Assembly: GCA_001513105.1 (NCBI GenBank)
Contig: LFSH01000059.1
Location: 11,375 to 75,374 of the forward strand
Origin: Clostridiales bacterium DTU070
GTDB lineage: Bacteria; Bacillota; Clostridia; DSM-8532
Length of the DNA stretch: 64,000 bases
Direction of reading: 5' to 3'
In this document: one piece after another, positions 1 to 64,000 of the stretch
How the letters are laid out: the number at the start of each line of letters is the position of its first letter
Numbering within the stretch: the first letter of the stretch is position 1
Notes under the pieces: generated by a model
Told to the model about the DNA's origin: nothing
The model's input: only the letters and a program-made list of their open reading frames with translations
Databases searched by the model: none
Made by a program: the position numbers and the translations under genes

Positions 1-1
1 T

Positions 2-355
2 CCTGTCTACCTGGGAAATGCTTATGACCGGGACATGAGTGCATCAGTGGTGTGTCCTGCAAATATAGGTGCCTGTGTAACAAACGCATGCGGAGGCAAT
101 ATAGGGGCATGTGCCCTGAATGCATGCGGAGCCAATGCCGGGGCATGTGGTGTTAACGGCTGCGGAGTTAAAGGCGGTGCGTGCGGCGTTGACGGTTGTC
201 CCGCAAATGGAGGTGCATGCGGAAGCAAGGCATGCGGAGGAAATGTCGGAGCATGCGGAACAGAAGCATGCGGAGGAAACGCCGGGGCATGCGGTGCAAA
301 AGCATGCGGCGGCAACACCGGTTCCTGCGGTGCCAAGGCATGCGGCAAAAATTAA
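2..355 (+). CDS. Cys-rich repeat RiPP precursor 1 (5'-partial; true start lies upstream of the window)
   Basis: Frame is open from nt 2: PVYLGNAYDRD precedes the ORF-track Met at 35 and aligns with IEYIGNAYSRE of the next gene. Core has 17 Cys with alternating spacing 7/5. Stop TAA at 353-355. Confidence 0.85.
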   Translation, partial: PVYLGNAYDRDMSASVVCPANIGACVTNACGGNIGACALNACGANAGACGVNGCGVKGGACGVDGCPANGGACGSKACGGNVGACGTEACGGNAGACGAKACGGNTGSCGAKACGKN

Positions 356-373
356 TAATAAGGAGGTTACAGT

Positions 374-742
374 ATGAGCAATAGAATTGAATACATAGGA
401 AATGCTTATAGCCGTGAAATAACAACGACCGTTGCATGCCCTGCCAATATCGGTGCATGTATTCCGAATGCATGCGGTGCAAATGCCGGAGCCTGCGGGT
501 TGAACGCCTGCGGCGCAAATGGCAGTGTTTGCGGGGTAAACACCTGCGGAGTCAAGGGAGGCATGTGCGGAGCAGATGCATGTGCTACCAATGCAAGTGC
601 CTGCGCAGCCAAAGCCTGTGGCGGCAATGGCGGTATGTGCGGCGCAGAAGCATGCGGTGCTAACGGTGGTATGTGTGGTGCCCATGCATGCGGTGCAAAC
701 GGCGGTTCGTGCGGAACAAAGGCATGCGGCAAAAACGGTTGA
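374..742 (+). CDS. Cys-rich repeat RiPP precursor 2 (122 aa)
   Basis: AGGAGG RBS just upstream; 21-aa leader, then 17 Cys at positions 22,29,34,41...113,118 (C-x6-C-x4 eight times); paralog of precursor 1; directly upstream of a radical SAM gene. Confidence 0.9.
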   Translation: MSNRIEYIGNAYSREITTTVACPANIGACIPNACGANAGACGLNACGANGSVCGVNTCGVKGGMCGADACATNASACAAKACGGNGGMCGAEACGANGGMCGAHACGANGGSCGTKACGKNG

Positions 743-776
743 TGCAGTGATCAGGATTATTTAGGTATCAGTAAAT

Positions 777-814
777 GGTTTGCTTACAAATCCATGGGAT
801 TTTGTAAACAAACC
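777..814 (+). other. Intercistronic stem-loop between precursor genes and maturase
   Basis: ggtttgcttacaaatcc / ggattttgtaaacaaacc imperfect inverted repeat; no U-tract follows. Confidence 0.55.
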
Positions 815-863
815 TGACCCGGTGAACATTTCATTAATATCTGTCATGCAAGGAGAATGAATT

Positions 864-2207
864 ATGAAGTTTTCCAGGTACAATCTTATTATCCCGGATG
901 AATCCCTGCCGGAGGATATGTTTCTTTTATGCAATACATTTTCGGGTGCAACATTCTTAATAGACTCCAGCCTTAAGGAACATATTGAAAAAAGGAATTT
1001 ATCAGCGCTTGAAAAAAATACAATTGAACAGTTTATTTCTGCAAACATCCTTATTGAAAATGATGATATTGATGAAGCAAGAATACATAGTTACTTTTGC
1101 AACAAGGAGAAGTTTGATAATTCGGTGCTGTCGTTAACCATCCTGTTAACCATGGGCTGTAACCTTAGATGCATTTACTGCTATGAGGGTGCCGGAGAGG
1201 TTTCAAACGAATCTCTTAATGACGAGACTCGCAGCAATATTTTTGATTTTATCAGGACACAGGCCGAATACCGCCGTTCACGAATTGTATCCATCTGGCT
1301 TTTTGGCGGTGAACCTTTACTGGACTTCAAATCCAATATACCTTTTTTAGAAAAGGTGCAAAATTTTTGCAGGGAAACCGACAGGGAATTCTTTACACAT
1401 ATCGTTACAAATGGTATATTATGTAACAGGGAGAATTTAAAAATACTTGAGAAGCTTAACTGCCAGACAATTCAGATTACCCTGGACGGTGTAAAGGAAG
1501 TACACGATAAAAGGAGGATATATAAAAACGGTAAAGGTTCATTTGACGAAGTACTGGCAGGAATTAAAAATGTAAAAAAGCACTATCCTTTATGCGACCC
1601 TATTATACGCATAAACATCGACAAAACCAATGTAGACCGGACCCGGGAGCTGCTGCAGTTTTTGCATGACGAGGGGCTTAATTCCTGTTCCTTGGATTTT
1701 GGCATTGTCAAAGGAACCACCGCTGCGTGTGCTTCATATAAAGGTAACTGTTTTTGCGAACATGAACTGGGAGACATCCTGTATAAGCTGTGGGGAATGG
1801 CCAAACAGCTGGGGTTCCCGATATATACCAATCCAACCAGGAGAAATATGTACTGCGGCTTATACTCGGACTCATCCTTTACGATCATGCCGAACGGTGA
1901 TTTATACAAATGCTGGGATTTTGTCAACGAGGAAAAGCACAGGGTTGCCAGGATTGGCGAAGGCGGCCAGGTAACGGACACAACCTATGCCTACTTTGAC
2001 TGGATGACACGCAACCCGTACGAAATAGCAGAATGCCGGGAATGTGCATACCTTCCTGCATGCGGGGGCGGATGCGTGGGTGTGAGCTTTATGGAAAAGC
2101 AGCAATACCATGCATCGGGCTGTTATAAAATGAAGGGTGTGCTTGAGAAGCAAATAATTGAACGTTTTAAAGGTGAACTTGATGCGAAAATTTCCAGGAG
2201 TTATTAG
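864..2207 (+). CDS. Radical SAM/SPASM peptide maturase with probable N-terminal RRE (PqqD-like) domain
   Basis: CNLRCIYC (CxxxCxxC), FGGEP, ITLDG; SPASM motif MYC...GDLYKC...CRECAYLPACGGGC...C; about 80-aa N-terminal extension typical of RiPP maturases; AGGAG RBS. Confidence 0.92.
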   Translation: MKFSRYNLIIPDESLPEDMFLLCNTFSGATFLIDSSLKEHIEKRNLSALEKNTIEQFISANILIENDDIDEARIHSYFCNKEKFDNSVLSLTILLTMGCNLRCIYCYEGAGEVSNESLNDETRSNIFDFIRTQAEYRRSRIVSIWLFGGEPLLDFKSNIPFLEKVQNFCRETDREFFTHIVTNGILCNRENLKILEKLNCQTIQITLDGVKEVHDKRRIYKNGKGSFDEVLAGIKNVKKHYPLCDPIIRINIDKTNVDRTRELLQFLHDEGLNSCSLDFGIVKGTTAACASYKGNCFCEHELGDILYKLWGMAKQLGFPIYTNPTRRNMYCGLYSDSSFTIMPNGDLYKCWDFVNEEKHRVARIGEGGQVTDTTYAYFDWMTRNPYEIAECRECAYLPACGGGCVGVSFMEKQQYHASGCYKMKGVLEKQIIERFKGELDAKISRSY

Positions 2208-3990
2208 GCGGAATTTCAAACTGTTAGGAAAAGGAATAAAGCTCGGCTATGGTTTCTTTTTTGTTCAGCTTGCCTGGGTTTTGTTCGGGAGCTTTATTAC
2301 CGTTCTTAACGTCGTCATTCCGAAATTTCTTATCGAGGCAATACAGAATCAGTCAATAACACAGGCTTTTCAGATTCTGCTCCTGACTCTTGGCATCAAT
2401 CTTTCGGCGAGCGTTGCAGAGATATATTATACGCCGTTTATAGCTCTGGCCAGGGAAAAGATAAACGTAAAAATCATAGACGAATTCCTGAAAAAAAGTT
2501 TTTCGCTGGAGCTTAAATATTTTGATAATCCCGGCTTTTACGATAAATATTCCATCGTTTTTGACAACTGCTGTGACCTGGTACATTCAGCCATAAATAC
2601 ATATTTAAGCCTGATAGCATCGGTGACGCAGATTGCCCTGGTATTTTCAATCCTGCTGTGGATGAATAAAGGGATTTTGCTGGTGATGCTGTCGGTTATA
2701 TTTATTCAGCTGATGATAGACAAAAAGCGGAAAAAGATACAGTATGACTACCAGAAAAGCATTACAAAGCAGAACAGGCAGTTGAACTATTTATACCGCT
2801 TGTTTTATGTCCCTCAGTTCATGAGGGATATACGGGTTAACTCGCTTAAGTCTTTTATTTTTAACAAGAAGAATGAAGCAACTAAGGATTTGCTGAACAA
2901 TGTAAAAACAACCCATAAGAAACTCAGCATTGTAAACTTTTTTGTTTCTGTTTTTTCTCACATGGAAACCTTCTTTATTTCCCTGTACTTTGTATTCCAG
3001 GCGTACAGGGGACGCATTCTTATCGGGGATTTTTTTGTTTCGCTTAACTCATACAACACATTGAAATCCTCAATTTCCAGCCTGTTTGCAACGTATAACG
3101 CCTTTTACTCAAATGACCTGTATATAAACGAATACCTTTCATTTATGGACACGGACAGCTCATCGGCATATAAAGGCAAAAAGAAGATCAGTGCCGGGGA
3201 AATTAAGCTGATTGAGTTCATCAATGTCAGTTTTACCTACCCGAATTCTCATTCGAAGGCCCTGGACGGTATCTCGTTTTCGATTAGGAAGGGAGAAAAA
3301 ATTGCAATCGTGGGCAATAACGGCGCGGGTAAAACAACGGTAATAAAACTCCTCCTGCGGTTATATGATCCTCAGGAGGGAATAATAAGGATAAATGGAA
3401 CAGATATCAGGGAATATGATCTTGTTGAGCTCAGAAATTCAATCTCGGTACTGTTCCAGGATTTCACGATATACCCGTTTACAATCAGGGAAAATATTAC
3501 CCTGGGGAAAAACATAAGCAATGAGGTGGTGGAAGATGCCCTTGACAGGGTGGGATTGCTGAACAAAGTTAAAAGCATGCCTCTTGGTTTGGATACACCT
3601 ATTACAAGCCAAATGCTGGAAGACGGCATTGAGTTGTCGGGCGGGGAAAGCCAAAGGCTGGCAATTGCCCGCATATATGCCGGCAACAAGGGGTTTATTG
3701 TACTGGATGAGCCTACAAGCAACCTGGATCCGTACATTGAACAGGAACTTTACGAAGCCATACTCAGCAATCTTGAGGAAAGTACGGTCATAATAATTTC
3801 CCACCGGCTCACATTTACATACAGAATGAATAAGATAATATGTATTGTTGACGGAAAAATAGCTGAGGAAGGTACGCACAGGGAATTGCTCAGGAACAGG
3901 AACGGGTACTACAGCGGAATGTTTGACCTGAGTGTGGATAAATATTTTGAAAAGGAACAGTCAAAAATTCTGAAGAGTTCAAATTTTTGA
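2182..3990 (+). CDS. ABC exporter, fused permease/ATPase (no C39 peptidase domain)
   Basis: N-terminal TM helices; Walker A GNNGAGKTT, signature LSGGESQR, Walker B IVLDE; ATG 2182 with AAGGTG overlaps the end of the rSAM gene (ORF track start 2158). Confidence 0.9.
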   Translation: MRKFPGVIRRNFKLLGKGIKLGYGFFFVQLAWVLFGSFITVLNVVIPKFLIEAIQNQSITQAFQILLLTLGINLSASVAEIYYTPFIALAREKINVKIIDEFLKKSFSLELKYFDNPGFYDKYSIVFDNCCDLVHSAINTYLSLIASVTQIALVFSILLWMNKGILLVMLSVIFIQLMIDKKRKKIQYDYQKSITKQNRQLNYLYRLFYVPQFMRDIRVNSLKSFIFNKKNEATKDLLNNVKTTHKKLSIVNFFVSVFSHMETFFISLYFVFQAYRGRILIGDFFVSLNSYNTLKSSISSLFATYNAFYSNDLYINEYLSFMDTDSSSAYKGKKKISAGEIKLIEFINVSFTYPNSHSKALDGISFSIRKGEKIAIVGNNGAGKTTVIKLLLRLYDPQEGIIRINGTDIREYDLVELRNSISVLFQDFTIYPFTIRENITLGKNISNEVVEDALDRVGLLNKVKSMPLGLDTPITSQMLEDGIELSGGESQRLAIARIYAGNKGFIVLDEPTSNLDPYIEQELYEAILSNLEESTVIIISHRLTFTYRMNKIICIVDGKIAEEGTHRELLRNRNGYYSGMFDLSVDKYFEKEQSKILKSSNF

Positions 3991-4003
3991 AAAGGAGGTA
4001 GAT

Positions 4004-4375
4004 GTGTGCGTGTCAATTGCTAACTACTTTATTATTCCTGAAGCCATTATAACCGTTGGCATTGTCCTTGTAGCCATACTGTCGATGCAGAAACAGAAAA
4101 TAGCAGATTCAAAAGGCGATATTTCAATTGGTTCTCTTAACAAGGCCGAAATACTTAAGCTGTCGCAGGAGGAAATTAAAAAACTCAGGAAAGTTGTCGC
4201 TACTGCAGCAGGCTGTCTGTTTCTTATAACTTTGCTGATTGCTTTTGGTGCGATATTCCTTTGTGAGTTATCCCTGGTCAGCATTGTTACCTGCCTGGTT
4301 TTGCAGGTTCTTTTAACAGTCATTTGCGGAATACCGTTTATGAAGAGAATCAAGGCATTCAGGCATGTTTCATGA
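4004..4375 (+). CDS. Small multi-pass membrane protein, possible immunity/accessory protein
   Basis: AAGGAGG RBS before GTG; three hydrophobic segments; immediately follows the exporter stop. Confidence 0.75.
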   Translation: MCVSIANYFIIPEAIITVGIVLVAILSMQKQKIADSKGDISIGSLNKAEILKLSQEEIKKLRKVVATAAGCLFLITLLIAFGAIFLCELSLVSIVTCLVLQVLLTVICGIPFMKRIKAFRHVS

Positions 4376-4626
4376 AATTGCATGCCGGTTGGAATTCCAT
4401 ACGCTCATCCGTGCAATACCGGTGAGCGTTGATTTATAATGTTCAGAACCTGCGGTTAACAGTACTTTGGTTAAGGAACCGGGCAAACAGCCCATAAAAC
4501 TGGATGCAGGCCGGGAAGAAGTTAACCGGCCATATTGGTTTGGATTTTCTTCGGAGGAAATTGAAATTTAATGTCCTACTTTTATTAAGCTGTAATATGG
4601 CACAGTGACAGGAGAATAATACCAAA

Positions 4627-4653
4627 AAGGCAAAGAGTAAACCCCTTTGCCTT
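4627..4653 (-). terminator. Rho-independent terminator of the chvE-gguAB operon
   Basis: aaggcaaag/ctttgcctt stem with an A-run on the left (U-tract on the minus strand), 40 nt past the gguB stop. Confidence 0.7.
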
Positions 4654-4692
4654 CAAAACGGAATATATATAGTACAACAAATGTTAGGATAA

Positions 4693-5865
4693 CTAATACC
4701 TTGCTTTTGCCTTCGATTTCGAGATCACATCAAAGGCGACGGCAAGAATGGTTACTAATCCCTTTATTATGCTTTGCCAGAATGTACTTATTCCCATAAT
4801 TGACATTCCGTTGTTCATGATCCCCATTATGAAACCGCCGATAATTGCGCCGATAATAGTTCCGACTCCCCCTGTTGCCGAAGCGCCGCCTATGAAACAC
4901 GCGGCAATTGTGTCCAGTTCGAATCCCTGTCCTGCGGTAGGGGTTGCAGAATTCAGCCTTCCTGCAAACACAATTCCAGCAAGGGCAGCCAGAAACCCCA
5001 TATTGGCATAAACCCAGAACATGACTTTCCGGGTGTTTATACCAGACAGCTCTGCAGCTTTTGCATTCCCGCCCAGTGCATAAATATGCCGTCCTGCAAC
5101 GGTTTTGTTCGTTATAAATGAATACACTGCAATTATTACTACAAGCAGAATCACGATATACGGCAAACCATTGGCCCTGGCAAGCCAGTAAGCGAACAGG
5201 TTAATAATCAGGACAACAAGTGCTGTTTTTGTCATAAACCACTGCTTCGAGTTCACCTCATAGCCGTTCCTGATTTTGCTGAACCTGATGATTAGCTGTG
5301 CAATAAGGTATGCAACAGAGCAGACAACACCGATAATAACCGTTGTCAGGTGCAGCCCGTTCACGCTGAAAAAATCAGGAATACTGTCCGATGCTATGGT
5401 TATGTACAGTTTAGGCAGCAGTACCGTCTGCCCGTTCAGAATAATATTGTTTACACCGTTGAATATCAGCATTCCCGCGAGGGTCACTATGAAGGGCGGG
5501 ATTTTGACAAAGGCTATCCAGAATCCCTGCCACATACCTGCCAGCAACCCCACCAAGAGTCCCAGGAATATCGAAAGGGATGCCGGCAGGCCGAGCCTGA
5601 CGCTGAATAAAGCTGATGACGCACCTACCATTGCCACAACCGAACCAACCGACAGGTCAATATGCCCTCCGGTAAGTATGCACAGCATCATTCCCACGGC
5701 AAGTATCAGTATATAACTGTTCTGAAGAATTAACCTGGATACGTTGATTGGCCTTAACAGGATTCCTCCGGTCAGTATCTGAAAAATAAGCACAATTGCT
5801 ATCAGTGCGAAAAGCATTCCGTATTGCCTTATATTATACCTGAATACATCTCTGTGTTTTTCCAT
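4693..5865 (-). CDS. gguB: Multiple monosaccharide ABC transporter permease
   Basis: RbsC-type permease: GHIDLSVGS, IPPFIVTLAGM, GGNAKAAELSGI, GFELDTIAACFIGG; operon with chvE and gguA. Confidence 0.9.
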   Translation of the reverse strand: MEKHRDVFRYNIRQYGMLFALIAIVLIFQILTGGILLRPINVSRLILQNSYILILAVGMMLCILTGGHIDLSVGSVVAMVGASSALFSVRLGLPASLSIFLGLLVGLLAGMWQGFWIAFVKIPPFIVTLAGMLIFNGVNNIILNGQTVLLPKLYITIASDSIPDFFSVNGLHLTTVIIGVVCSVAYLIAQLIIRFSKIRNGYEVNSKQWFMTKTALVVLIINLFAYWLARANGLPYIVILLVVIIAVYSFITNKTVAGRHIYALGGNAKAAELSGINTRKVMFWVYANMGFLAALAGIVFAGRLNSATPTAGQGFELDTIAACFIGGASATGGVGTIIGAIIGGFIMGIMNNGMSIMGISTFWQSIIKGLVTILAVAFDVISKSKAKARY

Positions 5866-5893
5866 TTTGTGATCCCTTCTTTATCCAATAGTT

Positions 5894-7426
5894 TTACCTG
5901 GACGATTCAAGAATGCATTTCATAATATTTTCCTGGCTTGCTTCAGCTTTATTCATCTCTCCCACAATCCGGCCTTCATTCATAATGTAAATCCTGTCGC
6001 ATATCCCCAGAATTTCAGGCAGTTCGGAAGATATCAGAACAATGCATTTCCCCTGTTCCGCAAGTTTGTTGATAATGCTGTAAATCTCATATTTTGATCC
6101 CACGTCAATCCCGCGGGTGGGCTCATCGAGGAAAATAACGTCGGGTTCTGCAAAAATCCATTTGCTCAGTACAACTTTTTGCTGGTTGCCGCCCGACAGC
6201 TCCCCTGTTTTCTGATATATTCCTGATGCTTTTATGTTCAGCCGCTGTCTCAGTTCTTCACTGACAATGGTTTCAAGCTCCTCGCTTATTACGAGGTTTT
6301 TACTGACCTTATCGAGTCTTGCCAGCGTTATATTCCTCTTTATATTATCAATCAGTATCAGTCCCGCGGTTTTCCGGTCCTCGGTAACATATGCCAGGCC
6401 TTCCTTTATGGCATCCCTGACGCTTTTGAGCACCAGTTCCTTTCCGTCCTTTATAACTGTTCCGCTTATTTTTCTTCCGTATGCCTTGCCGAACAGGCTC
6501 ATTGCAAGCTCTGTTCTTCCTGCACCCATAAGCCCCGCTATGCCGACTATTTCTCCGCTCCGCACATTGAAACTTACATGGTTTATACGCATCCTGCTGT
6601 CGTCGAGCGGATCATATACAACCCAGTCCTTTACTTCGAACCGCACTTCCCCGATATTCGGGGTCCTTTCCGGGAAACGGCTGACAAGTTCCCTTCCCAC
6701 CATTCCTTTAATAATCCTGTTTTCAGAAAACTCATCCACATCCCGTTTCAGCGTTTCAACAATCATACCGTCACGTATAACGGTGATTTTATCAGCTATA
6801 CGGATGACCTCGTATATTTTGTGTGAAATTATTATGCACGTAATTCCGTGTTCCTGGTTCAGTTCGAGAAGCAGGTTAAGCAGATTATTCGAGTCTTCAT
6901 CGTTAAGCGCAGCTGTAGGCTCATCAAGAATAAGGAGTTTCACATTTTTTGAAAGTGCTTTGGCAATCTCCACAAGCTGCTGCTTTCCAATCCCTATATC
7001 CATAACCAGCGTATCCGGGTCTTCTGTCAACCCCACTTTTTTCATCAGCTTCCTGGCTTCCTGCCTGGTATAATCCCAGTTTATAATGCCGTTTCTGGCA
7101 CATTCATTGCAAAGGAATATGTTTTCAGCAATTGTCATAAAGGGATTCAGAGCCAGCTCCTGGTGTATGATGGCGATTCCCACCTTCTCGCTGTCCTTCA
7201 CATTCCTGAATTCGCATTTTTTCCCTTCAAAAACAATTTCCCCGGAGTATGTACCGAAAGGATAAACCCCGCTGAGCACATTCATCAGCGTGGATTTTCC
7301 CGCACCGTTTTCTCCGACCAGTGCATGGATTTCTCCCTTTTCAACCTGCAGATTTACATTATCCAGTGCTTTTACACCAGGAAAGGTTTTTGTAATGTTC
7401 CTCATATCAAGAATAATTTCCGCCAT
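5894..7426 (-). CDS. gguA: Multiple monosaccharide ABC transporter ATP-binding protein
   Basis: Tandem ABC domains, [29 protein letters not shown]; start MAEII preferred (track start 7441). Confidence 0.92.
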
Positions 7427-7517
7427 AATTGCCCTCTCCATATCCGCTACAGTATGGTTCGATTAATACCGGTAAAGACATGGTGCAGCATTGCCAAAGC
7501 ACATAACAGGGTATTTC

Positions 7518-8621
7518 TTATTTCAGCTGGTCCTCGGTATAGTACCCGGATTCAAGCAATAACTCCCTGTAATTGTTTACATCAGCAAAAACGGGTTCGC
7601 ACAGGTAGGACGGAACAATTTTAACCCCGTTGTGGTAAGTCTTTGTATCATTTATTTCAGGCTCGGTACCGGCCATGATGGCATTAACCATTTCCACAAC
7701 CTTTGCGGCAAGGGTCCGGGTATCCTTGAACACTGACATGGACTGTTCGCCTGCAATCAGCTGCTTGACATTGGTAATGTCGCAATCCTGCCCGGTAAGA
7801 ATCGGATAGGGCTTGTCGGCAGAACCGTATCCCGCGGCCTTCAGTGAAGCCACTATTCCCTGTGCAAGGCTGTCATTGGGCGACAGAACAATATCAACAG
7901 GCTCATCGGAATAGTAAGCAGTGAGGAGATTATCCATCCTTGCCTGGGCTCCTTCAGACTTCCAGCCCATGATGGCGATCTGCTCCATTTCGGTCTGCCC
8001 GGACTTAACGACCAGGACACCGCTGTCTATGTACGGCTTCAGTGTATCCATTGCTCCTGCATAAAAATAATATGCATTGTTGTCATCGGGAGAGCCGCCG
8101 AATACTTCCATTGTAAACGGCCCTTTTGCGCCCTTGTCGAGTTCAAGGGTCTTTATAATATATTCCGCCTGGATTACGCCGACCTTGTAATTGTCAAACG
8201 TCGCATAATAGTCAACATGCTCTGTTCCCTTGATTAACCTGTCGTAAGCAATTACCTTGATATTCTCCTTTGCTGCTTCGGCCAGCACACCCGTCAGCGA
8301 TTCACCGTCGATTGAAGCAATAACCAGGACCTTCGCTCCCTTTGTAATCATGTTCTCTATCTGTGATATCTGGGTTTCCACAGAATTCGCGGCGTACTGA
8401 AGGTCAACCTTGTATCCTGCCTCTTCGAGCATCTTTTTCATGTTATCCCCGTCCTGGTTCCAGCGCTGCAGGGATTTTGTAGGCATTGCAACCCCAATCA
8501 GCGCTCCGCTCCGCTCACCGCTTACAGCACCTTTGCCCGATTGTGCATCACAGCCGGTGATTAGTGTTGTAACCGACGCTAAGATAAAAAGCGCAAGAAC
8601 AACAGAAATGATTTTTTTCAT
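7518..8621 (-). CDS. chvE: Multiple monosaccharide-binding lipoprotein ChvE/SbpA
   Basis: Lipobox LITGC; [23 protein letters not shown] and TGQD motifs; GGGAGG RBS before MKKIIS at 8621. Confidence 0.92.
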
Positions 8622-9076
8622 AAAAAAACCTCCCTTTATCAACCTCTCTCTTATCACGGCTTTCATAAGCTGAACATGCTGCATGGCTTTAACGTACCGG
8701 AATACAAATACAGCTTATTCAGTCATGCTTGTTCTTGATCATATGCCTGTTACCGGGACAATATGACGGTATACTGATTTTTTTGGACAAAAGCACGGCT
8801 ATACTTCCTTTATGGATACAGGGACCCGGATGCGGTTATCCGTGCGTTTCGAAAAGGAAAACATGATATGAAAGCATATTTTGAGGCTGGCATTTTGCCC
8901 TGTTATAAGGGTGGTGCCGAGAACAGAATGTTTTTGCGGATCATCATATACTTCATGTAACGGTATTTTATTTATTATCAGTGGAATTGGGCATTAAAAT
9001 GCCGCTGGTTTTATGAAGCGGCCGGAACCCGGTTATTGAAAAATAATTTAATAAAAGCCCGGCAGCTGACAGATGC

Positions 9077-9127
9077 AAAAAAACCGGGCGGGAATCCTTC
9101 ATTTGATGAAAGCATCCTGTCCGGTTT
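9077..9127 (-). terminator. Terminator downstream of GH39 copy 1
   Basis: aaaccgggcggga / tcctgtccggttt stem with an A-run giving a U-tract on the minus strand. Confidence 0.65.
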
Positions 9128-9231
9128 CTTCCTGTTCATAATTCCCGGGTAATTCTTTAATTACTGGTGCCTTGCAGCAATACAGAATATGAAGATAATA
9201 CCACGGATACTGTCCATTGTTTTCAGTAAGA

Positions 9232-10740
9232 TTATTTCAGTCCAAAAAACTCCGCGGCATCAAAGCCCTCATATGTATCGGTAATATCATTGACAGGCAT
9301 TATCTCAAGCATGTATAAGTGGTTGCACGGAATTGTCAGGTTCACATTATAGAAGCCGTTCTCCTCAATCAGCTTTGTATCTGTCTGAAGCGGCTCCGCT
9401 GATTTAAGCAGTATTTTCTTCTGCTCCCTGTTCAGGGTACGCGGTTTTCCAAGATTGCTCCATGTCTGCAGCGGGTTTGCATAATCCCCGCCCACCTGCT
9501 TCTTTATCAGAATTGCCTGCCGACCGATGGAAGGAATCGAAAGGGCGTACTCCCTGTCCGAACCTGCGCTGCCTGTCCTTGTATCATGCCAGTTCCAGCC
9601 GATGATAACATACCTTCGGTCATCCTTCGTGACAATCAGGTTCTCATCGCGGTAAAGCAGCTCTTTTCCGGCATTGGCGAAAAACTCAAAGGTATGGAAT
9701 ACCGGTTTTTTTATTGAATTAAGCGCAACCATGCCAAATCCGCCATGAAATAACGATCTTGGAACGTCATACTCCTCAAACACGTCACTAAAGGTCCAGT
9801 AGGAATAGGAATCGGCATATTCACCTGCCTCACTGAGAATCCGTGCAATGTAAGCTGCCTGGAAAGTTGTGTCATGAACTGCGGCAACAGGAACATAAGA
9901 GCTGCTGAATTCGGTGATATGAAGCGGCAGATTCGCAATCTGCGGATAGTCGGCCATTATTTTTCTTGTTTCTTTAAGCTCTTCTATCATATATGCAGGT
10001 TCGTAAACTTCATGGTATACGAACTGTCCCCTGCGGGTCGGCTCGCCCACCGTATAACAGTGCCGGCTTACAAAGTCCAGCGGAAGGTTATTGCCAATGC
10101 AATGTTCAAAAAAGGAACGCAGCCATTTTTCTGTTTCAATACCGCATATTACGGGCCCGCCGACTTTTATACGGGGATCAGCCCTTTTAACGGCTTTTGC
10201 TGAGTATTCATACAGTTTGAAATATTCCTCCATTGTTCCCGCCCAGAATGCAATATTGGGCTCATTCCAGACCTCGACAGGCCATGTAATGACCTCTTCC
10301 CTTCCGTACCTGTCTATAAGGTGATTCAATACAGCCTCAACAAGTTCAGCCCATTTCTCATACGAAACCGGCGGGGTTACATTTCCCTTCCAGTAGAATA
10401 TTGTCTGCTCTCCCGATTTCAGTTTTTCGGGCATAAAGCCCAGTTCCAGGAAGGGTCTGATGTTGTGCTCCAGGTAGGAGTCTATTATCCGGTCGAGGTA
10501 TGTGAAATTGTAAAATTTGCGCGAGGTTCCGTCCAGGTCTTCCTCGCGGTAGATCCCGACATCATCGCAGAACAATCCGTGACCGCGAATATATTTGAAA
10601 CCGATGTATTCCTGGACAACTTTCAAATGATCAATGTATTCTTTTTGCAGAGCCAGCCCTATTCTTCCTGTACCTACGCAATAAGTCGCATTGTTTTTAA
10701 AAGGCCTTCCTTTTGAAGGCACTTCTGTTTTTTTCAGCAT
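9232..10740 (-). CDS. xynB: GH39 beta-xylosidase (copy 1)
   Basis: YIRGHGLF, WNEPN (acid/base Glu), HITEF (nucleophile), YWTFSDVFEE; start 10740 or 10746 after GAGGAGG. Confidence 0.9.
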   Translation of the reverse strand: MLKKTEVPSKGRPFKNNATYCVGTGRIGLALQKEYIDHLKVVQEYIGFKYIRGHGLFCDDVGIYREEDLDGTSRKFYNFTYLDRIIDSYLEHNIRPFLELGFMPEKLKSGEQTIFYWKGNVTPPVSYEKWAELVEAVLNHLIDRYGREEVITWPVEVWNEPNIAFWAGTMEEYFKLYEYSAKAVKRADPRIKVGGPVICGIETEKWLRSFFEHCIGNNLPLDFVSRHCYTVGEPTRRGQFVYHEVYEPAYMIEELKETRKIMADYPQIANLPLHITEFSSSYVPVAAVHDTTFQAAYIARILSEAGEYADSYSYWTFSDVFEEYDVPRSLFHGGFGMVALNSIKKPVFHTFEFFANAGKELLYRDENLIVTKDDRRYVIIGWNWHDTRTGSAGSDREYALSIPSIGRQAILIKKQVGGDYANPLQTWSNLGKPRTLNREQKKILLKSAEPLQTDTKLIEENGFYNVNLTIPCNHLYMLEIMPVNDITDTYEGFDAAEFFGLK

Positions 10741-10886
10741 AAACATTATCCTCCTCTGCTCTCTCCTTACTGTATCTTTTCTGTAGCGTTTTTACAGTAA
10801 TTTCCCAGTCATTTTAAATCAGATCATTCGGCTGCACTTCAGAATACCGGGGCAATTATATCTAATTTCATGACATCAGAACTGCC

Positions 10887-11975
10887 CTACCTGTTACCTA
10901 TGAAATAGAAATAAAGCGCAATCAGGAGCAGTATGAAAACAGCAAAGGCAATTACCTTGATAACGCTTATCGGAGCCTTGCCTCTTACCAGCCCTGTCTG
11001 GCCGTTTACTACAAATTTATATATTTTGTCCTTGTACCTGTATGCCGCTATCCATATCGGAAGCAGGACATGCTTGAATGTCACGTCGGAATATGAGGTT
11101 CTTATTCTTAGGTTCCGCACCTCATCGGCATTAATCTGGTTCCTGATCATACTGTACAGTTCGGAACGTATTTCGGACTTTGCCTCGGTGAAGCCCTGTT
11201 CGAGCCCGATACTGTATTTTTCAGCACAAAAACCCGACAAGTACTCATTTTTATATGGAACCAGCTCATGCATATTAAAAGGTTCAAGCCTGTTTATCAG
11301 GTTTCTGCCCTCCTGGCTCGAAGCACAAACCAGTACATCATCGAAGAAATGCCTGTATGTACCTGATGTAGGATACCACCGGGTTTTTCTGACTCTTCTC
11401 TGTTCATAGCGGCCTTTGCCTGAAGAATCCTTTACATAAACCTTTTCGGTAACGTAATAATATATCCCCTTTTCAGCCGTGTAGAAGGAACTGGTGTCCG
11501 CATCGAATGTCCAGAACGGAATATATACACCCTGTATTTTCTCTTCTCTTGCGAGAGCTTTAAGATCATTAGGTGAAAAATACCGTTTTTTAAGCCATTC
11601 CTTAAACTTCTTTATCGCTGTCTGCTTGTCAACTTTAAAGGGAATAATGGACTCGGGTTTTATTACATCTTCATTTGACTGTGATCTTACATGTATTGAA
11701 CCACAAAAGGCACATTCTGCAGTTAACTGGCCAGCATTGATAATTGCCTCTGCACCGCAGCTGTCACAATGAATAACGACGGTTTTGCCTCCCCAGTCCC
11801 TGGATGCCGTTTCCCTTGCCTTTTCAATAGGATACTCCTTTATCACCGCGTCTCCGTCCGCTGTAAGATCAACCAAGTTACCGCAATATGGGCAGGAAAG
11901 GCATTGCTTTTCTACATCAAAAACCATGCTCGCGCCACAGCCCGGACACGGGAATTGCTGTGTTGCTTCACTCAT
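10887..11975 (-). CDS. Zinc-ribbon membrane protein, YdjG-like
   Basis: CPGCG..CPYCG and CDSCG..CAFCG ribbons, VNGQTG motif, C-terminal TM helix; GGAGG RBS; downstream of an SPFH gene. Confidence 0.7.
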   Translation of the reverse strand: MSEATQQFPCPGCGASMVFDVEKQCLSCPYCGNLVDLTADGDAVIKEYPIEKARETASRDWGGKTVVIHCDSCGAEAIINAGQLTAECAFCGSIHVRSQSNEDVIKPESIIPFKVDKQTAIKKFKEWLKKRYFSPNDLKALAREEKIQGVYIPFWTFDADTSSFYTAEKGIYYYVTEKVYVKDSSGKGRYEQRRVRKTRWYPTSGTYRHFFDDVLVCASSQEGRNLINRLEPFNMHELVPYKNEYLSGFCAEKYSIGLEQGFTEAKSEIRSELYSMIRNQINADEVRNLRIRTSYSDVTFKHVLLPIWIAAYRYKDKIYKFVVNGQTGLVRGKAPISVIKVIAFAVFILLLIALYFYFIGNR

Positions 11976-12066
11976 ATTCAAACCTCCAAAGTGAATTAAT
12001 CAGATCCCCCTGTTTTTATTCAAGTTTTCCCCAGATGACCGCACTTACTAATTCGGATGTTTCTGC

Positions 12067-13221
12067 TCAGTCTGCCACGGCTTTTCCGCATTCATTGCAG
12101 AATTTGGCCTGAACCGGTATTTTTGCCCCGCATTCGGGACAATTTTTTTCGGCAACCTGCGGAGCACCGCAGCTCATGCAGAACTTCGATCCCTTTGGTA
12201 TTTCAGCATTACATTTAACGCATGCCACGGTTTCAGCCACGACCGGTTTGCCGCAATTGGAACAGAATTTTGAATTTACGGCTATTGCAGTTCCGCAATG
12301 AGGACACAAGGCTTTTTCAGAAGCATTCGGGTTCTGTTGCACAGGTGAGAAGGTTTCCTTCATCATATTCCCAAGGAAGACTCCGGCGCCGATGGTAGTT
12401 CCGAGACCTGCCATTCCGCCTTCATTTGCCGCTGCAGTGTTTAAAGCTTTAAGAGTTTCTTTCTTTACATGCCTGTCGAATCCACCTATCAAATTATACT
12501 TCGCGCCTTCGCGGTAAGCCTCCATCAGCTCTTCGGGCATGGAGAAATCCTCTATCGCAAGGCTCATCATATCCATTCCGAGGGTTTCCAGTTTAGCCGA
12601 CAGGTTTTCCCTTACCTTATCCGCGAATTCAACCAGGTTTGCCTGCAGGTCGAAAAACGAGAGTTTCGATTCCGCCATTGTATCCTTTATATACTGAATA
12701 ATGTAGGAACGAAGCTGGGAGGCTATTTCACTGGTTTTAAGGCTTTCCTTCGTACCGAAAACCTCCCTCATGAATTTTGCAGGATCCGATACCTTGAATG
12801 AATATGTACCTCTTGCCCTGACTTCGATCTGTCCGAACATCGGATCAAGCATGGGTACCGGTGACTGCGTACCCCATTTCTGATCAAGAAACTGCTTTGT
12901 ATTGACAAAATATACTTCGGCCTTGAACGGCGAGTTGAAGCCATATTTCCAGGACTGAAGTTTGGTCATGACCGGCATGTTGTTGGTTGACAGTTCATAC
13001 AGCCCGGGTCCGAAAACATCGGCAAGTTCTCCCTGGTTAACAAACACTGCGGCCTGGGATTCCCTTACGGTAAGCATGGCACCCATCTTTATTTCCTTGT
13101 TCGCTACAGGAAAGCGGTATATAACTGTATCCATGCTTGAATCCGTCCATTCAATTACTTCAATAAGCTGGTTTTTAATGAAATTCTTTATGCCCGACTT
13201 TAAATTATCCTTTAAGCCCAT
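12067..13221 (-). CDS. SPFH/band-7 domain protein with three C-terminal zinc ribbons, YdjI-like
   Basis: LTVRESQAAVFVNQG, GPGLYELSTNN, KWGT motifs; three CxxC...KFCxxCG ribbons. Confidence 0.82.
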   Translation of the reverse strand: MGLKDNLKSGIKNFIKNQLIEVIEWTDSSMDTVIYRFPVANKEIKMGAMLTVRESQAAVFVNQGELADVFGPGLYELSTNNMPVMTKLQSWKYGFNSPFKAEVYFVNTKQFLDQKWGTQSPVPMLDPMFGQIEVRARGTYSFKVSDPAKFMREVFGTKESLKTSEIASQLRSYIIQYIKDTMAESKLSFFDLQANLVEFADKVRENLSAKLETLGMDMMSLAIEDFSMPEELMEAYREGAKYNLIGGFDRHVKKETLKALNTAAANEGGMAGLGTTIGAGVFLGNMMKETFSPVQQNPNASEKALCPHCGTAIAVNSKFCSNCGKPVVAETVACVKCNAEIPKGSKFCMSCGAPQVAEKNCPECGAKIPVQAKFCNECGKAVAD

Positions 13222-13364
13222 AACCACTCTCACCCTTTACTAAAAATATATTTATAGCTTATTTTAGCAAATATTTGCAATAATTAAAATATCCCCTGCT
13301 GATTTATATACAAAATTTCAGGATAATTTATTACAGATAAAGGAACAGTGCGGGATGTTTCCGC

Positions 13365-13402
13365 AAAAAGGGCGCATGCATTATAAACAATACATGCGCC
13401 TT
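13365..13402 (-). terminator. Terminator downstream of the MCP gene
   Basis: ggcgcatg/catgcgcc stem preceded by aaaaa. Confidence 0.6.
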
Positions 13403-13574
13403 CGGCTTATCAATATTGTTTACAACGAAGCCGGCATGAAAATCATTGACTTACCCAGGTACCAAAAGGCTGTTTTCCCGCCTGTTTTTATTGCAGGCTG
13501 AAACAGGCGGGTAAGTCTTCAATGCCAAAAAAACAGGCCGGGTTTTGATGTAAAAATACACAAATTTCATATCC

Positions 13575-15704
13575 CTAATCCAGCTTAAACCTGCTGATGC
13601 TTTCCTGCAGTTCGGAAGCAATTCTCTTCAGTTCATCAGCTTTACCGTAAAGATCCTCAATGATACTCACCTGTTCTTCGGCAGACGCGGTAACCTCTTC
13701 CGAGAAAGCTGCAGTTTCCTCTGTTACGGCTGAGATATTCTGAATTGATTCTATTGCCTGGTCTTTTTTCGATTCCATTTCATAAATCATATGAATAATC
13801 TGTTCAACCTTTTCCGAAAGAGCATTCATGGAGTCCATAATATTCTGAAAAACACTGACAGTCCTCCTGACAGCTGCGTTTTGAGAATTAACAATGGTTT
13901 CTGTTTCAGCGGCTTTTTTCACGGTACTTTCGGTCTTGTCCTGGGTACGCTTGATTATTTCCGAAATTTCACGTGCAGCCTGCATGGATTGCTCTGCAAG
14001 TTTTCTCACCTCATCTGCCACAACAGCAAAGCCTCTGCCCATATCACCCGCCCGGGCCGCCTCAATCGCCGCATTAAGAGCAAGCAGGTTGGTCTGATCG
14101 GCTATGTTTCCAATTACTTTAATTATTTTCCCAATGGATTTTGAATTAAGATCCATTTCCTGGATATCAGAGATAATTTCCCTTGATATTGCAGTGGTTT
14201 CATTGGCCTTGTTTTCCAGATCGTTTACGGCTATAATTCCCGTATCGGTCAGTTGTATCGTATCCCTTGCCAGTTGATCCATTTCCTTTATATTGTGCGC
14301 TACAACATTGATCTTTTCAGCCAGTTCACTGATTCTGCCAACCCCTTTTTCTGCATCCTCCGCTTGGTAAGCAGCCCCAACGGTTACCTCCTGGATTGCT
14401 TTTGAAATTTCACCGCTGACCGCTGACGCATGGCCCGAAATATCGGATACAACATTTGCGGATGAGTACACTTTTTCGGAAACAGCCTTAGTTTGTTCAA
14501 TCAATACCCTCATGCTGGATATCATTGAGTTAATACTGACGGTAAGTTTCCCGAACTCGTCCTTCCTTCCGGATGCAATGCCTGTTGAAAGATCACCCGA
14601 AGCTGCCCTTTCAGAAACATCCAGAATCCGGTTAATAATTCTTCTCATACTGTTTGCCATGAAATACCCCGTTGCAAGGGCAATGATAACTGCTGCGGCC
14701 ACCATAACAACCGTCGTCGCAATAACGGTTTCGGCCGCTGAATAGAGCTCGCTCTTAGGAATCATACCCATCAGTATAATTCCCGTATCGGCTATTTTAT
14801 AATAGGAGACGAGGAATCCCGAATCCTGGTGCGTAACAAATTTCGTTCCGGCTTGCCCGGTACTTCTCTGTATATTTATGAAAAACTCCTGGTTCATGAT
14901 ATCTGAGTTTTCTACAGTTTCTCCGTTAAGAATAACTTTACCGTCCGGGGTTATTATATATATCTGTCCGTTCTCGCCGAGATCAATCCCCGAAACAAGT
15001 TCAGTAACGGCTTCAGGCTTCAGGTCTATTACAAGCAGACCGATTATTTCTCTCGATACAAGATTACGCACCAGTTTCATATATGTAAGTGAATAGTTTT
15101 TTATTGTATTATCATTAACGGTGTCATATTCCCTGTGCCAGCCAAACCAAAGCCCTCTGGCCGGATCCTCTTTTAAGACCTCAACAAAACCCGCCCCTTC
15201 TATCTCGCCGTATGTAGTGGTGGTATAAAATGAAGAACAGGATTCCACGCCTGACAGAATCATAACTGAGGATATGTTTGAGTTAAATGTTACAGCCGAG
15301 ACTATCCTGTTATTAACCTTCTCTTCGGTCTGGGCCTTCAATCTCACATCATTTATGTCGTCCTTACGCCATTTTTTTGTGAAATAAGTCTGAACATCCA
15401 CATCGGTGCAAATTTGATCAGCCTGGGTCTGTACGGTTTCCAGCAATAAGCCCAGGTATTTCCCGCTGTTTTCCATGGCGGTTTCCGACGACTGGGTAGC
15501 AAGCTCTGTTACAGTACCCGAAGTATTCAGATAAGAAACAATGCCGAATATTATGATCAGAATTACCGGAACGAGGAATGCAAGTATCAGTTTTGCCCTT
15601 ATGCTTCCGGCTATTACCAAGCGGGACGCAGCTTTCCGGATAAAAGCCCTTAACCCCCTTTGTTTTGCAACAGCTGTTTCCTGAAATCTGTTAATGGTAT
15701 TCAT
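13575..15704 (-). CDS. Methyl-accepting chemotaxis protein (Cache-like sensor, HAMP, MCP signal)
   Basis: Two TM helices, HAMP (GDLS...RKDEFGKL), hairpin-tip motif [38 protein letters not shown]. Confidence 0.93.
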
Positions 15705-15829
15705 AACAATCCCCTTTTCAGTGTATTCTTTGTATCAGACTCCGATAATTCTGAGTAAGATAACAAAAATCGCTGCCGCACTCAGCTGTAAAAATCCGGC
15801 ATCCTAAGCAGGTCTCCGATCTTATGGAA

Positions 15830-17359
15830 CTACTGAGATGACCGTTTAAAATACTGCCTGACCAGGAAATTCATCAGTTCACCCGGCTGTTCCCTGACAA
15901 ATTCGGCTTTGTCGGCAAACAGCATGCCAAAAGGCGCTTCAACGGTATAGGGTTCCCATCGCGGCATTTCTTCTCCCGTTGAATCCGTTCCGTTCGGGTC
16001 TCCGGACTTGATAAAGTTTGCCCAGTAGTTGCACATTTGTCGTGCCAGATCATAGTGCTTTCCAACAAACGGTCTCCAGCACTTCGCAAGGGTTTCGAAA
16101 GTAAACCACAAGTCTACGGAATGGAAAGCTCCGGGATTGTCCCACCCCGGGATTTCTGCATCAAAATTGTAATAATAAACAGGCACCTTTGAACCCGTAT
16201 TGAAATTAGCCTGTGCAGCAACCCGGATTCCATATTCGATTGAGTTGACGGAGGCCTTTTTGACAATATCATCAAGACTGCTGTCATTAAACCCGCAGAT
16301 TTCAAGAAATTCGTCAGCATCTTCACCGAACAGTTCAACCGCCATATCCTTAAACTCTTCCTTGCTCTTTACGACAGGAGCAGCAATAAATTCGGAAGAA
16401 GTATGACCCATCAGCAGCGGAACCTGCCAGCGCTTATTCTCAATAAAAAGTTTAAAGGAGTTTCCGGTACAGAAATTTCCGTCCACTACGGGACACCAGA
16501 ATTGATTGTATTCAAGTGTTTTTTTAAGCACGTACTCCGCATCCAGTTCCCGTGCTTCTTTTAATGAACGGACGCCAAGGAATTCGAAAAACTTAACCCC
16601 TTCCTGCTCTGCTTCATCCAAAGTAAGGTTAAACCGCGGAGGCATCATATTATTTGGGTAAGTCGGGGCAAAAACGCCGCTTTGAATAATTGCCCGCTGA
16701 AACAATCCTTCGTTCTTCGGTGAAGTCAGATGGCACAATACGCTGCCGCCGCCTGCAGACTGGCCTCCTATTGTAATATTGCCGGGATCCCCGCCGAATG
16801 CGGCAATATTCCTTTTAACCCAGCGCAGCCCCGCCTGCTGGTCAAGCAAACCGAAATTTGCGGGAGCCTCAGGCGCCTCTGCCGTAATTTCGGGGTGGCA
16901 AAGGAAACCAAAGGTGTTAAGCCTGTAATTAACGGTTACCACAACGACACCGCGCCGTGCTATGCGTTCGCCGTCAAATTCCATCTCAGACGTATACCCA
17001 ACCTGGAAACCGCCTCCAAAGAACCATACGAATACAGGCAGCTTTTCATCGGGACTGTTTGCCGGCGTCCATACATTAAGGTAAAGACAATCCTCACTCA
17101 TCGGGATGTCGGGGTCAACATGCCATTCCCTTGTATATATGTTGTCCTTGTCATGAACGGTTAGTGCCTGCATCGAAATCGGAGCAAACTCATAGGCATT
17201 TAATACTCCTTCCCAATCCTTTGCAGGCTGGGGAGCTCTCCAGCGATTTTCACCGACCGGAGGAGCGGCAAAGGGAATTCCCCGAAAACTAGTTATGCGC
17301 GGATCTGTGGCAGGCAGTCCTCTTACTAAACCATTTTCAGTTTTCGCTACTCTGAGCAT
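15830..17359 (-). CDS. Type-B carboxylesterase (PnbA-like)
   Basis: FRGIPFAAPP, SEDCLYLNVW, GGGF oxyanion motif, GQSAG nucleophile, GAFH catalytic His; start MLRVA with AAGGAG RBS. Confidence 0.9.
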   Translation of the reverse strand: MLRVAKTENGLVRGLPATDPRITSFRGIPFAAPPVGENRWRAPQPAKDWEGVLNAYEFAPISMQALTVHDKDNIYTREWHVDPDIPMSEDCLYLNVWTPANSPDEKLPVFVWFFGGGFQVGYTSEMEFDGERIARRGVVVVTVNYRLNTFGFLCHPEITAEAPEAPANFGLLDQQAGLRWVKRNIAAFGGDPGNITIGGQSAGGGSVLCHLTSPKNEGLFQRAIIQSGVFAPTYPNNMMPPRFNLTLDEAEQEGVKFFEFLGVRSLKEARELDAEYVLKKTLEYNQFWCPVVDGNFCTGNSFKLFIENKRWQVPLLMGHTSSEFIAAPVVKSKEEFKDMAVELFGEDADEFLEICGFNDSSLDDIVKKASVNSIEYGIRVAAQANFNTGSKVPVYYYNFDAEIPGWDNPGAFHSVDLWFTFETLAKCWRPFVGKHYDLARQMCNYWANFIKSGDPNGTDSTGEEMPRWEPYTVEAPFGMLFADKAEFVREQPGELMNFLVRQYFKRSSQ

Positions 17360-17500
17360 GATTTTACTCTCCTTTCCGATGTTTGTTACGGGCATTCGCC
17401 GGCAGCGGTTCCTGCCCGGAAGTGATGATACTTTTTGATATACTTGGCAAGAGGATAAAAAGACTATGTCAATTACTATATTAATATATAAGCCCGATCG

Positions 17501-17515
17501 TGTAAATCGTTTTAC
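17501..17515. promoter_or_regulatory. LacI-type near-palindrome in the divergent esterase/LacI intergenic region
   Basis: TGTAAATCGTTTACA resembles CG-centred LacI/cre operators. Confidence 0.45.
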
Positions 17516-17683
17516 ATGATTTTTTTCAGTCCACGCAAAAAAATTTGCAGAGTTAAGAGAATTTTGCTTTTTTTCATCCGAATTATTTAGTATAATATTA
17601 TGCGAGATTGATTTTACATCATACGAAAGTCGGAAAATTGCCCGAAAAGCAGCAGAAACAGGTTATAGAAGGGCTGCTGCAAT

Positions 17684-17697
17684 GTAAAAGGTTTTAT
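17684..17697 (+). promoter_or_regulatory. Putative operator GTAAAAGGTTTTAT upstream of the LacI gene
   Basis: Same motif at 19082-19095 and, reverse-complemented, at 30081-30094. Confidence 0.6.
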
Positions 17698-17707
17698 CAA
17701 TTATACA

Positions 17708-18802
17708 GTGAAAGGATTTGAGAGCTTGACACTGAAAGAAATAGCCCAACTGTGCGATGTTTCAATCAGTACCGTATCGAACATACTGAACGGCAAGCCG
17801 AACGTCAGCGAGAAAACAAGGCAAAAAGTGCTTGAAGTCGTGCGTCAGACCGGCTTTCAGCCGAATTATTTTGCCCAGGGTATTCGTAAGCAAAAAAACA
17901 GGATCATCGGGATCATTGTTGAGGATTTGAACCTGTTCAGTACGGCTCCGATTGTCGGGGCAATTATGGCATGCTGCGAGGAGCATGATTACCGTACTGT
18001 ACTGATAGACATGCGTTTGTACGGTAAATGGCAAGACACCTGGTATAACGATGAGCAGAAATATAACTCGGTTCTTCAGCCATCACTTAAGGAGTTGTTG
18101 TCAATCAAGGTTGACGGTGCTGTATATGTTGCCGGGCACTGCAGGATTATTAAATGTTTTCCCGATGATTTCAGGATTCCCGGTATTGTTGTATATGGCA
18201 TATCAGGTTCACCAAAATTCGCATCAGTCGTGATTGATGACACCAGGGGCGGATATGACATAGGAAAATACCTTATTTCTATGGGACATCGCAAAATCGG
18301 CGTTATTGCAGGTACTGCTGATAACCTGCATACAATCAAGCGTCTGGCGGGTTTCCAGAAAGCGCTGTACGAAGAGCAGATCCTGTTCAATCCTGACCTC
18401 GTCAGATATGGAGACTGGATGAGGTCTTCCGGGTACATAGCGGCCGAAAGCCTGTTAAAAGAAGATATTACCGCCGTTTTCTGCATGAATGACTTAATGG
18501 CCGTAGGGTTCTATGACTACCTGTATGAAAAGGGTATCAGGATAGGTGAGGATATTTCAGTAGTCGGATATGACAACAAGGAAATTGCCGAATGCATCAA
18601 GCCCGGCCTTACAACCAATGAGATTCAGCTGGACAGAATAGGACAGGAAGCCGCAAAAAGAATGATAAAAATGCTTGATGAGGACTATGAGCCTAACGGG
18701 TCCGGAGAAATCATCGAAATACCATGCAAACTGATTATTCGCGAATCCGTAAAGAATTTAGACCGAACCGCATACGATGAAAATTCTGAATCCGGCAGCT
18801 GA
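17708..18802 (+). CDS. LacI-family transcriptional regulator
   Basis: TLKEIAQLCDVSISTVSNILNG HTH, PNYFAQG hinge, ISVVGYDN, PGLTT. Confidence 0.93.
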   Translation: MKGFESLTLKEIAQLCDVSISTVSNILNGKPNVSEKTRQKVLEVVRQTGFQPNYFAQGIRKQKNRIIGIIVEDLNLFSTAPIVGAIMACCEEHDYRTVLIDMRLYGKWQDTWYNDEQKYNSVLQPSLKELLSIKVDGAVYVAGHCRIIKCFPDDFRIPGIVVYGISGSPKFASVVIDDTRGGYDIGKYLISMGHRKIGVIAGTADNLHTIKRLAGFQKALYEEQILFNPDLVRYGDWMRSSGYIAAESLLKEDITAVFCMNDLMAVGFYDYLYEKGIRIGEDISVVGYDNKEIAECIKPGLTTNEIQLDRIGQEAAKRMIKMLDEDYEPNGSGEIIEIPCKLIIRESVKNLDRTAYDENSESGS

Positions 18803-18827
18803 TAACCGGTCTGCTGCCGGATTTTTT
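18789..18827 (+). terminator. Terminator after the LacI gene
   Basis: aatccggcagc / gctgccggatt followed by tttt. Confidence 0.7.
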
Positions 18828-19045
18828 CTTCTGTTCACTTTTACAGCAATAATCCTGAAGTTATATATATCACACGTAAATATTATATATTATTTGCCTG
18901 AATATCAGCATCCCCTTGCCGCTTTATATAAAACGATTGACTGAATTTTCAGCTGGGAATTTCCTTGAATGTATATTATTAACATTTTACGGTATAGTTC
19001 TCCATGGTTTTTGTGCAAAATACACAACAATTTTGGCCAACCTGA

Positions 19046-19095
19046 TTGACACTGATTACATAATCCTATATAATAGATTTAGTAAAAGGTTTTAC
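19046..19095 (+). promoter_or_regulatory. Sigma-A promoter with downstream operator for ABC operon 1
   Basis: TTGACA (19046-51), 17 bp spacer, TATAAT (19069-74), then GTAAAAGGTTTTAC (19082-95). Confidence 0.8.
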
Positions 19096-19210
19096 CAAGG
19101 TTTTTCATAAAAAATACATGACGCCGATAATTGCATTGAATCAACTGAAACCTTGAATTTGATGTTCCAACCCGGAAGTAAAAGTCAAAGTGCAAAGTGA
19201 GGCAGGCAAT

Positions 19211-20131
19211 ATGGGCAAAATCTATAACAGAAAAAAAGCAAGAGCTTACCGTGAATTCCTTTATATTCTACCTTTCTTAATTCTGGTTCTCATTTTCTCC
19301 TATTATCCGCTTTATGGATGGGTATATGCATTTTTTGATTATAAACCGCCTTTTCCGCTGACCATGGACAGGTTTGTCGGTTTCAAGTGGTTTAAATCAA
19401 TTGCCGACAGTCCCACGAAGATAAACCAGATACTTAAAGTCCTCAGAAACACGTTTGCGATCAGCGGCCTGAGCCTATTTTTCTCGTGGGTTCCGATGGC
19501 ATTTGCAATACTTTTGAATGAGATAAAAAGCAAGGGTTACAGAAAAATAGTCCAAACAGTCACCACTCTTCCGAATTTTATAAGCTGGGTTCTTGTGTAT
19601 TCAATTGCTTTCAACGTTTTGTCCAGCACCGGGGCTGTCAATTCCATTTTAATGAGCCTTGGCGTTATTGACACTCCTATTTTGTTTCTCCAGTCTTCAA
19701 AACATGTCTGGTTCAGGATGTGGTTATGGCTTACATGGAAAAATGCAGGCTGGGCAGCTATTATGTATATTGCCGCACTGACCGGTATTGATGAGGAAAT
19801 GAATGAGGCCGCAAGAATTGACGGTGCATCAAGAATTCAGATTATCTGGCATATCACGCTTCCAAGCCTTCTGCCTACATATTTTGTGCTGGTAATGCTG
19901 AACCTCGCAAACTTCCTTTCAAACGGCATGGAACAATTCTATGTCTTCCAGAATTCATTCAACAAGGAATACATCCAGGTTCTGGATCTGTACGTATATA
20001 ATATTGCGATGGGTAACGGCGGATATTCACTTTCGGTTGCAATAAGCATCCTGAAGAGTATTGTCAGCCTTATACTTTTATGTGTTACCAACGCCTTTTC
20101 CAAGCTGGTCAGGGGCGAAGGCTTTATTTAG
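19211..20131 (+). CDS. Oligosaccharide ABC permease (LplB-like)
   Basis: TLPNFISWV, EAA loop EAARIDGASR; track start 19190. Confidence 0.9.
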   Translation: MGKIYNRKKARAYREFLYILPFLILVLIFSYYPLYGWVYAFFDYKPPFPLTMDRFVGFKWFKSIADSPTKINQILKVLRNTFAISGLSLFFSWVPMAFAILLNEIKSKGYRKIVQTVTTLPNFISWVLVYSIAFNVLSSTGAVNSILMSLGVIDTPILFLQSSKHVWFRMWLWLTWKNAGWAAIMYIAALTGIDEEMNEAARIDGASRIQIIWHITLPSLLPTYFVLVMLNLANFLSNGMEQFYVFQNSFNKEYIQVLDLYVYNIAMGNGGYSLSVAISILKSIVSLILLCVTNAFSKLVRGEGFI

Positions 20132-20161
20132 CCAATAATCGTCAGTCAGGGGGATCTTGTT

Positions 20162-21091
20162 GTGAGTAGAAAGCATTATAAAACCAAAAAGAGGAAAATG
20201 ATTGTAAGCCCTGAAGACAGGCTTATTACCGCAATATCCTATTTTGTATATACCTTGTTTGCCTTTGTATGCTTTTATCCTTTCTACTATATTTTCATAA
20301 ATTCGTTAAGCGCTAATGATTTAAGTGAAAGAGGAAAGGTCCTGTTCTGGATCAAGGGGCTCCATTTTAAGAATTATGTGGATGTTGCAAAGGTTCCCGG
20401 CCTTTTTGATGCATTCAAAATTTCGGTTGCGAGAACGGCAATAGGTACAACTCTTACCGTTGCAACCGCAGCTTTTCTGGGGTACATGTTCACACGTGAG
20501 ACATTATGGAAACGAAAGCTGTGGTACCGCCTGGTTGTAGCAACAATGTACTTTAACGCGGGAATAATTCCCTGGTATATTACCATGCGGAACCTGAACC
20601 TTACGAATAATTTCTGGGGTTATATCCTTCCGAATATAGTGGCTCCTTTTTATATTGTCCTTTGCAAAACCTATGTGGAATCGGTACCGAAAGAACTTCA
20701 GCAGGCTGCGGAAATTGACGGGGCCGGAACATTACGAATCTTTTTCCAGATTATGCTGCCTGTAATAAAACCCATCATGGCAACGGTGGCGATATTCTCC
20801 GCAGTAAACCAGTGGAACTCTTTCCAGGACACCCTGCTGCTGGTGACCGATACGAAACTTTATACCCTGCAGTTTGTTCTTTACCAGTATATAACCCAGG
20901 CAAGTTCACTGAAAGCCCTGGTAAACAGTTCTTCTGCTTCCTCAAGCATGGCGGCGCTCGCCACGGCGCAGACGGCAACATCAATAAGGATGACGGTTAC
21001 AGTTGTGGTTGTAACACCGATAATTCTCGTTTACCCGTATTTTCAGAAGTTTTTTATAAAAGGAATCATGATTGGTGCTGTGAAGGGATGA
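20162..21091 (+). CDS. Oligosaccharide ABC permease (LplC-like)
   Basis: ELQQAAEIDGAG, YPYFQKFFIKGIMIGAVKG terminus. Confidence 0.9.
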   Translation: MSRKHYKTKKRKMIVSPEDRLITAISYFVYTLFAFVCFYPFYYIFINSLSANDLSERGKVLFWIKGLHFKNYVDVAKVPGLFDAFKISVARTAIGTTLTVATAAFLGYMFTRETLWKRKLWYRLVVATMYFNAGIIPWYITMRNLNLTNNFWGYILPNIVAPFYIVLCKTYVESVPKELQQAAEIDGAGTLRIFFQIMLPVIKPIMATVAIFSAVNQWNSFQDTLLLVTDTKLYTLQFVLYQYITQASSLKALVNSSSASSSMAALATAQTATSIRMTVTVVVVTPIILVYPYFQKFFIKGIMIGAVKG

Positions 21092-21149
21092 ATAACAATG
21101 GTTTGGCATTGTTATTTATAGAAGCAAATTAAAGGGGGTATGTTTTGAA

Positions 21150-22907
21150 ATGAAGCTGAAAAAATTTATCTCATTATTTCTGATTGCTGTTATGGTAATG
21201 GCATTGGCAGCCGGATGCGGCCCAACCGAGAGAACGGACGGCGGTACACCTACTCCAGCGCCGACAACATCAGCAAATGAGCCTTCAAAAGGCAAATTTG
21301 ACAAGCTGATAACAATTGATAACTTTAATGTGGCAGCAAACTATCAAGGCGTACAGAGCGGATGGTTTGCTAAGGTTCTGAAAGACAATCTGAACATCGA
21401 ACTCAACATTATTGCTCCGCAGGTAGCCGGCGCAGCTATCTACCAGACCCGTGTAAGCGCAGGCAACCTTGGCGATATAGTGCTTCTTGAACGGTCGGAT
21501 TTCGCAGACTGCGTAGCAAACGGACTTATCAGGGATATCTCCGACAGTATTTACGACTGTCCGAACCTGATGGAATTCAGTGACCAGATTGAAACATACA
21601 ATAAAACAATTCCCGGAAACGAGGAAGGCAAAATCTACGGTATTCCTGTTGAAATGACCAATACTTCCCCAACCTCCTATTCCCAGGATGTAATTTACTC
21701 CAGCCCTATGCTGCGCTGGGATCTTTATTCCGAACTGGGATGCCCTGAAATAGAAGATCTTGACGGTTTATTGGATGTTCTTGAAGAAATGAAGAGAAGA
21801 CATCCAACCAACAAGGACGGGGATCCTGCTTATCCGTTTTCACTGTGGTCCGACTGGGACGGCGGCGACAATATGATGGGTATCGCCAACGTTGTACAGT
21901 TGACTACATGGTATGGCGAAAAGATAAAGCAGTCCATTATTTTAAAACCCGACAATACTTTCACACCTCTTACCGACAAGAATGCCTCATATTACAAGAT
22001 ACTGCAATTCCTGAACAAGGCCCAGAGAAGAGGCCTGGTTGACCCCGATTCAGGTACGCAGAACTGGGATAATATTGTTGCGAAGATGACAAGCGGCCAG
22101 GTTTACCTGATGTGGTACAGCTGGCAGGTCGGTTTCTGGAACTCAACAGAAAGATTGAAGAACGGAACCGCATTCATCTTCATTCCGGTCAAGGACCAGT
22201 ATTATTATGCAGATGCTGACGCTTATTATGGAAGCGGCCGTATAATCGGCGTAGGCTCTTCAGTCAGCGGTGAGAAATACGAAAGAATCATGGCATTCCT
22301 CGACTGGTATGCAAGCCCTGATGCATGCGAATACCAGCATGTTGGTATCAAGGATTTCAACTACTATATCGGTGATGACGGAAGATACTATATTATGAAC
22401 GACAATGCGCTTATGGATAACCTGCCTGTTCCGGCAGAATGGGGCGGCGGCGGATATGATGACGGTTTCAATAAGTTCAACCAGTGGATCGTCAACTCCA
22501 TAAGCACCAATCCGAAAACAGGCGAACCCTATGCCACCAGGTACTGGAGTACATACAAGGAAGAAATGCAGACCCAGATGGATAAGGAATGGCAGGAAAG
22601 ATTCAACGCAAAAGACCCGGTTGATTACATGAAGAAGAACAACAAGCTGTTAATCAGCCCGAATGTTTGCATAACCCTGCCGAGTGACACGCCCGATATT
22701 GCAGTTACACGCAACCAGTGCATGGAAGTATTGAACGACTATTCATGGAGAATGATTTTTGCAAAAGACGATGCTGAGTTTGACGCAATGTGGGATCAAA
22801 TGGTTAAAGAGATGAACGGCCTTGGGTTCCAGGATCTTGTTGAATTTGATACCGAAATATACACCATTGAACTGGAAGCCAAGAAGGCAGCCGCTAAAGT
22901 CAACTAA
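21150..22907 (+). CDS. Extracellular oligosaccharide-binding lipoprotein
   Basis: Lipobox LAAGC, Thr/Pro linker, family-1 SBP features; follows two permeases. Confidence 0.88.
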   Translation: MKLKKFISLFLIAVMVMALAAGCGPTERTDGGTPTPAPTTSANEPSKGKFDKLITIDNFNVAANYQGVQSGWFAKVLKDNLNIELNIIAPQVAGAAIYQTRVSAGNLGDIVLLERSDFADCVANGLIRDISDSIYDCPNLMEFSDQIETYNKTIPGNEEGKIYGIPVEMTNTSPTSYSQDVIYSSPMLRWDLYSELGCPEIEDLDGLLDVLEEMKRRHPTNKDGDPAYPFSLWSDWDGGDNMMGIANVVQLTTWYGEKIKQSIILKPDNTFTPLTDKNASYYKILQFLNKAQRRGLVDPDSGTQNWDNIVAKMTSGQVYLMWYSWQVGFWNSTERLKNGTAFIFIPVKDQYYYADADAYYGSGRIIGVGSSVSGEKYERIMAFLDWYASPDACEYQHVGIKDFNYYIGDDGRYYIMNDNALMDNLPVPAEWGGGGYDDGFNKFNQWIVNSISTNPKTGEPYATRYWSTYKEEMQTQMDKEWQERFNAKDPVDYMKKNNKLLISPNVCITLPSDTPDIAVTRNQCMEVLNDYSWRMIFAKDDAEFDAMWDQMVKEMNGLGFQDLVEFDTEIYTIELEAKKAAAKVN

Positions 22908-22925
22908 TACCTGAAGGTTACCTGT

Positions 22926-22976
22926 TTTAAAAAAGTTTACCCGGAATTCTCAAGTTCCGGGTAAAACTTTTTTAAA
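22926..22976. terminator. Bidirectional terminator between convergent operons
   Basis: tttaaaaaagtttacccggaa / ttccgggtaaaacttttttaaa inverted repeat. Confidence 0.8.
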
Positions 22977-23068
22977 CCCCTCTGAAAATAAGGAAACAGC
23001 CCTGCATAATGATACCGCCGCATCAAGCAGGGCTGTTTTCCAATCTGTGGTTTCTTCCGCTCAGGTTA

Positions 23069-24985
23069 TTATTCCTGGTGCAATCTGCGCGGATCAATAT
23101 TAAACCGGTATCTTCCCGCCTTCTTCACGTTAATGGGTCCTGCCGCCCTGTTGCCTTCGGTTTTCGTCCCGAAATAGTCGGTACATACCTTTTCATCCGC
23201 CTTTACTCCAGGAAGGTCTTCCCTGATGTTCAATTCCATCGTCAGGTTATCACTGTCAATGGAAATTTCAACATCACATTCGCACCCTGTTTTGTCAAAA
23301 CCGCAGAATTCCCTCCATGTTTCCAGGTCCAGGCACATTTCGGGTTCAGGATACATCACCCTGAGGTATCCCGGGGGCATTTTTGCATAAGCATTCCCTT
23401 CGGCTTCATTGTGTTCATTCGGTAAAATGATTGCAGCTTCTCCGCATTCGTAAAACATGTTATTGAAGAACTTGTTTTCCCGTGATGTTCCGCCCCGTTT
23501 CGGCATCAGGCGGAAAGCCACCACTTTTGCAAAAAAACCTGCCTTGTCGCACTTTCCGATCAGGTTGTTAACCATTCTGAGCCTGTCGGTGCCTTCAAGA
23601 TAAATGCCGTATCCGTTCCGGACGGTGTCTTCGGTTGTTTTATACCAGCCTGAAGAACCCGGTTCCGGCTTTATATCACTCTTATTATACCTTCCCTCAA
23701 CATTCCAGATTATATTGTTGTCGATCAGGTTTTCCTTATCACGGGTACACTCGATAAATATATGTTCTCTTGACTCAATGCCGTCTATAAACAGGTTAGA
23801 CGTTATACGGTTGTTCTCATTGCCGACATCCAGCCACAGGGCATCACACCCGTAGCATTCCCTGATGACATTGCGGCGTATCAGCGAATTCACCGAATTA
23901 TGCAGTTTAATGCCGCCTGCCTCCCATGAAAGCTCCATCCTCTGCCATCCGGTTCCTGTTATCAGGTTGTCTTCTATAAGCATGTTTTTGACAAACATAC
24001 CGGCAATTCCGCAGACCCCCGCGTCTTTGATAATGTTTCTCCTGATTATTGTATTTCCGATAACCTGGCCTTCGGGTATTGGATGATGCCAGCATTCGTT
24101 TCCGCAGTCTATTCCCGTTCCGTTTGCCCAGTCTATGATACAGTCTTCTATAATCCAGTGATGCCCGCGGTAACAGGATAGCGAACCCCGTTGCGGAACA
24201 GGGGCGCCTGTAGCGGCATGTGCGAGAGTCAGCCCTTTTACTTTTATGTAACCCAAAAACGGCACTTTCGGTGCAAAACACTGTTCCCTGTTCGTTATTT
24301 CAATTACATGATTTGCCGGATCATCATCCCCGGGCAGGCGGATATGCACTTTCTGCCCGTTCGCCTCCACCCAGTACGTGTTATCGCTTTCACTCAGCAT
24401 GTAATACAGCGGAACCTGTTTCATCGGTTTTCCGTCGACAAACACCATTCCTCTTCTGTTCAGGTAAGGCGTCATGTCTGTTTTGTCGTACTCGATAAAC
24501 AGCCTGTCGTGCAGAATGTTCACGGCACAGAAAGGATTGTAGCCCTTGAAATCCTCGGGGTTTAGCTCTATCTCCCATACCTTGATATCCTTGACTTTTG
24601 ACGGATCATCGCGGAAACTTCTTGTAAGCCTCCACCCTGTACTTGGCTTAAAGTCCTTCACAACAACAGAAGCCTTGATTATAACTTCCTCGCCTTCATA
24701 AGCCTCGTAGCTGATCATTTTCGACGGACCCAGTCCCCCTCTTGCCGGGTGAACGGTTTCGCGGTATGTCCCGCGATGGATCAATACACGCGTACCCGGT
24801 TCTGCCATCTGTGCCGCGGCATTTATTGTCTTCAACGGCCTGTCAATCGTACCGTCATTATCATCCGACGCATCGGGATGATTGTTATTGACATGGATTT
24901 CCCTGTCGTACTCCTGCGGGACTTCCCAGAATTCAAATGTCCGACCGTCGGGAAGAACAGCGGTCAAGTCTGTATTATTCACCAT
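23069..24985 (-). CDS. Right-handed beta-helix protein, divergent GH120 beta-xylosidase-like
   Basis: DGTxxxPLKTINAAA, GTYRE, GxTLAHAAT, GGIKLH, LWLD, IFIE motifs match recalled GH120 XylC features; AGGAGG before MVNN at 24985. Confidence 0.7.
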   Translation of the reverse strand: MVNNTDLTAVLPDGRTFEFWEVPQEYDREIHVNNNHPDASDDNDGTIDRPLKTINAAAQMAEPGTRVLIHRGTYRETVHPARGGLGPSKMISYEAYEGEEVIIKASVVVKDFKPSTGWRLTRSFRDDPSKVKDIKVWEIELNPEDFKGYNPFCAVNILHDRLFIEYDKTDMTPYLNRRGMVFVDGKPMKQVPLYYMLSESDNTYWVEANGQKVHIRLPGDDDPANHVIEITNREQCFAPKVPFLGYIKVKGLTLAHAATGAPVPQRGSLSCYRGHHWIIEDCIIDWANGTGIDCGNECWHHPIPEGQVIGNTIIRRNIIKDAGVCGIAGMFVKNMLIEDNLITGTGWQRMELSWEAGGIKLHNSVNSLIRRNVIRECYGCDALWLDVGNENNRITSNLFIDGIESREHIFIECTRDKENLIDNNIIWNVEGRYNKSDIKPEPGSSGWYKTTEDTVRNGYGIYLEGTDRLRMVNNLIGKCDKAGFFAKVVAFRLMPKRGGTSRENKFFNNMFYECGEAAIILPNEHNEAEGNAYAKMPPGYLRVMYPEPEMCLDLETWREFCGFDKTGCECDVEISIDSDNLTMELNIREDLPGVKADEKVCTDYFGTKTEGNRAAGPINVKKAGRYRFNIDPRRLHQE

Positions 24986-25027
24986 AAAATCCTCCTGACT
25001 TTTCATTTTAGAGCCTTTTAGGCTGAA

Positions 25028-26536
25028 TTACACCAAACCGAAAAATTCTGCAGCATCAAACCCGTCATAGGTATCTGCAAAATCATTGACAGGCAAAATC
25101 TCCAGCATATAAACGTGATTGCACGGAATTGCAAGTTCAACCTCGTAACAGCCATCCTGTTCAAACAGTTTCATACTTGTCTGAAGCGGTTCGGCTGATT
25201 TAAGCAGTATTTCTCTCTGCTGCGCGTTCAAAGAGCGCGGTTTTCCAAGGTTGCTCCATGTCTGCAGGGGATTTGCATGCTCCCCTCCCACCTGTTTTTT
25301 TATAAGAACGGCCTGCTTTCCGAGGGAAGGAAGTGAAAGCACATACCCTTTATCCGCTCCTGCCCCGCCTGTTCTCGTATCATGCCAGTTCCAGCCAATG
25401 ACTGCATACCTTCCGTCATCCTTTGTAACAATTAGGTTTTCATCACGGTACAGCAGCTCCTTCCCGGCTTTCGTGAAGAACTCGAAGGTATGGAATACAG
25501 GTTTCTTTATTGAATCGAAGGCAACAAGACCGAATCCGCCATGAAATACCGATCTTGGAACATCGAACTCCTCGAACACATCGCTGAATGTCCAGTATGA
25601 GTAAGAATCTGCATACTCGCCCGCCTCACTGAGAATCCGTGCAATATAGGCTGCCTGGAATGTTGTGTCGTGGACCGGGCAGACCGGAACATAAGAACTG
25701 TTGAACTCGGTAATGTGAAGAGGCAGATTTGCAATCCGGGGATAATCGGACATTATCTTCCTTGTTTCTTTCAATTCTTCAATCATGAAATTAGGTTCGT
25801 ATATTTCATGATACATGAACTGACCCTTGCGGTTCGGCATTCCAACCGTATAACAATGGCGGGTCACAAAATCCAGCGGCAGGTTGTTATTGATACAATG
25901 CTCAAAAAATGAACGCAGCCATTTTTCTGTTTCAATGCCGCATATTGCAGGTCCTCCGACTTTTATGCGCGGATCAACCTTTTTCACGGCTTTTGCCGAA
26001 TATTCATACAGTTTGAAATACTCTTCCATTGTTCCGGCCCAAAATGCTATATTTGGCTCGTTCCATACCTCCACGGGCCATGTTGTGACCTCTTCCCGCC
26101 CATACCTGTCTATAAGGTGGGTCAGCACGGTTTCGACAAGACCGGCCCATTTCTCATACGAAGCCGGGGGTGTGACATTTCCCTTCCAGTAAAATATTGT
26201 CTGTTCGCCTGATTTCAGTTTTTCGGGCATAAACCCCAGTTCAAGGAAAGGCCTGATACCGTGCTCAAGGTATGAATCCATTATCCGGTCAAGGTATGTA
26301 AAATTGTAATAAATGCGAAGTTCTCCATCCACTTCTTCTTCCCGGTAAATCCCGACATCGTCGCAGAACAGCCCGTGGCCGCGGATATATTTAAAACCGA
26401 TGGATTTCTGAACTATTTTCAGATGATCAATGTACTCTTTCTGCAGAGCCAGCCCAATTCTGCCAGTGCCTACGCAATATGCGGCATTGTTCTTGAAAGG
26501 TTTTCCGTTTGCAGGTATTTTAACTTTTTTTAACAT
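25028..26536 (-). CDS. xynB: GH39 beta-xylosidase (copy 2)
   Basis: WNEPN, HITEFNSSY, YWTFSDVFEE; AGGAGG before MLKKV at 26536; close paralog of 9232-10740. Confidence 0.92.
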   Translation of the reverse strand: MLKKVKIPANGKPFKNNAAYCVGTGRIGLALQKEYIDHLKIVQKSIGFKYIRGHGLFCDDVGIYREEEVDGELRIYYNFTYLDRIMDSYLEHGIRPFLELGFMPEKLKSGEQTIFYWKGNVTPPASYEKWAGLVETVLTHLIDRYGREEVTTWPVEVWNEPNIAFWAGTMEEYFKLYEYSAKAVKKVDPRIKVGGPAICGIETEKWLRSFFEHCINNNLPLDFVTRHCYTVGMPNRKGQFMYHEIYEPNFMIEELKETRKIMSDYPRIANLPLHITEFNSSYVPVCPVHDTTFQAAYIARILSEAGEYADSYSYWTFSDVFEEFDVPRSVFHGGFGLVAFDSIKKPVFHTFEFFTKAGKELLYRDENLIVTKDDGRYAVIGWNWHDTRTGGAGADKGYVLSLPSLGKQAVLIKKQVGGEHANPLQTWSNLGKPRSLNAQQREILLKSAEPLQTSMKLFEQDGCYEVELAIPCNHVYMLEILPVNDFADTYDGFDAAEFFGLV

Positions 26537-26619
26537 TATAAACCTCCTGTGGCATTCTTGCTTTTCAAAAACATATCCCGGGCATCTCCGGTGTAAGTAC
26601 ACCCCAATGCACGCCTGGG

Positions 26620-28095
26620 TTATTCAAGGGTCAAAACAACAACAGACTTCGCCGGCATTTCAATATCAATCCTGCCCTTTTCCTGCCTGAACCCGTAAAA
26701 AGGTTCGGGTTTCACGGAAGATGGGTTTTCAAACGTATTATGCGCGTTCATTTCACCGGCTGTAAGTATTCGCCCGCTGACCTTGCTGAAATCCATGTTC
26801 GCAGTATGGCAGGTTATGAACTCATCCTCAGCAGGATGAAGGTTGCATATCGATATATGTATTTTGCTCTCCTTATCAATTGAAGCCGATGCATTAATCC
26901 GCGGAATTGACTGACCGTCCAGGGTATAGTCGCTGAAGTCCACCGACAGCGATACGAGTTCTGCATCCTGGTGCACCTTGAACATTTCAAATACATGATA
27001 GGTGGGCGTTTTAATCATTTTTTCTCCTTCTGTCAGGATTACGGCCTGAAGTACATTAACGGTCTGTGCCAGGTTCGCCATCCGGACCCTGTCGCAGTGG
27101 TTATTGAATATATTCAGGTGGATTCCCGCCACCAGGGCATCCCGCAGCGTGTTCTGCTGATACAGAAAAGCCGGATTTGTACCCGGTTCAACAGCAAACC
27201 AGGTTCCCCATTCATCAACAATCAACCCGATACGTTTTTCGGGATCATACCTGTCCATTATATGTGAATGCCTTGTTACCAGTTCTTCCATGTAAAGGGC
27301 ATTCTGCATAACAGCAAACCACTCGTTTTCGTTAAAATCGGTTGCCGACCCCTGAACCGACCAGTCCTTCGATACTCTTGTATAATAATGAATGCTCAGC
27401 CCTTCCATCATGTGCCGTGCTTCCCTCATTAAAACCTCTGTCCAGTGATAGTCATCAACAGATGCTCCGCCTGCAATCCTGTAAATTTTATTATCACCGT
27501 AATTCCTGATATAGGTTGCATACCTGCGGTATTCATCGGCATAATACTCTGCACGCATATTTCCGCCGCAGCCCCAGTTCTCGTTTCCTACACCGAAATA
27601 GGTCAGTTTCCAGGGCTCTGACCTTCCGTTCTTTTTTCTTAACTCGGTCATCGGGGATGTTCCGTCAAAGGTTATGTATTCCACCCACTGCTGCATTTCT
27701 TGAACTGTTCCGCTTCCCAGGTTTCCGCAGATATAGGGTTCGGCGCCAATCAATTCGCAAAGCCTTAAAAACTCGTGGGTTCCAAAATGGTTATTTTCAA
27801 CAACCCCGCCCCAGTGGGTGTTAATCATGCTGGGACGTTGTTCATACGGACCGATTCCGTCCATCCAGTGATACGTGTCGGCAAAACAACCGCCCGGCCA
27901 TCGAAGTACCGGGATTTTAATCTCCCGCAAAGCCTCAATAACATCATTGCGAATCCCGTCGGTATTAGGTATCGCCGAGTCCTTCCCCACCCATATTCCT
28001 TCATAAATACACCTTCCAAGATGTTCTGCAAAATGTCCGTAAATATTTTTATTGATTTTTTCCTTTTTCCTTGCATTCAATACAATGTTCGCCAT
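26620..28095 (-). CDS. abf2: GH51 alpha-L-arabinofuranosidase (Abf2/Xsa-like)
   Basis: [38 protein letters not shown]. Confidence 0.92.
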
Positions 28096-28276
28096 AGCTC
28101 ATCCTTCTTTCTTTATTGCTTTATTGGATTAATAAATGAAAAACTTGTATCATAGGATCCGTTTCGGAAAAAACACCCCAGAATCCTTTGACCGCTGCAA
28201 AAGCAAAACAGCCGATAATCCGCAGCTGGTAAATGCTTCAGGGTATTTCTTTTTGCACAGTTCGCGAATCAATGAA

Positions 28277-29698
28277 TCATTCGGTACATAGGGTAAAGGA
28301 TCCCAGGCTTGCGCTTCCGGAGCCCCTGTAGGTAAAATACAGTGCCTGTATTCCGTCCAGAATCCGTATGTTTGCCGAATACTCGGTCCATATGTTGGAA
28401 AACTCAACAGGGATTGTACCGAGCACTTCACCGTTCCATGATGTCTTTACCTCAAACTCGCCGCGACAATACCCGCGTACTTTAATTTTTACCGATTTGA
28501 TTCCCCTGCAGTCAAAATACTTGAACCCAGCCGTTGCAGAGTCTTTCATATTAGCTATATAGCCGGTCTCCTCGTCACCGTCCCTGCCGTCCTGGGTAAT
28601 CTTCGGGAACTGGTTATTCATCCATGAACCTGTAAAATCGGTGTAAACCGATTCTTCCCTGCAGAACAGGTTGCATGCAAGGTATGCCGGGTATTCCCCG
28701 CTGCCAGCCAGAGGCTCATCAACAGAACCGCAGGAGGTCATTTCAACCTGCGGAATTGAGCCGTCATCAAGGATTTTTATTTTCTCCATGCAGGCCTGCC
28801 TGCTGAAATTGGTTCCGTTCGTATGCCTGTGATAGAAGATATACCATTCACCGTTAATCTCAACAATGCTTCCATGGTTGTTCCCGCCGTAAAACATCGG
28901 TTTTTCGGCAGGCTTGTATGAATCGATATGAAGATCGCAGTTGCTGACTATTACACCACCGTACCTGAACCCCCTGGTCGGGTGATTGCTTGTGGCATAG
29001 CACAGCTCATGCATCGCAACAGAGGAATATATGAAATAATATGTATCCCCTTTTTTCCTGATGGAAGGTGCCTCGAAAAATTCGTGGCCTTCAAACCCGG
29101 TTCCCTTGCTGTATGGTTCGCTCGGAGCTATGAACACCGGTTCTTCAATCACTGTAAGCATATCAGGCCCGAGGACGGTTGCCATTGCCCCTTTTCTTGA
29201 TTTGTCACCCCTGGCGCAAAAACCGGTATACAGGTAGGTTCTGTCTCCTTCCGTAAGCACGCCGGGGTCAAACTGGGGTTGATCCCCTTCTCTTTCACCA
29301 AGCCGTGTTCCGTCGGGATAATGTACATACCCGTAAAACTCATACTTTCCTGCAGGCGTGTCGCAGACTGCAACCGATACCACCGGGACTTTATCCAGTA
29401 CATAATAAAGATAATATCTGCCGTCAGGTCCGACAGTAACATCAGGTGCATACAGGCACATTCTGCCGTCGGGATTCAGAGGATCATCGGTTTTTCTGTA
29501 AATCACTCCTTCATACCGCCAGTCGGCAAGATTATCAACGGGTGCTGACCAGCATACATAATCGTTCAGACAGTAAACATACCCGTTAAAACGATCATGA
29601 GAGCCGTAAATATAAACTCTTCCGTTAAACACGTAGGGTTCTGCGTCGGGTATGTATTCCCATGACGGCAGATAGGGATTGAACCTTTGTTTTTTCAT
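28277..29698 (-). CDS. GH43 glycoside hydrolase with C-terminal CBM6-like domain
   Basis: NPYLP..IPDAEP, FDPGV, FFEAPS, GNNHGS; C-terminal AGFKYFD..YFTYRGSG; start 29698 fits GGAGG spacing (track 29704). Confidence 0.88.
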   Translation of the reverse strand: MKKQRFNPYLPSWEYIPDAEPYVFNGRVYIYGSHDRFNGYVYCLNDYVCWSAPVDNLADWRYEGVIYRKTDDPLNPDGRMCLYAPDVTVGPDGRYYLYYVLDKVPVVSVAVCDTPAGKYEFYGYVHYPDGTRLGEREGDQPQFDPGVLTEGDRTYLYTGFCARGDKSRKGAMATVLGPDMLTVIEEPVFIAPSEPYSKGTGFEGHEFFEAPSIRKKGDTYYFIYSSVAMHELCYATSNHPTRGFRYGGVIVSNCDLHIDSYKPAEKPMFYGGNNHGSIVEINGEWYIFYHRHTNGTNFSRQACMEKIKILDDGSIPQVEMTSCGSVDEPLAGSGEYPAYLACNLFCREESVYTDFTGSWMNNQFPKITQDGRDGDEETGYIANMKDSATAGFKYFDCRGIKSVKIKVRGYCRGEFEVKTSWNGEVLGTIPVEFSNIWTEYSANIRILDGIQALYFTYRGSGSASLGSFTLCTE

Positions 29699-30015
29699 TG
29701 CCATACCTCCGATTTCCTGAAATAATAAAATATTTTACTGAAACCGTTTTTCCCTTTGCCTTTGACTGATTTTTCCGGCAACACGACCTTCATTAAACGA
29801 TTTAATAAAAATGAGAATTTTTAGCGTATATTATAATTATAATATAAAATTGTTTTTACACAATACTCAAAATACGTAGATTTTCCCCTTTCGCGCGTTA
29901 CATGCAGAATAATCGATAACTCGCTGTATATGCAGGTTTCATTATTTTTATGCATAATATACACTCAGCAATCTGTGCAAATTTTTTCATATAAAACGTT
30001 TTTCGTTTATTCATA

Positions 30016-30094
30016 TTGACAAATCGAAAGTCAATAAAATATAATAAAGCTAAAGACAGCAGCTGTGTTGCCGAGACCACATAAAACCTTTTAC
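30016..30094 (+). promoter_or_regulatory. Sigma-A promoter and operator for ABC operon 2
   Basis: TTGACA (30016-21), 18 bp spacer, TATAAT (30040-45); ATAAAACCTTTTAC at 30081-94 is the reverse complement of the 17684 motif. Confidence 0.65.
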
Positions 30095-30180
30095 TTGTTT
30101 GCAGGGAGGAACTGACAGATAGTGAGGAGGAACCTTTAATAATTTTTTTAATATAAAATTCAATGAAAGGGGATCAAAAC

Positions 30181-31902
30181 ATGAAAAAAGCAAAATTTCT
30201 CTCACTTCTTATGACTGTTGCCCTGATTGTTGCCGTTTTATCAGCGTGCGCTCCTCTGGGCACAGGCGGTTCAACAGGCACTCAAACCCCTACTCCGGGG
30301 CAGAGTACTCAACAACCTGGTACACCTGACGACAAGAAACCTGAACCCATAACCTTTACGATGTTTGTCGCAGGTCCTGGAGAGGCACCACCAGCAAACA
30401 ATAAAATCATAAAGAAAATTCAGGAAATCACAGGCGTCACCATTGAGTTTGAATTTCTCGTAGGTGACATGGAACAGAAAGTCGGAATAATGATCGCCAG
30501 CGGTGATTATCCCGATTTGATTGGCGCAGGTCAGGCACGCGGAAGATTCTTAAATGCAGGTTCATTTGCTGCGCTTGACGATTATCTCCCAAATTACCCG
30601 AATCTCTGGAAACACTATGAACCTTATCTTGACAGGCTTCGCAGTATATCACCCGACAAGAAGATATACATATTGGATATATGGGGCCGCGAATACTGGC
30701 TTAACGACGGAGAAGACCAGTACTATGAAGGAGATTATAACGGCCCGGCATTCTGGATTCAGAAAGACGTACTTGCATGGGACGGATATTCAAATCCCAC
30801 AAAACTTGATGATTTCTTCGACCTGTTAGAGCGTTACTATAAGGCACATCCCACCATTGACGGACAGCCCACGCTGCCTTTCGAAGTTCATTCACAGGAC
30901 TGGCGCTCATTCTGTCTGAAGAATGCTCCACAGCACCTGATTGGCGGACGTAACGAAGGTGACGTTGTTGTTAAACCCGATACGCTCGAAGTAGAAATAT
31001 ACCAGAACAAATGGTATGCAAAGGATTACTACAAAAAGCTGAACGAAGCATACAAGAAAGGCCTTATTCATCCTGAAACCTTTACAAGAAACTATGACGA
31101 ATACCTGAAGGTTATTTCCCAGGGCCGCGTACTGGCTATGTTCGACCAGCACTGGAACTTCCAGGACGGTGAATCTGTTCTTGTCGGCGAAGGCAAATAT
31201 GAAAGAACCTATGTACCCATCGGTGTAAGCTTTGACGGTACTCCGATGCCATACAACAGGTATAAGAGCGAAGGAATCATAGGCGGAAACGGTATGGGTA
31301 TCAGTAAAACATGTAAAGACATAGAACGTGCTTTGCAGTTTATGGATACTCTTCTTGAAGAAGACGTACATCGCCTGATGTACTGGGGTATTGAAGGCGA
31401 AGACTACTATGTGGATGCCAACGGACGCCTGAGACGCACTCCTGAACAGAAAGCCAATTTCGACAATCCTGACTGGAGACTTGCCAATTCAGGTATTGTG
31501 CTTGGTGACCAGTTCCCGAAACTTGAAGGCCGTTATTCCGACGGTAACTCCTGCAGCGCAGGAACACAGCCTGAAGAAAGACTTGAAAACCAAAACGAGT
31601 ATGACAAGAAATTCTACCAGCAATACGGTTTCTACGGAAGATCCGACTTCCTGCCAATCATGAAGGATCCCGGATATCCTGAAGTATGGTCAATTTTCTC
31701 CACCATGGAAGACGACAACATCGCTAAGCCTATATTTGACCAGATTACAGATCTCCAGAACCGTTACCTGCCTGGCGTAATCATGTCTGACGACTTTGAA
31801 GCTGCATGGGCAGAGTACGTGGCAAGATATGAAAACATTGATTATCGTGCACTGGAAGAAGAAGTTGAACGTCAAATCCGTGAACGTATGACAATCTATT
31901 GA
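30181..31902 (+). CDS. Extracellular oligosaccharide-binding lipoprotein
   Basis: Lipobox LSAC, Thr/Pro/Gln linker, ASGDYPDLI; start MKKAK after AAGGGG. Confidence 0.88.
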   Translation: MKKAKFLSLLMTVALIVAVLSACAPLGTGGSTGTQTPTPGQSTQQPGTPDDKKPEPITFTMFVAGPGEAPPANNKIIKKIQEITGVTIEFEFLVGDMEQKVGIMIASGDYPDLIGAGQARGRFLNAGSFAALDDYLPNYPNLWKHYEPYLDRLRSISPDKKIYILDIWGREYWLNDGEDQYYEGDYNGPAFWIQKDVLAWDGYSNPTKLDDFFDLLERYYKAHPTIDGQPTLPFEVHSQDWRSFCLKNAPQHLIGGRNEGDVVVKPDTLEVEIYQNKWYAKDYYKKLNEAYKKGLIHPETFTRNYDEYLKVISQGRVLAMFDQHWNFQDGESVLVGEGKYERTYVPIGVSFDGTPMPYNRYKSEGIIGGNGMGISKTCKDIERALQFMDTLLEEDVHRLMYWGIEGEDYYVDANGRLRRTPEQKANFDNPDWRLANSGIVLGDQFPKLEGRYSDGNSCSAGTQPEERLENQNEYDKKFYQQYGFYGRSDFLPIMKDPGYPEVWSIFSTMEDDNIAKPIFDQITDLQNRYLPGVIMSDDFEAAWAEYVARYENIDYRALEEEVERQIRERMTIY

Positions 31903-31934
31903 TAAAATAGTTATTCTTCAGCTAAAATAAGCAA

Positions 31935-31970
31935 ACAGAAGAGTCGTCCGTAAACGGCCGACTCTTCTGT
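31935..31970 (+). other. Intra-operon stem-loop after the SBP gene
   Basis: acagaagagtcg / cgactcttctgt 12-bp stem, no U-tract. Confidence 0.6.
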
Positions 31971-32017
31971 ATAATACCTAACCGGGGTGAGAATCAGGGC
32001 TAGGGGGAAATCAAAAT

Positions 32018-32965
32018 ATGGTAACCAAAAGTTTAAATCGAAGAAGTGAATTTTTCAAACAGGCACGAAAACAGAAAAGTTTAATACTGATTTCGATTCC
32101 CTATTTCATCTACTTTTTTATTTTTTCATACCTGCCGCTATGGGGACTAACAATGGCTTTCCAGAATTATAAGCCCCAATTATCCTTTTTTGAACAGGAA
32201 TGGGTTGGTTTCAAGCATTTTCAGAATTTGTTCACCGACCCTGATTTCTACCGTGTGATGAGAAACACTTTGGGAATGAGCCTAATAAACCTGACTTTGT
32301 CATTTGTCACTGCGATAGGTTTTGCATTGCTTTTAAACGAGCTTACAGGGGAGTTCTATCATTTTAAACGTGTTGTACAGACAATTTCGTATATGCCCCA
32401 TTTCCTTTCATGGATCATTGTATGCGGACTGGTTTCAGGTGTACTTTCAATGGATGACGGAATTATCAACGAACTGCTGCTAAAACTGGGACTGATTAAA
32501 GAAAAAATACATTTCATGGGCAAACCGGAACTCTTCTGGTGGATTGTAGGATTTACAAACGTATGGAAATCAATGGGCTGGAACAGCATCATATATCTGG
32601 CAGCCATAACCTCTATAGATCCTTGCCTCTATGAAGCTGCTGCTATAGACGGGTATGGGCGTTTCGGAAGAATGTGGCATATTACGCTGCCCGGCATTAA
32701 ATCCACTATAATAGTCCTCCTGATTTTAAACGCAGGATGGATCCTGAATGCAGGTTTCGAAATCCAGTATATTCTTGGTTCAAACGGTCTTGTGCTTGAC
32801 GTTTCGGAAACCATTGACATATTCGTACTAAAAAGAGGTTTCGGCAGATCGGGCGGTTTTGCCTTCGGAACTGCCGCGGGTATGTTCAAGACAGTGGCCA
32901 GCACTGTAATATTGCTGCTGTGCAATAAAATTGCCGCATGGCTGGACGAGGAAAGGCTGGTTTAG
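32018..32965 (+). CDS. Oligosaccharide ABC permease (LplB-like)
   Basis: MPHFLSWII, LYEAAAIDG. Confidence 0.9.
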   Translation: MVTKSLNRRSEFFKQARKQKSLILISIPYFIYFFIFSYLPLWGLTMAFQNYKPQLSFFEQEWVGFKHFQNLFTDPDFYRVMRNTLGMSLINLTLSFVTAIGFALLLNELTGEFYHFKRVVQTISYMPHFLSWIIVCGLVSGVLSMDDGIINELLLKLGLIKEKIHFMGKPELFWWIVGFTNVWKSMGWNSIIYLAAITSIDPCLYEAAAIDGYGRFGRMWHITLPGIKSTIIVLLILNAGWILNAGFEIQYILGSNGLVLDVSETIDIFVLKRGFGRSGGFAFGTAAGMFKTVASTVILLLCNKIAAWLDEERLV

Positions 32966-33007
32966 TAGAAATATGCTGTGCGCTATTCTGCTTGGAGGTA
33001 TAAAGAT

Positions 33008-33895
33008 ATGAAAAAATCTTTGGGTGATAAGATTATAGACTGGATTATTGTGCTTTTCATGCTGTTGGTTGTTGTTGCGATGCTGTATCCGCTGTGGAAC
33101 ACACTGGCCATATCGTTCAATGATGCAAGGGATTCCATAAAGGGCGGGATCTACCTGTGGCCGAGAGAATGGACTCTTTACAACTACCAGAGCATATTCA
33201 AGACAGATAAAATATTCAAGGCTTTTATGGTTTCTGTCTCGCGCACAGTGCTCACGACGGTATTGAACGTGTTTTTCTCGGGATTACTCGGGTATGTATT
33301 GAGCCGCAAGGAATTTATTTTCCGCAGGTTTTTGACTGTATTCATGGTAATGACCATGTACATAAACGCGGGATTGATTCCTCAGTATTTCCTGTACCGC
33401 AGTTTAGGCCTGATCAATACTTTCTGGGTATATATACTTCCTGCACTGGTTGGCGCATTTAATGTAATCGTTATTCGCACATATATAAATTCATTGCCCG
33501 CATCCCTTGTTGAATCGGCGAAAATCGACGGTGCCGGTGAACTGAGGATTTATTTCAGCATTATAGTTCCGATGTGCCTTCCTGTTTTGGCTACCGTTGC
33601 ACTATGGGTTGCAGTGGGCGCATGGAACTCATGGTTTGATTCGTTCATATTTGCACCGAAACAGGATTTGAGTACCCTTCAGTACGAAATGATGAAAATT
33701 ATTGCTTCATCGATGCAGACAGGAATCAGCCAGCCCGACTATATTGACATGCAGTCAAGCCAATCCCGGAACATGGTTACACCCAATTCACTGCGTGCAG
33801 CCATGACAATGGTGGCAACAGTCCCGATTCTTGTGGTATATCCTTTCCTTCAGAAGTATTTTGTGACTGTTAACATCGGCAGTGTCAAGGAATAA
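33008..33895 (+). CDS. Oligosaccharide ABC permease (LplC-like)
   Basis: SLVESAKIDGAG, YPFLQKYF; GGAGG before MKKS at 33008. Confidence 0.9.
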   Translation: MKKSLGDKIIDWIIVLFMLLVVVAMLYPLWNTLAISFNDARDSIKGGIYLWPREWTLYNYQSIFKTDKIFKAFMVSVSRTVLTTVLNVFFSGLLGYVLSRKEFIFRRFLTVFMVMTMYINAGLIPQYFLYRSLGLINTFWVYILPALVGAFNVIVIRTYINSLPASLVESAKIDGAGELRIYFSIIVPMCLPVLATVALWVAVGAWNSWFDSFIFAPKQDLSTLQYEMMKIIASSMQTGISQPDYIDMQSSQSRNMVTPNSLRAAMTMVATVPILVVYPFLQKYFVTVNIGSVKE

Positions 33896-33983
33896 TCCGT
33901 TCGGGTATAAAGGCTGTCATACCGGGCTGAGATGGAACCGGAAATGAATCAGAAAAACAGACTGTTTTTAACTGTCCATATAC

Positions 33984-34020
33984 AAACCGCTGTGATGACT
34001 AATAAAGATCACAGCGGTTT
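33984..34020 (+). terminator. Hairpin after ABC operon 2
   Basis: Perfect 13-bp stem aaaccgctgtgat / atcacagcggttt. Confidence 0.55.
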
Positions 34021-34073
34021 ATGCTGTCAGTACGTCATATGAAAAAATGCTTCAACGATTTGTTCACCTGCAT

Positions 34074-34108
34074 AAAAAGAAAGACCCCGGCATAACAGGG
34101 GTCTTTCT
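34074..34108 (-). terminator. Terminator after kduD
   Basis: agaaagacccc / ggggtctttct with an A-run on the left. Confidence 0.7.
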
Positions 34109-34133
34109 GATATTCAGCGGGTTTGTCCTGGTT

Positions 34134-34895
34134 TTACCTTGCAAGCCAGCCGCCGTCAACCGCAATTGTGTAGCCATTTACATAGTCCGATGCGGATGAC
34201 GCAAGGAAAACTGCTGCACCGGCCAGGTCTTCAGGTGTACCCCAGCGGCCTGCAGGAATTCTGTCGAGGATTTCCTTCGATCTCTTTTCATCGGCACGGA
34301 GCGGTGCAGTATTATTTGTAGCCATGTATCCCGGAGCAATGGCGTTAACATTGATGTTATGCTTTGCCCATTCATTGGCCATGGCTCTTGTAATGCCCAT
34401 TACGCCGCTCTTGCTTGCTGTATAGGACGGAACACGGATACCGCCCTGGAATGACAGCATTGAAGCTATGTTAATAATTTTTCCGCCGGTTCCCTGTTTT
34501 ATAAACTGCCTTGCAGCAGCCTGGCTGAAGAAGAAAACCGTCTTTACGTTAATGTTCATTACGTCGTCCCAGTCTTTAACGGTAAAATCTATAGCATCGC
34601 ATCTTCTGATTATTCCGGCATTGTTAACCAGGATATCAAGTTTGCCGAAGGTTTCAACAGTCTTTTGAATTATCCCGTCAATCGGATCAATGGTTAAAAG
34701 ATTTGCTACTATGCCGAGGAATTTTCCGCCCTTTTCCTCGATTATCTTCTGTGTTTCGGGCATGTCCACATAGTCCACTCCAACAATGGCGGCACCTGCT
34801 TCTGCAAGACCTATGGCCATTCCCTGGCCCAAACCGGTGCTTGCGCCCGTTACAATTGCAACTTTGCCATCAAGTTTGAACTTGTCCAGTATCAT
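34134..34895 (-). CDS. kduD: 2-dehydro-3-deoxy-D-gluconate 5-dehydrogenase
   Basis: SDR TGASTGLG, NNAGIIRR, SFQGGIRVPSYTASK; adjacent to kduI. Confidence 0.95.
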   Translation of the reverse strand: MILDKFKLDGKVAIVTGASTGLGQGMAIGLAEAGAAIVGVDYVDMPETQKIIEEKGGKFLGIVANLLTIDPIDGIIQKTVETFGKLDILVNNAGIIRRCDAIDFTVKDWDDVMNINVKTVFFFSQAAARQFIKQGTGGKIINIASMLSFQGGIRVPSYTASKSGVMGITRAMANEWAKHNINVNAIAPGYMATNNTAPLRADEKRSKEILDRIPAGRWGTPEDLAGAAVFLASSASDYVNGYTIAVDGGWLAR

Positions 34896-34936
34896 AATTC
34901 CTTCCTCCGTTCATACCAGTTTTATTGAACAGCTAA

Positions 34937-35767
34937 TTATCTTAAATCATCCATTGATACATGGTCCATGTCGTCAAAGTTCTGGTTTTCACCGGCCATT
35001 CCCCAGATGAATGTGTAGCTGGCTGTTCCAACTCCCGAATGGATGGACCAGCTTGGGGATATAACCGCCTGTTCGTTTTTAACTATAATATGACGGGTTT
35101 CACTCGGTTCGCCCATGAAATGGATAACCCTGTCATTTTCGTTCATGCCGAAGTACAGGTATACTTCCATTCTGCGTTCATGGGTATGGCACGGCATTGT
35201 GTTCCAGACATTGTTCGGTTCAAGAATTGTTAAACCCATAACCAGCTGGCAGCTCTTGCATACTGCGGGATGAACATACTGATAGATTGTACGCTCATTG
35301 GACTGTGCCAGTGAACCAAGATGCCTGGGATTGGCCTTGTTGATATCAATTTTTACCGTTGGATACGAAGTATGAGCAGGAGCACTGTTGATGTAGAATT
35401 TTGCAGGATTGCCCGGGTCCTCGCTCTCGAAAATGACTTCCTTTATCCCCATACCCGCATACAAACCATCGCGGGGTCCAAGTTCATATACTTCACCGTC
35501 AAGTTTAATTCTTCCCTTGCCCCCGATATTAATAACTCCCATCTCACGGCGTGCTAAAAAATACTCAGCGCCTATTTCCTTGCCTGCTTCAAGTTTCAAA
35601 GGCTTCTCGAGCGGAGTAGCCCCCCCTGCAATCATTCTGTCAACATGACTGTAAACAAGGTTTATTTCTCCGGGAATAAACACCTTGGGAATCAGGAATT
35701 CAGCCCTGAGCTCGTCCGTTGTATAATATTTTGCATCTTCCGGATGTGTACTGTAACGAATCTCCAT
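34937..35767 (-). CDS. kduI: 5-dehydro-4-deoxy-D-glucuronate isomerase
   Basis: [51 protein letters not shown]. Confidence 0.96.
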
Positions 35768-35827
35768 AGATACTACCTCCATTTTTTATTATATTTATAA
35801 TGGCAATTTAGCCAATAATTTATACCT

Positions 35828-36802
35828 TTATGCCGATTCACGTATGAACAGGCTGTGTTTTACAATTGTTTTCATGCTTACCAGATCACCGGTTATAAGC
35901 TGAAGAAGATGATCCACCGCCAGGACCCCTAATTCCCTGAAGGGAGTTCTGACCGTTGTCAGTGCAGGTTTGAAATACTGGGCTATATCCAGATCATCCA
36001 TGCCCACAACGGCGATATCATCGGGCACATTCAAACCTTTGCCGCGTGCCCTGTTAATAAATTCCATTGCATACGAATCGCAGATTCCGAAAAAGGCCGT
36101 GGGTTTATCCTTCATTTTTAGAATAGCGTCTATCGCATCCCCTGACGAATCACCTTCGCTTAGAATGAACCTGTACCTGTCGCCAGCTTCGATGCCGTGT
36201 TTTTTAAAGGCATCTTCATAACCCGCCAGTTTATCCCTGTCTATCCTGAGCATGCCAGGATATCCCAGCGTTGCAATCTTCCTGTGTCCGTTCCCGATTA
36301 AATGCTCCACAATATCACATGCCGCTTTTCTTACATCTACTGCAACATAACTTATTTGGGGATCGTCTATTATGCGGTTCACAAATATATGCGGAATATT
36401 TCTTTTCTTCAGCCATTCAGCCTCCAGGGTCTCGCTGCAAAGGTCCTTGCCGACGACAATAACTCCCTTTGCGCCGTCCTTCTCGTTCCAGTTTTCGTAA
36501 TCTCTTTTTATCTGGTCCCCCGTGCGGACAACAAGCTGAATTTTAACATTCCTGTTCTCTGCTCTTTCTATGATACCATGTACCACTTCGGTGAAACCTT
36601 TAAACTTTTCAAAATCCTTTTCTACACTAATTTCAAAAACAATGTTTTTAAAAAGCAGCTCATGGGTGCTGTAACCCAGTTCCTGCATAGCCTTAAGGAT
36701 GGCTTTCCTTGCCTCGGGCCTTACATTATTGCCCCTGAGAAATCTGAAAACAGTGCTTCGGGATACACCCGATCTCTGGATAATGTCTTCTGTTTTCGGC
36801 AT
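35828..36802 (-). CDS. LacI-family regulator upstream of kduID
   Basis: SGVSRSTVFRFL HTH, VPDDIAVVGMDD, PALTTV; start MPKT after AAGGAG. Confidence 0.88.
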   Translation of the reverse strand: MPKTEDIIQRSGVSRSTVFRFLRGNNVRPEARKAILKAMQELGYSTHELLFKNIVFEISVEKDFEKFKGFTEVVHGIIERAENRNVKIQLVVRTGDQIKRDYENWNEKDGAKGVIVVGKDLCSETLEAEWLKKRNIPHIFVNRIIDDPQISYVAVDVRKAACDIVEHLIGNGHRKIATLGYPGMLRIDRDKLAGYEDAFKKHGIEAGDRYRFILSEGDSSGDAIDAILKMKDKPTAFFGICDSYAMEFINRARGKGLNVPDDIAVVGMDDLDIAQYFKPALTTVRTPFRELGVLAVDHLLQLITGDLVSMKTIVKHSLFIRESA

Positions 36803-36880
36803 GTGACACTCCTTTAATGTCATTTATCTGATACTAATGTATCAATTTAATGATACTACATTATGCAAAAAAAAGCAACC

Positions 36881-36934
36881 AAAAAATGCCCGAAGGTTAT
36901 TGACTGAACCGGCAACAACCCCAGGGCATTTTTT
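36881..36934 (-). terminator. Terminator after hfq
   Basis: aaaaaatgccc / gggcatttttt arms. Confidence 0.55.
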
Positions 36935-36957
36935 TAGCTGCGCAAATTTATCTTTTA

Positions 36958-37194
36958 TTATGGTCTTGTACTTTCATTAAAAATAATATTCACTGCTTTC
37001 ATCGGGGATACGGTAGATATTGCATGTTTGTATACAAGCTGTTGTTTTCCTTCACTGTCGATAACTACGGTGAAATTGTCAAAACCTTTTACCATTCCAC
37101 GGAGTTGAAAACCATTTGTAAGGTATACCGTTACAGGTATATGTTCTTTTCTTACCTGGTTAAGAAAAACATCCTGCAAATTAATGTTTTTGTT
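36958..37194 (-). CDS. hfq: RNA chaperone Hfq
   Basis: [29 protein letters not shown]; downstream of miaA. Confidence 0.96.
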
Positions 37195-37274
37195 CATAAC
37201 AGAGCCTCCTCGCCACAAATAAAATCAAAACAAAGAAAATAAACGTAATATATATTATATTTATTGTATATAAA

Positions 37275-38222
37275 CTAAATTGATGTTTCAAGGTATTCCT
37301 GAATTTTTTTAGTATTTTTTTCTATTTTTCCACTCCCTGCCTCAAGCCAAACGGCTTCCTTTATTGATCTGAACCATGTAAGCTGCCTTTTGGCATAATG
37401 CCTTGTATCCCTTTTCAGTATCCTTATTGCCTCATCAAAAGGCACTTCGTTGTTCAGGTAACTGATTATTTCCTTGTAGCCCAAACCCTGTAATGCAGTT
37501 GAACCCGGCTTGTAACCCATATTCAGAAGCATTTTTACTTCGTCTACAAGGCCTGCTTCAAGCATTTTGTCCACTCTCCGGTCAATCCTGTCATAAAGCA
37601 CGTTCCTGTCCATATTAAGAACGAATACCAGGTACCTGTACTCCGGTGGTTCGGTCCTGGACTCCTTTTTGTGCTGTGACAACGGCTTCTTTGTATATTC
37701 ATACACTTCCAGCGCCCGGATGACCCTTTTCACGTTATTGTAATGTATTTCCCCGGCGCTTTCGGGATCAACCCTTTGAAGCATTTCATGAAGAACTTTC
37801 GGTCCTTCGGTCCGGGCAATATCCTGCATTCTTTTCCTGAATTCTTCATCCGTTACCGTTTCACTGAATTTTATATTATATATCAGGCTGTTTATATAAA
37901 GGCCGGTTCCGCCGGCAACAATGGGAAGTCTGCCCCTTGACAGGATATCCTTTATACATTTCCCGGCATCTTTTTTATATAACGCGACACTGTAGCTTTC
38001 ATCGGGATCCACGATGTCGATCATGTGATGGGGTATTCCCTTCATTTCCTCCTTAGTGGGTTTTGCGGTGCCGATATCCATATAGCGGTAAATCTGCATT
38101 GAGTCTGCAGATACCACCTCTCCGCCTGTCTTAAGGGCCAGGTTTATTGCCAAATCCGTTTTTCCTGAAGCCGTAGGTCCTGCTATTACAATAACTGTTT
38201 TATCCCTGTTCTGTACTTTCAT
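37275..38222 (-). CDS. miaA: tRNA dimethylallyltransferase
   Basis: GPTASGKT, SADSMQIYRYMDIGTAKP, GGTGLY, YAKRQLTWF. Confidence 0.97.
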   Translation of the reverse strand: MKVQNRDKTVIVIAGPTASGKTDLAINLALKTGGEVVSADSMQIYRYMDIGTAKPTKEEMKGIPHHMIDIVDPDESYSVALYKKDAGKCIKDILSRGRLPIVAGGTGLYINSLIYNIKFSETVTDEEFRKRMQDIARTEGPKVLHEMLQRVDPESAGEIHYNNVKRVIRALEVYEYTKKPLSQHKKESRTEPPEYRYLVFVLNMDRNVLYDRIDRRVDKMLEAGLVDEVKMLLNMGYKPGSTALQGLGYKEIISYLNNEVPFDEAIRILKRDTRHYAKRQLTWFRSIKEAVWLEAGSGKIEKNTKKIQEYLETSI

Positions 38223-40145
38223 TCAGACAATCCTCTTGAATTTTTTCTCCAGTTCCTTTTTGCCGATGCTTATTATATTGGGCCTTCCATGCACGCATGT
38301 ATACGGGTTTTCACAGCCGGCAAGGTCCCTGATCAGCCCCCTGATTTCCATCTGCGACATCGACCTGTTTGCCTTGATGGCACTTTTGCATGCCATCATA
38401 TAAATGGTTTCCTCCGGGATTATTTCCAATACGCCTTTTATCTCCTGGCTGAGCTTTCCCAATATATCCCTGAAATCTCTTGCCGAGAAGCTGCTCCCCA
38501 TTAAACTGGGTATTGCCCTGACCAGGACGGTTCTGTTCCCGAATGCCTCGGCATCAAAGCCCAGTTTTTTAATATACGGTGCCAGTTCATTGAACTTCTG
38601 CATTTCCAGTTCGGTCAGCTCCACTGTCAAAGGGCTTAACAGCCCCTGGCTGAACGGGTTTTCAAGTGTATACTGTTTTTTTATTTTTTCAAATCTTATC
38701 CTTTCATGGGCGGCATGCTGATCTACAAGGAACAGGTCCTCTCCGTCTTCAAGGATAATATATGTTTCAAAAGCCTGTCCGACGATTTCAGCATTAAGAA
38801 GCCTTTCGCGGTCGTCCTGAACCTGCGGCGCCGGAACAACTGCTGCCGGCCGTATCGGTTCAGCGGCCTGTGCTGCTGTTCCCGGGGCGGCTGCATCCCG
38901 CCTCTCTTCCCTTATTAACTCTTTTTCTTCTTCAGAAGTATTCGTTTCCGATACAGGTACCGGTTCCATAGGCTTACTGTATACCGGGTACTCCTTTTTC
39001 CTGTATTCCGGTACCCACAGTGAATTATCAGGCTGGTTCACCCTAATACCCGGCTTCCCTTGCATTTTTACCTGTTCGGCTTCTGTTTCCGGCGTTTCCT
39101 GGTAGCTGTATGATTGGGCATGATTGCTGCCCTTTTCATCAACACCTTGTATCAGGGATGCTCCGGACAGGGCTGCTGAAACCGCAATGTTAACCGCCCT
39201 GTAAATCATGTTTTCATCGCTGAAACGGACCTCTAATTTCGCCGGGTGTACATTAACGTCAACGGCTTCGGGCGATATGTCCAGTTTCAGCACGGTAAAC
39301 GGGAACCTTTTCTGCATCAGCCTTGTCTTGTATGCGTCTTCAATCGCGGCCGTTATTACCCTGTTATACACCGACCTTCCGTTTACGAATACCATTTCAA
39401 GGCTGCGGTTTCCTCTTGATATTTCGGGTTTCCCGATGTACCCGGTAACTTCAATGCCGCCCTGTTTAAAGCTCAGGGGTATAACTGCGTTTGCCGTTTC
39501 CTTGCCGAAAAGACTGTATATCGTGCTTAAAAGGTCATGGTTTCCCGGTGTGTGAATGACGGTTTTGCCCTGGTTTACCAGTTTTATTGACACATCAGGC
39601 CTTGCCAGCGCATTTCGTGTGATTATATCATGTATATAACCGGCTTCGGTTGAGTCTTTTTTAAGGAATTTATATCTGGCAGGCGTATTATAGAAAAGCT
39701 CCCTTACGACAAACATGGTTCCCTTCGGTGCGCCTACGGGCTCCGAAAGCAATACTCTTCCACCTTCTGTCACCACCCGTGTCCCGATTTCGGCCTCTTC
39801 GGTTTTAGTAATGACTTCAACCTTCGAAACAGACGCAATGCTTGCCAGTGCCTCGCCGCGGAAACCCATCGTGGAGATCCTGTTCAAATCGTCAATGGAC
39901 CTGATTTTGCTCGTAGCATACCTTTCGAACGCCATTTCAACATCATCGGCATCCATTCCGTCCCCGTTGTCTATTATTTTAATGCTTTTGATTCCACCGT
40001 TCAGAATTTCAACCGTTATCGATGTCGCATTCGCGTCAAGGGAATTCTCCACCATTTCCTTGACAACCGATGCAGGCCTTTCTATAACCTCCCCTGCCGC
40101 TATCTGGTTGGCGGTACTCTCATCAAGAATTACAACCCTGCCCAT
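38223..40145 (-). CDS. mutL: DNA mismatch repair endonuclease MutL
   Basis: NQIAAGEVIERPASVVKE, GFRGEALAS, DQHAAHERIRFE, CVHGRP. Confidence 0.97.
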   Translation of the reverse strand: MGRVVILDESTANQIAAGEVIERPASVVKEMVENSLDANATSITVEILNGGIKSIKIIDNGDGMDADDVEMAFERYATSKIRSIDDLNRISTMGFRGEALASIASVSKVEVITKTEEAEIGTRVVTEGGRVLLSEPVGAPKGTMFVVRELFYNTPARYKFLKKDSTEAGYIHDIITRNALARPDVSIKLVNQGKTVIHTPGNHDLLSTIYSLFGKETANAVIPLSFKQGGIEVTGYIGKPEISRGNRSLEMVFVNGRSVYNRVITAAIEDAYKTRLMQKRFPFTVLKLDISPEAVDVNVHPAKLEVRFSDENMIYRAVNIAVSAALSGASLIQGVDEKGSNHAQSYSYQETPETEAEQVKMQGKPGIRVNQPDNSLWVPEYRKKEYPVYSKPMEPVPVSETNTSEEEKELIREERRDAAAPGTAAQAAEPIRPAAVVPAPQVQDDRERLLNAEIVGQAFETYIILEDGEDLFLVDQHAAHERIRFEKIKKQYTLENPFSQGLLSPLTVELTELEMQKFNELAPYIKKLGFDAEAFGNRTVLVRAIPSLMGSSFSARDFRDILGKLSQEIKGVLEIIPEETIYMMACKSAIKANRSMSQMEIRGLIRDLAGCENPYTCVHGRPNIISIGKKELEKKFKRIV

Positions 40146-40193
40146 TGCTAACTCCTTTTAAGCCTTTAATTCAATATTTGTAAACCCCGGTAT

Positions 40194-42797
40194 TCATTTC
40201 AGTTTCTGCTGAAGGGCGTACAGCCTGTTCAGCGCATCCAGCGGTGTCAGCGTTGTAGCGTCCAGTGCGCGTATCTCGTCAATTACTTCCCTTTCGTTTT
40301 TCGAAAGGGACCCGGCAGACAGCAAATCAAGCTGGCCGTCAACGGGTTTCGTATTCTTCTTTCTGAATCTGCCCTTTTTGTTTATATCAGCCGCATCAAG
40401 CTCATTCAGAATGCTTTTTGCCCTTTCTATAACAAGCCCGGGAACACCCGCAAGCCCTGCAACCTCTATGCCGTAGCTTTGATCTGCACCGCCGGGTATG
40501 ATTTTCCTGAGGAAAATTATCTCGTCGCCTTTTTTCTTTACCTCTATGCAGCAGTTCTTTATCCCCGGCAGCTTGTCCTCCAGTTCGGTCAGTTCATGGT
40601 AATGAGTCGCAAAAAGGGTTCTGCATCCCAACCGGCCCTTGTCATTGATAAATTCTATTACAGACCATGCAATCGCCAAACCGTCATGGGTACTTGTGCC
40701 GCGCCCGATTTCGTCAAGAATCAGGAGGCTTTTTGGCGTTGCATTGTTCAAAATATTCGCCACTTCAGTCATTTCCACCATAAAGGTGCTCTGGCCCGAA
40801 GCTAAATCATCCGAGGCACCGACACGGGTGAAAATCCGGTCGGTAATTCCAATCGTTGCCTCGGTTGCAGGAACAAAACTGCCCATCTGCGCCATTAAGA
40901 CAATTAACGCCACCTGCCGCAGATATGTTGACTTCCCTGCCATATTCGGGCCTGTAATAATTATCACCCTGTCATCTTTGTCGTTCAGCAACGCGTCGTT
41001 GGGCACAAACGGGGTGGTGCCGAGCATTTTTTCAACAACGGGATGCCTTCCCTCTTTTATATGGATCTCGCTGCCTTCATGTACCCTTGGTTTGACATAA
41101 TTCTCCCGATCGGCAACCTCCGCAAGGGAGCACAAAACATCAATCAGCGCCATTCTGTCCGCCGTTTTCTGTATTCGCTGAACCTGGGAGGCAATCCTTT
41201 CCCTTATGTCGCAGAAGAGTTCATATTCAAGGGCGGTAACCCTTTCTTCGGCTCCCAGGATGGTATCTTCAAGATTCTTCAGTTCCTCGGTGATAAATCG
41301 TTCACCGTTTACAAGGGTCTGCTTGCGTATATAATGGTCAGGAACATGGTCGAGATTGGCTTTCGTCACCTCGATATAATAGCCAAAAACCTTGTTATAC
41401 CTTACCTTAAGGTTTTTAATGCCGGTGCTTTCCCTTTCCCTGCTTTCCAGGTCGGCAATCCACTGTTTCCCTTCGGTGAATGCTTTTCTGTACTTGTCAA
41501 CCTCTACGGAATAGCCGTCCCGTATTATTCCACCCTCTTTTATTGTTACCGGAGGATCCTCTGCTATGGCTTTATCTATCAGTTCATATATATCGCTTAA
41601 AAGATCGGTTTCATTGCGTATACTGACGCACAGTTCGGAATCCAGAGACGACATCAGATCAGCAATGTACGGAATCTGCCCCATTGATGCCTTCAGCGAC
41701 AGCAAGTCGCGGGCATTGACATTTCCGACCACAAGTTTTGATGCCAGCCTCTCCATATCGTAAACCCTTTTGAGAAGCTCCCTTATTTCGCTGCGTACCA
41801 TGAATTTGTCCTTAAGCTCTTCCACGGCATCAAGACGCTTGTTTATTTCATCGGTATCGAGCAGGGGCTGTTCAATCCATTTTCTGAGCTTCCGCCCGCC
41901 CATCGCCGTCATCGTCCGGTCAAGAACCCACAGCAGACTCCCGCGTTTTTTCCTGTCCCTTAATGTCTCTGTAAGTTCAAGGTTCCTGCGGCTTGAACTG
42001 TCTATTATCATGTAGTTTTCGATATTGTATTTCCGGATCTCTTTGATGTGGTTCAAATCAACCTTCTGCGTTGACTTAAGATAGCCTATCAGGGCTCCGG
42101 ATGCGCAAATTGAGAGCTCTTCCTGCACCAGGGCACTATAACCCTTTATATCCTCAATATTTCTTACCGCCTCGTTTTTGTCGAAAAACTCATTGTCAAG
42201 GGCGGTTATGTATATTCCGGCTTTTTCTTTTAAACTGTCGACAGGGACGCTTTTTAAAAACAGATCATTAACAATCAATTCGGAAGGCTGATATCGGTAT
42301 ATTTCATCAAACAGCTTTCTTATGGTGTTTCCGTAAACAATCTGGGTTGTATAGAATTCTCCCGTTGTAATGTCTGCAACCGCTATCCCGAAATAATCGG
42401 CCAGGCTGTATACCGCCATCAGGTAATTGTTCTTCTTCTCGTCAAGCATTTCGGGATCTGTAACCGTCCCCGGGGTAATGACACGGGTAACCTCACGCCT
42501 GACAATGCCCTTTGCCAGCGCCGGATCCTCCATCTGTTCGCATATCGCAACCTTGTAACCCTTATTTATAAGTTTTGCTATGTAATGATGCACCGAATGC
42601 CATGGAACCCCGCACATCGGTGCCCTTTCATCAAGGCCGCAGTCCCTGCCTGTAAGCGTAATTTCAAGTTCCCTTGATGCAATCTCGGCATCTTCAAAAA
42701 ACAGCTCGTAAAAATCACCAAGTCTGAAAAACAACAGGCAGTCCCTGTATTGCTTTTTCGTGTCCAGATACTGCTGCATCATAGGTGTGAGCTTCAT
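40194..42797 (-). CDS. mutS: DNA mismatch repair protein MutS
   Basis: TPMMQQY, FRLGDFYELF, TGPNMAGKSTY, SGQSTFMVEM, DEIGRGTST. Confidence 0.98.
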   Translation of the reverse strand: MKLTPMMQQYLDTKKQYRDCLLFFRLGDFYELFFEDAEIASRELEITLTGRDCGLDERAPMCGVPWHSVHHYIAKLINKGYKVAICEQMEDPALAKGIVRREVTRVITPGTVTDPEMLDEKKNNYLMAVYSLADYFGIAVADITTGEFYTTQIVYGNTIRKLFDEIYRYQPSELIVNDLFLKSVPVDSLKEKAGIYITALDNEFFDKNEAVRNIEDIKGYSALVQEELSICASGALIGYLKSTQKVDLNHIKEIRKYNIENYMIIDSSSRRNLELTETLRDRKKRGSLLWVLDRTMTAMGGRKLRKWIEQPLLDTDEINKRLDAVEELKDKFMVRSEIRELLKRVYDMERLASKLVVGNVNARDLLSLKASMGQIPYIADLMSSLDSELCVSIRNETDLLSDIYELIDKAIAEDPPVTIKEGGIIRDGYSVEVDKYRKAFTEGKQWIADLESRERESTGIKNLKVRYNKVFGYYIEVTKANLDHVPDHYIRKQTLVNGERFITEELKNLEDTILGAEERVTALEYELFCDIRERIASQVQRIQKTADRMALIDVLCSLAEVADRENYVKPRVHEGSEIHIKEGRHPVVEKMLGTTPFVPNDALLNDKDDRVIIITGPNMAGKSTYLRQVALIVLMAQMGSFVPATEATIGITDRIFTRVGASDDLASGQSTFMVEMTEVANILNNATPKSLLILDEIGRGTSTHDGLAIAWSVIEFINDKGRLGCRTLFATHYHELTELEDKLPGIKNCCIEVKKKGDEIIFLRKIIPGGADQSYGIEVAGLAGVPGLVIERAKSILNELDAADINKKGRFRKKNTKPVDGQLDLLSAGSLSKNEREVIDEIRALDATTLTPLDALNRLYALQQKLK

Positions 42798-44236
42798 GAT
42801 GTTTCACCCTCCGGAATTACCGTTCCCTCAAGCCAGAAAGGCCATGCCCGGATAATTTTCACCTGTACCAGCTTCCCTGTCAGGTCTTCAGGCGAGGTGA
42901 AATTAATAAGTTTGTAATTCCTTGTTCTGCCGGTATACATAGTTTCATTATAACGGCTTATACCTTCCACAAGTACTTCAACGGTTTTTCCTTCATAGGT
43001 CCTGTTGATTTCCGCAGTAATGGAATTCTGCAGTTCCACAAGCCTCAGGAAACGTTCCTTCTTAACATCTTCCGGAACCTGGTTTTCAAGCTCTGCAGCC
43101 CGTGTTCCCGTTCTTTTTGAATACAGGAACGTGAACGCCTGATCAAACCGCACCTTTCTTACAACATCGAGGGTGTCTTCAAAATCCTCTTCCGTTTCAC
43201 CGGGGAAACCTACAATAATATCGGTGGTGAACGATATGTCGGGAATGCTGCCCCGCACCCTGTCAACAAGGGCAAGATACTGCTCCTTCGTGTATTTCCT
43301 GTTCATTTCTTTAAGGATCCTCGTGCTTCCCGACTGGAACGGCAGGTGCAGATGTTCGCAGAGCTTCGGCAGTTCCTTTATTGCGGTAATAAGGCTGTCC
43401 GACAGATCCTTCGGATGCGAAGTGGTAAACCTGATTCTTTCAATTCCGCCTATATCATTCAATGCATATAGTAAATCAGCAAAGGCATCGGTTTTGCCCA
43501 AATCGTTTCCGTATGAGTTTACATTCTGCCCCAAAAGCGTAATTTCCTTATAGCCTGCTTCTGCAAGCCTCTTTACTTCGTCAACTATATCTTCCTTTTT
43601 CCTGCTGCGCTCCCTTCCCCTTACATAAGGAACAATGCAGTAGGAGCAAAAGTTGTTGCACCCCTGCATTATGCTGACCCATGCCTTAACCTTCTCAGCC
43701 CTTGTTATCGGGGTGCCTTCAACTATCTGGCCTTCGCTGTCCCAAACATCGAATACGCGTTTTCCCTGTGTCAGGTGCCTGTACAGAAGTTCCGGGAAAG
43801 TGTACAGGTTGTGGGTTCCGAAAACAATACCCACATGATGGTACGATTTCCTGATCTTTTCCACAACATGGGGCTGCTGCATCATGCACCCGGTTATCGC
43901 GATAATGCTTTTTTTCTCGCCGGGTGACGGCTTTAACAGGCCGAGATGCCCGTAAATTTTCTCTTCGGCGTTCTCCCGGACACAGCATGTATCAAAGACA
44001 ATAACATCAGCCTGCTCTCCCGGGGCAGCCTTCGCAAAGCCCATTTCATCCAGCATGCCTGCAAGCTGCTCGGACTCGAGCTCATTCATCTGGCATCCGA
44101 AAACCCTTACATCGTACGTGGGCCGCCTGCCCTCGGTATTTGCCTTTTCGCCGGTTATTTCCCTTACTTTATCGATATAAACATACTGTTTCTGTATGAG
44201 TTCTTCATTTCTCTGCAATGCTTTTCTTTCAGCCAT
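42794..44236 (-). CDS. miaB: tRNA-2-methylthio-N6-dimethylallyladenosine synthase
   Basis: FGCQMN, TCCVRENAE, GCNNFCSYC, LLGQNVNSYG, C-terminal TRAM domain. Confidence 0.96.
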   Translation of the reverse strand: MAERKALQRNEELIQKQYVYIDKVREITGEKANTEGRRPTYDVRVFGCQMNELESEQLAGMLDEMGFAKAAPGEQADVIVFDTCCVRENAEEKIYGHLGLLKPSPGEKKSIIAITGCMMQQPHVVEKIRKSYHHVGIVFGTHNLYTFPELLYRHLTQGKRVFDVWDSEGQIVEGTPITRAEKVKAWVSIMQGCNNFCSYCIVPYVRGRERSRKKEDIVDEVKRLAEAGYKEITLLGQNVNSYGNDLGKTDAFADLLYALNDIGGIERIRFTTSHPKDLSDSLITAIKELPKLCEHLHLPFQSGSTRILKEMNRKYTKEQYLALVDRVRGSIPDISFTTDIIVGFPGETEEDFEDTLDVVRKVRFDQAFTFLYSKRTGTRAAELENQVPEDVKKERFLRLVELQNSITAEINRTYEGKTVEVLVEGISRYNETMYTGRTRNYKLINFTSPEDLTGKLVQVKIIRAWPFWLEGTVIPEGETS

Positions 44237-44748
44237 TTATTTAAACCCTTTCTGAACAAATATTGTATATGGTACAACCAATTATGGTTCTGATTCAGAA
44301 TTTCAGTTATCCATTTAATTATACGTTTTATTTTACCCTCAGACAAGTTTATAAAATCAAAAGTTGACTGCATTCAGGCAAAAGCATTATGCATTTCGAA
44401 TAACAACTGGTACCCGGTATTAAGCCATACTGTGCGCTGCCCGAAACAGGAGCTCCATCTATTACATCCGGAAGGCTTATTTAATAAATGCCGGTAAAAA
44501 TGCGGATTTTTCAGTTTGCCGAAGTGTGATGGAACCTACCGGAACCGGTTGTGCCCGGGTTGAAACCTTACTTAAAAAACCGTGTTCCGAGTATTGAAAG
44601 TGAACGCGGAAAGAAGGGGATGCCTTATTCAACGGGTATATGCAGCTGTATCAGTTACAGCCGGATATGAAAGGAGACATTCAGGACATAAAGAAACACC
44701 CTGATTTATATGAAGGAAAAATATAGCAATCGCAAAGCAAAAACTGCA

Positions 44749-44943
44749 CTAAAAAAACGGTTTCCTCGTAAACTCCTTCAGCAAATCCTTTTCACTGATT
44801 TGATGGGTCAGAAGTTTTACCAGGTCATCGCTTGCTTCATCACTGTCGGTATACTCGTTCAGAACCCAGCAGATCATATATTTTCCCGTGTCGGTGCTGT
44901 GTACCAGGTAGCACTTTTTCAGTCCCTTATTGATTATTTTCAT
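44749..44943 (-). CDS. Small hypothetical protein (64 aa)
   Basis: AAAGGAGAG RBS 8-9 nt upstream of ATG; protein-like composition; occupies the gap upstream of miaB. Confidence 0.6.
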   Translation of the reverse strand: MKIINKGLKKCYLVHSTDTGKYMICWVLNEYTDSDEASDDLVKLLTHQISEKDLLKEFTRKPFF

Positions 44944-45061
44944 CTTTTTGGCTCTCCTTTTGTCTTGTAATTTGATAATATTATTGTATCATACTGTATG
45001 GACGGAAAACGACTTTTCCTCTTATGTACCGATATTATACAATGAATGAAGGGAGACCTTA

Positions 45062-47902
45062 ATGAAAGACTCATCATATATACGAATCAGGGGTGCCTCT
45101 GAACATAATCTGAAAAACATTGATATAGATATTCCGAAAAACAAGCTGGTGGTTCTGACCGGGCTCAGCGGTTCGGGCAAATCGTCCCTTGCCTTTGATA
45201 CAATATATGCCGACGGGCAGAGGCGGTACATGGAATCGCTGTCCTCGTATGCCCGGCAGTTTATCGGTAACATGAAGAAACCCGATGTGGTCAGCATTGA
45301 GGGAATATCACCTGCCATTTCGATATCCCAGAAATCAACCAGCCACAATCCCCGCTCCACTGTCGGAACTGTTACGGAGATATATGACTATCTTCGCCTC
45401 CTGTATGCCAGAATCGGTATTCCGCATTGTCCTGAATGCGGCAGGGAAATTAATAGGCAGTCGGTCGATCAGATTACAGAACAGGAAATGGCATTGCCCG
45501 AAGGCAGCAGGATCCTTATCCTTGCACCCGTTGTAAGGGGCAGGAAGGGGCGCCACGAGAAAGTATTTGAACAGGCCAAAAGAAGCGGATATGTACGCGT
45601 AATCGTGGACGGGATCCAGTATGATCTGTCCGAAGAGATTAGTCTTGAAAAGAACATCAAGCATAACATAGATATAGTTGTGGACAGGCTAATTGTACGC
45701 CCTGGAATTGAGTCACGCCTTACAGACTCTATCGAGAACGTATTCCGGCTGACCGGCGGGCTTCTGACGGTGAGCATCGTGGACGGGGAAACGCTCACGT
45801 TCAGCCAGAACTTTGCCTGCCCGGACTGCGGCATCAGTATCAGTGAAATCGAACCAAGAAGTTTTTCCTTCAACAATCCGTTCGGAGCCTGCCCCGAATG
45901 CTACGGCATAGGTTACAAAATGGAGTTTGACGAGGATTTGATGATTCCCGACAAAAGCCTCAGCATCGATGAAGGCGCGATTACCGTTTATGGCTGGCAA
46001 TCAAGCAAGGATAAAGGAAGCTGGACAAGGGCGATACTTGAGGCCCTTGCCGAAGAATTCAACTTCTCGCTGAGTGTACCCTTTGAATCCTACCCGAAGG
46101 AAATACATGATATCCTGATGTATGGCACCGACAGGCCGGTAAAGGTATATTACCAGGGAAGATGGGGCGGCAGCGAGCATGACGTGGTTTTCAGGGGAAT
46201 ATTCGAAAGTGTTGAGCGCCACTACCGGGAATGCTCCGATGCAATGAAGGCAGAGTTTGAAGAATTCATGCGAATCACCCCATGTGCGTTATGCAGGGGG
46301 CAGCGGCTGAAAAAAGAGTCGCTGGCCGTAACCGTCGCAGGCAAAAATATTTTTGAAATGACCGATATGTCGGTCAGGGATTTATACAGCTTTATAGATC
46401 AGATTCAACTAACCGATTTTCAGATGACAATTGCAAGGCACATCCTGAAGGAAATAAAAACAAGGGTGGGTTTCCTTGTTGATATCGGGCTTGACTACCT
46501 TACTTTATCAAGGGCTGCAGGCACATTATCCGGAGGCGAGCACCAGCGCATACGCCTTGCCACACAAATCGGCTCCGGCCTTGTGGGCGTTGATTATATC
46601 CTTGACGAACCCAGCATCGGCCTTCACCAGCGTGATAATGCCAAGCTCATCAAAGCCCTGTGCAACCTCCGGGACATGGGGAACACCGTTATAGTCGTCG
46701 AACACGACGAAGAAACAATCCTTGCCGCCGATTATGTTATAGACATAGGCCCGGGCGCCGGCGAACACGGCGGCAAAGTGGTTGCCTGCGGAACGGTCCG
46801 GGAAATCATGGACAACCCCGATTCAATCACAGGCGCCTATTTAAGCGGCAAACTGTCAATTCCGGTTCCGGAAAAAAGGAGAACCGCTGACCGGTTTTTA
46901 ACTGTTTACGGAGCACGGGAGAATAACCTGAAAAACATTAATGTTACCTTTCCGTTGGGGGTTTTTGTCTGTGTAACCGGTGTTTCCGGGTCGGGAAAAA
47001 GCTCCCTCGTGAATGAGATTTTATACAAGGCTCTTGCAAGGAAACTGAACCGGGCAAGGACAATTGCGGGAAAGCATGACAGAATAGAAGGTTCGGAGAA
47101 CCTTGACAAGATTATAAACATTGATCAGAGCCCGATTGGAAGAACTCCGAGGTCAAACCCCGCAACCTACATCGGCGTTTTTGATCTGATCAGGGACCTG
47201 TTTGCTTCCACTCCCGAGGCCAAGGCCAGGGGATATAAAAAAGGCAGGTTCAGCTTCAATGTAAGCGGAGGCCGGTGTGAAGCATGCAGCGGTGACGGAA
47301 CGATTAAGGTTGAAATGCATTTCCTGCCCGATGTATATGTACCCTGCGAGGTATGCAACGGGAAACGGTACAACCGTGAAACCTTAGAGGTAAAGTACAA
47401 GGGCAAAAACATCTACGACGTATTGAACATGACGGTTGAAGAAGCCCTGAAATTCTTCGAACACTTTGAAGCTATCAGCCGTAAACTGCAGACCCTTTAT
47501 GACGTCGGCCTGTCATATATCAGGCTGGGACAGCCTTCAACAACACTATCAGGCGGCGAGGCACAGAGAATCAAACTTGCTTCCGAGTTAAGCAGAAAAA
47601 GCACCGGCAAGACCATATATATACTCGACGAACCTACAACAGGCCTGCATTTTTCCGATGTCCACAAACTGATAGACGTGCTTCAGAAACTGGTTGACGG
47701 AGGAAACACTGTGATTGTAATTGAGCACAACATGGACATGATTAAATCCGCGGATTATATTATTGACCTGGGTCCGGAAGGCGGAGACCGCGGCGGAACA
47801 GTTGTTGCCTGCGGGACACCCGAGGAAGTGGCTGAAAATCCAAACTCCTATACCGGCCACTACCTGAAAAAATACCTGTCCACTCCTCCTGCTTCGCTAT
47901 AA
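45062..47902 (+). CDS. uvrA: Excinuclease ABC subunit A
   Basis: [23 protein letters not shown], zinc fingers, [31 protein letters not shown]. Confidence 0.95.
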
Positions 47903-47943
47903 AAAAACCGGACGAAGCAAAATACCACTCCATCCGTTTATAA

Positions 47944-47972
47944 ACAATGGGACAATGTACCTGTCCCATTGT
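47944..47972. terminator. Hairpin between convergent uvrA and XRE genes
   Basis: acaatgggaca / tgtcccattgt perfect 11-bp stem. Confidence 0.6.
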
Positions 47973-47991
47973 CTATCTAAACAAAACAAAT

Positions 47992-48306
47992 CTACACCTG
48001 GCTGTACTCTATATTTTCATTTTTCTTCTCAAACCTTAATTCCAACCCCAGGCCGTCTACATACTTCATAAAATTCCTTAAAGTCGGAGAATTACTTACG
48101 GTTTCAATCCGGGAAACCATCTGTTGTGTTACTCCCGACTTCCTTGCAACATCATCCTGTGATAAACCCATTTCATTCCTTAACTTAACCAGATGCTTAA
48201 GCACTTCATACTCACGCTGCGCAAAGTCGTAAGCCATTTTTAATTCAATATCGTTTTCCAATCTTTTATTAATTTCTTCCTTTACATTAACTTTTCTAAA
48301 CGGCAA
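47992..48306 (-). CDS. XRE/HTH_3 protein, HigA-like antitoxin
   Basis: LRNEMGLSQDDVARKSGVTQQMVSRIE...PTLRNF..YVDGLG; GAGGTG RBS before TTG. Confidence 0.82.
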   Translation of the reverse strand: MPFRKVNVKEEINKRLENDIELKMAYDFAQREYEVLKHLVKLRNEMGLSQDDVARKSGVTQQMVSRIETVSNSPTLRNFMKYVDGLGLELRFEKKNENIEYSQV

Positions 48307-48331
48307 AAGTGCCCACCTCTCATTCTAAATG

Positions 48332-48424
48332 TCAGATAAATCTCTTGCCTAATTCCTTTTCCGGTTATTTAACTCTTTTTATCGCTTTATCCATTTCAAA
48401 CTTTTCAGCCTTGCCTTTTTGCTT
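48332..48424 (-). pseudogene. 3' remnant of a RelE/HigB-type toxin gene
   Basis: Translates as KQKGKAEKFEMDKAIKRVK*PEKELGKRFI*, resembling the C-terminal helix of HigB/Gp49-like toxins; internal TAA at 48365-67; no 5' part; directly upstream of the HigA-like gene. Confidence 0.55.
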
Positions 48425-48459
48425 ATTTGATGTATCTATATTATATTTTACATCAAATA
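48424..48459. promoter_or_regulatory. Palindromic operator overlapping a minus-strand promoter
   Basis: TATTTGATGTA-N14-TACATCAAATA; a minus-strand TATAAT lies in the spacer with TATACA 17 bp upstream. Confidence 0.65.
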
Positions 48460-48658
48460 TGGTGTATAAATAATCAAATTTTTATTAATTCATAATTATT
48501 TATTAACTTTTTTACTTCAGCAAAAAACAGAAAAGCAAAAATACTGTAAAATTAACTATATAAAGTTTTTCAGAAGCGTCAGATAAATAATATAGAAGAA
48601 TTTCTGTTTTGCAGAGTATTGTTTACAATAAGGTTTTTCGTAAAGAAGCAAAGGGGTC

Positions 48659-49324
48659 ATGGAAATGAAGGCTATTGATAATCTTATATACCTGATTACA
48701 GGCAAAACTATCAAAAAATCGATTCGGAAAACACTATCGGGCAGACTGCCGCAAAATACCGTTTCAAAACTTCCGGATGAAATCCGGAGTACATATGAAC
48801 AACGCTTAGAAAATTTAGATAGGAAGGAAACCTTAGGGGCGGCATTAGTGGCAAGGTTCTCATTACTGACATTATTATTTTATGAAAGACTAATTGCAGA
48901 GAATATTGATAAATGCGAGGCTATCAATATAACATCCGAAATAACCTGGGGGCTTTACGAAAAATTAACCGGTATGTTCTGGATTTTTACGAGGCTTTTC
49001 TCCAAAAAACCAATAGAAAGAGTTAAAAAAGCCATAGTTTTTACGATTAAGCATTTTCCGTACAACAGTCCGGGTTATGAAATGGAAATATTAAAGTCGA
49101 ATGAAAATGAAATAGCCTATAATGTTTACAAATGCCCCGCAGCCGAATTTTTCAAGGTACACCAGTTAAGTGAACTATGCGCAGAAACCTGGTGCGACCT
49201 TGACTATGCACTTGCTGACAAATGGGGTGTCAAACTTGAACGGGACAAAACCATTGCTAAAGGTGACGGGTTATGTACCTTCAGATTTATGGCCAAAAAT
49301 GCGGGAAGCCTGTCAGGTGATTAA
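48659..49324 (+). CDS. L-2-amino-thiazoline-4-carboxylic acid hydrolase family protein
   Basis: CPAAEFFK...CDLDY...LERDKTIAKGDGLCTFRF motif of the ATC_hydrolase family; AT-rich. Confidence 0.75.
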   Translation: MEMKAIDNLIYLITGKTIKKSIRKTLSGRLPQNTVSKLPDEIRSTYEQRLENLDRKETLGAALVARFSLLTLLFYERLIAENIDKCEAINITSEITWGLYEKLTGMFWIFTRLFSKKPIERVKKAIVFTIKHFPYNSPGYEMEILKSNENEIAYNVYKCPAAEFFKVHQLSELCAETWCDLDYALADKWGVKLERDKTIAKGDGLCTFRFMAKNAGSLSGD

Positions 49325-49397
49325 AACCCGGATGGTTGAATGCCGGAATTAACCAAGGTTTAACCCTTGTTAACAGTAAGAAGAAAGGTGTTTACAT

Positions 49398-49435
49398 AAA
49401 AGGACTGTTGCTTTCCTTTTTGCAACAGCCCTTTT
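49398..49435. terminator. Bidirectional terminator
   Basis: aaaaggactgttgc / gcaacagcccttt. Confidence 0.65.
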
Positions 49436-49463
49436 GAATTAACAGTTTTTTTATTCCATTAAA

Positions 49464-50822
49464 CTATTCGGTATGAATTGCTGTCAGCGCGCTTAATTTT
49501 GTTGCCTTCCTTGCGGGCAGAAAACCTGATATAAGACCTATGAACGCACTGAATGCCATACCCAAAACAGCAAGCCAGATTGGTATTATAGACAGTTTTG
49601 CATCTCCCACCATCCCTATACTTCCGGATAAAAACCGTACTCCCACGGTATTCAGGAAATGCGAAAGGCCATAACTGACACCGACACCGATAACACCGCC
49701 GATGAATCCTATCATTGACGATTCATACAGGAACAGGCGCCTGATATCCTTGAGCCTTGCACCTATAACTTTCATTATTCCGATTTCCTTTGTTCTTTCG
49801 TATATGGCCATAATCATCGTATTGGCAATTCCAATCGCGGCTACAAGGAGTGATATTGCGCCAATTCCACCCAGGACTCCCTGCATAACAGCCTGGGTTT
49901 TATTTGCCTGTTCCAGTGATTCAGCCATACTGTATGCATTAAGCCCGGTTGCCCTTATCTGCTCCTGGACATCCAGTACATTCTTTATCTCGTTAACCTT
50001 AACCTTTGCCTGCTGGTAGCCAACTTCGGTATCTTTCTGTTTGCGTTTGCCGCCTTGATCGGGATTATTGCTTCTGTTATATTCTTCCTGCAGTTTCAGC
50101 AGTTCTTCAATATTCATGAATGCCCTGTATGCAGTTTCCCAGTTGCCTTCCTCAAGAATTCCCACACCTTCAACTTTATACAGTTTGGGCTTTCTTGCAG
50201 AGCTTCCGGGAAACCTTTCACCATATGAAAGGTCAAAGGTCATCTTTATTTTGTCTTCAAGGAAATCAAAATCCTTTTCCTCTGTTGAATCACTATACCA
50301 CCAGCGCCTGCTGTTCCTGTCCTTCGGGTTCCAGAACTGCTGTTTCATATCGAACCCGAAAACAATCTGGTTTGTATCGCCAGGGACAAGGAGCCGTCCC
50401 TCGCTCACCTTATAGTTGAGAGCTTCCATGGCTTCGGGTTTCAGTCCGACAATGCTTACATATCCCAGGTATTTGCCAATTTCCATTTTAACGGTGGTTT
50501 CATAAAATGGAGTCACCGCTTCAACATTGGGTATTTGTGCAATCTGGTCCAGTTCAGCCTGGGATATGGTAGGCTCAACCCATTCATCCCGCCTGTTTCT
50601 CCTGGTGTCAATCTTTTCGTAGTTGGGATAAACAGTAATTACGTTCATGTCTCCCATCCTGCTCATTTGTTCCTTGTACGACGTATTAATGGCAATACCA
50701 AGAGAAAGCATTATGATGATGGCTGTTGTTCCTATGATAATACCTAAAACCGTCAATATGGTTCTTACCTTGCTGCGGAATAAATTCCTGAAAGCCATTC
50801 TGATTACATCAAATATCTTCAT
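49464..50822 (-). CDS. MacB/FtsX-type ABC permease
   Basis: RTILTVLGIIIG, GIANTMIMAIYERTKEIGIMKVIGA, PARKATKL. Confidence 0.92.
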   Translation of the reverse strand: MKIFDVIRMAFRNLFRSKVRTILTVLGIIIGTTAIIIMLSLGIAINTSYKEQMSRMGDMNVITVYPNYEKIDTRRNRRDEWVEPTISQAELDQIAQIPNVEAVTPFYETTVKMEIGKYLGYVSIVGLKPEAMEALNYKVSEGRLLVPGDTNQIVFGFDMKQQFWNPKDRNSRRWWYSDSTEEKDFDFLEDKIKMTFDLSYGERFPGSSARKPKLYKVEGVGILEEGNWETAYRAFMNIEELLKLQEEYNRSNNPDQGGKRKQKDTEVGYQQAKVKVNEIKNVLDVQEQIRATGLNAYSMAESLEQANKTQAVMQGVLGGIGAISLLVAAIGIANTMIMAIYERTKEIGIMKVIGARLKDIRRLFLYESSMIGFIGGVIGVGVSYGLSHFLNTVGVRFLSGSIGMVGDAKLSIIPIWLAVLGMAFSAFIGLISGFLPARKATKLSALTAIHTE

Positions 50823-53238
50823 CCAGCATCATCTCTTTCCTTTTCTTGCGCCTTTTAAGAACAATAACAAGAACTATAACACCTACCAGTACAACACCGC
50901 CGATTACAACCGGGATAACCGGGAACTTCGAAGCCTTCTCATCGGGCATCTCGGGATAGAAATCCATACCGCCGCCGGGGAACCCGTCAGGGAACGGATT
51001 TATCACAGGCTCCGATTCCATTGCAACAACGGTAAATTCCTTTTCAATCCTGTGTTCTTCACCTGCAGCATCTTCAAAGGTATAAACCAGTTTTCCCTTG
51101 GTTTCGCCGGGATTCAAAGGAATAATGCTGCCTTCGTAATAATCGCTGTACCCTATGTCGAAATTACCTACAAAGTAGTTGGATTCCCTTGTATCAAAGT
51201 CTCCCTCAACCCTTATCATAAGGTTGGAAAGTTTGACCCTTCCCATGTTATAGAACTCGGAGGAAATATACACGGGCTCGCCGACAAAAGCGGGCTCATA
51301 AACAATTACATCTGTAACTTCAAGTTTGGCCGGCTGGATAACAGGAATCCCGAAAACATCCTCCATATTGTTTACCTTCAGTTGACCGTTTTCTTCATAC
51401 TCATATTCAAATATTGCCTTAACCACGTAAGTTTTCGCCTTCGCATCGGGAATGGTATACATCACCAGTTCCTTGTCCACCGACTCTCCCGGTCCAAGTT
51501 CGTCAATATAGAAAGTATTACTCGACTCTACAGGGGTGAATACGCTTCCGCCTGTTTCTTCACCTTTTTCGTCCACTACAAGGGTTATCTTCATATTCTG
51601 AACTTCTTTCAGCTTGCTTGTATTCAAAAATGACATATGGAGGGTGAAGTTCTCGCCTGCTTTTACCATGCCGGGATCTGAATAATATTCTGAAATAATT
51701 ATCTTCGGAACGGTATTTAAAGTGCTTTCCTTCTTTTCCTCAACAAGAACACCCATATACTGTTCCTTTTTAACAATCTCATCACCGTTCTTATATTCAA
51801 TTACAGCCTTGATCGGGTAGGACCTGCTTTCAGCGCCTTTCATTGCAACAAAGCTGAAGGATACAGGAACTGTTTCACCCGGTTTCAACCCCGGAACAGT
51901 CATAACGTTCAGGGATTGCGGAAGTATCTTGTCTCCCGGTTCCACGGTGACTTTTATATCCTTTGCCTCTGTAGTACCGATGTTTTTAATATCAAATGAC
52001 ACGGTAAAAGGCTGCTCCGTTGGAATCGCCCCGTCAGGAGTTACAATGTTTTCTGTAACAATGTCAACGTTTTCTTCCTGCTCCTCTTCGCCTTCGACGA
52101 TAATGTATATCGGATACTGAACACCCTTTTCATCATCATGGTCCAGTGTTACCGTAATTGGATATGTACCTGTCTCGAGGTTGTCCTTGGCCTTTAACCT
52201 GTATGTAATTTCTGTGTTGCTTAAGCCTTTCTGTTCAAAAATGTATTTTCTTGTTACATTGTCCAAGGCAAAGAAGTTATTGCCTGGAGCCAGGTCCACG
52301 GTTACATTTTTGGCCTCAAGACTTCCCACGTTCCAAAGATCAAAGGTAACGATAAAGAATTCACTGGGTTTGATTATTGCAGGGCTGGTCTTTGCCTCCC
52401 TTACAACCAGCTTCGGCGGTATGTTTGTATTCGTGATTTTAATGAAAACCTCTCTTGTTGAGGAATCCTTTGGATACGAATCACCGTATACATTTTTGTA
52501 TGAAAAGTTCAAAGGCAAAGTATATGTGTTCTCCTGCGCGTATTTGTCAACCTTGAATTTGAACTCGACGGTAACTGATTTTTCAGCAGGTATTTTCTCA
52601 ATGGTTTCGGATACCGTCATCTGCTCAACGATAAAAGGAAGACCTGTCAAAACAGGAGTAATTCTCACATCCCTTGCTTCATATTTCGAAATATTCTTAA
52701 TGGTTATCGGAATAGTGATTGTTCCGCCGGCTTTCCCTTCGGGTGCCGAACCCGAAACAAACTCCAAAACAGGTTCATATTTGCTTGTGTCCGTATCCCT
52801 TCTGTCGTAAGTATCGTCTGATAGAGTATTCTTTATTTCAATAGGATTTTCTTTATTCGATACGCTACCTCCGCTTTCTTTATTAAAGCTTAATTTAACT
52901 TTAAGATCTCTTTTCGCACCGCCAGTATAACGCATCGACACTATCGCTTCACCATCATCACCTTTCCTGATTTGATCAATCTTTCCAGGTGCTACCTGGA
53001 TAAATGATCCGTTATCCTCAACAAAAACGACAACATCTGAAATATCTCCAGAGCTATCATTTTTTACTACAACTTTCAATTCAAACTTCGCTCCAATTTC
53101 TATGTCATTTCCATCATTTGCCACACAATAACTAACATATACATCACTATTATCAGCCAACGCAATATTTGTGCTGAATAAAACCGATACAACCATCACA
53201 AAAACCATTAATAAAGCCTTGATTTGCCTGCTACGCAT
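50809..53238 (-). CDS. COG1361-type (S-layer-domain/CARDB-like) multi-Ig surface protein with C-terminal TM anchor
   Basis: Signal peptide; repeated NxG..A..V.V.. Ig-like modules; C-terminal TM followed by KRRKKRK; lies between ABC ATPase and permease. Confidence 0.78.
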   Translation of the reverse strand: MRSRQIKALLMVFVMVVSVLFSTNIALADNSDVYVSYCVANDGNDIEIGAKFELKVVVKNDSSGDISDVVVFVEDNGSFIQVAPGKIDQIRKGDDGEAIVSMRYTGGAKRDLKVKLSFNKESGGSVSNKENPIEIKNTLSDDTYDRRDTDTSKYEPVLEFVSGSAPEGKAGGTITIPITIKNISKYEARDVRITPVLTGLPFIVEQMTVSETIEKIPAEKSVTVEFKFKVDKYAQENTYTLPLNFSYKNVYGDSYPKDSSTREVFIKITNTNIPPKLVVREAKTSPAIIKPSEFFIVTFDLWNVGSLEAKNVTVDLAPGNNFFALDNVTRKYIFEQKGLSNTEITYRLKAKDNLETGTYPITVTLDHDDEKGVQYPIYIIVEGEEEQEENVDIVTENIVTPDGAIPTEQPFTVSFDIKNIGTTEAKDIKVTVEPGDKILPQSLNVMTVPGLKPGETVPVSFSFVAMKGAESRSYPIKAVIEYKNGDEIVKKEQYMGVLVEEKKESTLNTVPKIIISEYYSDPGMVKAGENFTLHMSFLNTSKLKEVQNMKITLVVDEKGEETGGSVFTPVESSNTFYIDELGPGESVDKELVMYTIPDAKAKTYVVKAIFEYEYEENGQLKVNNMEDVFGIPVIQPAKLEVTDVIVYEPAFVGEPVYISSEFYNMGRVKLSNLMIRVEGDFDTRESNYFVGNFDIGYSDYYEGSIIPLNPGETKGKLVYTFEDAAGEEHRIEKEFTVVAMESEPVINPFPDGFPGGGMDFYPEMPDEKASKFPVIPVVIGGVVLVGVIVLVIVLKRRKKRKEMMLDEDI

Positions 53239-53965
53239 ATGAAGCACTCTCCTTCAATCCAAATTTTTTGTAATACTTATCTTTAACCTCAATCCTTTCA
53301 ATCAGGCCATCCCTGATATGTATGATCCTGTCCGCGTATGCAGCAGCTTCGTTATCATGCGAGACAAGAAGAATTGTCTGGCCGTATTGTTCCGCCATTC
53401 CGGAAATCAACTCCATGATTTCAATGGTGGTTTTTGAATCAAGGTTTCCGGTAGGCTCGTCTGCAAGTATGATTTCGGGCTTTTCCACGAAGGCCCTGGC
53501 TATACTCACGCGCTGCTGCTGCCCGCCGCTCATCTGATTGGGTTTGTGATTCAGCCTGTTTTCAAGTCCCACCGCCTTTAACATTTTTATCGCTTCCTTG
53601 TTCCTGGCTTTTCTCGAATAGCCTTTAAACATCAGCGGAAGCGTAACATTTTCAAGTGCGGTAAGATTCGGCAGAAGGTTATACGACTGAAAAATAAATC
53701 CGACGTACTTCTGCCTGAATTTTGCAAGCTGCTTTTCGTTAAGTTTTTCTACATGGATACCTTTGATTACCACACTTCCCCTTGTGGGTTTTTCCAACCC
53801 CGCGACCATATTAAGCAGTGTGGACTTTCCTGACCCTGAAGTACCGTAAAGGCAGCAAATCTCTCCTTTTTTGATATCAAGATCAATACCGTTCAGGGCA
53901 AACACTTTTTCCTGCCCCATACGGTATACTTTCTTAAGACCCCTTATGCTTATTATGTTTTCCAT
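53231..53965 (-). CDS. MacB/LolD-type ABC ATP-binding protein
   Basis: GTSGSGKST, GFIFQSYNLL, MSGGQQQRV, LADEPTGNLD. Confidence 0.94.
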   Translation of the reverse strand: MENIISIRGLKKVYRMGQEKVFALNGIDLDIKKGEICCLYGTSGSGKSTLLNMVAGLEKPTRGSVVIKGIHVEKLNEKQLAKFRQKYVGFIFQSYNLLPNLTALENVTLPLMFKGYSRKARNKEAIKMLKAVGLENRLNHKPNQMSGGQQQRVSIARAFVEKPEIILADEPTGNLDSKTTIEIMELISGMAEQYGQTILLVSHDNEAAAYADRIIHIRDGLIERIEVKDKYYKKFGLKESASYA

Positions 53966-54223
53966 GACATCCCCTTCCCGTAGCGCCCTGCTGCATAAAT
54001 AAAAATATTCACAACATCTAATACGATATTAGAATAAACTGGTAAAGTCAATAGCATAAAAACTACAGCATGGTTCAAGCCCACCTTATATAAGGACGAA
54101 ACAGAATCAAAAAAAGTTTCATATTTGTTAAATATTTCTCCAAATATTTTACGGGAATCTGAAAAAAGAAAAAATTCCCTGTATAATGAACCCCCGATCG
54201 TTAACACTAATACCGGTGGTTTT

Positions 54224-54733
54224 ATGTTAATTATATACCTTTTTCTGATTATGATCTCTGTAACTGTTTACCAGCTGGCATGTTTCGTAAGCCATATTTG
54301 CTATATGGCAAAAATAGGTTATATAGCTGACAATATCAGGTGCAAGGACGATCTCCTGTATTTAAAACTAAGGGACTATGAGCACGTTATTGCGGAAATT
54401 TTCAGAAGGCAGGGCTATAAAGTACAGATGTCAGACCATTTCGGTGAAGGCGGGACAGGAATCATCCTTGACGGGGTATATTATGTAATCGCGAGAAAGG
54501 AAAGCTATAACAGCCTTGTTGAAATAGAACAGGCGAAAAAACTTGTCAAACATATGAGAGACAATAACATACACAGGGGCATGATAATAACCCTGGGCGA
54601 TTTTAAGGGAAACACGAAGAATTACTGCCATATGCACGTGATAAAATGCATCAACGGGGATCAGCTTATCCAAATGTTAAGGAGCGTGCAGGCTTTAAAA
54701 ACCCGGTCGGCATTTTCAAGGAACATTTCATAA
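54224..54733 (+). CDS. Membrane-anchored Mrr_cat-like (restriction endonuclease fold) protein, catalytic residues degenerate
   Basis: N-terminal TM; YEHVIAEIFRRQGYKV, RGMIITLGDF and INGDQL match the Mrr_cat pattern; start 54224 preferred over 54125. Confidence 0.68.
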   Translation: MLIIYLFLIMISVTVYQLACFVSHICYMAKIGYIADNIRCKDDLLYLKLRDYEHVIAEIFRRQGYKVQMSDHFGEGGTGIILDGVYYVIARKESYNSLVEIEQAKKLVKHMRDNNIHRGMIITLGDFKGNTKNYCHMHVIKCINGDQLIQMLRSVQALKTRSAFSRNIS

Positions 54734-54748
54734 GTTTACAGGAACACG

Positions 54749-56296
54749 CTAATTTGCAATTTCCCGAAGATGGTCGGCAGGGTACTGAAGAATCAATGGC
54801 TTCCGTGACGGATCCAGCCATTTCATTATCTTCAGGATGTTTTCCTCCGATACAGCAGTACAGCCTGCAGTAGGGCTGTTTTCATTCCTCCAGATATGAA
54901 AGAAAATCGCGCTGCCCTTCCCTGCAATCGGTTCTTCGGTGTTGTACTCTATTACTATGAAATACTTGTACGGATCGCCTATACCATACAGGTCTTCCGC
55001 GGAATTCCAGCGTCCGTTGGCGGGGCCTTTCTGGTATGTATTGTAATAAGGTGAATTTGCATCATCCACCCAAAAGTCTCCCTGGCTGAACCGGGTGTAA
55101 ACCAGCCTTGTTCCCGGGTTCTCGTATCTGCCAAAGCTCCTTTTCAGCAGGAATGCCCCGACAGGCGACTTTTTGTCTCCCTCTTTTTTATCATACGAAA
55201 AACCTCCCGAACCAATGACTGCTTTCATTGGTTCGAACACTTTTTCCCACCGTCCGTTATTCTTTTCAAAAGTATGAACTTCGGCCCTGCTTGTTCCAAG
55301 GCTGTCGGCACAGACAAAAACAATCTGCTCCGAATCCCCGGTAACATCCTTCAGCTTATCAAGAGCGGCAACCAGAAGCCAGGATTCTGCATCTCGGCCG
55401 TTTCCAGAAACGCTGTCCTTAAGAAATTCCTCAAGATTTACGTCAATTATTTCATATTTATCCGAATCACTGTCGTTGAAATGCCACCATTCGGTGCTTA
55501 TGGTGGTAAAACCGTTTCTTACCATGACATCGGTAAGCAGCTCCATGTTTTTCCTTGCGGTCTCGGACATGTTTTTACCGTTCCTTGAACCTTTGCCTGT
55601 AAAATCATCAAACCCTGACGGCATTTCCAGTTCATTTCCCTCCATATCCACAAGGGTTACATCAACGGCGGTGCCGCGGTTGTGCTTTGAACCGCCCTTG
55701 TCAGGGTTTGCCACATACCTTGAGTCGGGCACGATTTCCCAGAATATTCTCTGTACATAAACAGGTCTGTATGCATCCCAGACTTTTATCCGGTAACCCA
55801 TCTCCATTAACTCCCTGTTAGCATTGGCAAGTTTTATTGCCGTTGATTCCCGTAAAACGCATACATCATGCGGATACACTATCCTGCCTGTGAAATTGTT
55901 TTCGGTGGCATATCTCAGTTCAACAACTATGTCCGGGTCTATATCCTGAACACGCACAAGCCCGTTTATTCTGAGTATTTCCCCGTTGTTTCCGGAAGAA
56001 TCCTTCGTTTCCTGCGTTTCGCCGTTTCCGGCTGTTTCATCCTCCATGTCCGGGCCGGTGTCATCACCGGTTGGGTCCTGGCTCTCATTATCGCCCGTTT
56101 CGGCCGCAGAAGGGGAAGGTTCATCTATCCTGCCCTCATCTTCAGAATATGAGCCGCTATTATCATTTATGACTCCGGCTGTATCTTCTGTCTTCGGGTT
56201 TCCATTCACTGCTCTGTCGGGATTCGTGCAGCCGGTTAATAATAATATTATCGAAAGAAATACTGTGAACAGAAAAAGCCTGCTTTTTGCTCTCAT
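54749..56296 (-). CDS. Lipoprotein: VanX/DdpX (M15D) D-Ala-D-Ala dipeptidase fused to a YkuD-like L,D-transpeptidase domain
   Basis: Lipobox LLTGC; SKHNRGTAVD and EWWHF zinc motifs; C-terminal IFFHIW...TAGC (HxxxCx-type catalytic pair). Confidence 0.85.
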   Translation of the reverse strand: MRAKSRLFLFTVFLSIILLLTGCTNPDRAVNGNPKTEDTAGVINDNSGSYSEDEGRIDEPSPSAAETGDNESQDPTGDDTGPDMEDETAGNGETQETKDSSGNNGEILRINGLVRVQDIDPDIVVELRYATENNFTGRIVYPHDVCVLRESTAIKLANANRELMEMGYRIKVWDAYRPVYVQRIFWEIVPDSRYVANPDKGGSKHNRGTAVDVTLVDMEGNELEMPSGFDDFTGKGSRNGKNMSETARKNMELLTDVMVRNGFTTISTEWWHFNDSDSDKYEIIDVNLEEFLKDSVSGNGRDAESWLLVAALDKLKDVTGDSEQIVFVCADSLGTSRAEVHTFEKNNGRWEKVFEPMKAVIGSGGFSYDKKEGDKKSPVGAFLLKRSFGRYENPGTRLVYTRFSQGDFWVDDANSPYYNTYQKGPANGRWNSAEDLYGIGDPYKYFIVIEYNTEEPIAGKGSAIFFHIWRNENSPTAGCTAVSEENILKIMKWLDPSRKPLILQYPADHLREIAN

Positions 56297-56335
56297 TTCC
56301 TCACCCCGCAGTCAATAAGTGGTCCTTTGTCGCAT

Positions 56336-57865
56336 TTATTCAAATAAAACCGCTGTTGTAAGAAGCATCAGGTATTCCGAACCCTTGCTGTTGCAAACAT
56401 CCAGGGGTGTAACCGATACCTGGTTCAGCCTCACGGCCGTAAGTTTGCCGTCGCCGTTTTTCTGATAAACGGTGGGGACATCATGTATAATATAATGCCT
56501 GTCCTGCCATCTGCCGAGGTATATCATTGCATGCCCGGGCATGTACAGCGGTGTTCCGGGCCTTAATGAATCAAGGATTTCAAGACGCTCTTTCCTGCTT
56601 TTGCCGCTGAATGAGACCGTCCCTTTCATTTTTTCCTGCTGATCGGTATTTCGCGGAAAAATTATTCCGAAAGAACGGTATACATCGGCTACAAAGGCCG
56701 AACAGTCCCTGGCATTGTTCATTCCGCCCCATCCGTATGGCTCCCCGAGGAACCTGAAAGCCTGTATCAGCACATTTTCCACCGTGTAATTTAGGTAGCC
56801 CGCTGATGCGCTTCCGGAATAAGGTATCGTCAATTGTACCAATTTTAGGTTGTTATTTTCATCGCAAACCGGGTATTCAACCTCATACCCTGAAGAATTT
56901 TCCGACAGGACCGGGAGTGCAACACCCATATCAAGCTGAAGGCGGGAAACCCTTTTATCGCCGGAATCAGGGGTAAACAGCACAGGAACCTTGACAACGA
57001 GATAATCCCGGAAGGAACGCCGGCTTATTATATCTTCCTTGGAACATAAAGCCACATCCTGTACAGGTATCCACCCCTTGTAATTATACATTTCGGCAAA
57101 GTACCACTGCCCGTCGGTACTGGTATGGTATACAAGTACCGGTTCTGCGGCATATACGGCGGTTTCAGTGAAATAGTCGTTCCCGCCTGATGCGCTCGAA
57201 AAAGATTGCCTGAAGGTAGGGAAGGTACGCATCTGTGTGCGCTTTACAGTCAGTCCGTATTTTACATTTACCGTTTCGGCAAGCCCTCCCGTGTTCAGGT
57301 TTGCCTTCAGGCTGTCATAGTCCTTTTGTTGGTATTTATTTCCGTTTTCGTCATATCTCGCAGATTTCGGCACAACGCCAAGCTCATTTATCCAGTTAAG
57401 AACCTCCCTGCTTTTTACCGTTTCAGGCAGGCTTTTAAAATCGTTCAGGAAAGGAAGGCTTTCAAAATTCTTTTCATTATACCGCTGTATTTCGTCAAAA
57501 GTCATAACAATTTCATCAGCGCCATGATACAGCTCTGTCCAAAAAACAGGGGTCAGCATGCCGGATGCAACGCCCTGGACAGCAGGCCCGGTATATTTGC
57601 CTGTTTTATATTTATCCTCGTCGTTCTCGTTCTTTTTTTCATTGCCTTCGGTGCCGTCGGCCTTTTTCGTCGGCGCAGGATTATCAGCACCGCCTGTTGC
57701 CGCCGGTTCAGCAGGGGTAATTGTCGGAGTAAGAACGTCATTCTGTACCTGATCCTGCGTTTTGGTTTCACTTATTTGTCCGGCAGGATTGAAAGTTTCG
57801 GTTTTCCCGCATGCGGACACCGACAGAAGTAGTATTGTTATAAAGGGTAAGAGCAGCTTTTTCAT
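56336..57865 (-). CDS. SH3-domain NlpC/P60 peptidoglycan peptidase lipoprotein
   Basis: Lipobox VSAC; GEPYGWGG, RDCSAF, PRNT, PGHAMIY, IHD; start MKKLLL at 57865. Confidence 0.88.
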   Translation of the reverse strand: MKKLLLPFITILLLSVSACGKTETFNPAGQISETKTQDQVQNDVLTPTITPAEPAATGGADNPAPTKKADGTEGNEKKNENDEDKYKTGKYTGPAVQGVASGMLTPVFWTELYHGADEIVMTFDEIQRYNEKNFESLPFLNDFKSLPETVKSREVLNWINELGVVPKSARYDENGNKYQQKDYDSLKANLNTGGLAETVNVKYGLTVKRTQMRTFPTFRQSFSSASGGNDYFTETAVYAAEPVLVYHTSTDGQWYFAEMYNYKGWIPVQDVALCSKEDIISRRSFRDYLVVKVPVLFTPDSGDKRVSRLQLDMGVALPVLSENSSGYEVEYPVCDENNNLKLVQLTIPYSGSASAGYLNYTVENVLIQAFRFLGEPYGWGGMNNARDCSAFVADVYRSFGIIFPRNTDQQEKMKGTVSFSGKSRKERLEILDSLRPGTPLYMPGHAMIYLGRWQDRHYIIHDVPTVYQKNGDGKLTAVRLNQVSVTPLDVCNSKGSEYLMLLTTAVLFE

Positions 57866-58259
57866 GTTTTCTCCCTTCATTTTCCATTGTCTTTTGCTTT
57901 TATGAACAGGATATTGTGAAGTATATGCCAAACTGCTTTTATCGACATGATCATACCAAATTGAATATAAATCGTCAAAAGGGCTTTGTTTCCAGGCAGA
58001 GCATTTTTGCGAGTTTTGGCTTGCCCGAGCTGAACCGCACAGCTCTTGCAAACGCAGCGACTGTTTCCGAGAATTTACACGATATCTTTGCCTTCAAGTT
58101 TTTTGAAATATCGTGCAATTCAAGAAAACTTTCAGCAAAAGTGCAGATATTGTAACAGGACAAATATGCATAATAATCCTGTTCAAACCATATGTAATAC
58201 GTTGCTTTACATGCTGCCTGGTTAATAGTAATATAGTATTAGAAAGGTTGCCTTCTGTA

Positions 58260-60107
58260 ATGAAAAAAATAAAAACCCGCTTTACTAATCGTTTTTATAA
58301 CAAATTAATGCTTCTTAACACAGGTATTATCTGCGTTGTAACTTTGATCTACGGTATTATAGCATTTATCAATGCCATCAACTATGAACGCGTAATGCAT
58401 CTTAAAACATGCGAAGATACCCTTAATCAGCTGCATGCCAGCTATCACGGCAAACAGGAAAACTATACAAACCTGATGTATACCTTTTATGAAGACAGCA
58501 CGAATTTCAACGCCATAAGCACCCTGCTTGAAAATGATTCCTACAGCCTGTCGGCATTGGATCCCTTTGACCTTCAAAGAATCACCATGCTGTTAAGTTC
58601 ATTATGCAACAAGGACTCGGATATTCATTCTATCTTTATTTACAAGGCAAACACCAAAACCCTTTATGCCTATAATCCCGGGTCAAGCATTATAAAAATG
58701 CTGAACTCCGACTCTCCCTTTTACCAGGATCTTGCCGGCAAGGACCTTCGAAGAACTATTCATTCTGCGGTAAATGTCAGTTTTCTTGAGAATAACAGCA
58801 CCCCGGTTTTTGCATACGGAATCGGAGGAAATATCAGTACTGCCAATATCAGTTTTCAGAAGAAGCCGGGAAGTGTAATGGTGGCCTATAATATCAGCGG
58901 CCTTGAGAGAACGTTGCAAAACAGGGGGCTGCAATTCCCGGCAAGGTTTATGATCCTGACCTTTGACGGAAAAGTTATTTTCGACTCCGAAAAAAAACTT
59001 TCGGAGTCGCCGGACGGAACAGAGTTCATGTACATGGACAAACTGCAGAACAGCAGCGGCCTTACCGAAATAGAGAAGACAAAATACTATTTTTCCTCCA
59101 TTAAGGATGAAAAACGGGGCTATATGACACTGTACCTCGTACCGAAAAACGAAGTTGACAAAACCTTCAATTATTTCAGCGTTGTCATTATAATAGGTTC
59201 GGTTACATTCATAGGGCTGTCGGTTTCACTGTATATACTGTCAAGCCGCCTCTCGACAAAAAGAATAGGAATGCTTGAAGAAGCCATGACCCAGATCGGC
59301 TCAAACAACCTGTCGTATCGCATTCCCAGAAGCCGGCGTACCGACGAGTTCAGTTTTATAGCTGAAAGATTCAATGAAATGTGTGACGAACTGGAGGATA
59401 AGGTAAACAAGGTCTATATATACGACCTGAAGCAGAAAAGCGCAGAGTTGTATGCACTCCAGGCCAGCATAAACCCTCATTTCCTGTATAACACTCTCGA
59501 AGCGATACGAGGGCGTCTTGCCATGGACGGGAACATTGATGCCGCTGAAATGGTGGTATTGCTTTCAAAACTGTACCGAAACCAGATTAAAGGGAAAATG
59601 TTTATCACACTGCGTGAAGAAATCAGCCAATGCAATATATACTTAGAGTTGTTCTCCATACGTTATGACGGTAATTTCCAATGTTCGTTCGATTTGCCGC
59701 CCGAAATAATGAAATACGGCATTCCGAAGAATACCCTGCAGCCCATCCTTGAAAACTACCTGGTTCACGGAATCAGGGAGAAGAACAACCGGGTATGGAT
59801 TACCGGCGAAATCCATGACGGGGTTATTGAAATAACCGTCCGTGACAACGGCCGGGGAATTAACCCCGATACTTTGCGGAAGATACGTCAGAGCCTTAAG
59901 GAATTCAGAGAAACCAGCAGCACCGGTTTCGGCCTGTCCAATGTTAATGAGCGGCTCAGGATTGTTTACGGTCCTGAATTCGGCCTGTCAATCCAAAGTT
60001 CTGAAGAAACGCCGGGAACGTCGGTAACCGTAAGGATCAAGGCACTTTTTGTTGAAGAACTCGAAAAGCATTACCAAGCAAAAACAGGGGGATTTACTGA
60101 TGTATAA
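58260..60107 (+). CDS. Sensor histidine kinase, YesM-like
   Basis: Two TM helices, HAMP, LQASINPHFLYNTLE, LQPILENYLVHG, DNGRG, GFGLSNV. Confidence 0.92.
   Translation: MKKIKTRFTNRFYNKLMLLNTGIICVVTLIYGIIAFINAINYERVMHLKTCEDTLNQLHASYHGKQENYTNLMYTFYEDSTNFNAISTLLENDSYSLSALDPFDLQRITMLLSSLCNKDSDIHSIFIYKANTKTLYAYNPGSSIIKMLNSDSPFYQDLAGKDLRRTIHSAVNVSFLENNSTPVFAYGIGGNISTANISFQKKPGSVMVAYNISGLERTLQNRGLQFPARFMILTFDGKVIFDSEKKLSESPDGTEFMYMDKLQNSSGLTEIEKTKYYFSSIKDEKRGYMTLYLVPKNEVDKTFNYFSVVIIIGSVTFIGLSVSLYILSSRLSTKRIGMLEEAMTQIGSNNLSYRIPRSRRTDEFSFIAERFNEMCDELEDKVNKVYIYDLKQKSAELYALQASINPHFLYNTLEAIRGRLAMDGNIDAAEMVVLLSKLYRNQIKGKMFITLREEISQCNIYLELFSIRYDGNFQCSFDLPPEIMKYGIPKNTLQPILENYLVHGIREKNNRVWITGEIHDGVIEITVRDNGRGINPDTLRKIRQSLKEFRETSSTGFGLSNVNERLRIVYGPEFGLSIQSSEETPGTSVTVRIKALFVEELEKHYQAKTGGFTDV

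Positions 60108-64000: not shown

Follow-up and report, generated by a model that had tools for sequence, protein, structure and literature searches.

A transcribed CefA/CefB-type gene cluster encoding two precursor peptides with alternating 7/5 cysteine spacing

RESULTS

A transcribed five-gene cluster

The window, a 64,000-nt stretch of a contig from Clostridiales bacterium DTU070 (LFSH01000059.1, positions 11,375 to 75,374), had been described in an earlier note, made from the sequence alone, as carrying tandem 17-Cys precursors, a radical SAM/SPASM maturase, an exporter, and a small membrane-protein gene. All of these are present as co-oriented ORFs: the window contains the five genes on the + strand, all intact and all with ribosome-binding sites (Table 1). 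Metatranscriptome contigs cover all five genes, including that for precursor A1, and the locus is a real, transcribed cluster for two ~120-residue Cys-ladder peptides and a radical SAM enzyme. We saw no intrinsic terminator or attenuator between the precursors and the maturase (a hairpin at ~776–813 lacks a T-run and has a stability z of −0.2 relative to shuffled sequence), and no promoter or terminator enrichment. A defence-system reading was dropped, since PADLOC gave just a generic ABC ATPase and viperin-like radical SAM similarity.

Table 1. Genes of the cluster, with positions in the window
Feature	Position	Strand	Description and basis
Precursor A1	2..355	+	121 aa full length; leader MQKNPVYLGNAYDRDMSASVV; 17 Cys, 7/5 alternation
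Precursor A2	374..742	+	122 aa; leader MSNRIEYIGNAYSREITTTVA; 17 Cys, 7/5 alternation
CefB-like RRE–radical SAM–SPASM peptide maturase	864..2207	+	447 aa; NF038107, AF2, tree
ABC exporter, fused permease + ATPase	2182..3990	+	~602 aa; profile matches, orthologues
Small membrane protein	4004..4375	+	123 aa; ~3 hydrophobic segments (hydropathy), RBS

The precursors A1 and A2

The start of A1 lies 11 nt 5′ of the window edge, and the protein begins MQKNPVYLGNAY…; an AAGGAGG ribosome-binding site is present upstream of A2. The two peptides are paralogues, with 72% identity between their cores and all 17 Cys aligned. In each, the first Cys is residue 22, and the 17 Cys are spaced 7,5 eight times over without exception. 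This pattern gives 15 alternating neighbours, compared with a maximum of 5 in 200,000 composition-preserving shuffles, and the DNA shows a corresponding 36-nt tandem periodicity. The 12-residue period singled out in the earlier note is real, and it is unusual. The repeat also places a polar residue three positions after each Cys (Cys+3). Specifically, the Cys+3 residues read NNNNNNKDNKNENKNKN in A1 and NNNNNNKDNKNENHNKN in A2; the rule is obeyed by 17 of 17 Cys, 17 of the 18 polar core residues sit at +3, and none of 100,000 shuffles matched this placement.

The leader motif is YLGNAY in A1 and YIGNAY in A2, which corresponds to the short N-terminal Y-[LIV]-G-N-x-Y leader of the CefA family (NF038108). 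The CefA profile scores A2 at 25.3 bits and A1 at 15.9 bits (the latter scanned as the 106-aa form from an internal ATG at window position 35), both below the cut-off of 30, and it matches 14 of 14 aligned 7/5 precursors. The 7,5 spacings of A1 and A2 depart from the Cys at every fifth residue that defines CefA. Pfam gave no significant match for the precursors or the membrane protein, and no further precursors were found elsewhere in the same genome. AF2 modelling of A2 from a 14-sequence alignment yielded no stable fold (pLDDT 36.6) and does not support an autonomous solenoid.

The maturase is CefB-like

The maturase contains a CxxxCxxC motif (C99/C103/C106), a SPASM domain with seven Cys (C331, C350, C391, C394, C400, C404, and C420), and additional Cys at C289/C296/C298. 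The CefB equivalog model NF038107 matches it over model positions 1–440 of 444 with 574 bits (E 1.9e-172), below the cut-off of 600; the other enzymes of the 7/5 clade score 535–575, and the enzyme of the canonical locus L003 scores 677. In the tree, the window maturase falls inside the clade of the named CefB enzymes of L003, L004, and L005 (99/98 support), and the 7/5 maturases, including the window enzyme, form one clade (100/99 support). Two precursors with CefA leaders lie directly upstream of its gene.

Scores for other families are far lower. The second-best family is TIGR04463 (CrpC family), with 235.2 bits against a cut-off of 525; scores are also below cut-off for Clo7bot TIGR04334 (223.1 against 600), PapB NF047865 (143.6 against 340), SCIFF maturase TIGR03974 (117.4 against 425), CXXX-repeat TIGR04115 (67.6 against 350), and RumMC (61 against 720). 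The AF2 model (pLDDT 90.6) has an N-terminal β3-α3 domain. The best PDB match is CteB both by sequence (5WGG/5WHY, 5.5e-40) and by fold (TM 0.70–0.76, whole length), in agreement with the earlier reading of a radical SAM/SPASM RiPP cluster whose enzyme has an RRE-type N-terminal domain. The 'catalytic proximity' positions, mapped by CteB sequence alignment onto those of PMC10288494, are Y107, F147, V181, T206, W351, and D352; the CteB residues are F, F, T, S, H, and Q.

By sequence, then, the locus is a longer variant of the database-named CefA/CefB 'Cys-every-fifth' family with a predicted product chemistry. The claim that it matched no family does not hold: the maturase scores just under the CefB cut-off from within the named-CefB clade, and the precursors match CefA weakly and share its leader. 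The earlier note had taken a hit to a known family with the same periodicity as the outcome that would count against its reading; because the CefA period is 5, not 7/5, that outcome did not arise.

Related loci share the Cys+3 rule across three spacing classes

We surveyed ~85 related loci with CefB-like enzymes. A genome-contig search with a single protein query returned just two loci, and a metagenome search with an alignment query was needed. Precursors paired with these enzymes fall into three classes by spacing: a canonical all-5 class, an all-7 class, and one that alternates 7/5. All three share the YxGNxY leader, and spacings of 5, 7, and 7/5 are all accepted across the enzyme family. 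In every class and in both unit lengths, Cys+3 is N, D, E, Q, or K in 68–97% of units, compared with 0–9% at other positions; in the all-5 class, Cys+3 is Ala or Val in ~30% of units. The forward offset of the polar residue from Cys is fixed at +3, whereas its backward offset changes with unit length. Only Cys and the +3 residue are invariant in the repeats, and indels between homologues occur in 12-residue steps. Judged from these alignments, the functional unit across the three classes consists of C-x-x-[N/D/K/E/Q] followed by a one- or three-residue spacer. The unusually large core proposed in the earlier note is borne out in its period, not in its size, since an all-5 relative (L033) has 18 Cys in 118 aa.

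The order precursor–maturase–exporter repeats in at least nine distinct 7/5 loci. Neighbours in 7/5 loci include an ABC-2 ATPase and permease, a GHKL kinase with a Spo0A_C regulator, and an RNPP-type regulator; those of the canonical locus L003 include AgrB and a LytTR regulator. Curated cut-offs lie just above the scores of the 7/5 and all-7 maturases and of the precursors. Most precursors have not been called as genes, and the precursor profile matches only 46 representatives among 1.84 billion; standard annotation therefore misses such clusters.

Exporter and small membrane protein

For the exporter, ATG 2182 is the most likely start (alternative TTG start at 2158), because the N-terminus then aligns with those of the L001 and L002 homologues; read from there, the gene still runs across the maturase stop, with a 26-nt overlap. 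NHLP exporter models match only from about model position 160 onwards, and the C39 peptidase part is therefore absent. The cluster encodes no protease gene. In each 7/5 locus whose downstream sequence is long enough, an exporter orthologue with 50–58% identity lies 3′ of the maturase.

RNA contigs span the 3990/4004 junction, and the membrane gene is thus co-transcribed with the exporter; in L013, the gene after the exporter is a 31% homologue. Homologues of 61–67% are solitary and occur in four unrelated contexts, which weakens the case for counting the gene among the defining components. Its membership in the RiPP system is doubtful; a role in immunity, or as an accessory gene, is possible.

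Distribution and lateral acquisition

Metagenomes spanning 2016–2025 contain the cluster in near-identical form. Its distribution is patchy. In particular, it is absent from five congeneric genomes and sits at a synteny break beside a tRNA-Pro gene, and the nearest maturases to the window enzyme are in another family; these are the observations, apart from base composition, that bear on lateral acquisition. The GC content of the exporter, read in the earlier note as a hint of lateral acquisition, proved a weak one, because its 40.2% (genome, 43.7%) lies at the 8th–12th percentile of 2-kb windows and its GC3 is not unusual. A GC-based island call was dropped as weak.

DISCUSSION

Proposed product and mechanism

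We think it reasonably likely that the locus is a five-gene transcribed RiPP operon, in a distinct 7/5 subclade of the CefA/CefB superfamily, that makes tandem Cys-to-(+3) thioethers. In this mechanism, the N-terminal RRE domain of the maturase would bind the short Y-[LI]-G-N-A-Y leader; the radical SAM/SPASM core would travel along the ~100-residue core peptide and, at each C-x-x-[N/D/K/E] module, link the sulfur of the Cys to a carbon atom in the +3 residue; and the ABC pump would export the product. The link would most likely be a non-alpha (ranthionine-type) thioether, as made by CrpC, PapB, and NxxcB. The predicted product would be a tandem array of up to 17 rings, each of four residues, with spacers of one residue (A) or three residues (x-G/S-x) between them. 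We infer this number of Cys-to-(+3) rings because polar residues sit at Cys+3 and CrpC, from the nearest characterised enzyme family, makes non-alpha C-x-x-D/M/V thioethers; the Cys+3 polar rule and the chemistry of relatives lend indirect support to ranthipeptide-type links in A1 and A2. Precedents exist for the acceptors: PapB joins Cys to Asp or Glu in six C-x3-D/E motifs and tolerates n = 0–6 (PMC9413430), and NxxcB uses Asn as a β-thioether acceptor (PMC9389541). The exported peptide probably serves in competition or signalling, because genes for ABC-2 immunity-type transporters or for peptide quorum-sensing regulators occur in related loci. Evidence for a bacteriocin-like role comes solely from neighbours in other loci. 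For Lys, we know of no established role as a thioether acceptor. Against the preferred reading, both the maturase and the precursors score under curated cut-offs, and the proximity residues of the maturase do not all match those of CteB.

Alternative interpretations

The same enzyme could act on the same substrates to make sactionine (sulfur to alpha-carbon) links and/or another topology, with Cys joined backwards to the polar residue one unit earlier (−2/−4) or in nested long-range hairpins, the polar residue serving solubility or recognition. This appears unlikely to us. The Ala or Val at Cys+3 of many all-5 units means that an alpha-carbon link fits there as well as a side-chain link; moreover, sactisynthases and ranthisynthases are intermixed in phylogeny (PMC10288494), and proximity positions 1 and 3 of the window enzyme (Y, V) are nearer to those of the sactisynthase StsB (Y113, I174) than to those of CteB. 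The fixed forward and variable backward offset of the polar residue argues the other way, as does the fact that the closest characterised relatives, CrpC, PapB, and CteB, all make non-alpha links. In hairpin sactipeptides, Cys donors and acceptors occupy separate halves and there is no uniform repeat, unlike the repeat seen here.

A non-thioether reaction of the maturase, whether Cys oxidation (anSME-like formylglycine), epimerisation, or C-C/C-O cross-linking, with the Cys then used for something else such as metal binding or disulfides in a 12-residue-per-turn solenoid, is improbable. Structural neighbours of the maturase also include anSME, TigE (cyclopropylglycine synthase), SuiB, and EpeE, all with scores far below that of CteB. 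For the solenoid, beetle antifreeze β-helices, with 12-residue Cys repeats and intra-coil disulfides, offer a precedent, and AlphaFold3 gives a low-confidence β-helix hint for CrpA (PMC13692751); the AF2 precursor model has no fold, however, and the restriction of invariance to Cys and the +3 residue is as expected of donor–acceptor pairs. It is very improbable that the cluster survives in this genome only as an inactive remnant, or that the Cys-rich ORFs are not substrates and adjoin the maturase incidentally. Decayed relatives do exist (L013, without precursors, and P0122, a precursor–exporter fusion), and the exact A2 sequence is absent from a 15-billion-protein collection; against this, the ORFs are intact with ribosome-binding sites, the cluster is transcribed and persists across years of metagenomes, and its gene order recurs in other 7/5 loci.

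Implications

Beyond the preferred reading of tandem Cys-to-(+3) thioethers, we advance tentatively, as a possibility short of even odds, that CefB-like enzymes are processive 'ring-stitchers' that would form one such thioether per module, giving 17 consecutive rings on the ~100-residue 7/5 core, and that the 12-residue super-period, kept through 12-residue indels, would reflect a rod- or solenoid-like mature product rather than an enzyme requirement. To our knowledge, 17 rings on one core would make this the most heavily cross-linked RiPP yet proposed. Such a product, if made, would join PapB as a useful scaffold in the engineering of poly-macrocyclic peptides.

The family name CefA/CefB has no published chemistry behind it in the literature searched, where no experimental paper on the family was found. 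With the Cys+3 rule over three spacing classes, what was an annotation label becomes a specific hypothesis testable by mass spectrometry. The all-5, all-7, and 7/5 precursors, with matched enzyme clades, constitute a natural substrate series suited to the study of how radical SAM enzymes measure register and act along very long cores.

Comparison with known systems

CteA/CteB (SCIFF/thermocellin) provides the best solved-structure match, over the whole length including the RRE domain; CteB is only 21–23% identical, however, and the six Cys of SCIFF peptides do not form a periodic ladder. In PapA/PapB (freyrasin), as proposed here, a single enzyme builds many small thioether rings in line, on tandem motifs of the C-x(n)-acidic type, but there are six C-x3-D/E motifs in place of the 17 C-x2-[N/K/D/E] modules here.

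CrpA/CrpC from Methanococcus voltae (TIGR04463; PMC13692751, 2026) resembles the window system in its RRE–radical SAM–SPASM enzyme and in its long, repetitive, Cys-rich substrate with C-x-x-Q/D modules, and the CrpC ranthionine links fall within Cys…+3 tetrads, having been localised to CAGM, CAVD, and CPLV in the C-x-x-Q/D repeats (PMC13692751). It differs in that CrpA is archaeal, with a 47-residue N-terminal region and 17-residue repeats, and in that the cluster has three genes with no exporter reported.

CefA/CefB (NF038108/NF038107), a computationally defined family, shares the Y-[LIV]-G-N-x-Y leader (canonically YLGNGY, YLGNPY, or YVGRGY), a Gly/Ala-rich core with a polar residue at Cys+3, a full-length RRE–radical SAM–SPASM maturase (41–51% identity to named CefB, same clade), and a downstream ABC exporter. 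The window system differs in having two tandem precursor paralogues, in scoring under both curated cut-offs, in exporter type (23–30% identity to exporters of all-5 loci), in having 17 Cys in ~120 aa in place of 9–12 Cys in 67–87 aa (three named examples), and in replacing a uniform spacing of 5 with the 7/5 alternation of period 12.

A co-oriented cluster with two periodic precursors

The start of the window (positions 1-4400) holds five ORFs, all on the + strand, that encode two tandem paralogous Cys-rich precursors (A1 and A2), an RRE–radical SAM–SPASM maturase, an ABC exporter, and a membrane protein. In both precursors the first Cys is residue 22, and the 17 Cys follow a 7,5 spacing repeated eight times; core identity between the two is 72%, with 17/17 Cys aligned, and the DNA has a tandem periodicity of 36 nt. 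The 15 alternating neighbours observed compare with five or fewer in all 200,000 composition-preserving shuffles. The five-ORF cluster with two 17-Cys periodic precursors proposed in the earlier note is confirmed. Compared with bacteriocin exporter models, the exporter is missing the N-terminal C39 peptidase part.

Features of the cluster and its upstream flank (window positions unless prefixed C30, the contig, in which the window spans C30:11375-75374)
Feature	Position	Strand	Remarks
Upstream ORF	C30:9485-10330		
tRNA-Pro(CGG)	C30:10489-10564	-	~800 nt upstream of window start
A1		+	cut by 5' window edge; true start 11 nt upstream in C30, MQKNPVYLGNAYDR…
A1 segment skipped in some metatranscriptome contigs	301-338		36 nt, in frame
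A2	374-742	+	18 nt after A1; AAGGAGG ribosome-binding site before start
Hairpin	776-813		between A2 and maturase
Maturase	864-2207	+	CxxxCxxC at residues 99/103/106; seven-Cys SPASM region
SNP	1017		A>G, inside maturase gene
ABC exporter	ATG 2182 (favoured start)	+	start overlaps maturase stop; start favoured by alignment with L001/L002 homologues
Membrane protein gene	4004-4375	+	123 aa; 13 nt after exporter

Expression, occurrence, and genomic setting

The cluster is represented in at least three metatranscriptome studies, whose contigs cover both precursors as well as the maturase, exporter, and membrane gene, at a depth similar to that of neighbouring genes; some contigs bridge the exporter/membrane-gene junction. 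The hairpin lacks a T-run, and its stability does not exceed that of shuffled sequence (z = -0.2); in 4/4 metatranscriptome runs examined, the bin immediately following it (801-1000) is without coverage. Metatranscriptome contigs from two studies (X28 and X30) lack exactly one 12-residue (5+7) unit of A1. No such gap occurs in four DNA metagenomes; strain variation is one possible explanation, and another is that reverse transcription jumped between repeats sharing 9 nt of microhomology. In DNA contigs of digester, biogas, and manure metagenomes from 2016-2025, the 4.5 kb cluster differs by a single SNP, present in 4/4 contigs examined.

The genome's housekeeping proteins share 75-85% identity with their Thermoclostridium stercorarium counterparts, which makes the host a Thermoclostridium-like species within the Oscillospiraceae. 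In contrast, the closest named maturases are in Lachnospiraceae MAGs. With regard to mobility, the maturase is absent from five of five same-genus genomes and from about 30 same-family genomes. Synteny with the nearest relative ends exactly at the cluster edge, and the tRNA-Pro(CGG) gene, located between the upstream ORF and the cluster, is a plausible integration site. The GC content that had been read as a hint of lateral acquisition is indeed low, but only mildly so, and GC3 is normal.

The membrane gene has a 31% homologue after the exporter in locus L013 and is not present in loci L001, L002, L012, L015, and L018. Its 61-67% homologues stand alone in four unrelated contexts, one of them (67%, L097:7001-7363) directly after pyrB-pyrC-pyrF in T. 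stercorarium. In the window's genome the pyr operon lies elsewhere, on contig C7, and a genome-wide search gave no second copy of the membrane gene, whose neighbourhood has therefore changed within the genus. The gene may be of immunity type and also occur as an orphan, or be a mere neighbour, and we lean slightly against its belonging to the system.

Spacing classes among related loci

We surveyed 80 metagenome loci, collected with a 43-sequence maturase profile, plus two named MAG loci, reading the Cys-rich ORFs adjoining each maturase for spacing. Three classes with a common leader were found: uniform five-residue spacing (all-5), uniform seven-residue spacing (all-7), and alternation of the two (7/5).

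Spacing classes and identity of their maturases to that of the window
Class	Loci	Identity
all-5	many	41-51%
all-7	L036, L037, L038, L040, L042, L052, L054	36-43%
7/5	window, L001, L002, L011, L012/L018, L014, L015/L016, L055, L062, L069	49-100%

A maximum-likelihood tree groups the 7/5 maturases in a single clade (support 100/99), which includes L013, a locus without precursors, and is nested in a clade of CefB, the NCBIfam "Cys-every-fifth" maturase (99/98), that also contains the all-5 and all-7 enzymes. Lengths of the 14 aligned 7/5 precursors differ by multiples of 12 residues. A1 and A2 are among the larger precursors of their class, in which the maximum is 19 Cys, in L001. Size alone does not make them unique: one all-5 relative reaches 18 Cys. 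A 7/5 precursor profile gives 46 matches at E<=1e-3 among 1.84 billion representative proteins, many of them fragments, and a 15-billion-protein collection has no exact copy of A2; 7/5 precursors are largely missed by gene callers.

All-7, or "Cys-every-seventh", precursors (L036:3124-3411, L038:2795-3040, L052:3185-3448, and L054:1684-1920) have a CefA-type Y[IL]GNAY leader, 8-11 Cys all spaced 7, and D/N/Q at Cys+3; in L057, 7-spaced ORFs are interrupted by a frameshift. Two relatives are decayed: in protein P0122 the reading frame runs from the N-terminus of a 7/5 precursor straight into the C-terminal end of the ABC exporter, so that the maturase is deleted, and L013:1-1070 is missing the precursor while retaining maturase, exporter, and membrane gene. 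The larger proteins P0144, P0146, and P0168 carry 12-residue 5/7 Cys ladders but no CefA leader; CGPDNCGPNDGA occurs ~8 times in P0144 (326 aa), and in P0146 (200 aa) seven copies of SCGSGACATDTS come after a long N-terminal region of a different kind. The 5/7 register may be in wider use.

Repeat module and likely chemistry

Across 38 non-identical precursors, N/D/E/Q/K occupies Cys+3 in 68% of all-5 units, 97% of all-7 units, and, in the 7/5 class, 91% of 5-units and 97% of 7-units, as against 0-9% at every other position. The forward offset is therefore constant and the distance to the next Cys varies, which argues for a putative module in which a spacer (A in 5-units, x-G/S-x in 7-units) comes after C-x-x-[polar]. 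In A1/A2, 17/17 Cys obey the rule and 17/18 polar core residues are at +3, a pattern matched by 0/100,000 shuffles; the Cys+3 strings of A1 and A2 differ at one position.

An AF2 model of the maturase made with the family alignment (pLDDT 90.6) shows the RRE topology in its N-terminal domain (three strands, three helices). Among PDB entries, CteB (5WGG/5WHY) ranks first both by profile (5.5e-40) and by fold (TM 0.70-0.76, about 450 aligned columns). Profile alignment maps the six CteB "catalytic proximity" positions (PMC10288494) to Y107, F147, V181, T206, W351, and D352. AF2 gives no fold for the unmodified precursor.

By HMM score, the nearest characterised family is TIGR04463, whose member CrpC was shown in 2026 to form ranthionine links in the repetitive C-x-x-Q/D region of CrpA, localised to CAGM, CAVD, PCAGD, and CPLV(L), i.e. 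inside Cys…+3/+4 (PMC13692751). PapB forms beta-thioethers between Cys and Asp/Glu within six in-line C-x3-D/E motifs and tolerates n = 0-6 (PMC9413430), and NxxcB uses Asn as beta-thioether acceptor (PMC9389541). From these chemistries we infer that each module would carry one Cys-to-(+3) thioether, giving each peptide as many as 17. The links may instead be of sactionine (alpha-carbon) type or differ in topology, a possibility raised in part by Ala or Val at +3 in ~30% of all-5 units.

Relationship to CefA/CefB

The maturase scores 574 bits over the full CefB model (NF038107; cut-off 600), ahead of TIGR04463 (235), Clo7bot (223), geopeptide (163), PapB (144), and SCIFF (117), and proteins 42-51% identical to it bear the NCBI name CefB. 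The curated cut-off separates the spacing classes: bit scores are 677 for canonical L003, 535-575 for the 7/5 clade, and 361-554 for all-7 enzymes. On the precursor model CefA (NF038108; cut-off 30), the precursors score 25.3 and 15.9 bits, the latter for A1 read from an internal ATG at 35, and 14/14 aligned 7/5 precursors match weakly. The reading of an undescribed RiPP system is partly right: the cluster is a real, expressed RiPP operon, but it does have relatives, forming a divergent subclade within CefA/CefB, a family that is named but chemically unstudied.

Related 7/5 loci have an upstream ABC-2 ATPase/permease pair, a GHKL kinase with a Spo0A_C-type regulator, or an RNPP-type regulator, and L003 encodes AgrB together with a kinase and a LytTR regulator. 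Such neighbours are typical of secreted competition or signalling peptides, a role that the products of A1 and A2 may share. Canonical CefA/CefB loci occur in Thomasclavelia spiroformis, Paramaledivibacter caminithermalis, and Paenibacillus donghaensis; their precursors (67-87 aa) have the YxGNxY leader in common with A1/A2, but place a Cys at every fifth residue, whereas A1/A2 alternate 7 and 5.

Follow-up and report, generated by a model that had tools for sequence, protein, structure and literature searches.

The left end of the window (the stretch of 64,000 nucleotides that was analysed) carries an operon in which two precursor genes are followed by genes for a radical SAM (rSAM)/SPASM maturase, an ABC exporter and a small hydrophobic protein (Table 1). 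The DNA upstream of the operon holds ~1 kb of AT-rich spacer and genes for tRNA-Pro, an AraC-type regulator and sugar transport. The tRNA gene, tRNA-Pro(CGG), is encoded on the minus strand (L008:10489-10564), and the ~800 bp between it and precursor 1 are AT-rich and non-coding; assembly L017 has a Mu-type transposase (rve) in place of a sugar-permease gene farther upstream.

Table 1. Genes of the operon and the cores of its two precursor peptides, in window coordinates.
Feature	Position	Strand	Remarks
Precursor peptide 1 (CefA-like)	1..355	+	Clipped by window edge; full product 121 aa
Precursor peptide 1 core	53-352	+	100 aa, 17 Cys
Precursor peptide 2 (CefA-like)	374..742	+	122 aa
Precursor peptide 2 core	437-739	+	101 aa, 17 Cys
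CefB-like radical SAM/SPASM peptide maturase	864..2207	+	447 aa; NF038107 574 bits
ABC exporter, fused permease and ATPase	2182..3990	+	Pfam ABC_tran and ABC_membrane only; overlaps end of maturase gene
Small hydrophobic protein	4004..4375	+	123 aa; downstream of exporter; no family match

The true ATG of precursor 1 is located 10 nt upstream of the window (G000:C30:11365) and is preceded by an AAAGGAG ribosome-binding site, and the same full-length product is called by gene callers on other assemblies. The ATG at position 35, from which the sequence-only reading had begun this peptide, is therefore an internal Met. Precursor 2 has an AGGAGG ribosome-binding site 7 nt upstream. The leader of precursor 1 (peptide A) is MQKNPVYLGNAYDRDMSASVV and that of precursor 2 (peptide B) is MSNRIEYIGNAYSREITTTVA; the two peptides carry the leader motifs YLGNAY and YIGNAY, for which the general form is Y-[LI]-G-N-A-Y. 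As translated from positions 2-352 and 374-739, both peptides are rich in Gly, Ala, Cys and Asn. We consider it very likely that the two genes are tandem precursors of a RiPP.

Cys accounts for 17% of the cores and its spacing is the same in both, (7,5)x8, which corresponds to eight 12-residue C-x6-C-x4 units and a terminal CGKN. The earlier description of 17 Cys at identical 7,5 spacing was thus exact by translation. Spacings of only 5 and 7 were obtained in 0/200,000 shuffles of the core, and with all spacings being 5 or 7 neither core contains a CC, CxC or CxxC motif. The residue three positions after each Cys (i+3) is polar throughout: these residues read NNNNNNKDNKNENKNKN in peptide A and are identical in peptide B save for His at the 14th site, which confirms for both cores the claim that this position is held by Asn or else by Lys, Asp, Glu or His. 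All 11 Asn, the sole Asp and the sole Glu of each core, along with the sole His of peptide B, are found at i+3 from a Cys; the chance of all 11 Asn hitting the 17 i+3 sites is ~7e-10. The i+3 residues of the short loops run N N N D K E K/H K in both paralogs, and those of the long loops N N N K N N N N (N), with Lys only in the fourth. The change along the peptide from Asn-rich N-terminal to charged C-terminal short loops, which had been remarked on from the letters alone, is real in both paralogs.

Comparison of cores A and B gave 69% nucleotide identity overall and 44% at third codon positions, with no indel; of the codon differences, 39 are synonymous and 28 non-synonymous. By this measure the paralogs are old, and such divergence in the absence of any indel argues that the register was kept by selection and not by recent copying. 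The claim that the register is under selection accordingly holds between old paralogs, and also across 18 diverged relatives (see below). Tandem Repeats Finder reported a 144-nt (four-unit) higher-order period in precursor 1 (window 53-330), which suggests an old duplication of a four-unit block. The 12-residue units inside one peptide share 44-83% of their DNA; units 1 and 5 of precursor 1 are alike (75% in DNA), both starting CPAN. Position-specific exceptions to the repeat, such as the central C-x-x-K-G-G-x-C-G-x-D, are seen again in distant relatives. Together, the divergence of the paralogs without indels, the diversity of the units and the exceptions common to distant relatives indicate, at the level of sequence, that the peptide has a defined, position-specific design, and they exclude a homogenised repeat.

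A natural variant of precursor 1 lacks 36 nt, corresponding to one 12-residue unit (ACGGNTGSCGAK, window 302-337), and retains 15 Cys with the register intact. The resulting 109-aa product without ACGGNTGSCGAK is encoded in two DNA assemblies (L016 and L017). Contigs from two metatranscriptome runs (X2 and X6) likewise lack exactly 36 nt within peptide A, and run X1 has a matching loose end. These one-unit deletions indicate that copy number varies by whole 12-residue modules while the register is kept.

The maturase has a CxxxCxxC motif (CNLRCIYC) at residues 99-106 and a SPASM region comprising Cx18...Gx4C at 331-350, CxxCx5CxxxC at 391-404 and C420, the seven SPASM Cys being at 331, 350, 391, 394, 400, 404 and 420. 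Its N-terminal domain of ~85 aa is a probable RRE, and the protein aligns to the ranthisynthase CteB (5WHY) with an E value of 2e-28. As in ranthipeptide loci, an rSAM protein with CxxxCxxC and a SPASM motif adjoins a leader-bearing Cys-rich precursor. For the ABC exporter, the start at 2182 is the choice of gene callers on other assemblies (the longest ORF begins at TTG 2158), and searches of Pfam and NCBIfam found no peptidase C39 domain in it. The 123-aa protein encoded downstream has no NCBIfam or Pfam family and does not resemble the small ORFs that occupy this position in two related clusters (L018 and L021). It is a possible immunity or accessory protein, and was not counted as a core part since it is not conserved in related clusters. 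The cluster of this genome yielded neither a leader protease nor a conserved gene for immunity. A hairpin between the second precursor gene and the maturase gene (~777-814) was, within 126 nt of context, no stabler than shuffled controls (z = -0.5).

Comparison with curated families placed the system beside CefA/CefB. The best model for the maturase was NF038107 ("Cys-every-fifth radical SAM/SPASM peptide maturase CefB"), with 574 bits against a cut-off of 600, and the peptides scored 26.4 bits (peptide 1) and 25.3 bits (peptide 2) on NF038108 (CefA), for which the cut-off is 30. The second-best family for the maturase was TIGR04463 (CrpC family; 235 bits, cut-off 525), and other NCBIfam scores were 223 for Clo7bot, 144 for PapB (below its cut-off of 340), 117 for SCIFF and ~60 for the sactisynthase models (RumMC 61). 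No NxxcB-type family was among the 25 best NCBIfam matches listed for this protein. A genuine CefB/CefA pair in another genome of the same class reached 793 and 84 bits, respectively. The window maturase is 51% identical to the true CefB over its full length, and the true CefA precursor (L011) reads MSNYLGNPYGNLEITG-CGGQACVGKACGAVGCVADGC..., with the leader motif YLGNPY, nine consecutive Cys spacings of 5, and i+3 residues Q/K/V/D/Q/N/D/E/D.

The two systems have in common the leader YLGN[A/P]Y, the unit C-x-x-polar-x and the position of the precursors directly upstream of the maturase. Unlike CefA, however, the window peptides have two extra residues in each second loop (x-[G/S]-x in place of x), so that their period is 12 (7+5) rather than 5 and their Cys do not fall at every fifth residue; their cores are also longer (17 Cys, ~100 aa), and Asn is dominant at i+3. 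The maturases of the 7/5 relatives described below scored 482-563 bits on NF038107, all below its cut-off. Since the 7/5 maturases all lie at 480-575 bits, they represent a distinct sister subfamily of CefA/CefB which is unnamed by curated models. CefA/CefB itself is already catalogued in NCBIfam, by bioinformatics alone, and what is new here is the sub-threshold 7/5 branch. Our literature search found no study of the CefA/CefB family (Cys-every-fifth, NF038107/8) or of the CxxN motif, and no chemically characterised member of the CefA/CefB-type "cysteine ladder" peptides.

Eighteen precursors with the leader [YF]-x-G-N-x-Y were gathered by a profile search, a word search and inspection of the neighbours of related maturases. 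The profile search was exhaustive over 1.8 billion representative proteins and gave 24 matches, about half of which lacked the leader and were discarded as unrelated low-complexity Cys repeats; the word-index search with peptide B gave only 2 relatives, and the search for related loci with the maturase only 2 loci. The sources of the relatives include Lachnospiraceae MAGs from water-buffalo reticulum and other metagenomes. Variable Cys spacing among homologs would have counted against the register, and this was not what was seen: 172/189 spacings in the 18 relatives are 5 or 7, and 149/171 consecutive spacing pairs alternate 7/5. Their long loop has the form C-[GA]-[AG]-N-x-[G/S]-x-C, with Gly at position 5 in 63/84 and Ser in 20/84, and their short loop the form C-G-A-[N/K/D/E]-[A/G]-C. 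Asn occupies i+3 in 70/84 long and 50/88 short loops, and nearly all of the rest are K, D, E or H; the residues accepted at i+3 across the relatives comprise N, K, D, E, H, Q, V, L and R. At i+4 comes one of A, G, I, V, L or T, never a conserved polar or acidic residue. Where a long loop spans 8 instead of 7, the added residue sits after the i+3 site.

Every 7/5 relative examined has two precursor genes followed by the rSAM/SPASM maturase gene and then the ABC exporter gene. Two Lachnospiraceae clusters have an ABC-2 ATPase and permease directly upstream of the precursors (L009:1470-2866 and L010:270-1666), a pair which looks like an immunity system and which is not in the window cluster. Bordering a distant 7/5 cluster (L019) are genes for a LytTR response regulator and an AgrB homologue (L019:731-1465 and 6883-7007), which hints at quorum-sensing control of that cluster in its organism. 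The first precursor of another distant cluster (L018:124-351, MAKKQEYLGNVYGINN...) has the irregular spacing 5,8,5,7,6, with a tail rich in Pro and Asp (DPDPPIDPDPP); the members of a precursor pair can thus be unlike each other. Several relatives are decayed (P0002; L021:4001-4333 and L021:6016-7601). In one (P0002), the precursor is fused in frame to the C-terminal end of an ABC exporter, the maturase and most of the exporter having been deleted; in a second (P0001), the tail of the precursor leaves the repeat frame; and in two more (L021 and L022) the exporter gene is broken into several short ORFs.

No other copy of the cluster was found in the 55 other genomes of the same family that were searched, and among 401 genomes of the class the one other match at E <= 1e-90 was a true CefB. 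This patchy distribution suggests horizontal acquisition. The exact peptide B sequence is present in 97 blocks of public assemblies, and the habitat is anaerobic digesters and rumen. Contigs assembled from four metatranscriptome runs, with the labels anaerobic digester and soil, span the precursor genes as well as portions of the maturase and exporter genes, which suggests that the operon is expressed. In all four runs there is a contig gap from ~825-900 to 1050-1240, after which coverage resumes inside the maturase gene; the gap fits a more abundant precursor mRNA, although contig data cannot show absence.

We infer thioether formation, the Cys-to-i+3 topology, the carbon attacked and the function of the product as follows. 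The leader motif Y-[LI]-G-N-A-Y would be recognised by the N-terminal domain of the adjacent rSAM/SPASM enzyme, which at each C-x-x-[N/K/D/E/H] unit would form a ranthionine-type bond between the sulfur of the Cys and a carbon in the i+3 side chain, the carbon attacked in Asn probably being the beta carbon. The product would hold up to 17 in-line four-residue rings, with a loss of 34 Da on a core of ~8.6-8.8 kDa, and the spacers that alternate behind the rings (one residue or x-[G/S]-x) would give rise to the 5/7 rhythm. The ABC transporter would then export the product, perhaps for a bacteriocin-like role. We give this explanation as a whole a probability of about 0.6. Of its parts, conversion of the Cys to thioethers by the rSAM enzyme is probable in its own right, and the Cys-to-i+3 topology is somewhat favoured.

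The choice of the i+3 residue as acceptor follows from the register. The polar residue is fixed at +3 from the upstream Cys, but lies 2 (short loop) or 4 (long loop) residues from the next one; the 17 Cys are matched by 17 i+3 residues; no Asn occurs before the first Cys; and the peptides end ...CGKN or ...CGKNG, at or one residue past the last i+3 Asn. With the non-polar i+4 residue, these features favour C-x-x-N as the unit and argue against NxxcB-like N-x-x-C and PapB-like CX3D motifs. Supporting the thioether reading is the fact that the best matches of the maturase outside CefB are to thioether-forming or Cys-rich-peptide families, among which CrpC is the nearest characterised enzyme. Weighing against it are the score of 235 on which the CrpC analogy rests, well under the cut-off of 525, and the Lys and His at i+3, which have no precedent as ranthionine acceptors among the characterised enzymes compared. 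Moreover, the conservation of Asn could mark a role in recognition or folding instead of that of acceptor. The CxxN thioether ladder first proposed from the sequence thus remains a hypothesis, but is the best reading by its context and by analogy to CrpC.

Within the same operon and enzyme class, the links might instead be sactionines, with sulfur bound to an alpha carbon in small in-line rings as made by GggB and QmpB, and with the i+3 residue serving recognition or conformation. A catalytic-site-proximity profile of six CteB positions separates sactisynthases from ranthisynthases, and GggB and QmpB, which are non-hairpin sactisynthases, resemble ranthisynthases in both full-length sequence and active-site profile (PMC10288494), so that sequence placement alone leaves room for alpha-carbon chemistry. 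The tolerance of N, K, D, E, H, Q, V, L and R at i+3 in the relatives also fits a backbone target. We nevertheless consider sactionines unlikely, since the sactisynthase models score much lower for this maturase (RumMC, 61 bits) than do the CrpC-family (235) and PapB (144) models, CrpC itself gives non-dissociating ranthionine links, and Asn at 120/172 i+3 sites exceeds what a backbone-only target would need. Quite unlikely, in our view, are long-range links, for example between each Cys of one 12-residue unit and an acceptor in an adjacent one, that would staple a solenoid of 12 residues per turn. The strict 12-residue period, the invariant small residue at long-loop position 5, the shifts in copy number by whole 12-residue units and the low-confidence beta-helix proposed by AlphaFold3 for CrpA are all consistent with such a structure; the CrpA authors, however, judged that beta-helix to be incompatible with their mapped links (PMC13692751). 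When structure prediction was applied here, as the sequence-only reading had suggested, AlphaFold2 yielded neither a fold nor strands, both for peptide B with a six-sequence alignment (mean pLDDT 34) and for core A as a single sequence (40), a result limited in strength by the shallow alignment, and a PDB sequence search of the core returned no related chain. In addition, the period of 5 in the sister CefA implies that the shared unit is CxxXx and not a 12-residue coil.

The Tenebrio molitor antifreeze protein, a beta-solenoid, has Cys spaced 6/6, disulfides inside each coil and a TxT ice-binding face. Although the window peptides likewise have a 12-residue repeat with two Cys per repeat, their spacing is 7/5, and they differ in their RiPP context and in having no PDB match and no predicted fold. 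The earlier suggestion of a disulfide- or metal-stabilised solenoid is therefore without support in the predictions, the PDB search or the period of CefA, although a mature cross-linked product could still be regular. It is also conceivable that the peptides carry no thioethers and function as metal-binding (metallothionein-like) or disulfide-rich molecules, while the rSAM enzyme does something else or nothing. The high Cys content of the cores is compatible with this, as are the induction of the Crp cluster on pyrite and the speculation of the CrpA authors on metal binding (PMC13692751). Against it, the leader motif is common to these peptides and CefA, an rSAM/SPASM enzyme and an exporter are linked to the precursors in all relatives, the usual close Cys pairs (CC, CxC, CxxC) are lacking, the conserved i+3 Asn would have no role in metal binding, and disulfides are unlikely to be stable in anaerobic digesters or rumen. 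We regard action without thioethers as very improbable.

A bolder form of the ranthionine-ladder reading, which we hold to be doubtful, is that 17 consecutive Cys-to-(i+3) rings on ~100 residues, mostly to Asn with some to Lys or His, pack as a 12-residue thioether-stapled rod or solenoid that acts as a small protein rather than as a classical bacteriocin. If so, this would be the most heavily cross-linked ranthipeptide known, the C-x-x-N orientation would be new among described enzymes and the Lys and His acceptors would be without precedent. As to function, nothing in our analysis shows that the product is not a bacteriocin, as had been supposed from the sequence. Should each CxxN become a ring, the maturase would set up to 17 thioethers per substrate in an undocumented orientation and on undocumented acceptors (Asn, Lys, His), which would be relevant to users of PapB-type enzymes as peptide-stapling tools; if not, the locus is one more uncharacterised RiPP cluster of anaerobic-digester and rumen Clostridia. 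In either case it offers a clean test, as it combines a short leader, paralogs that differ at 28 positions in the same register, a natural one-unit deletion and metatranscriptome contigs that suggest expression.

Among characterised systems, Methanococcus voltae has CrpC, an rSAM/SPASM protein with an RRE and three [4Fe-4S] clusters. It modifies CAGM, CAVD, PCAGD and CPLV(L) motifs in CrpA, a Cys-rich protein of repetitive sequence, and its authors read the products as Cys-to-acceptor ranthionine rings (PMC13692751). In CrpA the Cys always comes before the acceptor, the links are non-dissociating, and "C-X-X-Q/D" was flagged as a suggestive motif (PMC13692751). The modifications of CrpA map to motifs of four or five residues that start at or beside a Cys. 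The window system is similar in its rSAM/SPASM enzyme with a probable RRE, its repetitive Cys-rich substrate and the short Cys-first motifs proposed as its sites of modification. CrpA differs in being archaeal, in its size (29 kDa), its 17-residue repeat, its 47-residue N-terminal recognition region and its acceptors, which are M, D and V and not Asn. PapB joins Cys to Asp or Glu in CX3D, tolerates 0-6 intervening residues and, in making freyrasin from PapA, places several in-line Cys-to-acceptor rings on one core, as is proposed here for another rSAM/SPASM enzyme (PMC9413430). However, its motif is at i+4, its acceptor is a carboxylate and its rings number six, and the window peptides have no conserved acidic i+4 residue. 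The streptococcal NxxcB forms its thioether between Cys and the beta carbon of an Asn that lies upstream, tolerates Ala, Gln and Asp there (PMC9389541), and is thus similar to our proposal in its Asn acceptor, the carbon used and the distance of three residues. The orientation in NxxcA is the reverse, N-x-x-C with Asn upstream, and N-x-x-C never occurs in the window peptides. The analogy to NxxcB and PapB drawn by the sequence-only reading therefore holds for the kind of thioether chemistry but not for its geometry. The chemistry that we propose would be unprecedented for the CefA/CefB family, for the C-x-x-N orientation and for Lys and His as acceptors, yet these enzymes make it well precedented in kind.
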